A DNA stretch of 64,000 nt, from the NCBI GenBank assembly GCA_964234715.1, contig OZ174276.1. One strand, written 5' to 3'. Numbering within the stretch: the stretch's first letter is position 1; each line of letters begins with the position of its first letter. Positions 1 through 64,000 of this stretch are shown here, piece by piece. The notes beneath the pieces are model-generated. The model made no database searches and was not told the origin of the DNA. It worked only from the letters and a program-made list of their open reading frames with translations. The position numbers and the translations under genes are program-made. Source of the stretch: Podarcis melisellensis (lineage: Eukaryota).

Positions 1-271
1 TTACAAACTCCTCAAAGGTCTGGTTCATGTGCTTTTCCATATATCTGAACAGAAAGGTTGCGCAGACAGTAAAAGTTTGGCAAACGTTCCTAAAATATTG
101 GTATAGGAACTTGAGTGGTTTGTGAGAGGCATGTGGCTAAGCCGAAGCAACCAGCTTTAGTCTCTTCACACTCTGAGCTTCTGGAGGGGAATAATGACTT
201 AATGACCTAGTCACTCCCAAGGTGAGCTAAGCCTGGCAGGACAGCTTACTATAGAGTCTATAGTATTAACC

Positions 272-407
272 CAGGCATAGGCAAACTTGGCCCTCCAGAT
301 GTTTTGGGACTACAACTCCCATCATCCCTGACCACTTGTCCTGTGAGCTAGGGATGATTGGAGTTGTAGTCCCAAAACATCTGGAGGGCCAAGTTTGCCT
401 ATGCCTG
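272..407. mobile_element. Palindromic hAT MITE
   Basis: Long TIR CAGGCATAGGCAAACTTGGCCCTCCAGATG; TSD TATTAACC. Confidence 0.92.
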
Positions 408-741
408 TATTAACCCCTTCATGTATCAATTAGACTTAAGTGTATTGGTTATATGAGGCTGGTAAGCACACAGTCTTTTTCTCACCACTGACCCTGACCC
501 TTGTGGCATAATTTCTGATCACCTCCAGGCCCTAGAGCAGGGGTGTTTCCCATGGGCATCTGGTTATCCACTGAGTGAAAGGCATGCAGGACTAGATGGA
601 ACTTTGGCCTGACCCAACAAAGCTTTGGCCCTTTGCCTAATGTTATGCAACTTTTATGGCCTACTTTCAAAGTCCCTTTGCAAACCACTAGTTTCAATCT
701 TCTGCAAGAGCATTATCTTCCTTCCTTGGCAGCCCACTAAG

Positions 742-889
742 CAGGCATGGGGGAAAACCTCTGGCCCCCAGATGTTGCTGAGCTACAACTCCCATCACTC
801 CTAGCCATTGGCCATGCTTGCTAAGTCTGATGGGAGTTTTAGTTCCATAAAATCCAGAAGGTTAGAAAGGTTCTCCCCACACACACCTG
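742..889. mobile_element. Diverged palindromic hAT MITE
   Basis: CTACAACTCCCATCA..TGATGGGAG core shared with 272-407. Confidence 0.7.
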
Positions 890-1079
890 CACCAGAGGAA
901 GAGGAAAAGAAAGGGGGAGAGAAAGAAGGGAAGGAGGTGTCAGGAAGAGAAAGGGCAGAGAGAGAGAGGGAAGGGGTGGCTGGCTTTGGACCTGAACGCA
1001 GTCAGTTCGCAGCCACCAACGGGGTACCCCTAAGGGAATGGGGCCATTGACAGGAAAAAGAGAAAAGGTTGGTCTAGAG

Positions 1080-1217
1080 CAGCCTTTCTCAACCGGTGGG
1101 TCCCCAGGTGTTGTTGAACTACAACTCCCATCACCCCTAGCTAGCACAGCCAGAGCTCAGGGCTGATGGGAATTGTAGTCCAACAACATCAGGGAACCCA
1201 CAGGTTGAGAACCGCTA
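1080..1217. mobile_element. Palindromic hAT MITE
   Basis: CAGCCTTTCTCAACC..GGTTGAGAACCGCTA; imperfect TSD gtctagag/gtttagtg. Confidence 0.8.
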
Positions 1218-2697
1218 GTTTAGTGCAATTGCAAGGGCAAGCTCTGGTTCTCCCTACCCTGCAAATCCAAGCTGGGTAAGAGCATCAGGGACCCTTCCTG
1301 CTGCACTGAGAGAGTTGCACAAAGTAGTAAAATGCCTCTCTGCTTTCTGGGTGGCTCCCTGTGCCAGATGAGGGAGACTTCCCCATTCTCCTCCTGAGCC
1401 TAGAGGAGGGCAGCAGAGTTTATTGAAGCCCATGCTAGGTTTGGGAAGGCTCGTAAAGGGCTGAGACCCCTCTCTGCTTTCCTGTCCATTCTCAAACCAG
1501 CACTAGGTCCATGAGGTCCTTTATCTGTCTCCAGGCTTGCGAGAAGGGGCAAGGAAAAATGTGCTCACCAGCAGTGGCAGGTGAGTGAGCTCATTTGTGG
1601 GGTGCTTGACTTTTTATCTAAGAGGACTCTATTCAGGTTCTTACATTGGTATGGACCAGAGTGCGATGGGTAAGAATCCTGCCTCCTCTGCAGCCTAGTA
1701 AGCTGAAGCGAAATGATACATTTCCCAGGTGATTGTGTGTCTTGGGTTTTTCCTTTTCTTTTAGAAATAGCTGTGGGGGCTTGATCCAGATCACTAAAAT
1801 AGTACCTCAGGAGAAGGGATTTACCCCTGAAGGTGACATTTCCTTCAATAGCACCTTTGAGCCAAATTATAGTTTCAGGGGGATTATTTTTTTGGGGGGG
1901 GGCTGCATTTACTGCAGCTCCAATCCATTCCACCCCCTCCTGCCCATTTCTGAAAGAAAAACAAGCCTGGAATAAATGATCACATGCCAAGCGTATTGTC
2001 TAGTCCAGGACTTAAATTTCCCTGTGGGTTGAAAAGATTTTAATCTTTCTCTCTCTCGTACAGATTTGCTCACTGATAATTTCTGAATTATAACACACCT
2101 GTCTTCCATATCAATATATCTGTACGCTTGCTATCTTTGGAGATAATTAGTTGGATTCAGACTCAGGTAGGTAGCCAAATTGAGGCCCAGTTGAAATCTG
2201 TTTGGAAAGTTAATGATGACTCATTATGCCCAATGGACTTCAGTGAGATCTAACTAACTTAGTCTCGATCCAACCCAATATCTCTTCCCGATTGTGAAAC
2301 CTTCATAATAAGTGATCCCCATTCCAGAGCTGGTCTTCTACCAGAACACGGCTGTAGGAACAACAGCAAATGAGAGAACATCTACCGTATACCTTACTGT
2401 TGTTTTTGTTAAGGGAGATGTCCTCTGGAACCACCAGTTTTATCACCAAGGCCTTCATGATCAGTTGTGATAGTGAGTTTGTTGGACAGCATTTCTCCAC
2501 ACAAGTGATTCTAGTTATGCACAGCCCCTCTTCTCCCTTCATTCACCAGACAAGGATGTACAAGTTGCAAATGCTGGAGCATCCTGGGAGATAATGGAAG
2601 CCAATGACTGGCAGGCGGCAATAAATAACCATCTGGAAGAGTGGAGCCATATATGTGAGTTACACAGTCAGTACCCTAGGAGAGTAATAGTTTACAC

Positions 2698-2834
2698 CAG
2701 GCATGGCCAAACTTGGCCCTCCAGCTGTTTTGGGACTACAACTCCCATCATCCCTAGCTAACAGGATCCAGTGGTCAAGGATGATGGGAATTATAGTCCC
2801 AAAACAGCTGGAGGGCCAGGTTTCGCCATGCCTG
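2698..2834. mobile_element. Palindromic hAT MITE
   Basis: TIR CAGGCATGG; TSD gtttacac/gtctacac. Confidence 0.9.
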
Positions 2835-3022
2835 GTCTACACAGACTCCTTGTATAAGAAGGGTTAACTTTGAGAATTCCCAGCTTGCTGGGCTGATGGG
2901 AGTTGTAGTCTAAACTAGCGTGATTCAGATAACCAGTCCTGTCTCTGCCTCCCTCTCTCCCTCACCCTGGAACATAGGTCTCTCTCAGAACTACGAAAGC
3001 AAAAAAGAAATGTTTGAGAATC

Positions 3023-3232
3023 GGTGTGTCATGGTTAAAGTGGAAGAGTAGGACTTGAGAGACCAGGGTTCAAATCCCCACACAATCATGAAGCTCGGTT
3101 AGGTGCTTCACAGGTCATTGACTGAACCTCAGCCTATCCAATCATGCAGGATTTGATTTGAGGATAAAATGGGGAGTGGGGTGAGAATTGCCTGCCCTGA
3201 ACTCCTTGGAGGAAAGGACAGATACACATGTA
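3023..3232 (+). mobile_element. MIR/Ther1-like SINE
   Basis: B-box GGTTCAAATCCC; GAGGATAAAATGGG core. Related minus-strand copies near 7050-7225, 8045-8170, 16150-16270 and 20470-20630. Confidence 0.7.
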
Positions 3233-6200
3233 AAATGAAAATAGCTTTCATGCATCATGGTGATTAAAACAATTAATTGGAAAGTCCAAGAGGACATGGG
3301 GGTGATGCCCTAATGCAAAGCAAGACAGCAGGGCATGGATTTTGCTAACAGGTTCCTCCCATCTGGGAAGAGAGTCAGAATGAGTGCAGTGGACATCAAT
3401 ATCCGTGAAGGTGAGGAGGAAGAACAATTGGTGTTGCTTTATGGATTAGTGTCTGGTGACTACTGGGGATAGCTTGGTCCTAGTGCAGAGAAACCCAGCA
3501 AACATAACCTCAGTCATATAGTGTCTCATCTGCACAATATACGCAGCCTCTATGAGGACTGGATGCTATCCATTTATGGCATGCTGAGCAGAGCCCAATA
3601 TCAAAATGGAAAGGCTGACGCCCAGCTGGAAGTTACACCAGCTGACCTTGAAACCTCTCCATCTCTGTGCGGGGGCTGATTATGGGCTTGTTCAGTGGTG
3701 AGAGGAAGGCTCTCTATACATGCTCAAAAGCACACTCTCTCATTTCAGCAGTTTCCATCTTCCTGGCTCTAGAGGCAAGCAGTATATTGGACTACTAAAA
3801 TAAACAATCCAGTGTATTTTCACAGCCTGATCAAGTTGCTGGTCTGCCACTGAGGCTGCTCCCCCAGCTTTTACCACCACCCCTGCCCTTGAATGCCTGC
3901 CTCACTGGCAATATCCCTGTTCCCGTGTTCCTGGGGAAAGTTCTTGCCCTTGGGCTGCTCCCTCCCTCTTTCCACCTGAGGCTTGGGGCAAGAACAGCCA
4001 GAACTCTCTCTGCCCACACCCCACCCTGCAACACTTAAAGGCATCACTTTCTCTATTCAACACTGCTGGGAGGGATAATTGATACTAAAGCCCTAGTTAA
4101 TGCACTGGCTTTGCTGGGGGATTTATCGCTGCCGATAGCGTCTCCTGCTCCCAATTACCCATTTAGCTGCTGAGATAACAGGCTGCTCAATCAGCCCCAT
4201 CCCCATGGTTATATACTGCAGCTCGATGCTCATAAATACTGTCCAAGCACAGCTGCAGGCACCTCCTTGCAGGGTCATGGTAGGAGCTGCTGGCATCCAT
4301 TCTGCAGAGTCTTGCCTCCCTTCCACCTGGCTCAGCCCTTGCTCTCCCCCAAGGCCTCACCTCCCTTTCCTGCTCCTTGTCTGGGAAATGTAGCTGAGAT
4401 CCATCACCTAGGTGACTTCAAAAGCATTGAGCCTGTTTCCATGACAATCCTGATGCAGGTGAGCAGGGCAGCAAAGGCAAGAGGGCAATCTGAGCCTGCC
4501 TCCCACTGCTCCCAGGGGTGCAGGCCTCCCTTGAGGGTGCCAAACCTCTGTCCTGGGAAGTCTGGGGCACTGTCTCAACTTGGCAGAGGCTGCAGTGCTG
4601 GAGCAAGTCAGTTATAATGCTACTTTTATGTCGCAGGGTTCCCTCCCTGTTTAACACCCCCCTGAACACCACTGGCACAGTCTCAACCCCATCATCTGTA
4701 AAATGGGGATAATTGCACTGATCCCCCCTTGAAGGATCTAATAAACAAATACAAAGGTTTTCTTAAACACCACAGGAAATGCTACACAAAAGCAAGGGCA
4801 TAAAATTCTCATTGCTGAAACATTCCCTGCCCAGAATTAAAACTGGAGGTACCCTTCAATTGTACAGCCAAAAATATTTATTAAGTGTGGAAGCATTGCT
4901 CACCTGCTGAAGCCTACATCTCATGTAGGAAACTACCTTCAACCAGGTCTGGCTATTTGCTTATCTAGCTCCGATATGCAGCCAATCTGCAGAGTCTCGG
5001 GGCAGAGGCTTTTGCCCCATTGCATGCTCCTGATTGTTGTTTTCAAACTGAAAATGTCAAGAGAAGAACCCAGGACCTCCAGCACACAAATGTGGGATGT
5101 GCTATGGAATGGTGGTCCCCTTCCTCTCTGTTTCTGCATGAGTCACTAGGATGAGAGCGACTCCTGGTGGGATGAAAGCACAGGAGCTGAGGGCAGTCAC
5201 GCAGACAGCCTCTTCTGAGAGCAGGTAACTCTGCTCAGTCCCTGCATCAGGAGTGATTGGATGAACCAGTCACATGCGATGCCAAACTATACCCTGCCCT
5301 GCCAGTGGAGAATGATCAAAAGGAGGTATGACTGGAGCAGTAAATTGTTGCAAGATGCAGCAGGTGACTAATGAATGAAGGCTTTGGGCTCATAAGTGAC
5401 TGTATTTCCCATGGTACATTGTTTGGGGATCGTAGTGCTAGGGATAGTGGGTTCTATCCAATGCCAGTCCTACTCAGAGTAGACCCATTGAAATGAATGG
5501 GCATGACTAGCTTGGGCCTATTCATTTCAACTGGTCTGTTTTTAGGAGAACTTGGCTGGATGCTACCCAGTGCCAACAGCTACTGTATACCTGCCACCCA
5601 GGTCCTCGCAGCATGTTGTCCCACAGAGCTAATTCAGGGGCCCTTTCCCCTCATGGCAACGAGTCTTTCCTGCTGCCCCAGCAAATGCCAGCTCACCCAA
5701 AATGGCAGGCTCCTCTGCAGCAGAAGGGCTTGGATTTTGCATGTTTCCCTGCCATGTGTTCGTCGCTGTGTCAAGTGGTACAAAAGGAGGAGTTCACTAT
5801 TACAACCATTAGTGTAATGAAAGGTGGCAGCCCCTTGTTGTTGCAGCAGCCTGGCATAAGGAAGGGATTCGCTGAGCTCCCACACTCTGCCTCCACAATC
5901 TGTGCCCCCAACAACACATACACACAGCCACACGGCCACATCCCCAGCTATTAAAGGGGCCGGGAAGATAATGAGCTGACAGGGAAACACAAAATCAAGG
6001 CAGCCCCCAAGCTCCCGTTGTGCTCATAGAAAGAAACAAGATTGTAATTACAGGGACAGCGGGCAATTAAGTGGGTTGAGGGCTAATTAGTACCATCAGG
6101 TGGAGGCCTGCCACAAGGGACTTTCCCCACCAGCTCTGCAGGGATAGCAGTGATCGGGGCAGTTTACTAGGGGCAGGAGGGGAGGCAGGGGGCTGCATTC

Positions 6201-6271
6201 CGGCTTGCGCTCAAGAGCCAGCCCCAGAGAGGTCCCTATCCCAGCCCTATTGCTGCAAGAATAAGCAAAGG

Positions 6272-6418
6272 TCATAGAATCTTTGAATTTGTAGAGTTGG
6301 ATAGGGCCACAAGGGTCATGTAGTCCAACCCTTTGCATGGCAGGAATATTTTGCCCTACGTGGGGCTTGAACCCATGACCCTGGGATTAAGAGTCTCATG
6401 CTCTCCTGACTGAGTCAT
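6272..6418 (-). mobile_element. tRNA-Lys-headed SINE with CR1-type tail
   Basis: Reverse complement resembles tRNA-Lys(CTT), then GGTTGGACTA..CCAACTCTAC..ATTCTATG. Confidence 0.8.
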
Positions 6419-6496
6419 ACAAATCTTTTGCCAAGTTAATATCAGGGTGTAGGTATGGATCCAGTCATTAGAGCTCCTATATGCAGGTGTACCCTA

Positions 6497-6857
6497 CGCG
6501 GGTGGCAGGACGCGGGTGGCACTGTGGGTTAAACCACAGAGCCTAGGACTTGCTGATCAGAAGGTTGGTGGTTTGAATCCCCGTGACGGGGTGAGCTCCC
6601 GTTGCTCAGTCCCTGTTCCTGCCAACCTAGCAGTTCGAAAGCATGTCAAAGTGCAAGTAGATAAATAGGTAACACTCTGGTGGGAAGGTAAACGGGGTTT
6701 CCGTGCGCTGCTCTGGTTTGCCAGAAGCGGCTTAGTCATGCTGGCCACATGACCCGGAAGCTGTACACAGGCTCCCTCGGCCAACAAAGCGAGATGAGTG
6801 CCACAACCCCAGAGTCGGTCACAACTGGACCTAATGGTCAGGGGTCCCTTTACCTTT
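6497..6857 (+). mobile_element. Sauria SINE, full length
   Basis: GCCAACCTAGCAGTTCGAAAGCA, CATGCTGGCCACATGACC, ACCTTT tail; 16-bp TSD ATGCAGGTGTACCCTA. Confidence 0.93.
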
Positions 6858-8469
6858 ATGCAGGTGTACCCTAGGTCTCTCTGTGTGTGTATATGTGTAT
6901 GCACTAGATTCACATTTGTTGTCAATGACAATTCTGTTTCCATGCTGGGGACAAGCTATTCATTGACATTTGAGGCACAACCTTTGTGAATTCAAACCTT
7001 TAGGATGAATGTAAAGTTACTACATATGAATTCTGCCTCCTTCCCCCTAAAGACTTCAGTGCAGCAGCAACAACGCCCCTTCCCATTTTATCCTCACAAC
7101 AACCATGCAGGATAGATCAGATTGAATGCTGTGACCTGCCCAAATCCATCCAGTAAGCTTTGTGGCTCAGTGGAGATTTAAACCTGGGTCTCCCTGGTCC
7201 TAGCCTGGCGCTCACACTCTGCTGCATTGACTATCAATGATCTGAACCCAGACCTCCCCATTCTTAATCAGCCGCTCAGACTAGTACACTGCAGATAGCC
7301 TAGCATTGTCCTGATTCCTGCCTAAAGAGCATTGGGAATGGGTCCAGAAGGCCACAACTTGTTCCAAGCCAACATCCCAGTCTTATATCTGTGTTGGAAT
7401 TGTGGGTTTGGCATGGATTCCTACCAGGGAATGATTGAGGAGCAAAAGAAGATCCTCACAGTTAACATGAGGAGGTGTGAAGGGTGCTTGTGGAAACCTG
7501 CCGTTCTGTTCATTAATAGTTTGGGGGCATGTCACTGAAATCAGGAATCCAACAGGTGTTTATACTGCAGTTTCAGGTGCAAAGGTTCTGGTGGTTAAGG
7601 TCCAAGTCTGCTAAAACGAAGGGTTATGAACAACCAATGTACGGTAGCATTGTGACTGTCCCTAATTTCTGTACTGAAATCCTGAATTTGCAGAATTGAA
7701 ATGAAATCTGTCAATCCAGATCCGTTTATGCATATGCGTGTGCATATCTGATCTTAGGCTGCTGTCCTAATCCCACTTACCTGGGAGTAAGCCCTATTGA
7801 ATTCAATAGGACTTACTTTTGAGCAGGCATAGTATTGTGCTGTTAGTCATTGAGCTACTCTAAAAACAAACAAACTATGGCTATGCAGTGTGCATCATCC
7901 TCTCCACCCAAGCAGAAGTATGACATAAGATCTGTTTAGCTGGCCAAGGGTTTCTGTGAAAAGATTTCCCGGTCTCAAAGTCCATCTGCACTGTTTTGCT
8001 GCTCCGTACCTCCTACATTAAAACATTTCTGTTGCTGCTGTCTTGTTACATTTATACCCCACCTTTCCCCCAAGGAGCTATATGGTTCTGCCTTTCCCCA
8101 TTTTATCTTCACAATGACCCTGTGAGGTAGGTTAGGCAGAGAAACAGTGTCTGGCCCAAGGTCACCCCATCACCCCGTCCAGCACTCACTCACTCACCCA
8201 GGGTGGTCACACACAGTCTCCCTTTCAATACTATTTGCACCTGCAAAGTTTTGGGAGTGACCACATTGCTTCATTTCCAGTCAATGCATTTCCTGTAGCT
8301 TCTTGCAGAAATCCCATAACTTTTTATACCACAAATGTTCTGGTTTATTTTTGTCCAGCTTTTGGTGCGCTATAGCCCCTCTGGACAGCAATAACATGGC
8401 TGTGTTGGGGAAGCACTGCAGGACCAACCCAAGTGGAATAAATCTAGTACTATGCATTATTATTGTGTC

Positions 8470-8859
8470 CAGTGCTTTTTTTACACAGGGGTACACATGC
8501 CCCTAAACACTTTGTGAATCTAACAGGAGAAGAAACTAAGTTTCTTCTCTAGCACGGTGAATCTTCAGTTCTGTTGAATCGTCAGTTTCGTTGTTACCAC
8601 CTCCGATGGCGGCTTCATTTCCTTTCCCAGTGATTTTCTTGAGTCAAAATGAGAGCAGTGGCGTAGCGTGGGGGGTGCAGGGGGGCCGGCTGCACCGGCC
8701 GCAACATCTGGGGGTTAGGGGGCGCAAATCCATGGGTTAGGGTGCGCAAATCCATGGGTTAGGGGGCGCAAATTACTTGCCTTGCCCCGGGTGCTGACAA
8801 CCCACGCTACATCACTGAATGAGAGTACGCCTAAACATTTTTAAGAAAAAAAAACACTT
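8470..8859. mobile_element. hAT MITE (outer) interrupted by a second MITE
   Basis: Termini CAGTGCTTTTTTT / AAAAAAAACACTT; TSD ATTGTGTC. Confidence 0.85.
8656..8817. mobile_element. hAT MITE (inner) with GGGTTAGGGGGCGCAAAT repeats
   Basis: TIR CAGTGGCGTAGCGTGGG; TSD AATGAGAG. Confidence 0.9.
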
Positions 8860-9130
8860 ATTGTGTCTATAATATGTTACAGAGGACACCTGCAATGAAA
8901 CATCTGTCTTGGGGGGGGCAAGTCCCTCTCCAGGCCATGCCCCCCACCCTCCTTAAGAACTTTCCCCTGACTCTTACTAGCCTGGATTTGTGCAGAGGGG
9001 TGTAGGGCGTGTGGGTGTACAAACCGTTGACTGTGTGACTGAAGTGCAGACTATATAATTGTAAGAATCACCTCCCTTGCTATTGCCTCTTTGGTCTCTT
9101 GCCCTGCTCGTCATTGGCATGTGGCACCTG

Positions 9131-9322
9131 CAGGGGTGCCAACTTGAATAAAATATTTTGAGGGGGCAGGTAATCCTGACCCCACATAATTAATCACAAG
9201 ATGCAGCACACACACACCGCATTTGAATGGCAACACCCATTAACCTTTGGGGCCCCGGCTCCCTCAAATATTTTATTGAGGGGACCGAAGGGACCTTGGC
9301 CCCCTAGGAGTTGGCTCCTATG
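9131..9322. mobile_element. hAT MITE
   Basis: CAGGGGTGCCAACT / AGTTGGCTCCTATG; imperfect TSD ggcacctg/ggtgcctg. Confidence 0.75.
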
Positions 9323-12300
9323 GGTGCCTGGGAAGTCCACCACAAGAGGATGCTCCCCTTGGGCTGGGAAAAGGTTTGCCACACCTGACGTAGCCCGTCG
9401 TATGTGGGAATGGTTAGCGAATTAGTCACCGAAGTACTCATCCTAGAAATTGACTAATATGTTTGAAAACATTTGATACTCTGTTTCTGTAACAGCTCAG
9501 GAGGTTGGATCTAGGATATTATCATCTTGTTAATGAAAAGGAATGGGGTGGGAACACTTCTATTATGCTTAAGAATCTCAGAGCCTTTTCAGATCATAAA
9601 AATTTGGAGGTTTACCTGTGGCGCTCTCTTTGCAATAGTCCTGATCCGGTGCCAGTTGCACAATCATTCACCCCCACATAATAGAGGAGGGCAGTCGTTT
9701 TGCGGCTGTTTGCCATTTGTTTTTGCTAAGTAGAAGGCTGGGCGATCACTCCAGGGCTGGCTTTGCACAGCAGGGGAGCACACAGGCAGCAAGAAAACGG
9801 GAAAAAAATAGCTTCCACGCAAAGGTTCCTGAAATGGCAGTGAAAGGAGGGGGCCGTAGGGGCAGATGTCAGCTTTTGGGATGTTAAAAACAACCAAGCG
9901 AGTGCTGGATGAGCTGTTACATCAGGGCTTACTTTGTGCATCGGGGAAACACGTAGCCATCAGCAAGATAAATTATTATCTTTTAAAATAAGAAGTGCCT
10001 AAAATAGAAGTTGGCAGAAGGATCCAATCACAAGGCAGAGGAGTAGGGCATTTATTGTTCAGCACTGGCACTGGCAGAAACAGGATGACAGAAGGCAGGT
10101 TTGTAAGTAGCCACTCACCTGGTTGCCTGTGGTGAAGGCCAAAATGGATGTGGCAATAATTTACACACTTCATAATATTCACACAAAACCAGAAAATGGC
10201 ACAGACAATTGGTACCAGCCTTATCAACGCATATTTTATTTCAAGCCTCCAGATTTGCACAAACCCAGAAAATACACAACCAACTTTACAATTTCCTGGT
10301 TGTGTGTTTTTGCACACTTCTTGGTGGTGGAGGTTGTTGTTTTAAAGCAGGGTGCATGTAGCTATCTGCACTCATGCCCTACTGGTACTTAATTGGCATA
10401 ACAGAATCAAGAAATTAGAAGGCAGCGACACACACAAAACAGAATGCCTACTGGTATGAACAGCAAAGACAAGTCAAATATATGCAATATACAAATTCAT
10501 GTGGGTGCAAACTATTCTTTTCAAGTTCAAATGGAGAAGCCCATAGTTGTATGTGGGCTCAGCCCCCTACTGTTCGTTCCTCATTGGCTGCTCAAGATTG
10601 CTTGGGAGGTCACAATGCTGCAGAGACCATTGAAGCCATGACTGTGAGAGTACCCTGTTAGGATTTAGAATCCACATCTAGTACCCTGAAGCTCAGGTGT
10701 GAGGAACCTGTGGACCTCCAGCTGCTGCTGAACTATAGCTCTCATAATCTTTGGCCACCAGCCATGCTTTCTGGGGCTGATGGGGCTGATCTGGAGGGCC
10801 AAAAGTCCCACACATCTGTTGTCTTCTCTTGGCCTCCTTGGTTCAGAGGCCCCATATCTCCCACCTGCTTCCTTAACACAAACAGTGTTCAGTCCCAGTC
10901 CTGCTTTCTCCTTTCTTCTACTTGCTTGTCTTCAGCACCCTGTGGCGCCCAATGTCTGTGTTTGCCTTCCTTGTCTCTTCAAGGGCCTAGTCAGCCCCTT
11001 GGTTCTGCTTTCACTGCTTAGGGGCTCCCTGCACCTTAGCTTTTCAATATCTTTTCTTGTACCTCTTGATTCCCAGCCAAAGTGATGGCTTTCCTTTCCT
11101 TCGTAGAAAATGGATTTCAAATTGTTTAGTTCCCCGAGCAGGTAAGCAAACATTCTGAATAATCTCACCCGCTCAACCAATGAGCGCCAGGTGCTTCTCC
11201 ATCACAAGTGCAATTCAGTATCGATGTGTTAGTTGAAGGGGAAATGCCGTTTTCCTACAGGCAAAATGCATGCTCCGCAGTTTGGCTAGAGCAATTCTGT
11301 TTTCTGGAGCGCCGCCATTCCTAACTTGTGCGGTGCATTGTTACCCCGACTTCCTCTCCCTGCCGCCTTCACCTCTGCTAACACCAGACCCATTCCTGAT
11401 CTTTCTGCACCTCTTCCTAATCCCAGGTCTGTGTTCCCATATGCACAGCACTGCAGATGTTCCCCACCTTCACCCCCATCTCGCAGTCCTTCCAAATAAG
11501 GATATATGGGCAATGTTCAGTGCTGCCAATGCACCTACTACCAGCCAGCAGCAAACTGGTGGCTTGTATCTGGGCTCCCTCTTATTCTGCCTCACCTGCT
11601 TCCTTCCTTCTGCACTCTCCCCCCTTCCACCGTCAGCTTCTGCTAGCACCCTCAATCTTCTACCTCCACACCTCTAAACCTCCCATTTAGAGCTCCCTCT
11701 CAACAGGGACCGTTGCTTGCGCTACTGTGCTAGATTGTGTGCATTAGTTTTTGTGACAAAGCTGAATGCCCAATTTTAGAGGCTGCTAAATTCACTTCAC
11801 CTGGTGGGATTAAAAGCACAGGGCTTGCTGCAGCAGCAGCAGCAGCCCTCTTGCATTGCCAGGTGCTCTTTCCCTGTGCCAGGCCCAAGAGGCCTTTGGC
11901 TGGGGACGGAGAGGAGAAGAAAAGGGCACATTGCACTTTATTGCCATAATGTGGCTTAATGAGGAGTAAATGGAATAAATAAAGTGGTTTCCAATAAGAT
12001 GATGTTTCTGGCCGTAGGTGGCTTGCCTGGCAATAGATGAATTGGGCAGATGCACAGGATATGTTTGTGTAAGACCATAGGAGGCTGCATAATCCAGGAT
12101 TACAACCAGAGTATTTGATATGTGAGTGGAGTGGCTGTCTGGCAAACTGATGTGTATATTTTAAGACACATTTTTGAGCATCTCATGTGCATCTTGCAGA
12201 GCAGTTGCATGGCAATTGCATTTTATTTCACAAGCCTTTCACTGGCATGTATACACAGTGCTGTGTTTGAAGGTGCATAGATTCTGGGTACCATTTTTTG

Positions 12301-13454
12301 AGTTTGCTGCAGCTAAAGAGGTATGAAGGAAGGATGCAATGTGTACTTGATGTATTTTCTGAGTTTGTGCCTCTACAAGTGCATTTGCCTGCAGGTACAG
12401 CGCCATGCTTGCTGCATATGTACATTTTATGGCACATCTGGCTGACAGGCTTACGTGTGCACAGTTCCTTGCGCATGCAGACATACCTGTGCTAGTGTTT
12501 GTTGGACCCAGATGCCCCCCTGCTTGAGCTGCAGGCAGCTAGGCTAGGGAGTGGGGTGGGGGGTTGAGAGTTGTTAAATCAGTGAGTTATGAAATGCCTT
12601 TATATCCAGGACAGGGGTTTTAATTAAATTAATTGCCAGCAACGCTGTAAAAGTGCTGAGGGGTAATAACCGGAGCGTTATGGCGCCGTTTATCTTCCCC
12701 ACGTAAATTAGCTGCTGCACCTTACTACTCTCGGCAGCCAGACGTGAGCAGGGTGCAATGCCTGGCAGGTTGAGTCTCTGGGAGCTGCCAAGGGCAGGGA
12801 GGGGGAGTTCTCCTGCCCCAGGCTCCTCTTTCCCAGCTGCAGTAAGTGGTCTGTGCCATTGCACATCTGGCTGACATGGGGCCAGTTGTGGCGGGAGGGG
12901 GGGGTGCGCGTTTGACTCAGCAAAGGCATTCTCTCTGCACCAGTCCATACTGCCCTCTTCTGGTTTGCTGGGAGGCTGCAGGGCACAGAGCATCCTTCTG
13001 GCTCTCTGTGCCAGCCTGACTGATGAGAAAAGTGGGTGAAAGGAATGCTGTTTAGACAGCGCCTGTTCACCGGCTGCTATGCCTGGGATGGGGCTTGTAG
13101 GGCTTGGTGCAGGAGCAGGTGGAAAGGGCCTTGGGACACTTTGCTCAGTAACACCAGGAGAAAAGAGGTCTCCCCAGTGTTGCAGGCAGGAGAAGAGGCC
13201 AGGGACCCCAAAGGCAGGGAGCCAAGATCCAGGGGGCATGAATGAGGCTGCCAATTGACCTAAGACTGGACTTGGTAAAAGAAAAAGGGTGGTACACCAT
13301 CATTTTCAGGGCCGGTAGCTGCATTCCCTTGGGTGAGGAGTAATCTAGGACTGCATACCAGCAGTGGGGAGAGCCAAATCCAAAAACATGCAGGGACAGC
13401 TCTTTTCTGTCTTTCCTTATCTGTCTGTCTCCTCCGTTTATGTATCATCTTATG

Positions 13455-13457
<3 letters not shown>

Positions 13458-13507
<50 letters not shown>
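13458..13507. repeat. (CT)n microsatellite
   Basis: Direct inspection. Confidence 0.95.
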
Positions 13508-13511
<4 letters not shown>

Positions 13512-15194
13512 TCACACTGTTAACTTGCACCCATTTTTACATGGATAGACACAGGCTCCCCTCACCCTGCAAGCTTGGCTCCCTCCTTCTGGGGCCCTCA
13601 GCTTTCACTCACTCCCAGCCTCTCACCCATTCATTCATTCATTCATTCACTCATTCATTCTCCATTCATCCTCTCTCCATCCCGCCTCACACACACAGGT
13701 TCCCCCCTGCCCACCAGCCTCCAACCCTTCCAGGTAGGAGGAAGAAAGTAATGTTGGGCACCTTTTTTTGCCATAGAAAACTGTTGCTACTGAAACTCCA
13801 GATCTCAGAGGCTGGATCATTCCCAACCGCCAAGTCACCTCTAGCCTCAAATTCCACAAGGGAGGTTGATGGGGAAAGTGCAGAGCTGCTACTCTGACTG
13901 CCTTCCCTGTGGGCAAGAAGGTTTCCTCATTGCCTTGCCCTCCATTTTGGGTGTAGCAGTTCTGATACACAGATGAGAAATCTCAGGTTAAATGGGGCCC
14001 TCAGGCCTCTTTATCTGCCCCTGGGGTCTCTCTGAAGCCAACAGCCTTTCCCCAAGACATGCCCTGTACAGTAGCCCTGCTTTCCACCCCCTCGGGCTGT
14101 TTTGGCCTATCTGGTTTTGCTCTGCTAATGCCTCCTGTCTGACTGGATGGAGGACAGGCAGGCCCCATCCACTGTCAGCATGTGGCCCCCAGAAGGTTGC
14201 TCAATGAGGAATGTGGCTCCCAGATGGAAAATGATTCTTCACCCCTCTTGTAAAAGCATTATTTACAACAGAGTGTGAGGGCACCACAGGGGTGGAAGCT
14301 GAGGCAGTCTGCACTTGTGGGAGCTGGTCAGAAGGTGAAGGCCTGGGCCCTGCCCTGCCCGTGTCCCGGCCCCTCGCCTTGTCCTCCATTGTGTTCTGGG
14401 CTTGATGAAGCACTGGTGGCAGCAGGGGGCTGCGGTGGTGGGGCTGCATGCAGCTCCCTGCCATGGAAAACAAAGCCAGAGCTTGATTTGAGATGGAATT
14501 TGCCCCTTGTATATTATTCCAGCAGTTCAGAAATAATTTCCACTTACTCACAGATGATGATTCTATATTTAATCTCTCCTCTCTCGGATGAACATAAAAT
14601 GCCAGTTTCTACATCTCTGCAATTTCTCACTGTTTAGTCAGCCAGTCTTTTGGTGGCAGCGAAAGAGACTTCCTTGCCTTAGCCATGATGTTTTTTTTTC
14701 TGCTGTCAAAAGGTTTAATAAACAATTCTTACCCTCTTGGCATGCATCACTCAAATAAGCCAGAGCTTCTTATCTGCACATTTGACAGAAGGTTTTGTTG
14801 TTATATTTCCATTGTGAGTCAGACCCTCCCCCTCCAACGCTCTAACATTTAGCTCTTCCTCCAATGGACGGGGTTCTCTGTCTTCTTTCTAGCCCACGCT
14901 AGACTAGGGGGTTGCAAGACTTTCTCTCATTCCCTCTAGCTGGAATTCTAGGGGCTGCCAGAAGATTCTGGAAAATCTTTTACCTTTGCAGAGCCCAGGT
15001 GAGGGTGAGCTTGAGGTGACAGCTCAGTGGGATCCATGGGGCTCAGCTGTGCGGTAGGATCTTATTTCTAGACAATGAGCTTCTATCTTTCCCTCCAAGG
15101 GAATAACTGTTTGCTGGGGGCCACAGTTATAACTGTGTGCTACTTCCAAAATCACCATCCTCTGGATTCAGTCTCACAAAGCCATCTTTTCTCC

Positions 15195-15270
15195 TTCTCC
15201 TCTTCCTCCTCCTCCTCCTCCTCCTCCTCCTCCTCCTCCTCCTCCTCCTCCTCCTCCTCCTCCTCCTCCT
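15195..15270. repeat. (TCC)n microsatellite
   Basis: Direct inspection. Confidence 0.95.
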
Positions 15271-18200
15271 TCTTTTTCAGCCAGAAGTGTTAGCATATGT
15301 CAGTGGATCTGCTAATTTTGACATCATTCTGCCATTTAGATATGGATTTTTGAAGTCTACATAGAGGTTTGGTTTTGAAAGCAATGGAATGGAATGGAAT
15401 GGGGGAAGTCCATGGTGATGGAGACAAAATGGTGGGAAAGGCAAGGGCTAATGAATCATGTTCATCTGGGCCATGCTGTTCTATCATGCAAAATGGAGAT
15501 GGGGCCCATCTTTGGGGGGCTTTAGTGTGGCCTGGTCACTGATGGTGGACAAATGGGAAGTAGCCATCAGTTTGTCTCAAAGCCCTTTGTTCCAAGCACC
15601 TGAAATGTACCTGGAGTTAGATCTTCAGCAGAAACTAGTTTTTACCTGGCAGTGTGTGAGTGAAGGAAGACCTGGCGGGGTCATCTTGTGTTTTAATACT
15701 GACGTTGCTTTCACTTTGGGACTGGTACTACTTGCACTATGGACATGCTACTGCAGCCCTGTAATACCCATTCAGCCTTTACGGATTAGTAAATAAAAAA
15801 TAATGATTACAACATCACAAGTCTCTAGGGCTCTTTTCTTCAAAAGAAGCTGCCTATGTAAAAGCTGCCCTGAGCATTTTTAGACAAAGAATGCTGAACT
15901 AGATAGACCTCAGTCTGATATAGCAAGCTGGTTAAGAACCTGAGGACAAGTACAAATATTATATTTTTGTGGCGGCTTCCTCTTTATAGCTGTCTTCAGA
16001 TTGTTTATAGGTCTCTTCAGTCTCATCATTATGCTTGGGGTAGATTCCCATTTACATCTAGTTAGTTCCTTCTAGCAACAGTTTAGCTGCCTATTAATTT
16101 TTTTATATCCTACCTTTCCTCCAAAGAGCTTCAAGTTCTATTTGGTTCTCTTCCCCTCCACCGCCTTCCCCTGAGGCTAAGCTGAGCAAGAGCGTCTGGC
16201 CTAAGATCACCCTGCGAGCTTCCTGGCAAATGAGGATGCGAGCCAGGTTCTTCCCAGTCCTAGCCCAACCTTTTAGCCCAGGGGTACTGGAGGAGATATT
16301 GGTATCTCCCCAACCCCTCTCCGGCCAAGTTGGACAGACGGGAAGAATCACCCATCAGTGATGGCAGGTAACCTTTTTTGCCTACAGGGGTCTTCAGAAG
16401 TCCCTATTAAAGCACTCTCTCAAGCGGCACTTTGAAAGAGCTTCAGGACATCTGACAACCAGCTGATTGTTGAGTCTCCAGAAGCTGCTTTTGAAGGGAC
16501 GGGCACTTTGAAACGGACTTCTGAAGAACTGAGAAGTCAATCTAGTCTAGCACATATTTTGGTGTGGCAGCCCCAAGGATCATTAAGGGGGTCCAACAAA
16601 TGCCAGAAGTAATGCCTGCAAGGTATGCAAGAGCTGGAGGTGTCTTGGGGGGCATGGGGGATGTCATATGAAGGCATATAGTGAATGTGTGCGCATTCTG
16701 AAATTTGCAGGTGAAAACAGGACATAAAAGAAATGAAAGCACAATAGTTGTGTCTGTGAAGGATGCACTGGTTTATTTTTCATTTATGGCCCACCTTCCT
16801 TCCATTCCATGATGGAAAACAAGGTGGCATACTTTGGGTTCCCAAGAGGAGTCTCCCTTCCAGGCCCTGATCAAAGCCAGAACTGCTTAGCTGCAGCAAG
16901 GTGCTCACCTCATGTGCTGAGTCTGAGAGGTGCTTGGGGTGGAGCATAAAGGGAGCTCAGGAAGTCGTGAGACAGGCAAGTGAGTCCAGGGATATTTGCA
17001 TTGCACATGTGAAATGTCTGGCAAGGAGAACCTGTAGGAAGCATGTAGGTGGATCGAAAATCTTGGAAGCCTGACAGGAGTGTGAGGGAAATCACTCTAC
17101 TGTCAGGCTTCCAATCCCTTCCGGCACAAGTGGGCATTCTGGCATGAGGGGTGCATGTGGGAAGCCCACAGATGAGGACTGGAAATGTGGGGGGCTTTGT
17201 GGGAGGCAAACAGGTGGGTGTGGAGCATGTGGGGAAGGGGTATATGTGGGGAGCAGGTGGAAAGTGTGCAGGTGGGCGGGGAGCAGGCGGGGAGCAGGCG
17301 GGGAGCAGGCTCGGCGTTAATTCCCCTGCATTCCATTCTGTTTAATTGCTTATTAAATTCTAAGCAGCCAATTATCAGCAGCAATTACAGCTCCGCGCAG
17401 TGACACAATCGCCGCTTTAGCATTTGTTAATCAAATGCTTATTTAGGAGTCCGCTTTATTAGCTGTTGTTGGAAGGAGAGCCCAGTCCCTGAGGCTGGGG
17501 GAAGGGAGCTTCAGGGTTCTCCCCTCCCCACATTCTCTTGCCTTCCATGATGCGCCTTGACTCTTCTCTCCCTTGGGGTTTCAAATGCCTCTTCTCCTGA
17601 GATGCGCCAGATAGGCCGGCCAATCATCCAGAGTGTGTAGAAACCAAAGCAACCTCCGCCATTTGGTGCCTCTCCATGAAGGCATCACTTCAGGACATTG
17701 GGAATGAAGTGTTCATGCACCCATTGCTGGGGACCGTGACTCAGTGGCAGAGCCCAGGTTTTGTACATAGAAGATCCCAGTTTCAATCCAGGTGGAAGAA
17801 TCCGCCATGCAGCAGACTGAAGCAAGCTGATTCTGGAGGCCAAGCAGGGAGCGGGAGGAATAAATGCGGCAGGAATTTAATGTCTGCGTAGCACGACTTT
17901 TAAAAAGTGATGGCTAGGGCATCCTTTGGAATCTGCTTCAGCTAAAGTCTTAGTCCAGCGGTGAAGATCCGGTAGCAGGTGATGGGGAAAGCCATTCCTT
18001 GGAAAGCTGATGCCAGTCAATGAACAAAGAGTCTGACCTGGTATAATCCAGTTTCCTATATTCCTATGATCTGGAGGAACGCACATGTGAAACTCTGCTT
18101 TATACAGCCGGAAGAAAGGGCCTCGGGGATCCTAACAGAAAACAACAACCCCTGCCCCCAGTCTAGCCAATGGCGTTATTGAACATTCACTTTGAGTGCT

Positions 18201-18845
18201 GTAGCTGCATTGCCTTGGGGAAGGGCGCTGCCTCATTTCAGCCACATCCAGGTAGCCATAGCCAATCAGGGACAAGGAGATTGTCCCCAGTCAAGAGGCA
18301 GGAGGATGAGATAGGCAGCTACTGGCAACTAATTGGCTCCCTTTTTGCAATAACGGTACATGTTTTATGCATTTGGGCATGAAAAGAACCATTCCAGATA
18401 TGAACAGAGAGATGGGCGAAATGTGCAAAGAGATCGTCCTGTGATGTAGAAATTGAGTGCATGATTTGATGGTATGTCTGTTCCAGGTCAGCACTGAAAC
18501 ATGTGTGTGTGTGCCCGTGTGATCAGAGTGATTAAATAGACTCTCACATGAACAAAATGTCAATGTAGGGCCTCTTAAGGGCAAGTGAAGGAAGGATGTC
18601 ACTTCTTTTAAACATGCAGGAAATTTCAGTTCAATAAACAAAACTACTGCTATGTATAATTAGAGGGGGAAATGTATTTCTCTTCACTTTTGGCTTGTCT
18701 ACCAAGTAATACTCCCTAAGACAGCAACACCCTACTGTCAACGTGGCTTTGGAGGGGGAATTCAAGTCTCATCCATGCTAAAGACCCAAATTGTAGGAAT
18801 GCATTGGCACTGATATTAGCTGTGCACTACCGTTTTTTGTGATTA

Positions 18846-19087
18846 CAGTGGTACCTTGGTTCTCGAACTTAATCCGTTCTGGGAGTCTGTTCGATTCCTG
18901 AAACTGTTTGAAAACCAAGGCACGGCTTCTGATTGGCTGCAGGAGCTTCCTACACTCAAGCAGAAGCCGCGACAGATGTTCAGTTTCTGAAAAGTGTTCA
19001 CAAACCGAAACACTTACTTCCAAGTTTGCAGTGTTCGGGAGCCAATTTTTTCGACAACTAAACCATTTGAAAACCAAGGTACCACTG
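18846..19087. mobile_element. Tc1/mariner-pogo (Tigger-like) MITE
   Basis: TIR CAGTGGTACCTTGGTT; TA on the left flank. Confidence 0.88.
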
Positions 19088-19104
19088 TCCTATTAGCACT
19101 AGGT

Positions 19105-19338
19105 CAGGGGTGCCCAAACCTTTTTCAAAGAGGGCCAGGATGAAGTGAACATGCATGAGGGCCAACTGAAGTTGTTGAGCTTTTTTTAGATTTAACCCCA
19201 AAGTTGTTGAGCTTCTTTTACAATTTTACCCCAAAGTTGTTGAGTTTTTTTGGATTTTACCCCAAGACATATACTGCCACAGGGGCCAGATTAAATCGAC
19301 CGGCGGGCCAAATTAGGCCCCTGAAATGGACATGCCTG
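19105..19338. mobile_element. hAT MITE with internal ~30-bp triplication
   Basis: TSD CACTAGGT; AAGTTGTTGAG..TT(T/A)ACCCCA x3; related copy at 53572-53711. Confidence 0.88.
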
Positions 19339-21649
19339 CACTAGGTGGAAAGGCATAGCTACTGAGGTTTTACCCTGAAATGCTAGTTTTGGATACAGAC
19401 TGGAAGAATTTATTTATAAAACTTATACCCCACCATAGGAAATCAAGTCAGCTAATGAAATCAAGCAAACAAATATCATATACACCCTCATTCAAAACAG
19501 CAAGAATAATAAACCCCGTGTTAATATAATGAGCCAAAAATAATGACTGTCATTATGTGACCGATGAATAACATAGAATAAAAAAAATATTCTGGGAACA
19601 GCAGTCAAACTGCAAGTAGCAATATCAATTAAATTGCATAGTATTTATGAAGATCCAAGTTTCACCAACTGCTGAAAACATTATTATAGCACCTTGGGGG
19701 CCTTGGCAGAGAGGTAGTAAATAATTGCAAAAAAACAAACAAATAAGAGTGCCAGGGCTTGACTGATCTCAGCTGGCAGGGCGTTCTGCAGGGTGAGTGT
19801 CACTGAAGAAAAAGCCCCATGTGCGGCAGCTAAGCTGTTTGCTTCACAGAGTCAATGAATCTGGAGCACTGTGTCAGGTGATGACCAGAGCATGCAGGGA
19901 GAACCATATGGAAGGAGGTTGGTCCTTCAGAAAAAAAACATATTGAAGGTTCTTTTTAATCAGCTTTGCTGCAGGGAGAAAGGAGTTAGTATGCTGATGT
20001 GGCTGTGTAGTGCATGTGCACTTTGCAGGTTTTCATTCAGAGATGAAGACTGTGAAACTATCCACACCCCAAGAGGGGGTGCAGCAATTGAGCCAACATC
20101 ATTCCTGTTCCACTACTCCCTTTGCACCTCCCTCTCTTCTGCTTGGTGGTGGTTCGGGGAGGGGGAGGCAGAAAGATTCCTGCTTCCATGTCAATAGGAA
20201 AGGAGGCTGCATCTCTCAGCCCCACCAATTAATGTTAATCTTCAATTAAAGCTTTTGTTTATTGATCAATTGATCATATTGATTTAAGCTTGCAGAACTA
20301 GATAGTGTATTAGACTGAGAGGCCTGAGGTGTGTTAGGGTCCCTCTCAGCTGCAGATTCTCTCGTTTGCCTCAGTTCATGATCTGTCCAATGGAAATTTA
20401 AATAATGACTACCTCACAAGGTTCTTGGATGCATAATGACCAAAAAGATTCTTGTTAGTTTTGCTTATTATGGATTTATCCCACCCTTTTCAACCAGGAA
20501 TTCAGGGTGTCATACGCAGGTTCTCACAACAACCCTGTGAGGTACGTTAGGCACAGAGATAACAACTTGTCCAGGTCAGCCAGTGAGCTTAGTGTCTACA
20601 TAGCGATTTGAACCTGGACTTATCTGGTCTAAAGGTCAAAGGAGATGTGATAGCAGAAAGACTTTGATCAGACTTCTAGTGGTTCCATCCCCCCTTTAAG
20701 GGGGACTGATTCTGAAAAGATGACCGTCTCTTGGAATTACTACTCTCCTTATGGGGCAAAACATACAAAAGTAACATATGGTGATCAGGTGTATGTGCAC
20801 AGAATTGGGAATATTATTGCTTTATTATTTTGTTTGCTAGCTGACTAATGCCAAATGGTCTTTAGGTGACTCACAACAATTCTAAAGCTTGCAAAATTTT
20901 AGAACAACAAAGATAAAGCAACATTATAACATTTCACCCACCCCACCCCAAAACCCACAGCTCAGATTTGAAATAATTACAGCACAGGAACTGGCACATC
21001 ACATGCCTGCGAAAAGAGCAGTGTGGGAGCACAATGCACTGAAACTGCTCCTATCCCATGTGGTGTGTGGATGATAGGTAGCAAAGGGTAGGTCCATTCA
21101 GGCTTGGGAACTACCTGCATATTACAAATAATCTCTAGCATAGAGACACTAGGAAGCTTAGGAGGTGGTGTGGTGGTGGTAGTTGTTGATCAGATACATT
21201 CAATGTGCATTTAAAGCACACAAGTCCCCCATGAGAATCCTGGGAACCATAGTTTGCTTGTTTGCAACGTTTGAAAATAATTATTTCATTTTATAATGTA
21301 TATAAAACAAGAGAGAGCAGTTATAACAACAAACGGAAATTAAAAGATGAAGGGCAAACCTATAAAAGAGGCAAGTAGAAGGTGACCAGTTGCACCTGGG
21401 TTAAAATCACGAAGTCCAAGTAAAGACGATCTTGAATCACAGTTTGTTAAGGTTGCTTAGAACGGTAGCTCGGTGAGGAGGGAAACTACCGTCCTTAGGC
21501 TTCTTTGGGGGAAGTCAGGTGCTGTAAATGTGCCCTGGGTGTGCTTTAAATGTACAGCAACGGGTGGGCCGGAAAAATGAGTAAGGGGAGCAGTCAGGTG
21601 CCGAGGAGGACAGGACACTCCAGTGCCCGTCTTCAGTGGTAGTGTACAG

Positions 21650-22450
21650 TACAAGACGGCACTTGGGCGGCTGCAGCTTATCTCATCATTGTAATGCTGC
21701 AGGAGTGAAAATCCCCTCTTGTTGCGCGCGACCCTGAGAGGTGCGGGAGCCTGCGCTGCGCTAAACCGGCCCTTCCTGCTGAGGAGGAAGGGAGCAGCAG
21801 CAGCAACAATGGCTGTTGAAAAGGGATGCAGAAGGGAGCGGCGGGGCAGGCGAGAAGAAGCGCCCGCTGCGAGGAAGGAGGCCTGTCCGAAAGGGGCGCG
21901 CGTGTTGCGACTAGAGAAGCGGCCACGCGAAGTCCCCGCGTGTTTTGCTCAGGCTCGCCGCAGTCCTGCTCCCGCCAAAGGAGCAGCGCGGGGCCTCCCT
22001 TTCGCCGCGGCCGGTTTGCCTCGGCGAGCAGGCCTTCGCCGGCCTCCCTGCGCACGGGCCGCGGGGCCGGAGCTGGCGGCCTCGGGCTTGCCTGCGGTGG
22101 CGCTGCCCTTGCGGAGAGAGGCGCCTGGAGGCCCGGCGAAAGCGCGGCTGGGAGGCGGAGGGGAGGGAGCGGGATCAGCTCAGCGTGGCATGACGAGACG
22201 AGGCCCCCGGAGAAGTGAGCTATGTCCCTTATTGGTCACACTACATTTCTTTTTCATTAGCAGTTAAATGCAGACATGAGGGATCGGCGCAGGTTCACTG
22301 GGCGCGCGCCGTGCGGCATTTCCGGCCGTGATGGATTAGCCCCGGTGGAGGCGGCGGCGGCGGGGACGAGGGCGGGAGGGGGGAAAGCCTGCTGTCAGCA
22401 GCCCCAGCTGTGGACGCCTGTCATGGGGGGAGGTTGGGGGGGGGAACACA
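21650..22450. promoter_or_regulatory. CpG island in UNC5A intron 1; candidate alternative promoter
   Basis: Very GC- and CpG-dense relative to its flanks; no TE termini seen; contains donor GAA|gtgagc at 22214/22215. Confidence 0.75.
21809..22214 (+). CDS. Candidate alternative first coding exon of UNC5A
   Basis: acaATGg Kozak context, 135 open codons plus 1 nt, phase-1 donor matching phase-1 exon 2; second in-frame ATG at 22190. Confidence 0.4.
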
Positions 22451-23511
22451 CCGTGACACACGTCTCAGCAAATAGGAAGGACAGGGAGAAGAACCAGGGC
22501 CTCGCATTAGGGTCCAGGGATGAGGGCACAGTGGCGGATGAGGTGGGGCCGGCTGGGCGGGGAGTAAGTTGGTTGTGTAGGCAAGTGTACCTATTGGCAT
22601 TTCCTCCTTGTGTCTGCTAGTTGCCGGCACATTCTCCCCATGTATGTGTTTGGCTGGCTTTTTTGTTTTGTGAATGAGTCTGGAACCGTCCTCAGCATAC
22701 ACTTGTGCTTCAGAAATTCTGGAATTGTAGCGTCCAGGCACGTGGGCGAAGCAGAAGAAAATGTGGCACTTTAAGCATTTGCATATACATTTTAGATGAT
22801 AGGGCAATTGACATTTTGAAGCGAAAGATTCCAGAATCCTTAAGTGTCAGACAAACTGTGTGCTGACCCCCACACTGAAGTGGATTGTAATCTCTATGTT
22901 AGCATTTATGTATTCTTTTTTTAAAAAAGTGTTATCAGCATCTAGCCCACCCCATTCCCAGGACAGCCAGCAATGTGCTATTTTACTGCAAAATCGCATC
23001 GCTTTAACCTCATTTGTGCTATCCCAGCTCAACACAGGCCAGTGACAAATGGAAAGCAGTGCAAACATTGCGAAGATTTTTACCTAACACATATTGGAGG
23101 ATATGTGGGTTGACTCTAGTGAGACAGAAGGCAGAGGGTTCTAGCTCTCCATATCTGGAGCAATGTGAGTCACATCTAATAGCTGGTTTTATCTGAGCCG
23201 ATCATCTGATTGGGCTTCCTGTTCCTCAGGTGTAGGAAGCTGAATTTAAGGCATAAAGGAGGGAATTTAAACCTGAGCACTGTTCCTATCCATACATCAC
23301 AGGCTGCCCACTTGTCCCAGTAAGAAGCTAAAAGGGTATTTTTAGACTTAAGTTTGAAGAAGGAACCCCAAGTTCATCCAGGAACATTATTAACAAAGCA
23401 ATGAGATGGGATGGGGGTGTGTGATTGTAGGTTAAAGCCAAAGGGCATTGCCAGTATTTTGCTTGGGAAAGTACACACAGGCAAGTATCACAATTGTTAG
23501 TAGCATCAGGC

Positions 23512-24012
23512 CATAGGCGCCGACTCCATGGGGCCTGAGGGGGCCCGAGCCCCCTCAAAAATTCGTTTGGGGGGGCTCCGCCCCCCCATAATTTAAGAAA
23601 ATTATTAGTTATATTATGCTTTGTAAAATCACAAAATTATGTTGGTATTTTTTATTTTCCTTGTTTGATGATAGTTACCTTTTAAAATACATTCAGTAAT
23701 GAGTTAAAACAAAGCCACTCCCGATCTAGAGAGGGGGTGGGGTTGCGGGCTCTCGACCCATCAACAATCTCGCGGGCGAGAAGCGGGGATTCCCCCTAGC
23801 TCATTAATATTCACCGCCCACGGCGGCAGCCAATCGGCTGCCGCAAAGGGCAGGCCCTCACAGGTTCACTTAAGGTCGGGGCAGCCCGGGGCTTGCCCCT
23901 TTCGTTCCCCCAGCAGCAGCGGTTTGGAGGTCTTGGGCCCCCCCAATATTTTTTATAAGTCGGTATGGGCCCCCGCCCCCCCCCCAATATTTTTTATAAG
24001 TCGGCGCCCCTG
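23512..24012. mobile_element. hAT MITE with promoter-like cargo
   Basis: CATAGGCGCCGACT / AGTCGGCGCCCCTG; TSD CATCAGGC. Confidence 0.88.
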
Positions 24013-24895
24013 CATCAGGCATAACCAAGAGTTATTCCATATTGTGAACAGTCAGGAAGTAAAACAAACCTACACACATTCAGTGAGCATCTGCTTCACA
24101 TGCAGAAGGCTGTGGGTTCAGTCGCGGGCATCTCTACCTAGGGGTGGGAGAGTGCAGGCAGTTTTGAACTAGATGACCCAGTGGTCAGACTCCGTATAAG
24201 GCAGCTGCCGACTACCGCACCATCTGTAAGTGTGCATTCCTGTTGAAGGCAGTATCTAGAACTATTGCCTCTGATTATCCCTGTTAATACACAAGCCTGG
24301 GATGATGTATCATGTGGCATTGTAATGCTCTTAACTTACTCCTCTGAAAGTGTTTTCTGACATCTCCCACCAGCCTCCTAAAATCTTAAAAGAGTTACTG
24401 GTAAATGTCAAATGATGGTGAGTTTTTGACACTTGCCGGATCATACTTAATAAAGAGGAAGTACCTCGGGGGGCTTTCTGTTGGCCCTTACCCCCAGTGG
24501 TGTTTGGTTGGATGCGGCAGGACTGAGAACATGGCCATCTGAGTTGGCTGTGGGGACAGCAGCATGGCTGAGAGCTCTTGCTGCAGTTGCTTTCATTAAT
24601 GTTACAGACCAATTAACTGTGTAATTAGCCGAGATCCCCAAAGAGCTGCTGCTGCTCTGATTACAGTGAAGGAGAGTTGAAGCCTTGCCCTTTAACTGAA
24701 GAAGTTTGATCTTAGAGGACTGCGGGGTTTGGTGGCCAGCAGAGCAAAGGCGTTTTGCATGTACTGATTTAACCTTGAGGTTTGGCATGAAATCCACCTA
24801 TGCAAGGCCCACGGTGGAAACCTGACTCTTCATGGCCTCTGTGAATGTTGTGGTTGCTAGTGTGCCAGTTTCTAGCCCCTCTCCTCTCTGCCCAG

Positions 24896-25117
24896 GTGCC
24901 CAGCAGAGTGCCACAGTGCCCATCCCTGTGCCTGGCTCTTCCTCAGACCTGCTCCCTCACTTCCTGCTGGAACCGGAGGATGTTTACATTGTCAAGAACA
25001 AACCGGTGACACTGGCCTGCAAGGCCACGCCTGCCACTCAGATCTACTTCAAGTGCAATGGCGAGTGGGTGCATCAGGGCGACCACATCATACAGCGCAG
25101 CATGAACAAAACCACGG
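24896..25117 (+). CDS. UNC5A: UNC5A exon 2 (Ig1), 222 nt
   Basis: cccag|GTGCCCAG..ACGG|gtgag; [40 protein letters not shown]. Confidence 0.96.
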
Positions 25118-28100
25118 GTGAGTGCTGGAGGGGTGGGGCATCAAAGGGCAGCAGAGGAGTCTTGTTTTGATGGCTGCAGGGCCAACGCTCAGCTCCTGTC
25201 CCACTGCTGACCTGGAGTTAGGAGGTCTCATATTTATACTGTCAGCATAGCTTTTGTGCTTCTTTAGCTGCTGTGTTCTCCTGAGATTTCACTATTACAT
25301 TTTGAAGTTTTTTAGAGATTTCTCACATGCTTCTAAGCATATATTTGCAACAATCAGAGCCAGAGACATGTTTGCCCCCCCCCCCCACTTTTCTCATGAT
25401 ACTTGAGGTTCTCTGGAAACTGAACACAGCAGCATTCTGCACACTTACTGCACTTCCACAGAATTGTGACACCCATTCATGTAGCGCTCCTCCACCCACT
25501 GATCTCTCCCCCCTTCCCTGTTTTCCCCCCTTGCCTCTTTGCCCCCTGGTGTTTTGGCAGGCCTGCCCCTCATGGAAGTGCGGATCGACATCTCGCGGCA
25601 ACAGGTGGAGAAGATCTTTGGCTTGGAAGAGTACTGGTGCCAGTGTGTCGCCTGGAGCACGTCTGGCACCACCAAGAGTCAAAAGGCCTACGTGCGCATT
25701 GCTTGTGAGTGGCGCCCTGCTTACCCTCCTGTCTGCTCAGGGGACCCCTCTAGGACTTCAAACCACCCATCTTCCCTCTCCTGGTGCCTCATTGTCATTC
25801 CCCCCACCTACAGCTGAAAACCAGAGCCTGTTCTTTCATGTCTGAATCGACTACGATCAATTGGCTGCTCATGTTGGCAGGGAGCAGACAAGGCTGTGGC
25901 CTAGTATGACCTGGGGGGTCTTCGATGTCATCTTGACACCGCTCTAAGCCTCTCTTCTTTCCAGATCTGCGAAAGAATTTCGAGCAGGAGCCCCTGGCCA
26001 AAGAGGTCTCCATTGAGCAGGGAATTGTGCTGCCTTGCCGCCCTCCAGAGGGGATCCCACCAGCTGAAGTGAGTCCTGGCCCTGCATGCTTAATCCTGGG
26101 CAGTACTGAGGGGGCCATTGGGGAGAACGGTTGAGGAAGCCCACTAGTAGCACAAAACCAAACCAAACCACTTCATGGGGACCACCCGACGTTGGAACCC
26201 GCATCTCCCCAGCATTGGCTTTGCCACCCTGCAGTTCCTGCAGACGATCTAGGTTGGGTTCGTTGTAGCCCATTCGCCCTCACCCTCATTGCAGCCACTT
26301 GATTGACGCCGGCCTGTCTCTCTGCAGAGCTCATTAACGCACATTTTGGAGCCTCCCTGGGCTGCCCTGGTGCTGAGTGGCCTGTCAATCTCTGTCCCTC
26401 ACTAGGTCAGTGCCAGAATGTGCTTTCTTCTGAGACATGTTGCAGTCGCAGTGTCCTTAAAGGCTATGCGGCCTGACCCAATCCTCCTGCCCTATGTGTG
26501 GCTTGTGTCTCCCCAAGGTCGAGTGGCTGCACAACGAAGACCTCGTGGACCCAGCACTGGACCCCAACTTCTACATCACGCTGGAGCACAGCCTGGTGGT
26601 GAAACAGGCCCGCCTGGCGGACACGGGAAACTATACCTGCGTGGCCAAAAACATTGTGGCCCGTCGTCGCAGCTCACCTGCTGCTGTCACTGTCTATGGT
26701 AGGGCCCCACCAGGCGATGGGATGGGTGGTCCCCAAGAAAAGGGGACCAATGGGTGAATAGCAGGTCTCTCCATAAGTCTGCAGGGTTGGGGGCAAGGAC
26801 AGGAATCTGGTTTCTTTGGAGGCTTGGCTGTAGCTCAGAGGGGAAGATGGAGCAGTGACAGGGCCGGCTCTACCAGTAGGCAGAGTGAGGGAGCCGTCTC
26901 AGGCAGCAGATGCTGGTGCAGAGGGGACGAGTGGCAGCCTCATGTTAGGGAACAAAGCTGGGTGTGCCTCTAAGATCACTTGCTGCCCTCAGACGGGGTG
27001 GGAGATGCTAGTCCACTGCCAGCACTGAAGGAAGATTTGAACTGCCGGAGCCAGCCAGCTTTCGTAAAAGGAAACGGGAAGAATTGTGTGGAGGTCAGCT
27101 TGTCCTTCCCTTTGGGCAGCACTGTTTCTTGGGCTGGCCCAACTGTTTTGGGGTGTGATGAAGAGGGGACTTTGCTAAGTACATGCACCTCAAAATGGAG
27201 GAAAAACCCATCCTGGAGGGAGAGAGGGGGTGGACGGGGGAGCCAGGCTGTGTCAACGCGATGTCGAGAAAGCGATGCTCCCGCAGAATCTCACAGGAGA
27301 AAGCGGCATGACCCCCCTACCCCACCGCCTCCTCCAAGTGTCCGCCCCTCTGCTTGTGACTCCTCCTGCATCCCCCCATGTTTTCCTGTGTATTCTCCCC
27401 AAGCTGTACACACATACCAAAAGCAAGAGGGAAGCTGGCACCCCAGAGCCGGCCGTTTTGCCCCAGGAGAACCCTGGAAGCGCTCGGCTCCTTCTCTGGG
27501 CCCAGACAGAGAACCCCACCTCCCTCCCTGCTGCCAACGACTGGCCCTCCCAGGGTGCACTGTCGTTGGGAGCTCTAGCTGATGCTGTCCCTTCCCCCCA
27601 GTGAATGGCGGCTGGTCGACGTGGACGGACTGGTCAGCCTGCAGCACCAGCTGTGGACGGGGCTGGCAGAAGCGGAGCCGGAGCTGCACCAACCCAACGC
27701 CACTCAACGGGGGGGCCTTCTGTGAGGGCCAGAATGTGCAGAAAAGTTCTTGCGCCACCCTGTGCCCAGGTACTGCCCTGCCACTGCTGCGCACCTGCTC
27801 CGGCGGCTCTGTTTTGCTGTACTCACTCGCACCCTTGGCCCCTAACACATAGGAAGCCCAGAGCAGGCTGAGCCACACACATCTCCCACTCTCAGTCCAC
27901 TCCAAGCCCCCCTTTTTCTGTTTCAGCCCAGAGTTCGCTGCTCACACAGCTTTGCCTATGCACTATCCCACCACTGTTTGGTTGCCACTTCCTTTTCCCA
28001 AAGTGACCTCGAGCCCAGAATGGTGCTGCATGTTCCTGGGACTTTTTTTTTTCAGTGCCTTCAGCCCTGTTTAAGCTACTGGTCCCAAGAGAGCAGCTGG

Positions 28101-29436
28101 CCTTTGCCTCGCCTTCCCCTCTTTGCTCTACCTGTCTTCCCCAACCCATCCATGTGTCTGTGTTTGTCCCTTCCCATCTCTGAGCCCCTTCCAAGGCATG
28201 TTACAAGTATGGGAGGGGCCCCCTTGTCCCATTAGGAGTGGCTTCTGCGGTGGCCAGTAATGGGTCAGCCCTGAGCTACTTCAGCCCGGTCCCTCCTCTC
28301 TGTAGCTGACATCGCCCAACAGCGTCCTCTCGACCCACCAAGCTGCTGCAAGCATCTGGCTAGTGAGATATCTGCTTGGGCTTGGCGGGGTGGGGAGGTA
28401 GAATTTATGCTGAGGATGAGAAACCGTTTGAGATTTGGGATTTTGGTCCCTAAGCCTCTGTACTGCCTCCTCCTGTCTGGCAGTGCCTGGCGGTTGGTCA
28501 ACCTGGAGCATGTGGTCAGTGTGTGGTGCAGACTGTACACACTGGCGAAGCCGTGAATGCTCGGATCCAGCGCCCCGGAATGGTGGGGACGAGTGCCAGG
28601 GGCCTGAACTGGAGACCCGCAACTGCACCAGCGAGTTATGCACTCATGGTGAGTTCCTGCTGCTTTGGGGGAAATATAAGACTCATGCTGTGGGTGGAGA
28701 TGGAGGGGAGAGGTGCAGGTGGTGGCATGAATTTGACGAGCATCTTCTGGCACAGGTGTGCCTCTCCAGAGTGTCTGTGGACATAGGCAACTGGTGCTGC
28801 CTCCTGTTGCGTAGCTTTTTTTGAGCGACCTTCCATTGCAGGCTGATTGAGATGTAAGGGCATTGAGGCCTGTCAGTTCTGGTCTGCCTATCTGTCCACG
28901 TAGGAACTAGCAGCCGTCTGCCCAGCACAGATGGAATGTCTGCTGCCTGGTTTAGCGTTGCCTCATAGCCAAAGGCTAGAAGGCAGAAACCCACCTTGTC
29001 AGCGGCACCCCCTGGCCCACGCGTCCCGCCACAGGCTCCGTCCCTTAATGAGGAGGCCCCAGAGCTCTCTCCTGAAAGATCACAACTGGTGCGCACTGGC
29101 CCAGCAAGCAGGCTGTGTGCCACCCCCACCCCAAGGCAGGAGAGCTCTGCGCTGGCCCTGACAGGGCGGAAGAGTGAGTGACAGGCCCCATCCTGGCTCA
29201 TTAACTGTTCTAGCTTGTTAGGCCTCCTAGGGGTTTTCTCTTCCTTTTACATCAAATTAACCATTCTCACAGCTGAAATGAAGCAATGGCCCCCTGCCCT
29301 CCCCAGGGGGACTCAGGCTGACAGTTTGACCCAGCTGGCAGTGGGGGTGGGGAGGAGGTCCGTGAGGGATTCAGAGGGACAGCAGGGCAAAGTGCTGGTT
29401 CACAATGCACGCGCGCGCACACGCACACGCACACGC

Positions 29437-29467
<31 letters not shown>

Positions 29468-32400
29468 AACCTGGTTCATTCGTTCATTCTTCCTCCCTTA
29501 CATACAATTCCCTGTACATACGTTGCCTCATAAACCAGACTAATGTGTGTGTGCTTGCTTCCGTTAACACAGAAGCCTTGTTTGTTCTCCCTCACACACC
29601 CACACCAGGCCTGCATTCTTTCTTTCCCCCCTTCCCCCTTCAACCCCCACCAACCTGCCTTCTTCTGTACAGAGGCTTCACACAAAGGACAACACACACT
29701 CACACTCTCTTGCACAGCTGGGATTTTGGCCATGGAGCTTTGAAGGTTTCTACTTACTCAACCTTCAGAGATCATAAGCAAGATCCCAATTCTCCCAATT
29801 AAAGACTGTCTGCCTTTACTTAGAAATTATGAGACAGGAGCAGAAGGGCTCCTTTCAACCCAGGCTGCAGCCTTACTAACCCTGCCCAAACCAACCTCTG
29901 CCACAAAACTTTTCCTGCAGAAGCACCCTTTGTGTCTAGTCTGTGTCTAGTCCTCCCGGAATCACATTTCAGATCCCCTTCTGAATTATTATTTCTATAA
30001 ACATAAAGATTTTTAGATAACACACTGGTTCGACAGACAGGGTTATTGTTCTTATGAACAATTAAATGGGCTTGTGTCCCAGGCACAATCTCACACTTAC
30101 GAGACCCCTTTTCTGTTTCAGTCCCGGGTTCACCATTCACCCAGCTTTGCCTGTGCCTCAGCACCCACTGTTCCCCAAAGCAGCCCTTTTCTTTGATAAC
30201 ATGCTGGTAACATGGCTGTAGTTATTATAAAAGGGAACCACAACAGATGCTCATAAAATACGCTGCTTGTTTTGAATGTCATCTTGCATTTATCTAAAAA
30301 TGGGTTGAGAATCTTATCCTGCCACCACTACCCCGCCTAATTCAGACCCTGATTCCCAAAGGAATCTCTCATGCTTTCCACCCATTCCTCTCCAATATGG
30401 ATTTCGCATCATTTGTTAGACGGGGACTCAAAGAAAGCTGTGAGTTCAATACCCAGCGCAAAAAAGAGGAGGTTGGAAATGTGACTTTGCACTGAAAGAC
30501 AGGGAAAGGGCAGGGGTTTGGGGTGGTTTTTTTTAAGGGATCATAGGTTTTGGTTATTAATTCCTTGATGACCCTCATTGCAAGAAGGCCAATGACATTT
30601 CATCCAGTGTCTCTTCCTTCCCTAGAGACATTGGCGGACTTCCATAGATAATTGCGCACCATGCAGATGAGCGGTGCGCTTCTTCTCCAGAAGGCGATGC
30701 CATTATTTTATGCAGTGCAACAACTGGCTCAGAATTGCACACCTCTCTGTTCTCTCCTGCTTCCCCTTTTAGGAACGAATGGCTCTGAGGATGTGGCTCT
30801 GTATGTGGGCCTGATTGCTGTCGCTGTCTGCCTGGTGCTGCTGCTCCTAGTGGTAACCCTTGTCTACTGCCGCAAGAAGGAAGGGCTGGATTCTGACGTG
30901 GCTGATTCTTCTATTCTCACTGCTGGCTTCCAGCCGGTCAGCATCAAGCCAACCAAAGCAGGTGAGCATCACGCCAATTTTGGGGCATCCCGGGGATTTT
31001 TGGAGTCCTTTGCAAGCAGCCTTCCTGGAGCCACAGTCAGCTGCCAGGTCTCGATGTGGAGACGGTGTTTGTCTCTTCTACGACTGCAGAACAGTTAGGT
31101 AAGATACAGCCGCAGTGTGTCTTGTAGCAAAATAGGATGGTGCCCGCCATTTTAAGAGTCCCGTGACTACTGTGCCAACTCTTAATGTGCTCTTCGGGTT
31201 TCCTCCCCTACTCTGTTTCTCCTTCCTGCTGTTACAAGTGCTACAAAAAATAAATACGAAATGATAGTATTCAACAAACTTCACATACTAGCTCAAGGGG
31301 ATTTCCCATCCCTCTATTCCATCTGCACTATTCTCACATTTATTCCAGAGGGTTGGGGGAAACCCCAGAACAGATTTAGAGGGAGGGGGAGAATGTTTCG
31401 TCGCACGCACACACACAAAAATAATTTGACTGAGAGAACATTCATTGTAGTGCTACGTTGAACAAAAACCACAGATCTTAAAAGCACAATGGAACCTGGT
31501 GACAACTAAAAACAGTGGTTTAAAGAGTTTCGTTGTTTAAAAAATGGCTTTCTGGAATAAGCTCAGAATAAGCTCAGCTGGTTAGAGCATGGTGCTAATA
31601 ACGCCAAGGCTGCAGGTTCTGTCCCCATAAGAGACAACTGCATATTCCTTCATTGCAGGGGGTTCGGCTATATATGATCCTCAGGGTCCATCCCAACTCT
31701 ATGATTCAATTCAAGTCAAGTGAGCAAATGGGAAAATTTCTGATAACAGAAGACTAAAACTGTTTAAACACCTGAAGGCTTCCTACAGTAGGCAGCGTAA
31801 GCAGAGGATATCTGCAGAGGACTAGGTAGGAAAAACCACAGACCCAATAAACACACCAAAAATCTCTTACAAAATACCGTAATTATAGCCAGAGACTCAC
31901 CTCTAGCCATGCATCTCAACACTACTAAGCATTGCCTTTGCCAAAATAAGATGCAACACCAGAGGGTTAGAAACAGGCCATCTGCATATTTTGTGAGAAC
32001 CTGCTAAATTACCCTTTCCAGTTACAAGGCCTTAATGCTTCCTGCCAGCTCTCACTGGGCTACAGGACACCAACCAGTAAGGGCAGCCCAGCACTGGTCA
32101 GAACAGGAGCCTGTACAAGAAGGGTTTTCTAATCATCCCACCCCCAGCTCATCTGCCAGGCATTCTTCAAGTATTTCTGAACTAGTTAATTAAAGTTGGT
32201 TCCCCACTAATCAAGAAACATGAACTTCTAGAGGAAAAGTAGTTGCTGGAATGGAAGATGCAAGACCTTGCTGGCACATCTCTGTCACAGTGACTGTCAC
32301 ACCCCCAGGAAGTTAAACATGTAGGGAACCTATTATGTAATCTAGAGGAAGTCAGTAAAATCTAATGGCCATCATAGGTAGTTGTATAGTAAAATCACAC

Positions 32401-35400
32401 TTGTGGATAAGCACATCTTTCATCCTAACCACTCCACTCTGTCATTTTGGAACCGGTTTACAACTAGCCTGGTTGGCAAAGCCATGGCCCAAAGGTTTTA
32501 GGCCCTAAAACAGACCATGGTTTATTTTGAACACAGAGCCATGGTCTAAAATGGCCGATCATGAATGAGCAGAGTCCTGTTGTGTGCTGCTCTTCCTGCT
32601 TGCCCCCTTCCTTCCATGTGCTGCTTAGGAGCTGAAAGAAACCAGATCCCTGGCCTCATATTGCATGCAAACCAGCACTTGTGGTTTTGTTTTTCTCCAA
32701 GCAAACCATGAGCAGTAACCATTGTTTTTTCTTAGCTTACTGTTTGTGGTTTGCTGGGAGGGAAACAAACCACAACTGTTAATTTGCATGTAAGACTAAG
32801 CCAGTGCTCTGGTTTATTTCTACTGCAAGGCAGCCGAGGGAGGAGAGAGGCATGCACAAAGAGCAAGGGCTGGTCTGTTTTAAACAATAGCTTCACATAC
32901 ATGTGGACTGGGTCATTTATGAGCATCTAGGTGTGGGCGGAAGAAGTATCCTACCATCATTCCATCAGCCACTCAACTTTCTCATCACCTCATGATGCGA
33001 TCTTTGGCCTTTGAGGCTCACCTCTTTGCACCCTGACAAGTGGTGGGGCGTTAAAACGACAACTGTGTCATGCGGCCAGCTCCCTTAGTCATTCTGCATT
33101 TGGATATCCTGCCCGGATGGGTTGTGTGAATTAGCCCAGACTCCTGGGCTCTGCAAGGGAGACTGTACTGCATCTTTAGGAAGCTGTCTCTGGGAAATAA
33201 AATGCATAACCTTATTAATACAAAAAGTGATGGTTTGAACAGGGATCTTTGTTTCTTGGGTCATTGCAGCAGTCTGTTACCCCTGCTGGTTAATGTATTT
33301 TGTGCAACATTGTCTGATGAGATGATGTTATGTGATTAGGCTGCTATCTACCTGAGGTGACTGAAAATATCTGCATTTGCATCTGTAAGCAATATAGGTC
33401 TGTGTATTGTGCTAAGAATGAACTCTCTTTTCCATTCTGCCTAGAGAAGAGCTTTCAATACGTTCAAACAGCACATGTATTTTGACCGACCCAGTTTGTT
33501 GGGTTATTAACATAAATGTCTCTCCTTCTTTGCAGATAACTCCCACTTGCTTACTATCCAGCCTGACCTGAGCACCACCACCATGACCTACCAGGGCTCA
33601 CTGTGTCCACGCCAGGATGGACCCAGCAAGTTCCAGATTGGCAATGGGCACCTGCTGAGCCCCCTGGGCAGTGGGCGCCACACCCTGCACCACAGCTCAC
33701 CCAGTGCGGACCCTGTGGACTTTGTCTCTCGGTTCTCCACCCAGAGCTTCTTCCGCTCCTTGCCCAGGGGTGGTGCCAACATGGCTTATGGAACCTTCAA
33801 CTTCCTGGGTGGACGTTTAATGATCCCCAACACAGGTGAGATGGGAAGAGAAGGAAGGCTGGGGATTTGGGAGGCTGAGCTAGGTAGGGAAAAGTGTAGA
33901 GGCTTTATGATGCTCGTAGTTCCCTTCTGGACCAGCATTCAAGCACACACATCCAAGAGACAGAGGCTTCCTGTTTGGCCTGTATAGGAATACGATAAGT
34001 GATTATTTTGTGGATAAATTCCAGATAGAAACCGCATGTACCATTTCCCCACTTTACGGGGAAATTGTCCCGATACTGAGCAGCCCCTTATTGATGCCCA
34101 AGGGTCAGCTTGCCCAAGAGAACATGGAATGTTTCTTTCAAGCCTGGACCCATAGGAAGGTCTGACAAGGGCTAGTCCACCCACGAGGCGACTGCCCCTG
34201 GTGTCAGGATTCACAGGGGCAGCAGATCCTGATGTTGATCTTCCCCCCTTGTTCCTCCCTCACATCTCCTTCTCTGTTGGGGAGCGGGACATCATTTTGG
34301 GGTCTGTCCAAGGTGCAGAAATGTCTTGGGCCATCCATGGACACTGTATATTGCATCCCCTTGAGCAATAATGTCTGTGTCCTTTAGGTGTCAGCTTGCT
34401 CATCCCACCTGATGCCATCCCGCGAGGAAAGATCTATGAAATCTACCTGACGCTGCACAAGCAGGAAGATGTGAGGTATCCCTCTTACCCTTGAAATCCT
34501 TCAACTACCCCGTTAGTGGTCAGTGGGACCCCTAATTTCTCATATACCAATTTGACTCCAGTCCACTGTATGCCTGCCCCGTATGCCCACCCATCACCTG
34601 TGGCGCATAAGGGCTCTCCTACAGGTACCTGTAGAATCCACAGGGAGTTCTTGGACAACTGCATCCCTGTAGACCTTGTCATGCAGATGAGCTGCAGAAA
34701 TTTGCCTCCACTCATGAGGTGGAGGGAGCAGCATGAATTGAATGTCACTGTGGAAGGTCAGCTACAGCATCCAGAAAGGAAACAAAGTCTTGACATACAC
34801 ATTACTCCTCTTGCTGGAAAATTCTCAGTGTATCCCTTCAAGATACACAACTCCAGATTATCCCATTCGGCATTTCAATCTCTTACCAGGCACACACTTG
34901 CCTGAAGGAAACAAAACTGATTGGAAATAGGCCTCATCTACTTGTTCTATATGTACAGAGGCTACAGGGCCAGCAGCACCCCAATCCTGAGCATTTTACA
35001 TCAAAGCTCTAGTAATATCAGTCTAGCGCTTCCCACGTCATGCTCGCAAGATTGAACTATATAATCAACAGAGATCACCCGCCATTTCTAGGCAGATTTC
35101 TCTCTCGCAATCTTAACTACATCCTAAAATGCTACCGAGCATGTTTCTGATTTAATGTTTTTGTGCTGGCCCTTGACAGCCCACTCTTGCCTGCAACCCT
35201 CTGCTCACAGCTGCATCAACAGCAAATGGAGAAAGCATGCTTCTGTCATGGCACATTTAGTGTCAAGAATCCCTTTGGTGCTGGTTGAGGATTGAGGTGG
35301 GAGATTTGATTAGGACATCTAAAGCAACCTGGCCTGGAGCATGAAGGATAAGTCATGTTAGCTAAGCGGGTGAGATCTGCCAGCCAGAAAGGACCTTGCC

Positions 35401-38400
35401 AGGCTGCTCAATGGAGCATCACCCTCTGGCTAGTCATCCTCTAAGGAACTTGACTGCTGCACACTTGTACAATTCCTGCCCCCGCCCTGTCCCTGCTCCC
35501 TTCCAAAGAAGGATACCTAATGCAACTTATTCATCGTGGATATATTCTCTGAAACGTTTTTGGAGTTCCCACTTTGCAGATAGCTCCAATAACAGCTGTC
35601 TGCCATAACTGAGGCATTTCCACTTTCCCCATGAACCTTATGCCAATTCACACAGACTCCCATCTAGCTCAGCACTGACTACACTGATGGGCAGCAGTTC
35701 TCCAGGATCTTTCTGGATTACCCAGAGACGCCAGGGATTGAACCTGGGACTTTCTGCAAACAGGCGCTGTGCTATTGAGCCATAATCCTTCCCTATTCCC
35801 TTATGTCAGCATCCATTTCCAATGCACTTACTGAAGACTGCCAGCTCCAATTCCCTGCTTGGATTGCCAGTAGTACACGCTGACTATAACCCCACCCAAT
35901 TTCTCCACTCTGCTTCCACCGCGCAGTGGTGAGAATGCAGATCCTGTTTGCTTTCTGTGCCCATTGGAATGATAACCAAGGGAAACTAGCTAATGGCAAT
36001 AGTCAGAAGCGTCTGTGCTTGGCTTTGTATGGCCCTTCTCTTTCCAACTCTTGATTTTCTCTCTTTTTTGAGGCTGCCCCTGGCTGGCTGTCAGACCCTG
36101 CTGAGTCCCATTGTCAGCTGTGGGCCCCCTGGGGTGCTGCTCACCAGACCTGTCATCCTAGCTATGGACCACTGTGTGGAGCCAAACCCGGAGACCTGGA
36201 GTCTCCGCCTCAAGAAGCAGTCGTGTGAGGGCACGTGGGAGGTGAGTGCTTGGCCTCAGGCAGTCACAAACCAATCCGAAGGCTTTAAACAAGGCTGTAT
36301 TGTACTTTTTGCTTTACAAAGCAAACAACCTTCCGGGCCAAAGTAACCTAAATTCTGAAACCTGCTTAAATTATGCAAATCACTCATATTGTTCATATTT
36401 ATTTATTTTTTGCTTTCTTTGCAAAATCTATACTGTTTCTGCTACTTCTGTGAAAGAGGAGGAACCATGCGTGATGCTGAAGTCTCATCCTTGGGAAACA
36501 ACGGAAGTCTTATTCAGCTATCCCTGTAGCTTTCTCAGGGCTTCGCCATACACTCTCAAGCATATCTTTGCATCCAAATGTTATAGAAACATGCTTTGTA
36601 ATATATATATGAAAGCTGGATTCTGCCTCCAGTATTACAATCTTACATTTCCCCCCAGAACTGTAGAATATACACTGCCCTATTTTCAACATTAGCAGAA
36701 TCTGATGGAGTGTTTACTGCCCAGCACTGGCACATTTGATTCTGATTTGTGTTCTACAGTGGAGGCTGTGATGGATCCCTCAGAATAGCTGAAGATAGCT
36801 CAGTCAGTAGAGCATAAGACTCTCAATCTCAGGGTTGTGGGTTTGAACCCCATGTTGGGCAAACAATTCCTGCATTGCAGGGGGTTGGACTAGATGGCCC
36901 TTGTGGTTCCTTCCAACTCTACCACTCTATGATTCCAGCTTGAATGTAGTGCAAATGTTCCTATATATGCCTAAAGAGCAACAGTCCTCCTATCCTCTCA
37001 AGCTCAGTACTTCATCCTTGGTCCTATATACCAGCTGTTTCCTGCTGATACCCCACCCATACAGATTCATTCTCCTTGTGTGTTGGCCAGCCATTCTTGC
37101 ATAATTTTTTTTCCAGAATTAATAAACTGCTCCGGATTCAAGGAAATACCCAAGCACTGTACTTCTAGCGTATTAGTCAGCATTCTCCTTCTGACACCTG
37201 TTTGTTTGCCAACAGACCTTTGCAGCTGCTTAATTTTTGATTAGCCGGTCACCTTAATGATTATTTGTTCTTTTAAAATGCAATTTAATTTTTTTAATTG
37301 ATGCTTTTGCAGTGTACACCACCTTGTACGGTACAGAAATGCTTCTAAAAATAAGCCATAATCTGCACTGGCTCCCTTGTGCTGCTTCTGTGCTCATTGT
37401 GCCAGTAACTGTTGATCAGGGCGGTTTTTATCTCTCTGCCCACCCCTCCACCGCCTTTCCCGTTTCCTCAGGATGTGCTGCATCTGGGTGAGCCCGTGCC
37501 CTCGGAACTCTTCCACTGCCAACTGGAACCCCAGTCTTGCTACATCTTCACAGAACAACTAGGCCGCTTTGCTTTGGTGGGGGAATCGCTCAGCATGGCG
37601 GCTTCAAAGCGCCTCAAATTGGTCCTTTTCGCACCCACTACCTGTACTGGGCTGGAATATGATGTCCGCGTGTATTGCCTCAGCGACACCCGTGATGCAC
37701 TCAAGGTATTACCCCACAAGGCCAAAATACTGCCCTGGAAATGCCTCAAACATACACACCTTGAGCCTCTTTCCCACAAATTCCCCACCTGCTCCAGTCT
37801 CAATAGCTCATTATTTGCTCAAGAATCACGGCTGACCAGCCTTAATGCTCTAGTAGTAAGGCCTATGTGTTGCTTCAGTGACACTGACCACATGCCCAGT
37901 ATGTTGCTCTATAGTTGCAGGGTGTCCGGCCTCACCTAGGCCTCTCCCTTCCCCACCATCCAATGATTTTGTTCCCTTGCAACTCCACACTGTGCCTCCG
38001 CAGAAGGCAGAAGACACCAGGAAATGGGTGTTGATGGGTTCTAGTCACTCAGCCTCTGCTTTGTCCATGCAATTCCAGGAAGTGGTACAAGTAGAGAAGC
38101 AGATGGGGGGGCAGCTGATTGGCGTGCCGCGGATCCTGCACTTCAAGGACAGTTACCACAACCTGCGCCTCTCCATCCATGATGTGCCCAGCTCCCTGTG
38201 GAAGAGCAAGCTTCTTGTCAGCTATCAGGCAAGTGGCCCATGGGCTCTGGGAGTGTTCTGTATCCAGAGTAGGCTCCCTCTTCTTCTGCCTGCTGTCATC
38301 GCGCTATGTCACCTCCCTTTTTCATCTCTTATTTACTGGGATTCAGTGCAAAGCCCCATATCCTCAGGACCAGGAATACCCCATCTGAAAGATGCTAAAG

Positions 38401-40872
38401 CTCCACCCACTAGCTGTAGTTGTGGGGGGGGGGCAGGTATTTATCAGTCTGCTTTTATAGTTTGTCTAGTTCCTAATTCTACTAGCAGTTGCTGACATCA
38501 TGGGCCTGATCATCATGCTCCTAGGAGCCTCATTCCTTACCACTGAGGAAATCCACACATACCCAACCCAAGCCTGCTCTCTTTCTCTCTCTCTCTCTCC
38601 AGGAGATTCCCTTCTATCACCTTTGGAGTGGTCTGCAGCCTTACCTGCACTGCACCTTCACGTTGGAGCGACTTAGCACCAGCACTTGCCAGTTGGCTTG
38701 CAAAATCTGGATCTGGCAGGTGGAGGGTGATGGGCAGAGCTTCAATATTGACTTCAACATTGCCAAGGTGAGGGCAAGGACGTGGCCATGGGAGGGCTGG
38801 CCAAATGACCTCTGTGGTACCCTTTTGGGTGGGAACCTATCTAGCTTTTGAATGGGTTTTAAATACTTTATGCGCACTTGCGGTTATTGTGTCGAGGACC
38901 GTTTCATAGAATTCCCATGGAACAGAGTCAAAAGTGGAAATGCAAGGCAGGACAGCGTCAATAGGTCTATCCTAACATGAGGACAGAAAACTATCGCAGG
39001 CTGGAATTGTGTGCACATTCAGAAAAAGCATAGAATGGGCCAGTTCGGACATGGCTTTGTAACTAACGATAGTTTATGAAGCCAGGTGGAGTGTTGGCTC
39101 TGCATGTCCCCATCCCACTCGCCCTTCCTTCCCTTGCACACAAGCTTTGGCGTGGCGCTTCTGGAACTGCATTTGAAATTGGGGTTTACAGTTGTCCTTT
39201 TTATTCTTATTGCACCCTGTCCTGGGACTTTTTTTGAAGGGCAGGTAACAGGTATTCATAATAAATAAATACTAACTAGAATATTAACCAGGGTCAGAGC
39301 TTGCTTTAATTATCCTGGTTAACAAACCAACACTGGTCCACCTCCCCACTTGAGACGTTATTAGGAACTCTTCAGTTCCAAGATCTGTGCATCAACACCA
39401 ACATGCAATCGGTGGAGGAGAGTGGAAAGGAAGAAGCATGTGGGCCCATTGCTCTGCCATGGCTTATGAGACTACATGTGAAGCAGCCCAGTGTTATGTG
39501 AAGTGTGAAATTTAACATCTTAAGAACTTCTTTTATAAAAGCAGGTTTTTTAGTTACTTTAGGGCTGTGAAAGTGTGGCCAGTGATTACTGGAATCTCAG
39601 AAGCCAGAGGTGTGGCTAACTATCAATTATGCTTGATTTCCATAATCTGTAGAAGTCACAGGATCCCATTTTTTCTCTTCGCAAAATACAGCCGGCCCTG
39701 CGCATCGCTGCTCTTTATGTCAACAAAAGCCTCCTTTCCCCCGCAGCAGTGAGCCTACCCTTTAACTTTTTGTTCCCCTTCACTCCTCCTTTCCCAGTCA
39801 AGCGGGAGATATTCTTTGTGATCTTTAGGTATCCTCCTTCGCTAAACCTGTCAAGTAGACAGAATTACCCTTCTGGGGAATATCTGGGAGAAAATCATAT
39901 TGTGTCAGGGAGGCCTCTCCACCTTACTTAAAGCAGCATCAAACTGAGAGAGAATATAAAGCAGAAACAGCCTTGTCTTCACGGGCACTCTCTCCTCCAT
40001 TGCCTCTTCTCACCATGAAGACTTTGTTCGCCTTATAGGTCCTAATAGCTGCTCTCCTTTTCCCAGGATGCACGGTTCTCGGACTGGCTGCCCCCAGACA
40101 ATGAGGCTGGCTCCCCTGCCCTCGTGGGCCCCAGTGCCTTCAAGATCCCCTTCCTCATCCGCCAGAAGATCATAAGCAGCCTGGATGCACCAGGGGCCCG
40201 TGGGGCTGACTGGAGAGCATTAGCCCAGAAACTGCACCTCGACAGGTAAATCTCTATACCAGGAGAAACAAGCTGCAGCTGGCACAGACCCTACCTGGTG
40301 GATGAATCTTGCTTTAGCAGGAACAAGTGAATAAGGTGGGAGGAGGGGTTTCTGTATGGCAGGCCAGCAGGAACAGATGCAGTCACATTGTTTTTTCCTG
40401 TGACATAGTGGGGGCAAGGAAGGAGAGGAAAACTGGGGGCTCATCTGGACTTCTTTTTGTGCTGTGAAAACCCGCTCTTTACTGCTGAATTGGAGCAAAC
40501 AGCAATCTGCAGAAATCCAAAATTGCCATTTGTTCCAATTCAGCATTAAAGAGCGGGGGTTTTGCTAGGGCAAAACAAAAACGCTCAGACAGAGTTTTAA
40601 AGAGCAGGCCTGTGCCTAGAAAGCATGGGGCAAAAGGTGTGTGTGAATAAGTGCTGCCTTGGGGGCTCTTTCTCCTGGGTAATAATGGCCTCTCCTCTTT
40701 CCACAGCCATCTAAGCTTCTTTGCTTCGAAACCCAGCCCAACGGCCATGATGTTGAACTTATGGGAAGCCCGTCACTTCCCCAACGGGAACCTCAACCAG
40801 CTGGCGGCTGCTGTGGCGGAGGTGGGCAAGCAGGACAGCTCCCTCTTCATGGTGTCGGAGGCTGAGTGCTAA
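24896..40872 (+). CDS. UNC5A: UNC5A netrin receptor, spliced CDS exons 2-16 (Ig-Ig-TSP1-TSP1-TM-ZU5-UPA-death domain); exon 1 not located
   Basis: 15 exons join in frame (2624 nt, entered in phase 1), from [27 protein letters not shown] to ..[10 protein letters not shown]; UNC5A-type sequence; tail-to-tail with HK3. Confidence 0.97.
25561..25704 (+). CDS. UNC5A: UNC5A exon 3, 144 nt
   Basis: ggcag|GCCTG..GCTT|gtgagt; [25 protein letters not shown]. Confidence 0.96.
25965..26068 (+). CDS. UNC5A: UNC5A exon 4, 104 nt
   Basis: ccag|ATCTG..GAA|gtgagt; [35 protein letters not shown]. Confidence 0.96.
26518..26698 (+). CDS. UNC5A: UNC5A exon 5 (Ig2), 181 nt
   Basis: caag|GTCGAG..TATG|gtagg; [31 protein letters not shown]. 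Confidence 0.96.
27602..27769 (+). CDS. UNC5A: UNC5A exon 6 (TSP1 repeat 1), 168 nt
   Basis: ccag|TGAATGGC..CCAG|gtact; [32 protein letters not shown]. Confidence 0.95.
28484..28648 (+). CDS. UNC5A: UNC5A exon 7 (TSP1 repeat 2), 165 nt
   Basis: gcag|TGCCT..CATG|gtgagt; [33 protein letters not shown]. Confidence 0.95.
29408..29467. repeat. (CG)/(CACACG)/(CA) compound microsatellite
   Basis: Alternating purine-pyrimidine run. Confidence 0.9.
30773..30961 (+). CDS. UNC5A: UNC5A exon 8 (transmembrane and DVAD caspase site), 189 nt
   Basis: ttag|GAACG..GCAG|gtgag; [41 protein letters not shown]. Confidence 0.96.
31569..31707 (+). mobile_element. tRNA-Ile-headed SINE with CR1-type tail
   Basis: AGCTCAGCTGGTTAGAGCATGGTGCTAATAACGCCAAGG, then CATTGCAGGGGGTT..CCAACTCTATGATTC. 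Confidence 0.8.
33536..33835 (+). CDS. UNC5A: UNC5A exon 9, 300 nt
   Basis: gcag|ATAAC..ACAG|gtgag; [28 protein letters not shown]. Confidence 0.95.
34388..34475 (+). CDS. UNC5A: UNC5A exon 10 (ZU5), 88 nt
   Basis: ttag|GTGTC..GTGAG|gtatc; [29 protein letters not shown]. Confidence 0.95.
36073..36241 (+). CDS. UNC5A: UNC5A exon 11 (ZU5), 169 nt
   Basis: ttgag|GCTGCCC..GAG|gtgagt; [28 protein letters not shown]. Confidence 0.94.
36788..36936 (+). mobile_element. tRNA-Lys-headed SINE with CR1-type tail
   Basis: TAGCTCAGTCAGTAGAGCATAAGACTCTCAATCTCAGGG, then the same tail. Confidence 0.82.
37472..37705 (+). CDS. UNC5A: UNC5A exon 12, 234 nt
   Basis: tcag|GATGTG..AAG|gtatt; [31 protein letters not shown]. 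Confidence 0.95.
38079..38228 (+). CDS. UNC5A: UNC5A exon 13 (UPA), 150 nt, followed by a GC donor
   Basis: ccag|GAAGTG..CAG|gcaagt; [35 protein letters not shown]. Confidence 0.93.
38603..38767 (+). CDS. UNC5A: UNC5A exon 14, 165 nt
   Basis: ccag|GAGATT..AAG|gtgag; [29 protein letters not shown]. Confidence 0.95.
40067..40245 (+). CDS. UNC5A: UNC5A exon 15 (death domain start), 179 nt
   Basis: ccag|GATGCA..GACAG|gtaaa; [34 protein letters not shown]. Confidence 0.95.
40707..40872 (+). CDS. UNC5A: UNC5A last coding exon (death domain, EAEC C-terminus)
   Basis: acag|CCATCTA..TGC TAA; [28 protein letters not shown]. Confidence 0.96.
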
Positions 40873-41796
40873 GGCACTTGGTAGGGGCAGCACAGGCCTT
40901 TGCTGGGGGATGGCAGAGGGCATCTCCGCTTGAAGGAGGCAGTGTTCCCACACTTGTCCTGCTTTGAATACGCCTGCGTGCTCCGTCGGAGGCATCCTAG
41001 CCTCACGCCCTCTGTTCCTTGTGCCAAATACAACTAGAAGGCAAGCACACCGGGCTCAGTCTCTAGTAGCCATGGGGTGGTGGGGGAAACTACTGAATGC
41101 CTGCCCTGCCACTGCCATGGAAGCTCTGGGACTGGCCGAGGGAAGCTTGCCCCATATTTTGCAGTAGGCTGGCAATGGATTCTGATGTACTTCTGTTGGG
41201 CTTAGTCATATACCCAGGGCCCTCTTCTTCCCCAGCATGGGAAGAAAGGGGAAGGGAGATGGCTGGCTTGGTGCTTGTGGGGAGTGACCCAGGACAAAAA
41301 GGTAAGCTTGGTCCTGGAGCCGAAAAGCCCGTGCCTCTCCCACTGCAGCCCCCAGAGCGTCCCATGCTGCGATGAAGCAGAGCCGGGAGGGGGGATCCGA
41401 CAGGTTGTTTCCAGAGCCATCTCTGTATATTTTTGCTCCAGCCCAAGAGATACCCGTGACCTGGTCATAGTGGGCTGCCCTGGGGTTGGTGCTGACACTG
41501 GGGACCCTGGGGGACAAGGAGAGGAGATGGTCAAGGGCAGCCCAGGGAGGTGGGCCATGCTGTGCTGGATGACAGGATCTGTGCCTCCTTAGTCCTTGCC
41601 CAGTGTATATGCAAAGGGAATTGTGCGTGTGCGTGGCAGTCCAATCCGTGCAGTGAACGTGTGCTGGGCCAGGCGGGCCCATGCCGTATTGTGTAAAGAT
41701 CGTTTTTTATTCTGTATTCAAGTGCATTCAAGTATTTACACTTGGCCTTATGTACATATAAGCGTCCCGCACAGGGTTTTAGCGGGCATGAATGTA

Positions 41797-41802
41797 AATA
41801 AA
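41797..41802 (+). terminator. Probable UNC5A polyadenylation signal AATAAA
   Basis: AATAAA about 925 nt after the stop, followed by AT-rich then GT-rich sequence. Confidence 0.7.
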
Positions 41803-42247
41803 TTATATATATATATTGCTACATGGGACTTCTTGTGTCTGTACTCAACACTAGGCCAATGGAAGCATTGCCAGGTCTGGGAAAAAGCAGAGAGAGTTCA
41901 AATCTGAGCAGAGCTTCCTTGACAGCTTAGTAGGTGTAGAAATGTCCAGGGTTATTAAGAAGGCACCTCCATTTTAGCACTCTCAGTCTGTGTTATCTTT
42001 GGGCTTGGATTGTTGGGGGGAAATATATATAACTTGGAAAACCAAGTGGCAGCAGGAATTTGTTTTATTGTTTTCCTCGCTTGAACATGAATCAGAGATG
42101 GTAAAGAGAGCTATAAAGATGGAAGACCGCTGCTGACACAACTTGCCTTTCCTGCAGTTTGGCCACAGAGAAGGGTGAAACACATTGCTGTGGGTCAAGG
42201 TCTGGGCATTGTAGAGAATGGCTTGGTGTCCTCGTTACTGGGACATC

Positions 42248-42253
42248 TTTATT
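42248..42253 (-). terminator. Probable HK3 polyadenylation signal
   Basis: AATAAA on the minus strand 21 nt after the stop; further copies at 42064-42069 and 41706-41711. Confidence 0.6.
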
Positions 42254-42274
42254 CAAGTCAAGTGGATGGTTTGG

Positions 42275-42398
42275 TTATTTATGGGCCACAGCAGCAATCA
42301 GTGCAGCCCCCTTCCCTGAACCATCCTCTGACAGCAAGAACTTGACGTTGCAGTTTGGAGCTATCAGAGCCGTCGTCTTATGAAGCTTTGTTGCAAAG
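42275..42398 (-). CDS. HK3: HK3 last coding exon
   Basis: [40 protein letters not shown]. Confidence 0.95.
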
Positions 42399-45300
42399 CT
42401 GAGAACAGAAAGGGAGCATGTCCGTGAGGAAGAGAAAGCAATGTTCAGCCAGTATCACACCCTCCCCTGGTTACATGGTTCTTGGACATACATTATTGCA
42501 GCTTTCCCCTCTTTCCCTCACCCAAAACAGGGGCAGCATTCAACTTTTCTAGGCAGGTGCTGCAGAACCCCATACTCCAAAGAAAACCAGGTACTGCCCA
42601 TACAGCCTTACTGCAGCTTAGGAAGAACCGTCCTTTACCATGCACTGTGTCTCCCAATAAGTACTAAGGTCCTCCAGCCTAGCATGGGTCAGTAATGGCT
42701 GAGTTTCTCCCCATGCATCAAAACACAGTTGTTGTCATCTCTGCCCAACCTGGTCTTGCCATCCATTGGGCAACTGAAGTTTCCATTCCCCTATTGGCAC
42801 TCTGTTGGGTTGAGGCCTTGCTTGCCCCGCAGTTTAATGAAGCAAAACTGACTCACTAAGGATGCATCTTGTAGAGTGTCCCATCCACGCCAACTGTTAT
42901 ATCCAGCTTTGACGCACGACGGTTCTCTCGGATCTTCTCCACAACTGCAGATATTCCCACTGCACACATCTTAGCGGCACGTGACGACACGGCACGGCAC
43001 ACATCCTTTACCACCAAGGCATCCTCCGTAGATACACTCAACCCATATTCTTCCAGAATGTTACACACGTAATGGTGACCAGGAGTGCTGCTTACAGAAC
43101 ATTATAATCAGCGGTGGAACTGCTTGAGATACCTATTATATTCAACAAGAGCTGTTGCCCTCTTAGAAGCTAAGCATTTCTAGTCTCTCAGTTTTGCAGA
43201 TGGGATTCAATCACAAATGGGCAAATTCAGGCTGCACAATTTAACTTGATTTGGCGTTCTTGAACAACAAACCAGCTTCAATCCCAAATCAGTTTTGTTT
43301 TTGCAATATGGAAAGTGGGAGATTGTCTGGTGCAATGTTGTATAACTTCCCCACGAATAAAAACGGATTTAACCTCCCCACAAACTTTGTGCAAACAAAT
43401 CATTATGGATGCTGTATAAACAGGTGGTCTGGAAGCAGCCACATTCATCCTGAAAGAACCCATTGTTCCCCAAAGGGTTCGTGCGGCAGATCATGAAGGT
43501 TTTTACATTCCAAAAGGGGGGGAGGGGAATCCAGGCAATGCCAAATTACTGAGAATTCTGCATCAGCAAGACTAAAGCTTGGTGCTCAGAATGTATTATT
43601 GAAATAAATACAATATCTAAAAATTGGCTTGCTTTCCGTAAAATCATTTAAGTTTGCATGCTTGCAATATAATCTGGGACAAGGGGTACTTGCTTGTCAG
43701 AAGATGATCCAAGCCTAGGTAAGGTGAAGTTAAGAATGAGGGGTGGACAGATAACCAAGTAGGACTTAGAGTCTTTTACAGGTAAAGACCAAAAGAAGCC
43801 TCAGGAATTTGATTTCTGCACCAAACCTAAATTCTACATGAAAAGAGAATGTTACGGATACACACTTACTCCTCAACATTTGTTAGGAATTTGGTGGGGA
43901 AGATGTTTTTGGTCTTCAGTATTTCTGATGGGCGACCCCTGAAGATGACCTTGCGCATTGTTAGCTCCAGCAGAATATAGCGCACAATCTCACCCAAGTA
44001 CATGCCACTGATGAGCTTTTCATACCTTTAGGGGAAATGGAAATGAGTGTCACACCCTGGAGGCAGCCATCACCCCAGATCACTCCCAGGTACCCGGACT
44101 CACCTTTGCTGGCCAGCATTGATGGATTCTGCATCCACTTTCTCATCAAACTGTGTTATGTAGTGCTCGAGGCAGCCATTGTCTCCAAAGCCCCCCCATT
44201 CCATATTGATACACATTCTGCCCTCGTCCCCCTCCACAGTGCCCACATTCCTCATCTCCTCCATGTAACAGGCATTGGTACCCGTACCTGAGAAAAAGGG
44301 ATGGAAATGAATCACTGATGAAAATGGACTGTCATATTTCCCCCTGCTCAGAGCAAGGAAAGTATTGGGATCAAGCCTGGAGGAAGAATCTTCAGCCCAC
44401 TTGGCGATCCATTCTAAATCTCAAAATTACAGAGAAAGGCTTACCTGTCAGGGAGCAGCCCAGATTCTGGTTATAGATCCCCCAAAGAAGGTAATAGTTT
44501 CAAGAAGAGTGCAGGAGGGCATCTGCTGTTGGAAATATATTCCCTTGGAAAGCACCACATGTATAATCCCCTTGCCCCTAAAAGACAGATCCCGCTCACC
44601 TATTCCCAACCACCCTAGGAATTTTATCAAAGGGCAGAGCAGTATACATTTCTAGAAAACAATAATTAAAATAATGCTGCCGCAACCATCTTACCGACGA
44701 TGAGGCCAATCTCACAGTTGGGGTCCACATAGGCACATGCCATCATGGTTCCTACAGTGTCATTCACTATGGCAACCACATCTATATCAATGTCCTGGGA
44801 AGAGAAAGGGAGGGAGAGACAGAGAGCAGCAAGATGTGTTACCAGGCAACACGATTCCCTATCACCACAGTAACCAGCAGAGACCCATAGGCCCTGTCGC
44901 TTGGGAAATAGGCCCCCTCTCCCTGCCCCCCCTTCTGAAGGCCCCTGGGGGCATCAACCTGAAGGGAGCTCTCAAGCTCTGTCACTGTCATCGGGCTGGC
45001 TTACCAAATGGTTGCTGTTAAGCCTTCCACTTTCTCAATGGGCTACATAGCAAGTGACCCATCATCACAGAGTAGACCTAGGGGTGGGGACTGAGAATAT
45101 GGAGCACCGTAATGCTTTGAACACGCAACACAAACTTCTTGGGCCTGCTTGACATACAAGTTGGTTCACCTCAGAGTCGTGAGGGGCTCCTTACGCCATA
45201 TCCAAACTGAGTGAACTCTGCCAGACACATGCCCCATTTCCCAGGTCTGACAAAGAATAGAGGCGAGGCCCTTTTCTACCTGGTGCACGCTCTCACTCGC

Positions 45301-48300
45301 TCACCGATAAACATGGGAGAGCTGTTGTTAGACTAGAGGCACGCATCACACGTATGCAAGGGAAATAGACATGCGATGGCTGCTTTTCCTTGGGACTGGG
45401 GAAAGCAAATGTCTGGAGGCATGCTTGACCATTTGCCTGCGGCTTCTCTGCTTCAAATTGTTGCCTGCAAAGTCATTTCTTCCCAGGGTTCCACATAAGG
45501 CAAACCCAGATTTGGTGAGGGAGGCATTTGGAGCAGAGAATTAAGAAGCAAGAATGTGATTAAGCACCCATTCCTCCTCTCCAAAATCACACCCTTTTGA
45601 AGATGGATTTCCCTAAGAAAAACAGGTGCCAGGCCTGCCTTGCATGGATATGCATTGTTAGTACCTACAGTATATGTATAGTGTATGCATGGTTGGTACC
45701 TAGAGCTAAGGTGAATAAAAAAAAGAGGTTCTATCATTATAAGCTTCAAAATTCTATAGCTTAATAAAAATGGTATCTGCTTGACTAATAACTTCAAAGC
45801 TGGCCTACCTGATTTGCCTGATGAGGTATACAAAAGTGCCAACTTCCACATCAATCTGATAAAAATTGCCAGCATACAGCAAGTTTAAAGGATTGGAAAC
45901 TGACACTTTGGCCCCCTTTCCCCCAGTTAAGAAAGCATATAATATATATTCTTCCTAATTTTCACAAAAACTACTGAGAGTGGTTATTCTCTTCCAGTAT
46001 TTAATACCACAATGACCCTATAAAGCAGGTCATGGGGGGAGGGAGTGGATTAGCAATGCATACCAGTGAGATGCATGCCTTGTGTTTAACCAAACTACTA
46101 GAAGAGACTACACCTCATAACCACACATATACCCTGTGCTGAAAACTTCTGCCCCCACCCCATGCTGCAAGCCACCAAATGCCCAAATGAACCACACCCA
46201 AGGCCCCTTGTACACATTCTGCCTTAAGCTTGCCACACACTCCACCCAACACAAAAACCCAAGACGCACCTCACCCTTTGCACTGAACCCCCCTCACCCC
46301 CCCTCCTGGTGACATACACACCACCTCACACTGAAACCCACCCTTATACCAAACCCGCTCCCACACACCCTGCCCCACAGTGAACCTGCCCAGGAGGATT
46401 ATGAAGAAGAAGACGGCAGTGGTTCTCTTCCATTATTTAACCTCACAGTGACCCAGGGAGATAGATTATGCGTTGAGATAGCAACAGTGGCCATGTGTTT
46501 AACAAGGCTCCTGTCCAAAACGGAGATGTGGGGTGGCGGTTGGGCTATTGGACTGGGTGAAAACAAAGAATGCATTTCACAGGGATATATCATCACAGCC
46601 GCTATCTCTGGGAGAGAAAGGGTATACTTGTCTATATGCAGGTGGAAGTGGTCAGAGTGCTGGCAGAGGGGAAATGAATGCATCAAAAGTTAATTAAGCT
46701 GGAACTGATTAGAGGGTGTCCCTTGTTTTGTGACTGGACAGGTCCGGCTCTGGCAGCCATTTTGTGCTGTTGTCTATGAGCTTTTCAGATGTCCAGATGT
46801 TCCCATGGGTCTAGAACGGCTAGTTTTTGCCAAGGTCTAGGGGCCAGGAGACAGATGTTAGAGAGCTGGGGGTGTTTTTGTGAGTGTGAATTAGCCAGTA
46901 AATTGCCTAAATGACATTGTGATTAGGTCACAGGTTATTTTTCCCTGGGGCCTCAAACCTTCAGATCAGTGGAACAGAACTAGAGCTGGCGTTTTTAGGA
47001 GTGGCAGTACTACTGGCAGTTCAAGGTAGCAAGGAGCACCTCCCATTGTGCAATGAAGTATTATGGCATACAACTTAGGCCCAAGCTATCTGAAAGACTA
47101 TATTCCCTCAGATGAACCTGCCCAGGTTATGAGAGCTTTGGGGGAGGCCCTTTTCTTGGTCCCACCACCCTCACAGGCATGCGTGATGGGGATGCAGGAG
47201 AAGGCCTTCTTGGTGGCTGCTCCCAGACTTTGGAGCTCCCTCACTAGAGAAGTTAGACTAGCACTCTCCTTGCTGTCCTACTAGCAAGTGAAGATCCTAT
47301 TCCAACAGGCTTTAAGGAACTGACTGCTTTTAATTAATTGGGGTTTGGGGGGGTTAATGATGGAGGCAGTTATTTTCTATGTTTTAAGCTGTTCTTATTT
47401 TATCTGTAAGCCGCCTAGAGTCCCTGATAGTAGATTTAATAAACCAAGAGGAACAGGGATCAAGGGGGCACATGATCAAGCATATTGCTGCACACACCTT
47501 ATTCATATTATCTGTTGTATTAAATAAAAGACAGCATTGGACACTTGAGTTGGAAGGACTGCAACTGCTGAACCAAAGTCTCTCTGAAGTAGTTTTGAAA
47601 ATAATCCACCTGTTTCATAGATTTTAAAGAGGCAACACTAAAAGCTGCATTTTGGCAGTGTGGAGGAGGTGAATGCACTGATTCTGAGTAGGAATGAATT
47701 GTTTTCATTCATTTCATGTTATTTCAGTGAATTTGTAGGGCAGTGCCTCTTTCACACAAAAAAATAAAAGAGCCTCCAACAGGGACTTATATAGAACATC
47801 ATTAGACAATTGAGCTTACAAATCTTAGCCCACACATCTTTTCTATTACAAACTGGTGTTGGGAGGGTGCAATCTGAAGCAAAGTGGTGTGTTGGAAGAC
47901 GGTGCTTAACCCTTTCCAGGCACTGGTCCAGGAATAAAAGCTCTGTGTCTGAGCATTGTTGTTGTTTGCCCTGGAGATTTCCCAACGAAAACCCGCTCTA
48001 TAGCACTCAATCAGAGCAAATGTCAGTTTGGGTTTCCTGTAGATTGCTGTGTGCTCTTATTGAACTCTAAAAGATGGGTTTTCATGGGGAAGGCACTGGA
48101 GAAAAAAAAGAAGAAGGGGGGGGGAGAAGGATGCTTGAACACAGAGCATGAAAGTGTGGGCCATGCATGGAAAGAGCAGAGGAACGGTAAGTGTGGATAT
48201 GCCCTTATTGTAGTGACAATTTTCTTGTAAATTGCTTAGAGATTTTACTACTTTGAACTGGTATATAATTTTTGATAAATGATTTTTAAATAGAATTTTA

Positions 48301-51300
48301 AAAACCCTCCTCCCCATCAGGATTTGGGCTTGAAAGACCAAGGAGAAGTGTGGGTACTTAGGGGTGAGTTGTACACAAGTGTAACTTGTGTCCTTGAACA
48401 ACAACTTTGCTGATTATGGGGCACATCTGATAAAGCATTAGCCTCAGCTTCCAGTTTTCTGGCTTTGTGGAGCTTGAGCCAACGTGAGATAGCCTTAACT
48501 CTGATTTTAAACCAGCGGGTTTTGTGATAATTTAAAAGCCTTTCATTTTGATAAATCAGATTAAGTCTGAATAGTCCAGCCCAAACTGTAATCCCTAGCA
48601 AATCTATCCAGAGCTCGTGCCCCATATCCCACACATACCGTTTGACGCTTTACAGCCTCTCTTAGCAACTGCACAACATCTTCTCCCACACAGCCTGTGG
48701 CACTGAACCCCTTGGTCCATCTCAGCAAGATGCCCTGTGAAACCAAGAGAAACAAGGAATTGTGATAAACATGAAGGTGCAACTGGACTGCTTTCTCTGA
48801 GCTGTTTGCCCTTCACATGTTCATGGATGATTCTACTGTAGCTAAGCTGCAACAGAGAGATGGCAGTAGGAGACATGCAGATAATGCAGGGACCTGCCTC
48901 TGCAAAAGTTCTGCAGGTCCTCTAGCTACTGAGTTTTCTTTAGGCATTGCTCACCCAATCTCAAGTTTATCCTTGCAACAATATGGGCTAGAAACTTGCC
49001 AGTGCCAACTTGTGCAGCTTTTCTGCGCTTCCACAGAATTGTAGCATACACACTAGGACAGAGACTGGATCTATTAGAGAGAGATGCCTAACAAGTGGGG
49101 GCAGGGGGTTCAACAGGGGTTTTTCGCAATGGACAGCTGAATTTCACAATTTAGAAATCCTACAAGCTGAGCTTTCATTTCAAGTTATTTGTAAATGGTT
49201 TGAAAGCTATGTTGTTCTCATAGCGTTTGGAAATTTTTCTCTTTCTATCTTGGGGAACACAAGGTAGTTCAACCCCATTTCTCTCCCTTCCCATCTACCA
49301 CAAAAATACATTCCCAGCAGGGGGCTCCACTGGCTAACCCAGGTAAGGGAGGAGCAAAGTCCTAATTCCCAGCATCACCACATGAGCAGCAGATCACTTC
49401 CATAGGTGCTTCATACCTTGTCCAGGTTCGTCTGACTGCAGGGAAACGAAAAAGTGAAGCCCAATGGCAGTGTTCGTCCCACAATGCTATGCTTGCTATG
49501 GAAATCATTAATGCATTGAACAATGTGATCAAAGAGCTGCAGGAAAATGGGAGAAAGCATGAGGCCTTATGAGGTAAAGACAACTTTGGAGAGGAAACGC
49601 CATCAATAACAGTATCGCCCATCCCCACAGTTGCCAGTGTCACAGATTTAAGACCCAGCCAGTCTGTAATAGAGGCCAGTTCAACCCAGCCATGTCTTCC
49701 CCTTTCTTGCACCTACCTCTATTGCATTACTCTGGGCCACTTCGGGTGGAATTGTGTAAGACTCAGAGACCATGTGTACACCACCTTCTTCTTTGCTTTT
49801 CACCTGCACCATAAGCACTCGGAAATTGGTTCCGCCCAGATCCAATGCAAGGAACTCCCCTCTCTCTACAAAATGTAGAAGGGACAAGAGCTTGAGTGAC
49901 ATAGACTCTCAACTACAACCCAACACAGTCACTGCAAGGGTCTCCTTCTTTGGCTTCTTTGCCTGAGGCCAACATCATTCTCACCAGTGCTGGCAACTTA
50001 AACTATAAAGCCTTGGGAAAGCATCCCACCAGCCCTCTAGAATATTGGTTGGCAACTGAGGGGTCAAGACCCACTGGCACCATACCAATATTTGCTAATA
50101 AAATAAAATGCATATTTGTGCTATAGGCGGGTGCAGGATCTGAAAAGGTTGGAGACTCCTGTTGTTACTAGCAGTGGTTATGCTGCACCCTTCTCAGTGA
50201 GATGAACATAAGTAACAATAACAACAGCCCCATATCAATTGAAAGATATGGGCCCCCCAAAACTCGGAAGGTTTTCTCTGGGCCAAACACAACTTCCCTG
50301 AGACTTTTTTTAAAGCCCCCTTGAGCTCTTCAAAGCTCTTCCCTCCCAAGATAAAGGCCGTTCCCAAGAGGTTGTTCTCTGGCTCTCACCGCTGCCGTCA
50401 GGCAAATGGCGGACGTAAGTGGGCAACATGCGGACGGTGGCTGTACTGTGTGTCTCCTTTGACAGACCCTTCTCCATTTCCTGTCTCATCATGGTCCGCA
50501 GTGTGTCCATGTCGGACATAGAAAGTCGGAAAGGCGCCAGGACCTGGGCTACTCCTTCCTGTTGGTGTTTGAGCCTCAATGTCGCAGCTGCTACCCTGGC
50601 AGCCCCAAAAACACAGCCATGTTCTGATGTGGCAAAGGTGACAGTGCAATCAGGAGCCAGTGATTTCAATGTTTCTTGCAATATCTGACCATACCTGGAG
50701 GGAGAAGAAATGTCAGAGACCTTGAAGCAGGGTGACTGGAAGTAACCTTTCTGGCCTTTCTGCACCTGTCCCCTAGCTTACTATGCCTTTGCTCCAAAAG
50801 GAATGTGAAAATTTGCTGGATGGATGAGTCTTTGGGTCTGTTTACATTATCCACATTTTCTAAAATGGCTGAACTCCCTGAAGTTAACAGCCTCCTAACT
50901 TTGGACATGTAACAGACCCCCTAGCCTGGGAAACCCCAGTAACCAATTTGAGAGATTCAGATGGATGGATGGATCCATTTATCTGAGTAGTATAGATGGG
51001 TTACTGTCCTGGAAGGAGCTGTTATGGCAAGAGAGAGAGGATAAAATATGCTGCCTACTGAGTTTCTGGCAACAATGAATAGCTAAACTGACTTAATGGT
51101 TCTCTGGGTTGAGGGAAAATATTTGTATATCTGGAAGAAGACACTGGAAGAAATGCTTTCTTGGCCAGTGATTTCAGTCCAGGAGAAAGCTTGCTCCAAT
51201 AACCTGCTCATGAAAGGAAGTCAGGGAAAATATGATGGTTAGTCCAGTGGTGCATAGGAAAGTGGGATTGGTGGGTTTCTTGGTTTTGATTTAGATGAGG

Positions 51301-51843
51301 GGCAGCCAATATGATGCTCTACAGATGTAGCTGGGCTACAGTTCCCATCATCCTTGATCATCGACCATGCATATGGCCATTATAGTTCAACAATATCTGG
51401 AGGTCATCGCACTGGCTACTCACGACACGAACAAATATTTATATGCCTGGTACAACTCCTTACTGTGGTCGGCTCTTGTACAAGTCCCCGTCCACTGCCA
51501 CAATGATTTTCAGGTGTGGCAGCCCTTGACTGATCCGGATATGAGTAAGAACGCCAGCCAGTCCAGCAGCACAGAGCTTGGCAGAACGGACATAGACCGC
51601 TTGGCATATTTGCTGCACGTTGAAACAGTCTTGGTTGCTTGCCACCATTCCCAGGCGGACAAGGAAGTTCTTGGTATTGGCCAGGCCAACTTTTTCACTG
51701 CAGTTAGAGCATACATGAGTTAAAGCAGGGTGGCAGCAGCAAGAGGCATGAGGGAGACTCTGGTTAACTGTTAATTGATCTCAGCAAAGAATAATATTGA
51801 TTCCAAATTGAAATCACTGAACTCTCCATCTATAATGAACTAG

Positions 51844-51878
<35 letters not shown>

Positions 51879-54800
51879 AGTTTTGTTTCTACCCATGCTG
51901 ACTTTTTAGAGACGGACACAAGAACTGTAACAAGATAAATATTTCAGAAAGTAGATGTTGTTAACATCTCATTGATATCTAAAGTTTTGTTTTTAACGTC
52001 TGTTACTTGATTATGCTTTGTTTTATTTTCTTCTTTTATCTGCACTGCTGTACAGGCCCTTTTTACAGTCAAAAAGCATTATAAAAATTGTTTACAAATA
52101 AAATAATACCACAAGGGCCATAGCTCAGTAGTATAGCCCTTTTTTTGTATGCAGAAGGGGCAGGCAGCATGGGAATTCATCTGTTGGTGCTGAATAACGC
52201 AGAGTATTAAATGATTGTACTGGGGGAACAAACAGTGACATGTCACATTTACCAGTTCTGATTCTTAGCCTTGTGACACCTTTGCTATTCCCTCTTCCTA
52301 CCTGATGAGAGATATACTTAATGAATGGCCCACTATAGACACTTTTCTTTAAAGCCTTCTTCTTTTAAGACATCTTACTTGAACAAATATCTCTGGCAGT
52401 GTATCTCTGGGTCATCCTATGGTGTATTTAAATGTGCAAGTTGATTCAATCATTCATTCATTCATTCATTCATTCATTCATTCATTCACCTGCTTCAGTG
52501 TTGTTGTTTTTTATGGGCTACAGATGTAATTATTTATGTGGGTCCATTCCTCTTGGCTGTTTTTCTAGGGCTAGGCTAACAAGGCATGCCAAGACACACT
52601 CTGCTGCTACTGAGGATATCAGGTTGACCAGGTCTCCCAAGACGCGTTTGAGGAACTCACTTACTCTATGATGTCCACAACATCTTGGAGCTCCATTTTT
52701 CCCTTGGTAAGCAGGGTGGGAGTCAGGACACCGCTGAAGATATCACCTTTCTCAGCCAAAGTAGCCAAAGTAACACGGATAGTATCACACAGATATATGC
52801 TACTGACCAACTTCTCAAACCTGCCAGTGAGAAGAAAGAAGAAAATCAGTGCAGAAAGAGAAGGAATTGAAGTGAAAGGGTTGGCAGATAACTGGTCAAG
52901 TCACCCTGTCTATAGGAGAAGTCTTGGCCATTTCTTACAACATTTGCTGCTAAGACAGACAATATCATAGGTGGCTTGTTTGTAGACCACCTGTTCTATA
53001 GGGTATTCATGCTGACTGCACAAAGTTCACATAAGGTTACACAATGTCAGCATTCATTCAGGACTTATACAGGAATGACCATTCCCAGTGGCTTCATGTC
53101 ACCCTAATCTCTGAGCAGAGCACGATTCCAAAGGTACCAAGTTTGCTGATCAGGGTCTGTGTTTCCTTTCAGACAACAAGGCACAGCAGAGATGGTGTTT
53201 TCTTTATGATATATGGCTTGCTTACACATATATGCAACCTGAACCTGGGATGGAAGGGTTTCGAGCATTACTCTCCAAGCGGGTTCCATTTCTTCCACAG
53301 CTGCCACCTTAGATTCAATCTGTCAACTCACATTGCTCTGACTCCCCACCTTCTCCAGCTTGCAAACACAACCATTTTTCCTCCAGCCTACACCACGCAA
53401 ACTGCAATCCTCCAACAACTGCTTGCCTTCCTTGACTTTGTATTTCTAACTAATTCTGAGTTGAGAGGGAGGGGGCTTCACCCATTTCCCAGCTGGCACA
53501 GTCTTAGCTTTGCTGATTGATTTCTTAATGGGTCACCCTTCACCTTTTGCTCTTTCAATGGCCCATCTCTCCAGTGGTGTCCAAACTTTTTCAAAGAGGG
53601 CCAGATTTGATAAAGTGAAGGGCCATGGGTGCCGACCAAAGGGCCAACCAAAGGTATAAACTGCCACAGCAGGCCAGATTAGGCCCCCGAAATGGACTTT
53701 GGACATGCCTGCTCCAGACGATTACTTCATCAGGAAGCCAGCCTGGCTTATATTTTAACATGTTAAATTCAGCGCCTGACACCCAGGAATTAGAAGGGGA
53801 GTCTAGGCACCCCACAAATGTATGACAATGTTAAATAGCATTGGGGATATAACTGTGTCCTGAAGCATCCCATGGTGTAACCACCAGGGGGCTGAAAAGC
53901 ACTCTCCCAGTGCTCCTCTCTGGACCCAGTACTGTCAATAGAACTGGAACCAAGGTAGCACAGGGCTCCCAATTCCCATTCCATGGAGTCGGTGGTCAAT
54001 GGTATCGAAAGCCACAGTCAGATTGAGATGCAGGAGCGAGGTGACCCTCCCCTTGTCCTGCTCTTTGTGAAGGTCATCCATCAGGTGACTGAACAAAGAT
54101 GGGTACTGAACAATTGCAAACACAAATTTGGAGTTTGATTATGCAGAAAATGTGTTTTTGGACACGGAGCACGACTAACCTTGATTATTCCAGTGAATCC
54201 CGGGCACCAGTAACCAATGACTCATTTTTTAAACAGATTGTTACTTCCTTTACTGTGACTCACTTGTTTTTGCCTCGGTCCATGGACTGCTTATCCATTT
54301 GCAGGTCAAACTCTGTCATTATGTCATTCAACTCGCCCAGCTTCCCAAAAGAGCTCCATTCGGTGTTGATACACATGCATCCAGCACCATGCTCCAAGCC
54401 TGCTATATGCTGCAACTCCTCCACATAACCACAGTTAGTGCCAGCATCTACCATATGCAGGAAGGCAGGACACAGGGAGAGAAGCTCAAAACAGGAGAAA
54501 CAGCATTTTAATAAAGCTTCCGGCCGCACGGCAATGAGAAAGTGCAACTGTCCTGTAACTGTCCATCTATATGCCAGTATCCTAACTCTCACAATAGTTA
54601 GGGCCTGCCATTTTGATGAAATGCAACATCTTCCTAGAATGTGTGCTTAGAATCCAGCTCCCTAATTCTTAATCACCAGGGAATTGGTTTCTAGCCCTGT
54701 GATGTGGCTACATACTATGCTGAGATTCTTCCAATCTAGGAAGAATAGCCAGTTTCTTGGCACCCCTGCCCCCCACATCTACTATAAGGCATACGCAAGC

Positions 54801-57223
54801 CTTCCAGCTCAACAGCTTGCTAGCAAGTCGCCAGCACCATGCAAGGTTTTGCTTACCTATCACCAGCCCAACCTCACATGGCTCTTTCTCAGAATGGCAG
54901 CTCAACAAGGTTCCCACAGAGTCGTTTATTACAGCAATGACCTCAATCTGGTAGTTCTGGAGAGAAAAAGATTAAAGTGACTGTCTCATTTTCTCACCAG
55001 AAGCACACACACACACACACACCCCATGCATGCTTCAGTCACAGCTGACACAGGCGCTGTCCTCACCTTGCAAGTCTGGTTAAGAGCTGTTTGGATCAGT
55101 TGTGCCACATCATGCCCCTCCACACCTGGCCACCGGCAATCCTTGCTCCATCTGATCAGCTTACACTAAGGGGAAACCAAGCAGGAAGGCCACTGAGAAA
55201 CTTCAACAAACCACTGAGAAACCCAGCCCTGCTTCCTACAAGCAAAGTATTCAAGCAAGAGGACCAACGGGGTTATTCATGAAAACATGTCCTGTGATCT
55301 TTGAAAAGTAGAAGAATCCAAATCTGAGAATGACTTTGACAATTCATTTACTCTATATATCCATTCAGTAACAAGCTCTATATTGGTTTAATCTGCTGCC
55401 GCCAGTTTTGTATTTGGATAATGGGTTTGTGTATTTTCTAAAGAGCTGTGTTATGTTTTATTCTTTTTATGTGGGCTGCCTTGGGAGGATTTTCCCTCCG
55501 AGGCAGCGTGCAGGTTCTGAAATAAATGAATAAAACAAATAGCGCAAAATCAGTATGCTGATGACACCCAGCTCTATCTCTCTGTTCCATTTGAGTTTGG
55601 AGAGGCAGGACAGGTGCTGGGCCTGTTTGGAGTTGGCAGCGAACTGGATGTGGGCCAATAAATTGAAAATGAATCCAGACAAGACCAAGGTGCTGTTTCT
55701 TCCAGGTTATTGAGATCTGGATGTGGGAACACAGCCTGTTCTGGATGAGGATGCACTCTCCCTAAAGGAGCTGGTACTTTGCCTGGAGGTGCTCCTGGAC
55801 TCAGCACCACCAAAGGAGGACCAGGTGGCTTCAGTGGCAAGAAGCACCTATTTTCAGCTCTGGCTTGTTTGCCAGCTAGTCCTTCCTGGACAAGGAAAAT
55901 GTGGCCACAGTTACGTGTGTTCCGGTAATTTCCACCCACCCAGGTGGACTACTGCGATGTACTGTGCGTGTGGCTTCCCCTGAAGGTGGCCCAGAAGCTG
56001 AAACTGCTGGAGAATGTGGCGGCTTTGCTACTGACAGGTATCACTGGCCAGATGCACATTTTATCTGTTTTGAAAGATCTGCAGTGATAGCCAGTTTGCT
56101 TCCAGGCTCAATTCAATGTGCTTCTGTTAACACAGAAAACCCTAAATTACTTGGGTCCCAGATATCTGATGGAGTGCTTCTTCCAATGTCAATTTGCATG
56201 AGCATTAATATTTGCAGGGGAGACTCTAGTCATGCTGCTGTTATGGAATGTGGTTTGAGAATAAGTGGTGAGCAGAAGGACCTTTTCAGTGGCAGCCCCT
56301 AGGCTTTAAGAATGTGCACCCTTCAGAGGTGCATATTGCCCAGATACTGTACAACAGCAGTGAGGAACTCAATCTGGCCCATGAGTCAGTTTTCCCCAAA
56401 CCCAGTGCCAGAATTAAGTATAAATTAAAAAAGCTATAGCTTAGGGCCCCCCAAAAAATTAAAGGGGAAAAAAGATATACATTTCCAAAATATGAGATAA
56501 AAAACAAATAAAATAAAAGCTACATACAGCAACAGTATTTTGGCTCCTATCATGTAAGTAATGGACCCCACCTACTAGCCTGCTCCCTAAAATATCACAT
56601 ATAAAGGGCCCCATTACCTTCAGTAGCTTAGGGCCACATCAAACCTAAATCCGGCCCTGCCCAAACCACGCCCATATGCTGCACCCTTGACATCATGTTA
56701 TGTCAGGTGTGGGGCACATAAAGACATGACTGCAACGGGGAAATGGGGAGTCTTAAAGTGCACTCCTGACCATTCCTTGGCAAACAAAGCTTGTTCTCAA
56801 TGCCGGCCAGCCAAGTGAAGTGGGTCAGGAAAGTGGGTACAAGATCATAGCTTTAAAGTTCCATCTGGATTTCCTTCCTATCTCCAGTCTCCCGTACTGT
56901 CTGCTGCTGGGCCAACAAAGTATTCACCTGGTTCAGCGCGACATGTTCACAAGGAAAGGGAAAGCAGAAGCACAGCGGCAATTTTTTGGTGTTGAGGCCA
57001 AGTCCATCCAAAAACGTGGCCACACATTTTGCAAGGAATTCAAAAAGCTGGAAAAGAAAGCACGGTATTATGAGTACGGTACATTCCACTCGCCTCAGGG
57101 CACGATGCCAACAAATGACGACAGCAAATATTTGCTAGCAGTGTAGAACCTGAAATTTCACCAGTAATGTGATCTCACCAAATCACCCAGTAGGGGTTTT
57201 TTTTTATCAACCTCTTACCAATA

Positions 57224-57266
<43 letters not shown>

Positions 57267-60200
57267 TAAAAAACAAATGTACACAAGATAGAAACAAATA
57301 TTTTTAAAAGGGAATGGCTCTGACGATGCTTAAGCAGTATAACTGAAACCAGCATCAAGACAGGTTCTGCTAGATACACCCAGAATCTGACTCAGTATAA
57401 TGCAGGTTCCAATGTACGTGGCAAAATCTGTCTTTTTCCTATGGGGACAAATATCTGTTTTGGGTAGGGAATTTAATTCAGAAAAAAATATATTTGCAGG
57501 GAGAAGGGTTAATCTGCCCATTACCCAGTATCACAGTCACAATATGATGGGGGGGGGCGGCTTGTAGCTACTTTCCGCATTTGAATGCAGGAGATACTGT
57601 TAACTGCCAAGGTTAGGGAAATTGTAGGGAAATTAATAAGGTAAAGGATCTAGAGCAGGAAGAATAAGAAACACAGGAGGAAAAATAGAGGAGAGGAATC
57701 AGAATACATGTTAGCCCCTCACTGCATTCAGTGGGGCTGATTCCTGTGTGTGTGTAAGATGGCAGCTGAAGGGCCCCAGGAAGAGTAAGTCAATTTTAAG
57801 GAGCCAAACAGCTACAGGGAGGAAAGGTGCTCTCAGGGCATTGGGCAGAGAAGAGTGCCAGAAGAGTAAAATGATCAAGGAGGGGCAGGGTGAGATGAAA
57901 GAGCAGCTAAGTGGGAGAATGAGAAAGAAAACATCTGAAAATCAATACAATAATTTTAAATTCAAGACAAACGAAGAAGCTTGTGAAGAGAGCAGAAGGT
58001 GCATTCATGATTATTTGTGCTCATGATGGTAACTGGTTGGATATACTGCTTCATTTCCAGTCAGTGCATGTCCCATAGCTTTCCATTGTCATCCTGTAAT
58101 TCGTCATATCACAAATGTTTCAGTTTTGGTTTGTCTTGCTTTTGTTATGTTATAGCTCAAGAAAGTGCCCTCCCAGGTGGCAATGATGCAGTATCAGTGC
58201 AGAAGCACTGCAGAGCAACTAGCAAAGGGGTATGGTGTGCAGACTGTCCAGTTTCAATCCAGCACTAATGCATTGCTATTCCATCAAAGACATACTGCAG
58301 AAGACATCAGCAACCCAACCCAACCCATAATAACAAGCAAAATGAATTAAGTAAGCTGAAGAACTCAAGACAGAGGAATGATACCTGCTCCCCACTGCCG
58401 TTGACAATATTCTCAGTAATGGGAAAGTCCTTTTTCTTCATCACCACAGGCTCATCCTTGCGATCTGATAGTTGCAAGAGCATGATCTTCACTTGATCCT
58501 TCTTCATTTCTAAACCCAAAAAATCCCCCGTCTCTGAAAAATAGATGTGAACATTGGGATATATAGTGATCAAGACCGCCTATGTCTCATTCATATGGTT
58601 GCCATATAAATTCCTTTTAAATTGCTATGGGGGGGGGGAGAGCTGGAACTGAGGTGGGGGGGGGTGTCTGTCACCAGGACTGTTTGTTTGTTTGTTTAGC
58701 CCAGCTTTGCTGCTAATCAATGGACAATCTTAAATTAGAATGTGAATTATTATATAGTCAATAAACACTGATAGATTATTTCCCATGAGGGAGAGGAAGC
58801 AACTTTCCAGGGTTTCAGTGGCACACAATAACAAATACAAAATGCAGTAGGCCAATCATCACTTAGGTTCATGATCATCATATGTGACTAGGTGCTGAAC
58901 GGTGATAGTAATTCAGAGTCACCAGGCTCCATGCATAGGTTTAGAAACTAAAACCAGCTCAGTTGGTTAGAGTGCGGTGTTACTGGTGCTAATAACACCA
59001 AGGTTGCAGGTTCGATCCCTGTATGGACCAGCTGCACATTCCTGCATTGCAGGGGGTTGGACTAGATTAATCTCAGGGTCCCTTCCAACTCTCCAGTTCT
59101 ATGATTATATAATTCTGTTGAATTATGATTCTATAATTCTTGGCTAGTCTGTGGAAGTGATTTCAACCTAGCTGTTTCTGCTGTTGATGCAAAGGCAGGA
59201 GCTGTCACTGCATAACACATTATTATTACGATTATTATTACTATTTATATCTCACCTTTCCTCCCAAAGAGCTGGTAGTAGCACGGTACTTTAGAGGGTA
59301 TCTATGTGTTTTTAAGGATTCTACTGAGCTTCTACTACAACACAGTTCTGCCCCTGAACAAGAAGGGTCATAGCTTAGTGGGAAAGCACCTGTGTTGCAT
59401 GCAGGGGGTCTCAGGTTCAATTCCCGGTATTTGCAGGTAGGGTTGGGAGAGTAGCTTCCTTGTCTGAAGCCCTGGTCAGCTGCTGCCAGAAAATGTAGAC
59501 AATACTGAGCTAGATGGACCAATGGGTCTGACTCAATGGTCCAAGAAATGTACAAAGGTGGCAGGTGCTGCTTGGCAATCTGTGCTCAACAAGACCGCAG
59601 TTGTATGTGTTAGCCTACCAAGCCTCACAACCCTAAGCCCTTCATCCTCACTCAGAACCCAAGCCCTTCATCCTCACTCAGATGACTGCCTGCTGTATCA
59701 TTCTGCAGGCCACCTCTCAGCCAACACTAGCATTGTTACCACCAAGCTAGACAGGCAAACTGTGGACAGATGCAGATTACCAGATTCTGGGTCATTCTTG
59801 CACATGCTAGACAAACCAGGAAATCGCTCCTTCGCAAGGCTCTGTGCATGATATAATAGCATTTCATCTTTCTCTTTGTCTCCCCCCTCCCAAATATGTG
59901 CATCCCTGTGTACTCTCAGAGATTCACAAGCTAGTACTTGGAAGTTTTGAAGCCAAATGTGGCAATCGGGAAGCCAGGATGTTGTGGAAAATAATGTGGA
60001 GCAGGAACAAAAGTGTGGAAAGGAATGGTATTCAAAGTACAGCTACATGGGCTGTTTAAAAAATTGGTCTACACAACAGTTCAGGCAAACTGCCAAAAAG
60101 AAAGCACACTTACCAGTACCATCAGTCAAGGTACAAACGTAAGAAGGCAGCATGGGTAAAGGGAGGCCATCTTTAACCTTCTCCTTGAGGCCACTCTGCA

Positions 60201-60744
60201 TGGCTGAATACACAGAATCCCTCACATGTTGAAGCTGCTCCTTGGGTAGATGAAAGGCCTGTACATGTTTCTGGATCTGGTCAGAAACAGGAGCGTTTTT
60301 AGAGGGAGCACGGTGGGGAAGCAGTTTGTGATCTTCCCTGCCCTCAGTACTGGACGTGCCCACAAACGAACTTCTCTTTAACCTGGGAACAAAATTCATC
60401 TCGCGGGAGCTTTGTGGTGAAGGTGAAGCTATAGGTGTAGATGTACGTGATTGTGAAAAGGCGACAGCTAAAAAAGAGGACTCGCTGGCATCAGAGTCCC
60501 GCTGCTTGGGAAGAGGGGGGAAGCCTGAATTACGTCTGGAGTCGAAGGAACTAGGTCCTGAATTAAGAGCGAAAAATGTGTTGGAGGCCGAGCTGGAATC
60601 CAGCGAGGAATTTACCACTAAGGAAAACCTATGACGGTCCTCGGAAGCTGGATTGGGACCTGACATGGAATTTAGCAGAAACGAAACTTTAGAACACAGA
60701 TCGTCATCACTGTCTCTCCGACTGGCTCGGCCCCGGTCAGACAT
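42275..60744 (-). CDS. HK3: Hexokinase 3, spliced CDS, 17 coding exons, two hexokinase halves
   Basis: Exon sizes 163(+468)/149/120/99/100/184/156/234/305/149/120/96/100/184/156/234/124 match the vertebrate HK1-3 layout; C-half motifs intact; N-half degenerate; convergent with UNC5A like mammalian HK3. Confidence 0.92.
42857..43090 (-). CDS. HK3: HK3 exon, 234 nt (231 nt with the alternative acceptor)
   Basis: ..[30 protein letters not shown]; acceptor taag/cag. Confidence 0.93.
43870..44025 (-). CDS. HK3: HK3 exon, 156 nt
   Basis: [26 protein letters not shown]. Confidence 0.96.
44104..44287 (-). CDS. HK3: HK3 exon, 184 nt
   Basis: [29 protein letters not shown]. Confidence 0.96.
44695..44794 (-). 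CDS. HK3: HK3 exon, 100 nt (catalytic Asp)
   Basis: [33 protein letters not shown]. Confidence 0.96.
47060..47420 (+). mobile_element. L2 LINE 3' fragment
   Basis: [22 protein letters not shown], typical of the L2 ORF2 C-terminus. Confidence 0.75.
48639..48734 (-). CDS. HK3: HK3 exon, 96 nt
   Basis: [32 protein letters not shown]. Confidence 0.96.
49417..49536 (-). CDS. HK3: HK3 exon, 120 nt
   Basis: [30 protein letters not shown]. Confidence 0.96.
49717..49865 (-). CDS. HK3: HK3 exon, 149 nt (C-half phosphate-1 motif)
   Basis: [18 protein letters not shown]. Confidence 0.96.
50390..50694 (-). CDS. HK3: HK3 exon, 305 nt (linker between halves)
   Basis: [39 protein letters not shown]. Confidence 0.94.
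51464..51697 (-). CDS. HK3: HK3 exon, 234 nt
   Basis: [35 protein letters not shown]. Confidence 0.93.
51847..51876. repeat. (GT)n microsatellite
   Basis: Direct inspection. Confidence 0.95.
52450..52488. repeat. (TCAT)n microsatellite
   Basis: Direct inspection. Confidence 0.9.
52665..52820 (-). CDS. HK3: HK3 exon, 156 nt
   Basis: [34 protein letters not shown]. Confidence 0.92.
53745..54110 (-). mobile_element. L2 LINE reverse transcriptase fragment
   Basis: [22 protein letters not shown] resembles the DLSAAFDTID motif; frameshifted. Confidence 0.75.
54264..54447 (-). CDS. HK3: HK3 exon, 184 nt
   Basis: [26 protein letters not shown]. Confidence 0.93.
54857..54956 (-). CDS. HK3: HK3 exon, 100 nt
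   Basis: [33 protein letters not shown]. Confidence 0.93.
55067..55165 (-). CDS. HK3: HK3 exon, 99 nt
   Basis: [33 protein letters not shown]; ttag/gtgag boundaries. Confidence 0.9.
55560..56330 (+). mobile_element. L2 LINE ORF2 3' fragment
   Basis: [35 protein letters not shown]; disrupted. Confidence 0.8.
56403..56659. mobile_element. hAT MITE
   Basis: CAGTGCCAGAATTA / TAAATCCGGCCCTG; TSD CCCAAACC. Confidence 0.82.
56928..57047 (-). CDS. HK3: HK3 exon, 120 nt
   Basis: [31 protein letters not shown]. Confidence 0.93.
57224..57266. repeat. (ATT)n microsatellite
   Basis: Direct inspection. Confidence 0.95.
58385..58533 (-). CDS. HK3: HK3 exon, 149 nt
   Basis: [28 protein letters not shown]; ttcag/gta boundaries. 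Confidence 0.92.
58954..59140 (+). mobile_element. tRNA-Ile-headed SINE with CR1-type tail
   Basis: AGCTCAGTTGGTTAGAG..GGTGCTAATAACACCAAGG..GGTTCGATCCC, then the same tail and TTCTATGA-like repeats. Confidence 0.82.
59365..59540 (+). mobile_element. Squamate tRNA-derived SINE (SINE2/Squam2-like)
   Basis: TAGCTTAGTGG..GGTTCAATTCCC..GTAGACAATACTGAGCTAGATGGACCAATG; degenerate relatives near 17730-18070, 24080-24210 and 35655-35785 (-). Confidence 0.7.
60114..60744 (-). CDS. HK3: HK3 first coding exon: 156-aa extension plus canonical 163-nt segment (60276-60114)
   Basis: accATGtct at 60744; ..[25 protein letters not shown]|gtaag; internal ctgaccag acceptor before 60276. The 3' part is secure, the start is less certain. 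Confidence 0.75.
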
Positions 60745-62209
60745 GGTGTCATCGGTCACAAAAAGCCCTCTTCTGTCAAGTCAGCAAAGGGCGGAAAGCG
60801 CGAGGGGGGAGTGGGGGCGAGGCAGGCCAGCATGTGGGGCTGGGAGTTGAGTCCGGCTCAGGGTGGGGCGCAGAGTGAGGCCGAATGTGAGCGGGCCAGT
60901 TTTGAAGCTGCGCGAGCGAGGCATGAACAGACACACGAGGCAGGGTGCAGGAGGGAGAGGTGAAGTAGAAAGAAAGCAGAGTGGGAGGGAGGGAGGGTGG
61001 CAGAGGAGGAAAGGAGAGAGAGAAAGGAGAGGAGGGCTTGGAGCAGGAGGCAGTTGGAAGATTCCTCAAGCGAGAGAGTGGAATGGAAGCGGGGGGGGGG
61101 CGGGGAGTAGAATGTGGGGCCACAGAGTTATAAAAAGGGCAGAGGAGACCATATAATTGTCTGCATAGGCTGTTTCATGGTTCATACTGAAAAGCCGTTT
61201 TTTTAAATAGCCTCTGGAGCTGAGGGCTGGGGAGGAGAGTCCCCTGAGGGGATTTTAACCTTGCTGTGACTAGACCCCCAGCAGTGCCCACCTCCAAATA
61301 AAAGATAGCTGTGGAATTCACACACTTTCTACACTTTCTATCTTGTAGGAAGACGTTTCTTTCTTTCATTCATTTGTTTTCTCCACCATTGAAAAAATAG
61401 CCTTGCCAATGGAAATTCCAATGCGAGTGCAAACTTTTGTCCCAATTGGTTGGTGGGGAAAAGAGGCCTATGACTAGGGACAGGGGAGCAATTTTCAGTT
61501 TGCATTTAAAGCCAGATTTATCAAAGTTGCGCTTTCCAAAGCAATATGAGGACTGAAACATAGCTATCCTTCAAGCTTCACACTCATCTGAATTTTGTGA
61601 TGCAGTTCTCCAGTCAAAAACGTTCACAAAAATGCATATGTTAGGGGAAAGGGTGCATAAAAAGGAATTTATATACAAAAATAACATACAAAAATAGATT
61701 CCATTAGGGGAAAATGCTTGTTAAAATGTGTTCACCAGTCAAAAATGCATATAGAAATGTATTTGTTAGGAGAAATTCGCACTAGTATGCTGAAGAATTT
61801 TCATGAGGGTTTTTCCTTTAAAACAACAACAAAAAAACTTCACAAACTGATGCTGAAATGTGGAGATTGGAGTTTATGATTTGAAAAACAAGAAATAGAG
61901 AGAACCAAAATTGACAGATTCTTCCATTCCAAACTATGTCAGCCTTTCACTGAGGTTCACTTTGGATATCACAGGTTGAGGATCAAGATTGAGACTAAGC
62001 CTGCTTCCAGACTGTCACCATTTTGTTCCAGTGCATTCCAAAACTTTAGGCTTGCAGTATTAAAGCAGATTAAATCAGTGTTTCCCAACCTTTTTTGGGC
62101 AAAGGCACACTTGTTTGATGAAAAAAATATCGAGGCACACCACCATTACAGCCCCGTGACGTCAGTGCGGAGCGTCACTTGAGCTCCTTCTCCTGCTCGT
62201 TCAGGGCCA

Positions 62210-62357
62210 CAGTGGCGTAGCGTGGGTTGTCAGCACCCGGGGCAATGCAAGTAATTTGCGCCCCCTAACCCGTGGATTTGCGCCCCCTAACACTAACCCC
62301 CAGATGTTGCGCCCGGTGTGGCCGGCCCCCCCTGCACCCCCCCACGCTAGGCCACTG
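62210..62357. mobile_element. hAT-type MITE nested in the 62076-63447 element; inverted relative of the 8656-8817 copy
   Basis: TIR CAGTGGCGTAGCGTGGG; internal GCGCCCCCTAAC repeats; no intact TSD. Confidence 0.85.
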
Positions 62358-62731
62358 ATCCATAGCTAAAAGCAGAAGTCGACAAATGTGTCCTGTTTTT
62401 TGCTCTTCAAAATATGGCAACCCGAAGACCCCCAGGGACCGTCCAACCAGCCTAGGAAGTGTGCTCTGGTCGCGGGGGAGGAGACACAAGGCATTGCCAT
62501 CCACACCTGGAATTGAGGAGGAGCTGGAAAGGTCCTTTGGTTTCACACCCAGGACCCATTTTTTCTCTCTTCTTTTGAGAAAGGGGTGGGAAACGGGATT
62601 TGGAGGGCGCATGTGTGCGCGTAGCTGAGCTCCAGTTGCTCTGGGCATTTCTGGACGGCGCCGGTAGCGTCTCTCCTAACCCCTCCCCACCCCGGTCTCC
62701 ACCCCCCCCACGCCCAAAGGCTTCCCCCTAC

Positions 62732-62821
62732 CTGGCCAAAGTTCCACCCGAAGCTGGAGATGCGGTTCGCGCTACCCACGAAGACGACGCCGAACTCGGA
62801 GAGGACGTATTCCTTGCACTC
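62732..62821 (-). pseudogene. Captured transglutaminase (TGM3-like) exon fragment
   Basis: Translates ECKEYVLSEFGVVFVGSANRISSFGWNFGQ and ends at CAG|gtaggg; matches the TGM EYVL..G.I.VGS.N.I...WNFGQ segment and its exon end. Confidence 0.82.
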
Positions 62822-63728
62822 AGTGCAGCGGCGCAGCTAGCCGCTCAGGGGCCCGGGGCGGCGCGCGCGTCCTGCAGCCAGGGGCAAGTGCCATGGGGGC
62901 GAGCCATGGCAGGGCGCGCTGCGTGGAGCCTTGCTGCAGCCTCCCCCTCAGCTGTAGGGAGGCTGAGGCGGTGGGCAGAGGCCAGAGCGGAGCTTGCGGG
63001 CAGTTCGCCCGCAGACGCATGGCTCAGGCACGCTGCAGGCGCCGAGGTGTGGCGCCCAGTGCCCCCCGCCTCGCCTAGCTACCAGTGGCATAGGAAGGGG
63101 TCTGCGGTGGGTGCGGGGCTGAAAGGACATGCAAGGCTCCATGCTGCTGCCCGGACATGCCGGCCTCCTCCTCGTCCGCTGTCTCGCGCTCCTCCCTTTT
63201 GCGCGCGCTGCCCCGCCGCCGCCCCATTGGCCGGGTCCTGTCAGCTGATCCTGTGTTATTTCCTGTGTGTGTGTGTGAGGGGAGAATGGAGAGAGAAACC
63301 TCGGCACCGCCACCGCGGAGCCGCCCCCGGCTCGACGCGGATCCTCGCCGCCGCCGCCCCGCCTCTCGCCCGCCTCCCTCCCACGGCACACCAGGCAAGG
63401 TCTCGCGGCACACTAGTGTGCCGCGGAACACCGGTTGGGAAACACTGGATTAAATAGTTCTGTCACAGACCACTTTTAACTGTTTCCCCTTAGTGCAGCC
63501 CGCTCTACCATTACAGTAGCAACATCCTAAGTGCAGACCTTACTGAGCGTGAAACAGTCTGCTTCAGGAGGCAGTGGGCTTTTCACCACTGGAAGCCTAT
63601 AAGCAGAGTTTCCCATCCCTCAGGTGAAATGCGACTTAGCATCAAGTGGGGAATGTGCTTACTGAATGAGATCTGATTGTGCAACAAGATTTTCACCTCC
63701 TCTCCTCTCTCTGCACACGCCCTAAACT

Positions 63729-63818
63729 CATAGCTGTCAACTTTTCCCTTTTCTTGTGAGGAATCCTATTTGGAATAAGGGAAATGCCCTTTAAAAAGGG
63801 AAAACATTGACAGCTATG
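63729..63818. mobile_element. Small hAT MITE
   Basis: TIR CATAGCTGTCAA; TSD cctaaact/cctaaacc. Confidence 0.82.
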
Positions 63819-64000
63819 CCTAAACCTGCCCTGGGGTGTTCTTCAAATCCACAAGAACAGATTTAGGAGGCATAGGGAGGAGGAATGGGGGGAAGACATG
63901 TTGCACAAGAAGACCTTGTACCAGAGCATGCAACAACTTAGTTGAACGCTGCCCAAAGCAACAAGCCCAAATTTATGGCAAGCTTTGAGAACAATGACAG

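Follow-up and report, generated by a model that had tools for sequence, protein, structure and literature searches.

A hAT-type element without a transposase gene that carries a transglutaminase gene fragment upstream of a wall-lizard hexokinase gene

Results and discussion

Within the window, by which we mean the whole 64-kb stretch of wall-lizard DNA that was analysed, we found a 1.4-kb (1372-bp) hAT-type element without a transposase gene (62076-63447), located upstream of a hexokinase gene. The element is very probably a recent copy of a multicopy Pack-hAT (Pack-TIR) that has the ends of a MITE family and a 612-bp DNA copy of a TGM3-like gene (a transglutaminase of the skin type) as cargo, that was formed by one capture within Podarcis and that was moved in trans. 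Observed directly were its ends, its TSD, the corresponding empty site, the donor gene with its intron, a sequencing depth consistent with many copies and the presence or absence of a nested MITE by which the capture can be dated.

Structure of the element

The element is bounded by a mismatch-free pair of 15-bp TIRs, CAGTGTTTCCCAACC at the left end and its exact reverse complement at the right end, and by an identical 8-bp TSD, GATTAAAT, on either side (Table 1), in line with the preliminary description of this DNA. The two TIRs are the only perfect matches in 64 kb, where 0.3 matches would be expected by chance at up to two mismatches. They start with CAG, as in the hAT superfamily, and five of the 13 GGCACAC motifs of the window lie within 70 bp of the element's two ends, which is supportive of hAT but not defining. 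Because no autonomous hAT partner with the same ends was seen in the 64-kb window, the assignment to hAT is based on the length of the TSD, the form of the TIRs and the subterminal repeats.

Both arms belong to a family with thousands of copies, so that transposon sequence flanks foreign DNA on both sides, and the reads and contigs of other copies stop at 62076 and 63447, which identifies these positions as the exact termini of the family. None of the eight ORFs of the element matched a Pfam family at E<=1, which agrees with the earlier statement that a transposase is absent, and Rfam and tRNA scans of 61-64 kb gave no match. The 285-aa ORF has no exact counterpart among public gene calls; the sole match in a homologue search consisted of 24 residues of translated right arm in a SIX-type gene model of Podarcis muralis, the C-terminus of which is the translated right arm of an element that combines the same arms with other cargo. 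The homologue search with the 78-aa ORF across the exon end and the intron gave no match.

Table 1. Features of the element and its immediate surroundings (positions in the window)
Feature	Position	Strand	Evidence or remark
TSD, left copy, 8-bp GATTAAAT	62068-62075		single copy kept in empty-site contigs
Left arm, very abundant hAT-type MITE family: 15-bp TIR (62076-62090) and two GGCACAC subterminal motifs	62076-62178	+	summed contig depth thousands x single-copy; contigs of other copies diverge after 62178
31-bp linker between generic arm and TGM-derived piece	62179-62209		inferred from loose contig ends at 62178 and end of donor homology at 62210
Older 148-bp MITE, TIR CAGTGGCGTAGCGTGGG, 22-bp units with CCCTAA; came in as part of the TGM intron	62210-62357		same intron position in P. 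muralis and P. lilfordi; depth ~1e5 x single-copy
Inner copy of the nested MITE's own target duplication, CTATGGAT on the minus strand; inherited from the donor intron	62358-62365	-	alignment to donor loci
Unique intron of the TGM3-like donor gene; GT donor at 62731-62730	62366-62731	-	blastn and alignment to L002, L003, L004, L005 and L006
Last 90 bp (30 codons) of TGM3-like exon; first 30 bp of the exon absent	62732-62821	-	exon = residues 138-177 of XP_077785633.1
GC-rich (70%) interior, collinear with the TGM piece in family contigs	62822-63313		X5 contig spanning 62792-63171 at ~17x single-copy depth
Right arm, same MITE family as left arm: 15-bp TIR (63433-63447) and three GGCACAC motifs	63314-63447	-	depth thousands x single-copy
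TSD, right copy, GATTAAAT	63448-63455		sequence and empty-site contigs

A fragment of a TGM3-like gene as cargo

The preliminary description had read the minus strand of 62821-62732 as the 30-residue end of a transglutaminase (TGM) exon, followed by a GT donor and intron, and this translation was reproduced. Compared with solved structures the peptide matches residues 151-179 of human TGM3 (E 6.5e-7), and 28 of 28 residues are identical to the TGM E-like protein XP_077785633.1 (TGM3-like) of P. muralis, in line with the TGM3-like identity that had been proposed. The TGM-derived cargo measures 612 bp (62210-62821) and includes the final 90 bp of the exon together with 490 bp of intron. It is collinear with positions 4587-4008 of the locus of the P. 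muralis TGM3-like gene (L002), from which it differs by 22 mismatches and 6 gaps; in P. lilfordi, P. raffonei, Zootoca and Lacerta the orthologous loci are collinear with it as well. The predicted donor locus, with identity in both the exon and the downstream intron, is thereby found in P. muralis and the orthologues. The unique part of the intron aligned to that of P. muralis with 346 matches, 14 mismatches and 10 gap columns, and the exon part is identical at 88 of 90 positions. Compared with the donor genes of three Podarcis species the cargo has diverged by 3.4-4.4% (~4% substitutions); a tree of cargo and donors is star-like and uninformative, with zero sites that group the cargo with any single species.

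The splice donor and the intron flank are real, as the 490 bp past the exon end align with the intron of the donor gene, and because this intron was kept collinear with the donor gene the cargo is a DNA-level copy and not a retrocopy, as had been suggested. Retroposition, in which a processed or partly processed TGM transcript would have been copied into the element, has no point in its favour, is refuted by the 490 bp of collinear intron (with a MITE and its TSD included) and left no poly-A; its probability is practically nil.

The description of the cargo as an exon end with its donor and intron was correct in these parts and can now be extended, since the cargo includes an older nested MITE and is joined by a GC-rich interior of ~490 bp (62822-63313). 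For this interior we obtained no match in ~100 kb of five to six TGM loci and no Pfam match. Single-copy contigs of two species (X5 and X8, see below) match 62825-62931 alone (~92%), and 63140-63313 is common to a more abundant subfamily.

There is no evidence for a function of the cargo. Only 30 codons are present of a functional transglutaminase with its Cys-His-Asp (GQCWVF) core and its N, core and C domains, the reading frame has no in-frame start codon, and an in-frame stop lies 5 codons upstream of the exon fragment. The RNA reads of organism D, which come from one library of an animal without this insertion and thus relate to other copies only, showed zero depth over 62444-62791 and a depth of ~1 over 62792-62878. 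The same data bear on the possibility that the element acts as a mobile alternative first exon, in which minus-strand CpG-island-like DNA with an exon end and a splice donor could be joined by splicing to the hexokinase gene downstream. The orientation is indeed suitable, with the TGM donor and the hexokinase exon (60.1-60.3 kb) both on the minus strand and the GC-rich part upstream of the donor, and by eye a CCAAT box with a GC box after it is recognisable on the minus strand near 63215-63230. Nevertheless, given the near-absence of RNA from other copies in that one library, the lacking start codon and the upstream stop, we consider such a role very improbable.

Genomic setting, empty site and copy number

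The window contains exons for a UNC5-type UPA domain on the plus strand (37.4-38.5 kb) and, on the minus strand, an exon for the N-terminal part of a hexokinase (~60.1-60.3 kb); the element lies ~1.8 kb upstream of this hexokinase (HK3-like) coding exon. The window contains no N and extends 545 bp to the right of the element. A tblastn search of the 64 kb with a 530-aa gecko TGM matched the cargo piece alone, and the GQCWVF active-site motif is absent from the window, in agreement with the earlier expectation that no TGM gene resides at the UNC5A-HK3 locus.

A clear empty site was found in the contigs of X3, another sample that shares the organism label of the best holders of the sequence, and in those of two other species, X5 and X8. 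In all three, position 62067 is followed by 63448 with a single GATTAAAT, the 8 letters of which fit both sides, so that 1380 bp (1372 + 8) are skipped; the contigs have single-copy depth, are unbranched and contain neither the TIRs nor the fragment. The search for an empty site in related lizards that had been proposed was thus successful. These sites also decide against the reading that the fragment is what is left of a TGM gene that resided at the UNC5A-HK3 locus, or was brought there by segmental duplication, and that the inverted repeats around it are due to chance. Nothing beyond the fragment itself speaks for such a relic, with the right side visible for 545 bp only, and it is refuted by three genomes that have the site with a single GATTAAAT and without the fragment, by the window, which holds neither another TGM exon nor the active-site motif, and by the ends of the element, which coincide exactly with the termini of a family of thousands of members; we regard it as extremely improbable. 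A segmental duplication as the origin of the cargo at this place is excluded by the TSD and the empty site.

Despite the empty site, the cargo is abundant in the same samples. Over 62349-63171, the depth of the cargo contigs was 97-235 in X3 (single-copy depth 8.3), 178-231 in X5 (single-copy 13.8) and 406-713 in X8 (single-copy 26.6), i.e. ~12-28 times the single-copy value in all three species. As estimated from contig k-mer depth, which is not itself a copy number, this suggests that each genome holds roughly 12-28 members of the family. The element at 62076-63447 differs from the multicopy cargo contigs by ~1.0-1.3%. Since the element is missing from the same site in an animal with the same label (X3), it must have moved recently, and the copy at 62076-63447 is a recent and probably polymorphic insertion.

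The preliminary description had taken the undepleted CpG as a sign of a recent event. The CpG is indeed undepleted (observed/expected 0.74 in the element versus 0.17-0.42 in the flanks) and the insertion is recent, but the capture is not and took place elsewhere, given the divergence from the donor genes and the multicopy state of the cargo in three species.

The nested MITE and the capture of the fragment

In the TGM intron of P. muralis and P. lilfordi we found the 148-bp MITE flanked by its TSD, CTATGGAT, and in that of P. raffonei and Zootoca a clean empty site without it. The inner terminus of the nested MITE in the element carries the same private G substitution as that of the donors. 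Since the MITE is present in the intron of the former two and not of the latter two, the capture took place in the genus Podarcis, at a time when the TGM intron already contained the resident MITE. A chimaeric origin of the nested MITE, hinted at by a length difference of 28 bp between the element and the donors, was considered and dropped; the 22-bp units vary in number (1, 2 or 3) among copies.

The homology to the TGM gene breaks off, precisely to the base, where the 148-bp MITE has its outer tip, and the donor's second copy of the TSD was left behind. This boundary is what would be expected of cleavage at a transposon end, and it could point to transduction (end bypass), in which the outer tip of the resident MITE and a cryptic end in the exon mobilised the MITE, the intron and 90 bp of exon into a MITE of another family that was amplified afterwards. 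A precedent has been described for P elements, and such cases are under-counted because parents with a TE within 100 bp were dropped by the published survey pipeline (PMC8277862). As in P-element transduction, host DNA beside a transposon end was mobilised and a transposon terminus forms one boundary of the capture; in contrast to it, the present mobile ends come from a different MITE family than the capture boundary, and the expected TSD around the unit is missing. A unit that was inserted in this way should carry a flanking 8-bp duplication, and none was found around the 612-bp TGM piece inside the element: the 8 bp to the left of 62210 (CAGGGCCA) have no counterpart to the right of 62821 (5/8 at the best offset). 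Moreover, the end on the exon side is unlike a hAT terminus. Because of the missing duplication, plain transduction plus insertion was ranked below template switching and is unlikely; for template switching as such, the missing duplication is neither for nor against.

The route that we favour is template switching (of the gap-filling or FoSTeST type) while a parent element was being repaired or replicated, in which homology to the abundant MITE may have served as a guide, since the TGM homology stops exactly at the tip of that MITE. The capture itself very probably took place once, in an ancestor within Podarcis that already had the resident MITE in its intron. A hAT transposase would subsequently have moved the chimaeric element in trans to roughly 12-28 places per genome. 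The insertion near the hexokinase exon, with duplication of GATTAAAT, was recent.

Relation to known systems

The capture of gene fragments by cut-and-paste transposons is well known in plants, and the formation of Pack elements has so far been studied mainly in plants and flies. Elements of the kind described here are known already and are rare in vertebrates. A survey of 100 animal genomes reported 370 Pack-TIRs, 208 of which were hAT, and only four captured fragments that had been amplified to multicopy; segmental duplications were excluded in this survey by the demand that no TE be present within 100 bp of the parental copy (PMC8277862). The element found here fails that filter, as its parental segment ends at a MITE, yet this is a filter of the pipeline and not a defining property. 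In the open-access literature that was searched we found no description of a Pack-type hAT in Podarcis, lizards or squamates, and within this scope the earlier suggestion of an undescribed family in lizards stands.

The element most resembles Pack-hAT-N8_XT of Xenopus tropicalis (Tan et al. 2021, PMC8277862), which is likewise a non-autonomous hAT with TIRs and TSDs that has spread a host gene segment of a few hundred bp to several loci, with the parent gene elsewhere and intact. Pack-hAT-N8_XT has three copies with a 291-bp 5'UTR piece, whereas the depth measured here would correspond to 12-28 copies in all three species and the 612-bp cargo has an exon end, a splice donor and intron. Other differences are that the insertion described here is absent in an animal with the same label and that a TIR element marks one of the breakpoints in the parent gene, a configuration that was filtered out by the survey.

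Pack-MULEs of rice and other plants also contain gene fragments, often GC-rich and often mosaic, between transposon ends and were amplified by transposition. They are however Mutator elements with 9-bp TSDs and long TIRs (here hAT, with an 8-bp TSD and 15-bp TIRs), and elements of their type number thousands in plants, compared to four multicopy families in 100 animal genomes. A third related case is Ssk-FB4 of Drosophila melanogaster, a polymorphic multicopy Pack-TIR with a parent locus without the carrier transposon, for which template switching followed by transposition was proposed (FoSTeST model, PMC8277862). Ssk-FB4 contains a nearly complete coding gene with protein evidence, whereas the present cargo comprises 30 codons, lacks a start and showed no expression in one RNA library.

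Implications

The element provides a clean vertebrate example of a Pack-TIR, for which the donor gene, the two breakpoints and a precise empty site that shows recent mobility are in hand, together with a relative date and, for several species, a depth-based copy number in the tens. That one breakpoint falls exactly on the tip of another transposon offers a concrete clue to the way in which a capture starts, and cases of this class are removed by the published pipeline. The finding is also a warning for annotation: in lacertid genomes, a match that resembles TGM or another gene can be the cargo of a transposon, and the transposon arm described here has already been included in a public gene model of P. 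muralis.

A wider possibility, which we consider quite unlikely at present, is that a hAT system active in Podarcis today repeatedly assembles and amplifies mobile cassettes from CpG-island DNA, exon ends and splice donors of the host, with the TGM3 family being one of many, in which capture may be seeded by the termini of resident MITEs or by homology to them, and polymorphic insertions, like the one near the hexokinase gene, may provide new first exons or promoters. If true, this would make Podarcis a natural vertebrate model for the formation of Pack elements.

The element and its termini

The 1372-bp element at 62076-63447 is bounded by CAGTGTTTCCCAACC at its start and by the exact reverse complement at its end. 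No other perfect match to CAGTGTTTCCCAACC occurs in the 64 kb window, where 0.3 matches would be expected by chance with up to two mismatches allowed. The target site duplication (TSD) GATTAAAT adjoins it on each side (62068-62075 and 63448-63455), and none of its ORFs matched any Pfam family, indicating that it carries no transposase. The terminal inverted repeats (TIRs), identical 8-bp TSD and missing transposase of the preliminary description were thus reproduced by sequence matching and the Pfam search. Of the 13 GGCACAC motifs in the window, five are found no more than 70 bp from an end of the element, and the subterminal repeats of hAT elements are likewise positioned close to the ends. 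Where other copies of the arms are represented by contigs or RNA reads, the similarity stops precisely at 62076 and 63447, so these positions are true termini of the family. The element is non-autonomous and has the hallmarks of hAT transposons (Table). Its GC content is 64% overall and 70% in the right half, and its CpG observed/expected ratio is 0.74 versus 0.17-0.42 in the flanks.

Table. Parts of the element and a related repeat copy (window positions)
Feature	Position	Strand	Remarks
Left arm	62076-62178		summed depth thousands x single-copy
Linker, 31 bp	62179-62209		
Nested MITE, complete, 148 bp	62210-62357		TIR CAGTGGCGTAGCGTGGG; 22-bp units containing CCCTAA
TGM3-like exon end	62732-62821	minus	last 90 bp of a 120-bp exon (residues 138-177); 88/90 identical to P. 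muralis
GC-rich interior	62822-63313		
Right arm	63314-63447		summed depth thousands x single-copy
Second copy of the nested-MITE family	8656-8817		TIR CAGTGGCGTAGCGTGGG; own 8-bp TSD CTCTCATT

Origin of the cargo

Translation of minus-strand 62821-62732 gave exactly the peptide of the preliminary description, which had placed it closest to TGM3. The best match among solved structures was human TGM3 (residues 151-179, E 6.5e-7), with factor XIII and TGM2 behind. Searched against 1.84 billion representative proteins, the fragment gave 10 matches, namely exon-sized ORFs, which likewise run GQ/V into intron, and one gecko TGM. Among the lizard TGM3-like proteins gathered from this gecko protein, Podarcis muralis XP_077785633.1 (annotated as 'protein-glutamine gamma-glutamyltransferase E-like') is identical to the fragment at 28/28 residues (150-177), confirming the TGM3-like identity.

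An alignment of 614 columns pairs the P. muralis locus of this gene (L002) with 62210-62821; it contains 22 mismatches and 6 gaps. The element matches the GT donor and then 490 bp of the next intron of the donor gene, in line with the earlier expectation of exon plus downstream intron identity at a donor locus. Since exon end, GT donor and intron are retained and collinear with the donor gene, retroposition is ruled out, and capture at the DNA level, as proposed before, is upheld. The first 30 bp of the donor exon are missing and a stop codon lies 5 codons upstream of the fragment, so the TGM piece is by itself unable to encode anything. No other TGM exon or active-site motif was found in the 64 kb window, which agrees with the expectation that no TGM gene resides there.

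The GC-rich interior showed no match to the TGM loci that we compared. Its segment 62825-62931, the sole part matched by single-copy contigs in two species (~92%), begins to match at most 4 bp from the TGM breakpoint, which suggests that the cargo is a mosaic with a second captured piece. The segment 63140-63313 is common to a more abundant subfamily, frequently with an 81-bp deletion.

An old capture

The P. muralis TGM locus was compared with its orthologues in P. raffonei, P. lilfordi, Lacerta agilis and Zootoca vivipara. P. muralis and P. lilfordi carry the nested MITE (summed contig depth of its family ~1e5 x single-copy) in their TGM intron with the duplication CTATGGAT on both sides, and P. 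raffonei and Zootoca have a clean empty site with a single CTATGGAT. The element holds the MITE together with the inner CTATGGAT (62358-62365) and the private substitution of the donors in the inner terminus of the MITE, so that the MITE was copied out of the TGM intron and is not a later insertion. Since it came along from the intron, the capture is younger than the MITE insertion and falls within Podarcis.

The unique part of the cargo differs by 3.4-4.4% from the genes of P. raffonei, P. lilfordi and P. muralis, which differ among themselves by 2.1-2.9%, and no sites group it with one of these three species. By these values the capture is roughly as old as the split of the three species and not recent. 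The recent event put forward in the preliminary description therefore holds for the insertion at 62076-63447, as empty sites show, and not for the capture.

MITE copies differ in the number of CCCTAA 22-bp units: there are three in the 8656-8817 copy, two in the element and a single unit in the copies of the TGM intron. The orthologous L. agilis locus (L005) has an insertion of ~500 bp in the intron, between 4524 and 5032, relative to Podarcis and Zootoca, at the spot matching window 62582-62588.

Recent insertion of a member of a probable multicopy family

For 61400-64000 we aligned contigs assembled from three DNA runs as well as the unassembled reads of an RNA run. The DNA run X3 shares its organism label with the samples that match best and stems from a different sample and study; X5 is from organism B and X8 from organism D. 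In each of them one unbranched contig at single-copy depth joins 62067 to 63448, omitting 1380 bp (1372 + 8, the 8 letters matching both sides). The empty site is exact, with one GATTAAAT kept, and the flanks diverge from the window by ~0.6% (X3), ~1.4% (X5) and ~3.0% (X8). The insertion, and hence the mobility of the element, is recent.

Contigs over 62338-63171 had depths of 97-235 in X3 (single-copy 8.3), 178-231 in X5 (13.8) and 406-713 in X8 (26.6), a cargo depth of ~12-28 x single-copy, which is an estimate, as summed depth is not a copy number, and which is consistent with many copies and thus with a multicopy family. One X5 contig covers 62792-63171 unbroken, so the joining of TGM piece and GC-rich interior is a family-wide property. 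The element differs from family contigs by 1.0-1.3%; several differences, 62488 and 62774 among them, are private to the window copy, the family retaining the donor base there.

One X3 contig ends at 62658 and others begin at 62660 and 62792; their depths (216, 97 and 235) would fit a lack of about 62659-62791 (most of the TGM exon piece and the donor) in about half of the copies of organism A, the joint itself being absent from the alignments shown. In X8 a joint from 63447 to 62076 places two arm-family copies head-to-tail with 8 letters (ATCTAGGG) between them; this is either two elements with one common target duplication or a tandem insertion.

Mechanism of capture

Movement of the element would depend on hAT transposase provided in trans. 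The parent TGM gene is free of the carrier element in five species, so the capture fits template switching of the gap filling or FoSTeST type, models described for animal Pack-TIRs (PMC8277862). Unusually, the TGM homology breaks off with single-base precision at the outer end of the nested MITE and leaves out the second TSD copy of the donor. The parent element may already have contained this very abundant MITE, in which case the template switch took place within it during repair synthesis. Alternatively, transposase may have cleaved the MITE end in the TGM intron, and the freed end was then joined into the carrier (transduction or end bypass). If a transduced unit had simply been inserted, an 8-bp duplication should flank 62210-62821; none is present, and we therefore prefer the template switch within the MITE or a one-ended variant of the transduction.

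Genomic context and expression

UNC5-type UPA-domain exons lie on the plus strand at 37.4-38.5 kb and the start of a hexokinase domain on the minus strand at ~60.1-60.3 kb. The element lies ~1.8 kb upstream of the hexokinase exon, with the TGM piece on the same strand. The region 60700-61150, just upstream (minus strand) of the hexokinase N-terminal exon, has a GC content of up to 62%, a GC skew of up to +0.58 and an AT skew, and is probably the CpG island or first exon of the hexokinase gene. The left flank (61574-61900) contains several moderately repeated pieces (tens to hundreds x single-copy) with many short 'skip' joints in the three DNA runs; these look like old decayed repeats.

The RNA run came from organism D, an animal without this insertion; across its 1.9 billion letters, depth was zero over 62444-62791, and this one library gave no sign of cargo expression. 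As 98% of the RNA reads on the arms and nested MITE continue into unlike sequence, they come from other copies within other transcripts. The top RNA depth within 61400-64000 (up to 583, with strong one-strand bias) was on a MITE-like repeat of ~90 bp at 63729-63818 (inverted ends CATAGCTGTCAA...TTGACAGCTATG), the summed depth of which is ~1e4 x single-copy in three species.

Comparison with known Pack-TIRs

Among the 370 Pack-TIRs that a survey detected in 100 animal genomes, 208 were hAT elements and just 4 were multicopy (3 in frog and 1 in alligator); the survey pipeline dropped cases with a TE at most 100 bp from the parental copy (PMC8277862). The parental copy here has a TE within 100 bp and belongs to the dropped class. 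Searches of the open literature turned up no report of elements of this kind from Podarcis or from other squamates.

Another gene may have been captured between the same ends. The public gene model P0093 (UniRef, P. muralis, 380 aa) has a SIX1-type SD domain, and residues 342-365 of the model correspond to the translation of the family's right arm (21/24 identical). The reading frame probably passes from a captured SIX fragment into the transposon end, and because the model ends in the translated right arm it lends partial independent support to the same transposon ends carrying different cargo.

Taken together, the original observation is confirmed and its interpretation supported with corrections: the capture is old, the insertion at this site is recent, and the family is probably multicopy. 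As a vertebrate case the element is well resolved, and one of its breakpoints offers a clue to the mechanism; its significance would be greater only if many such families prove to exist across the genome or if the nearby hexokinase gene proves to be affected.
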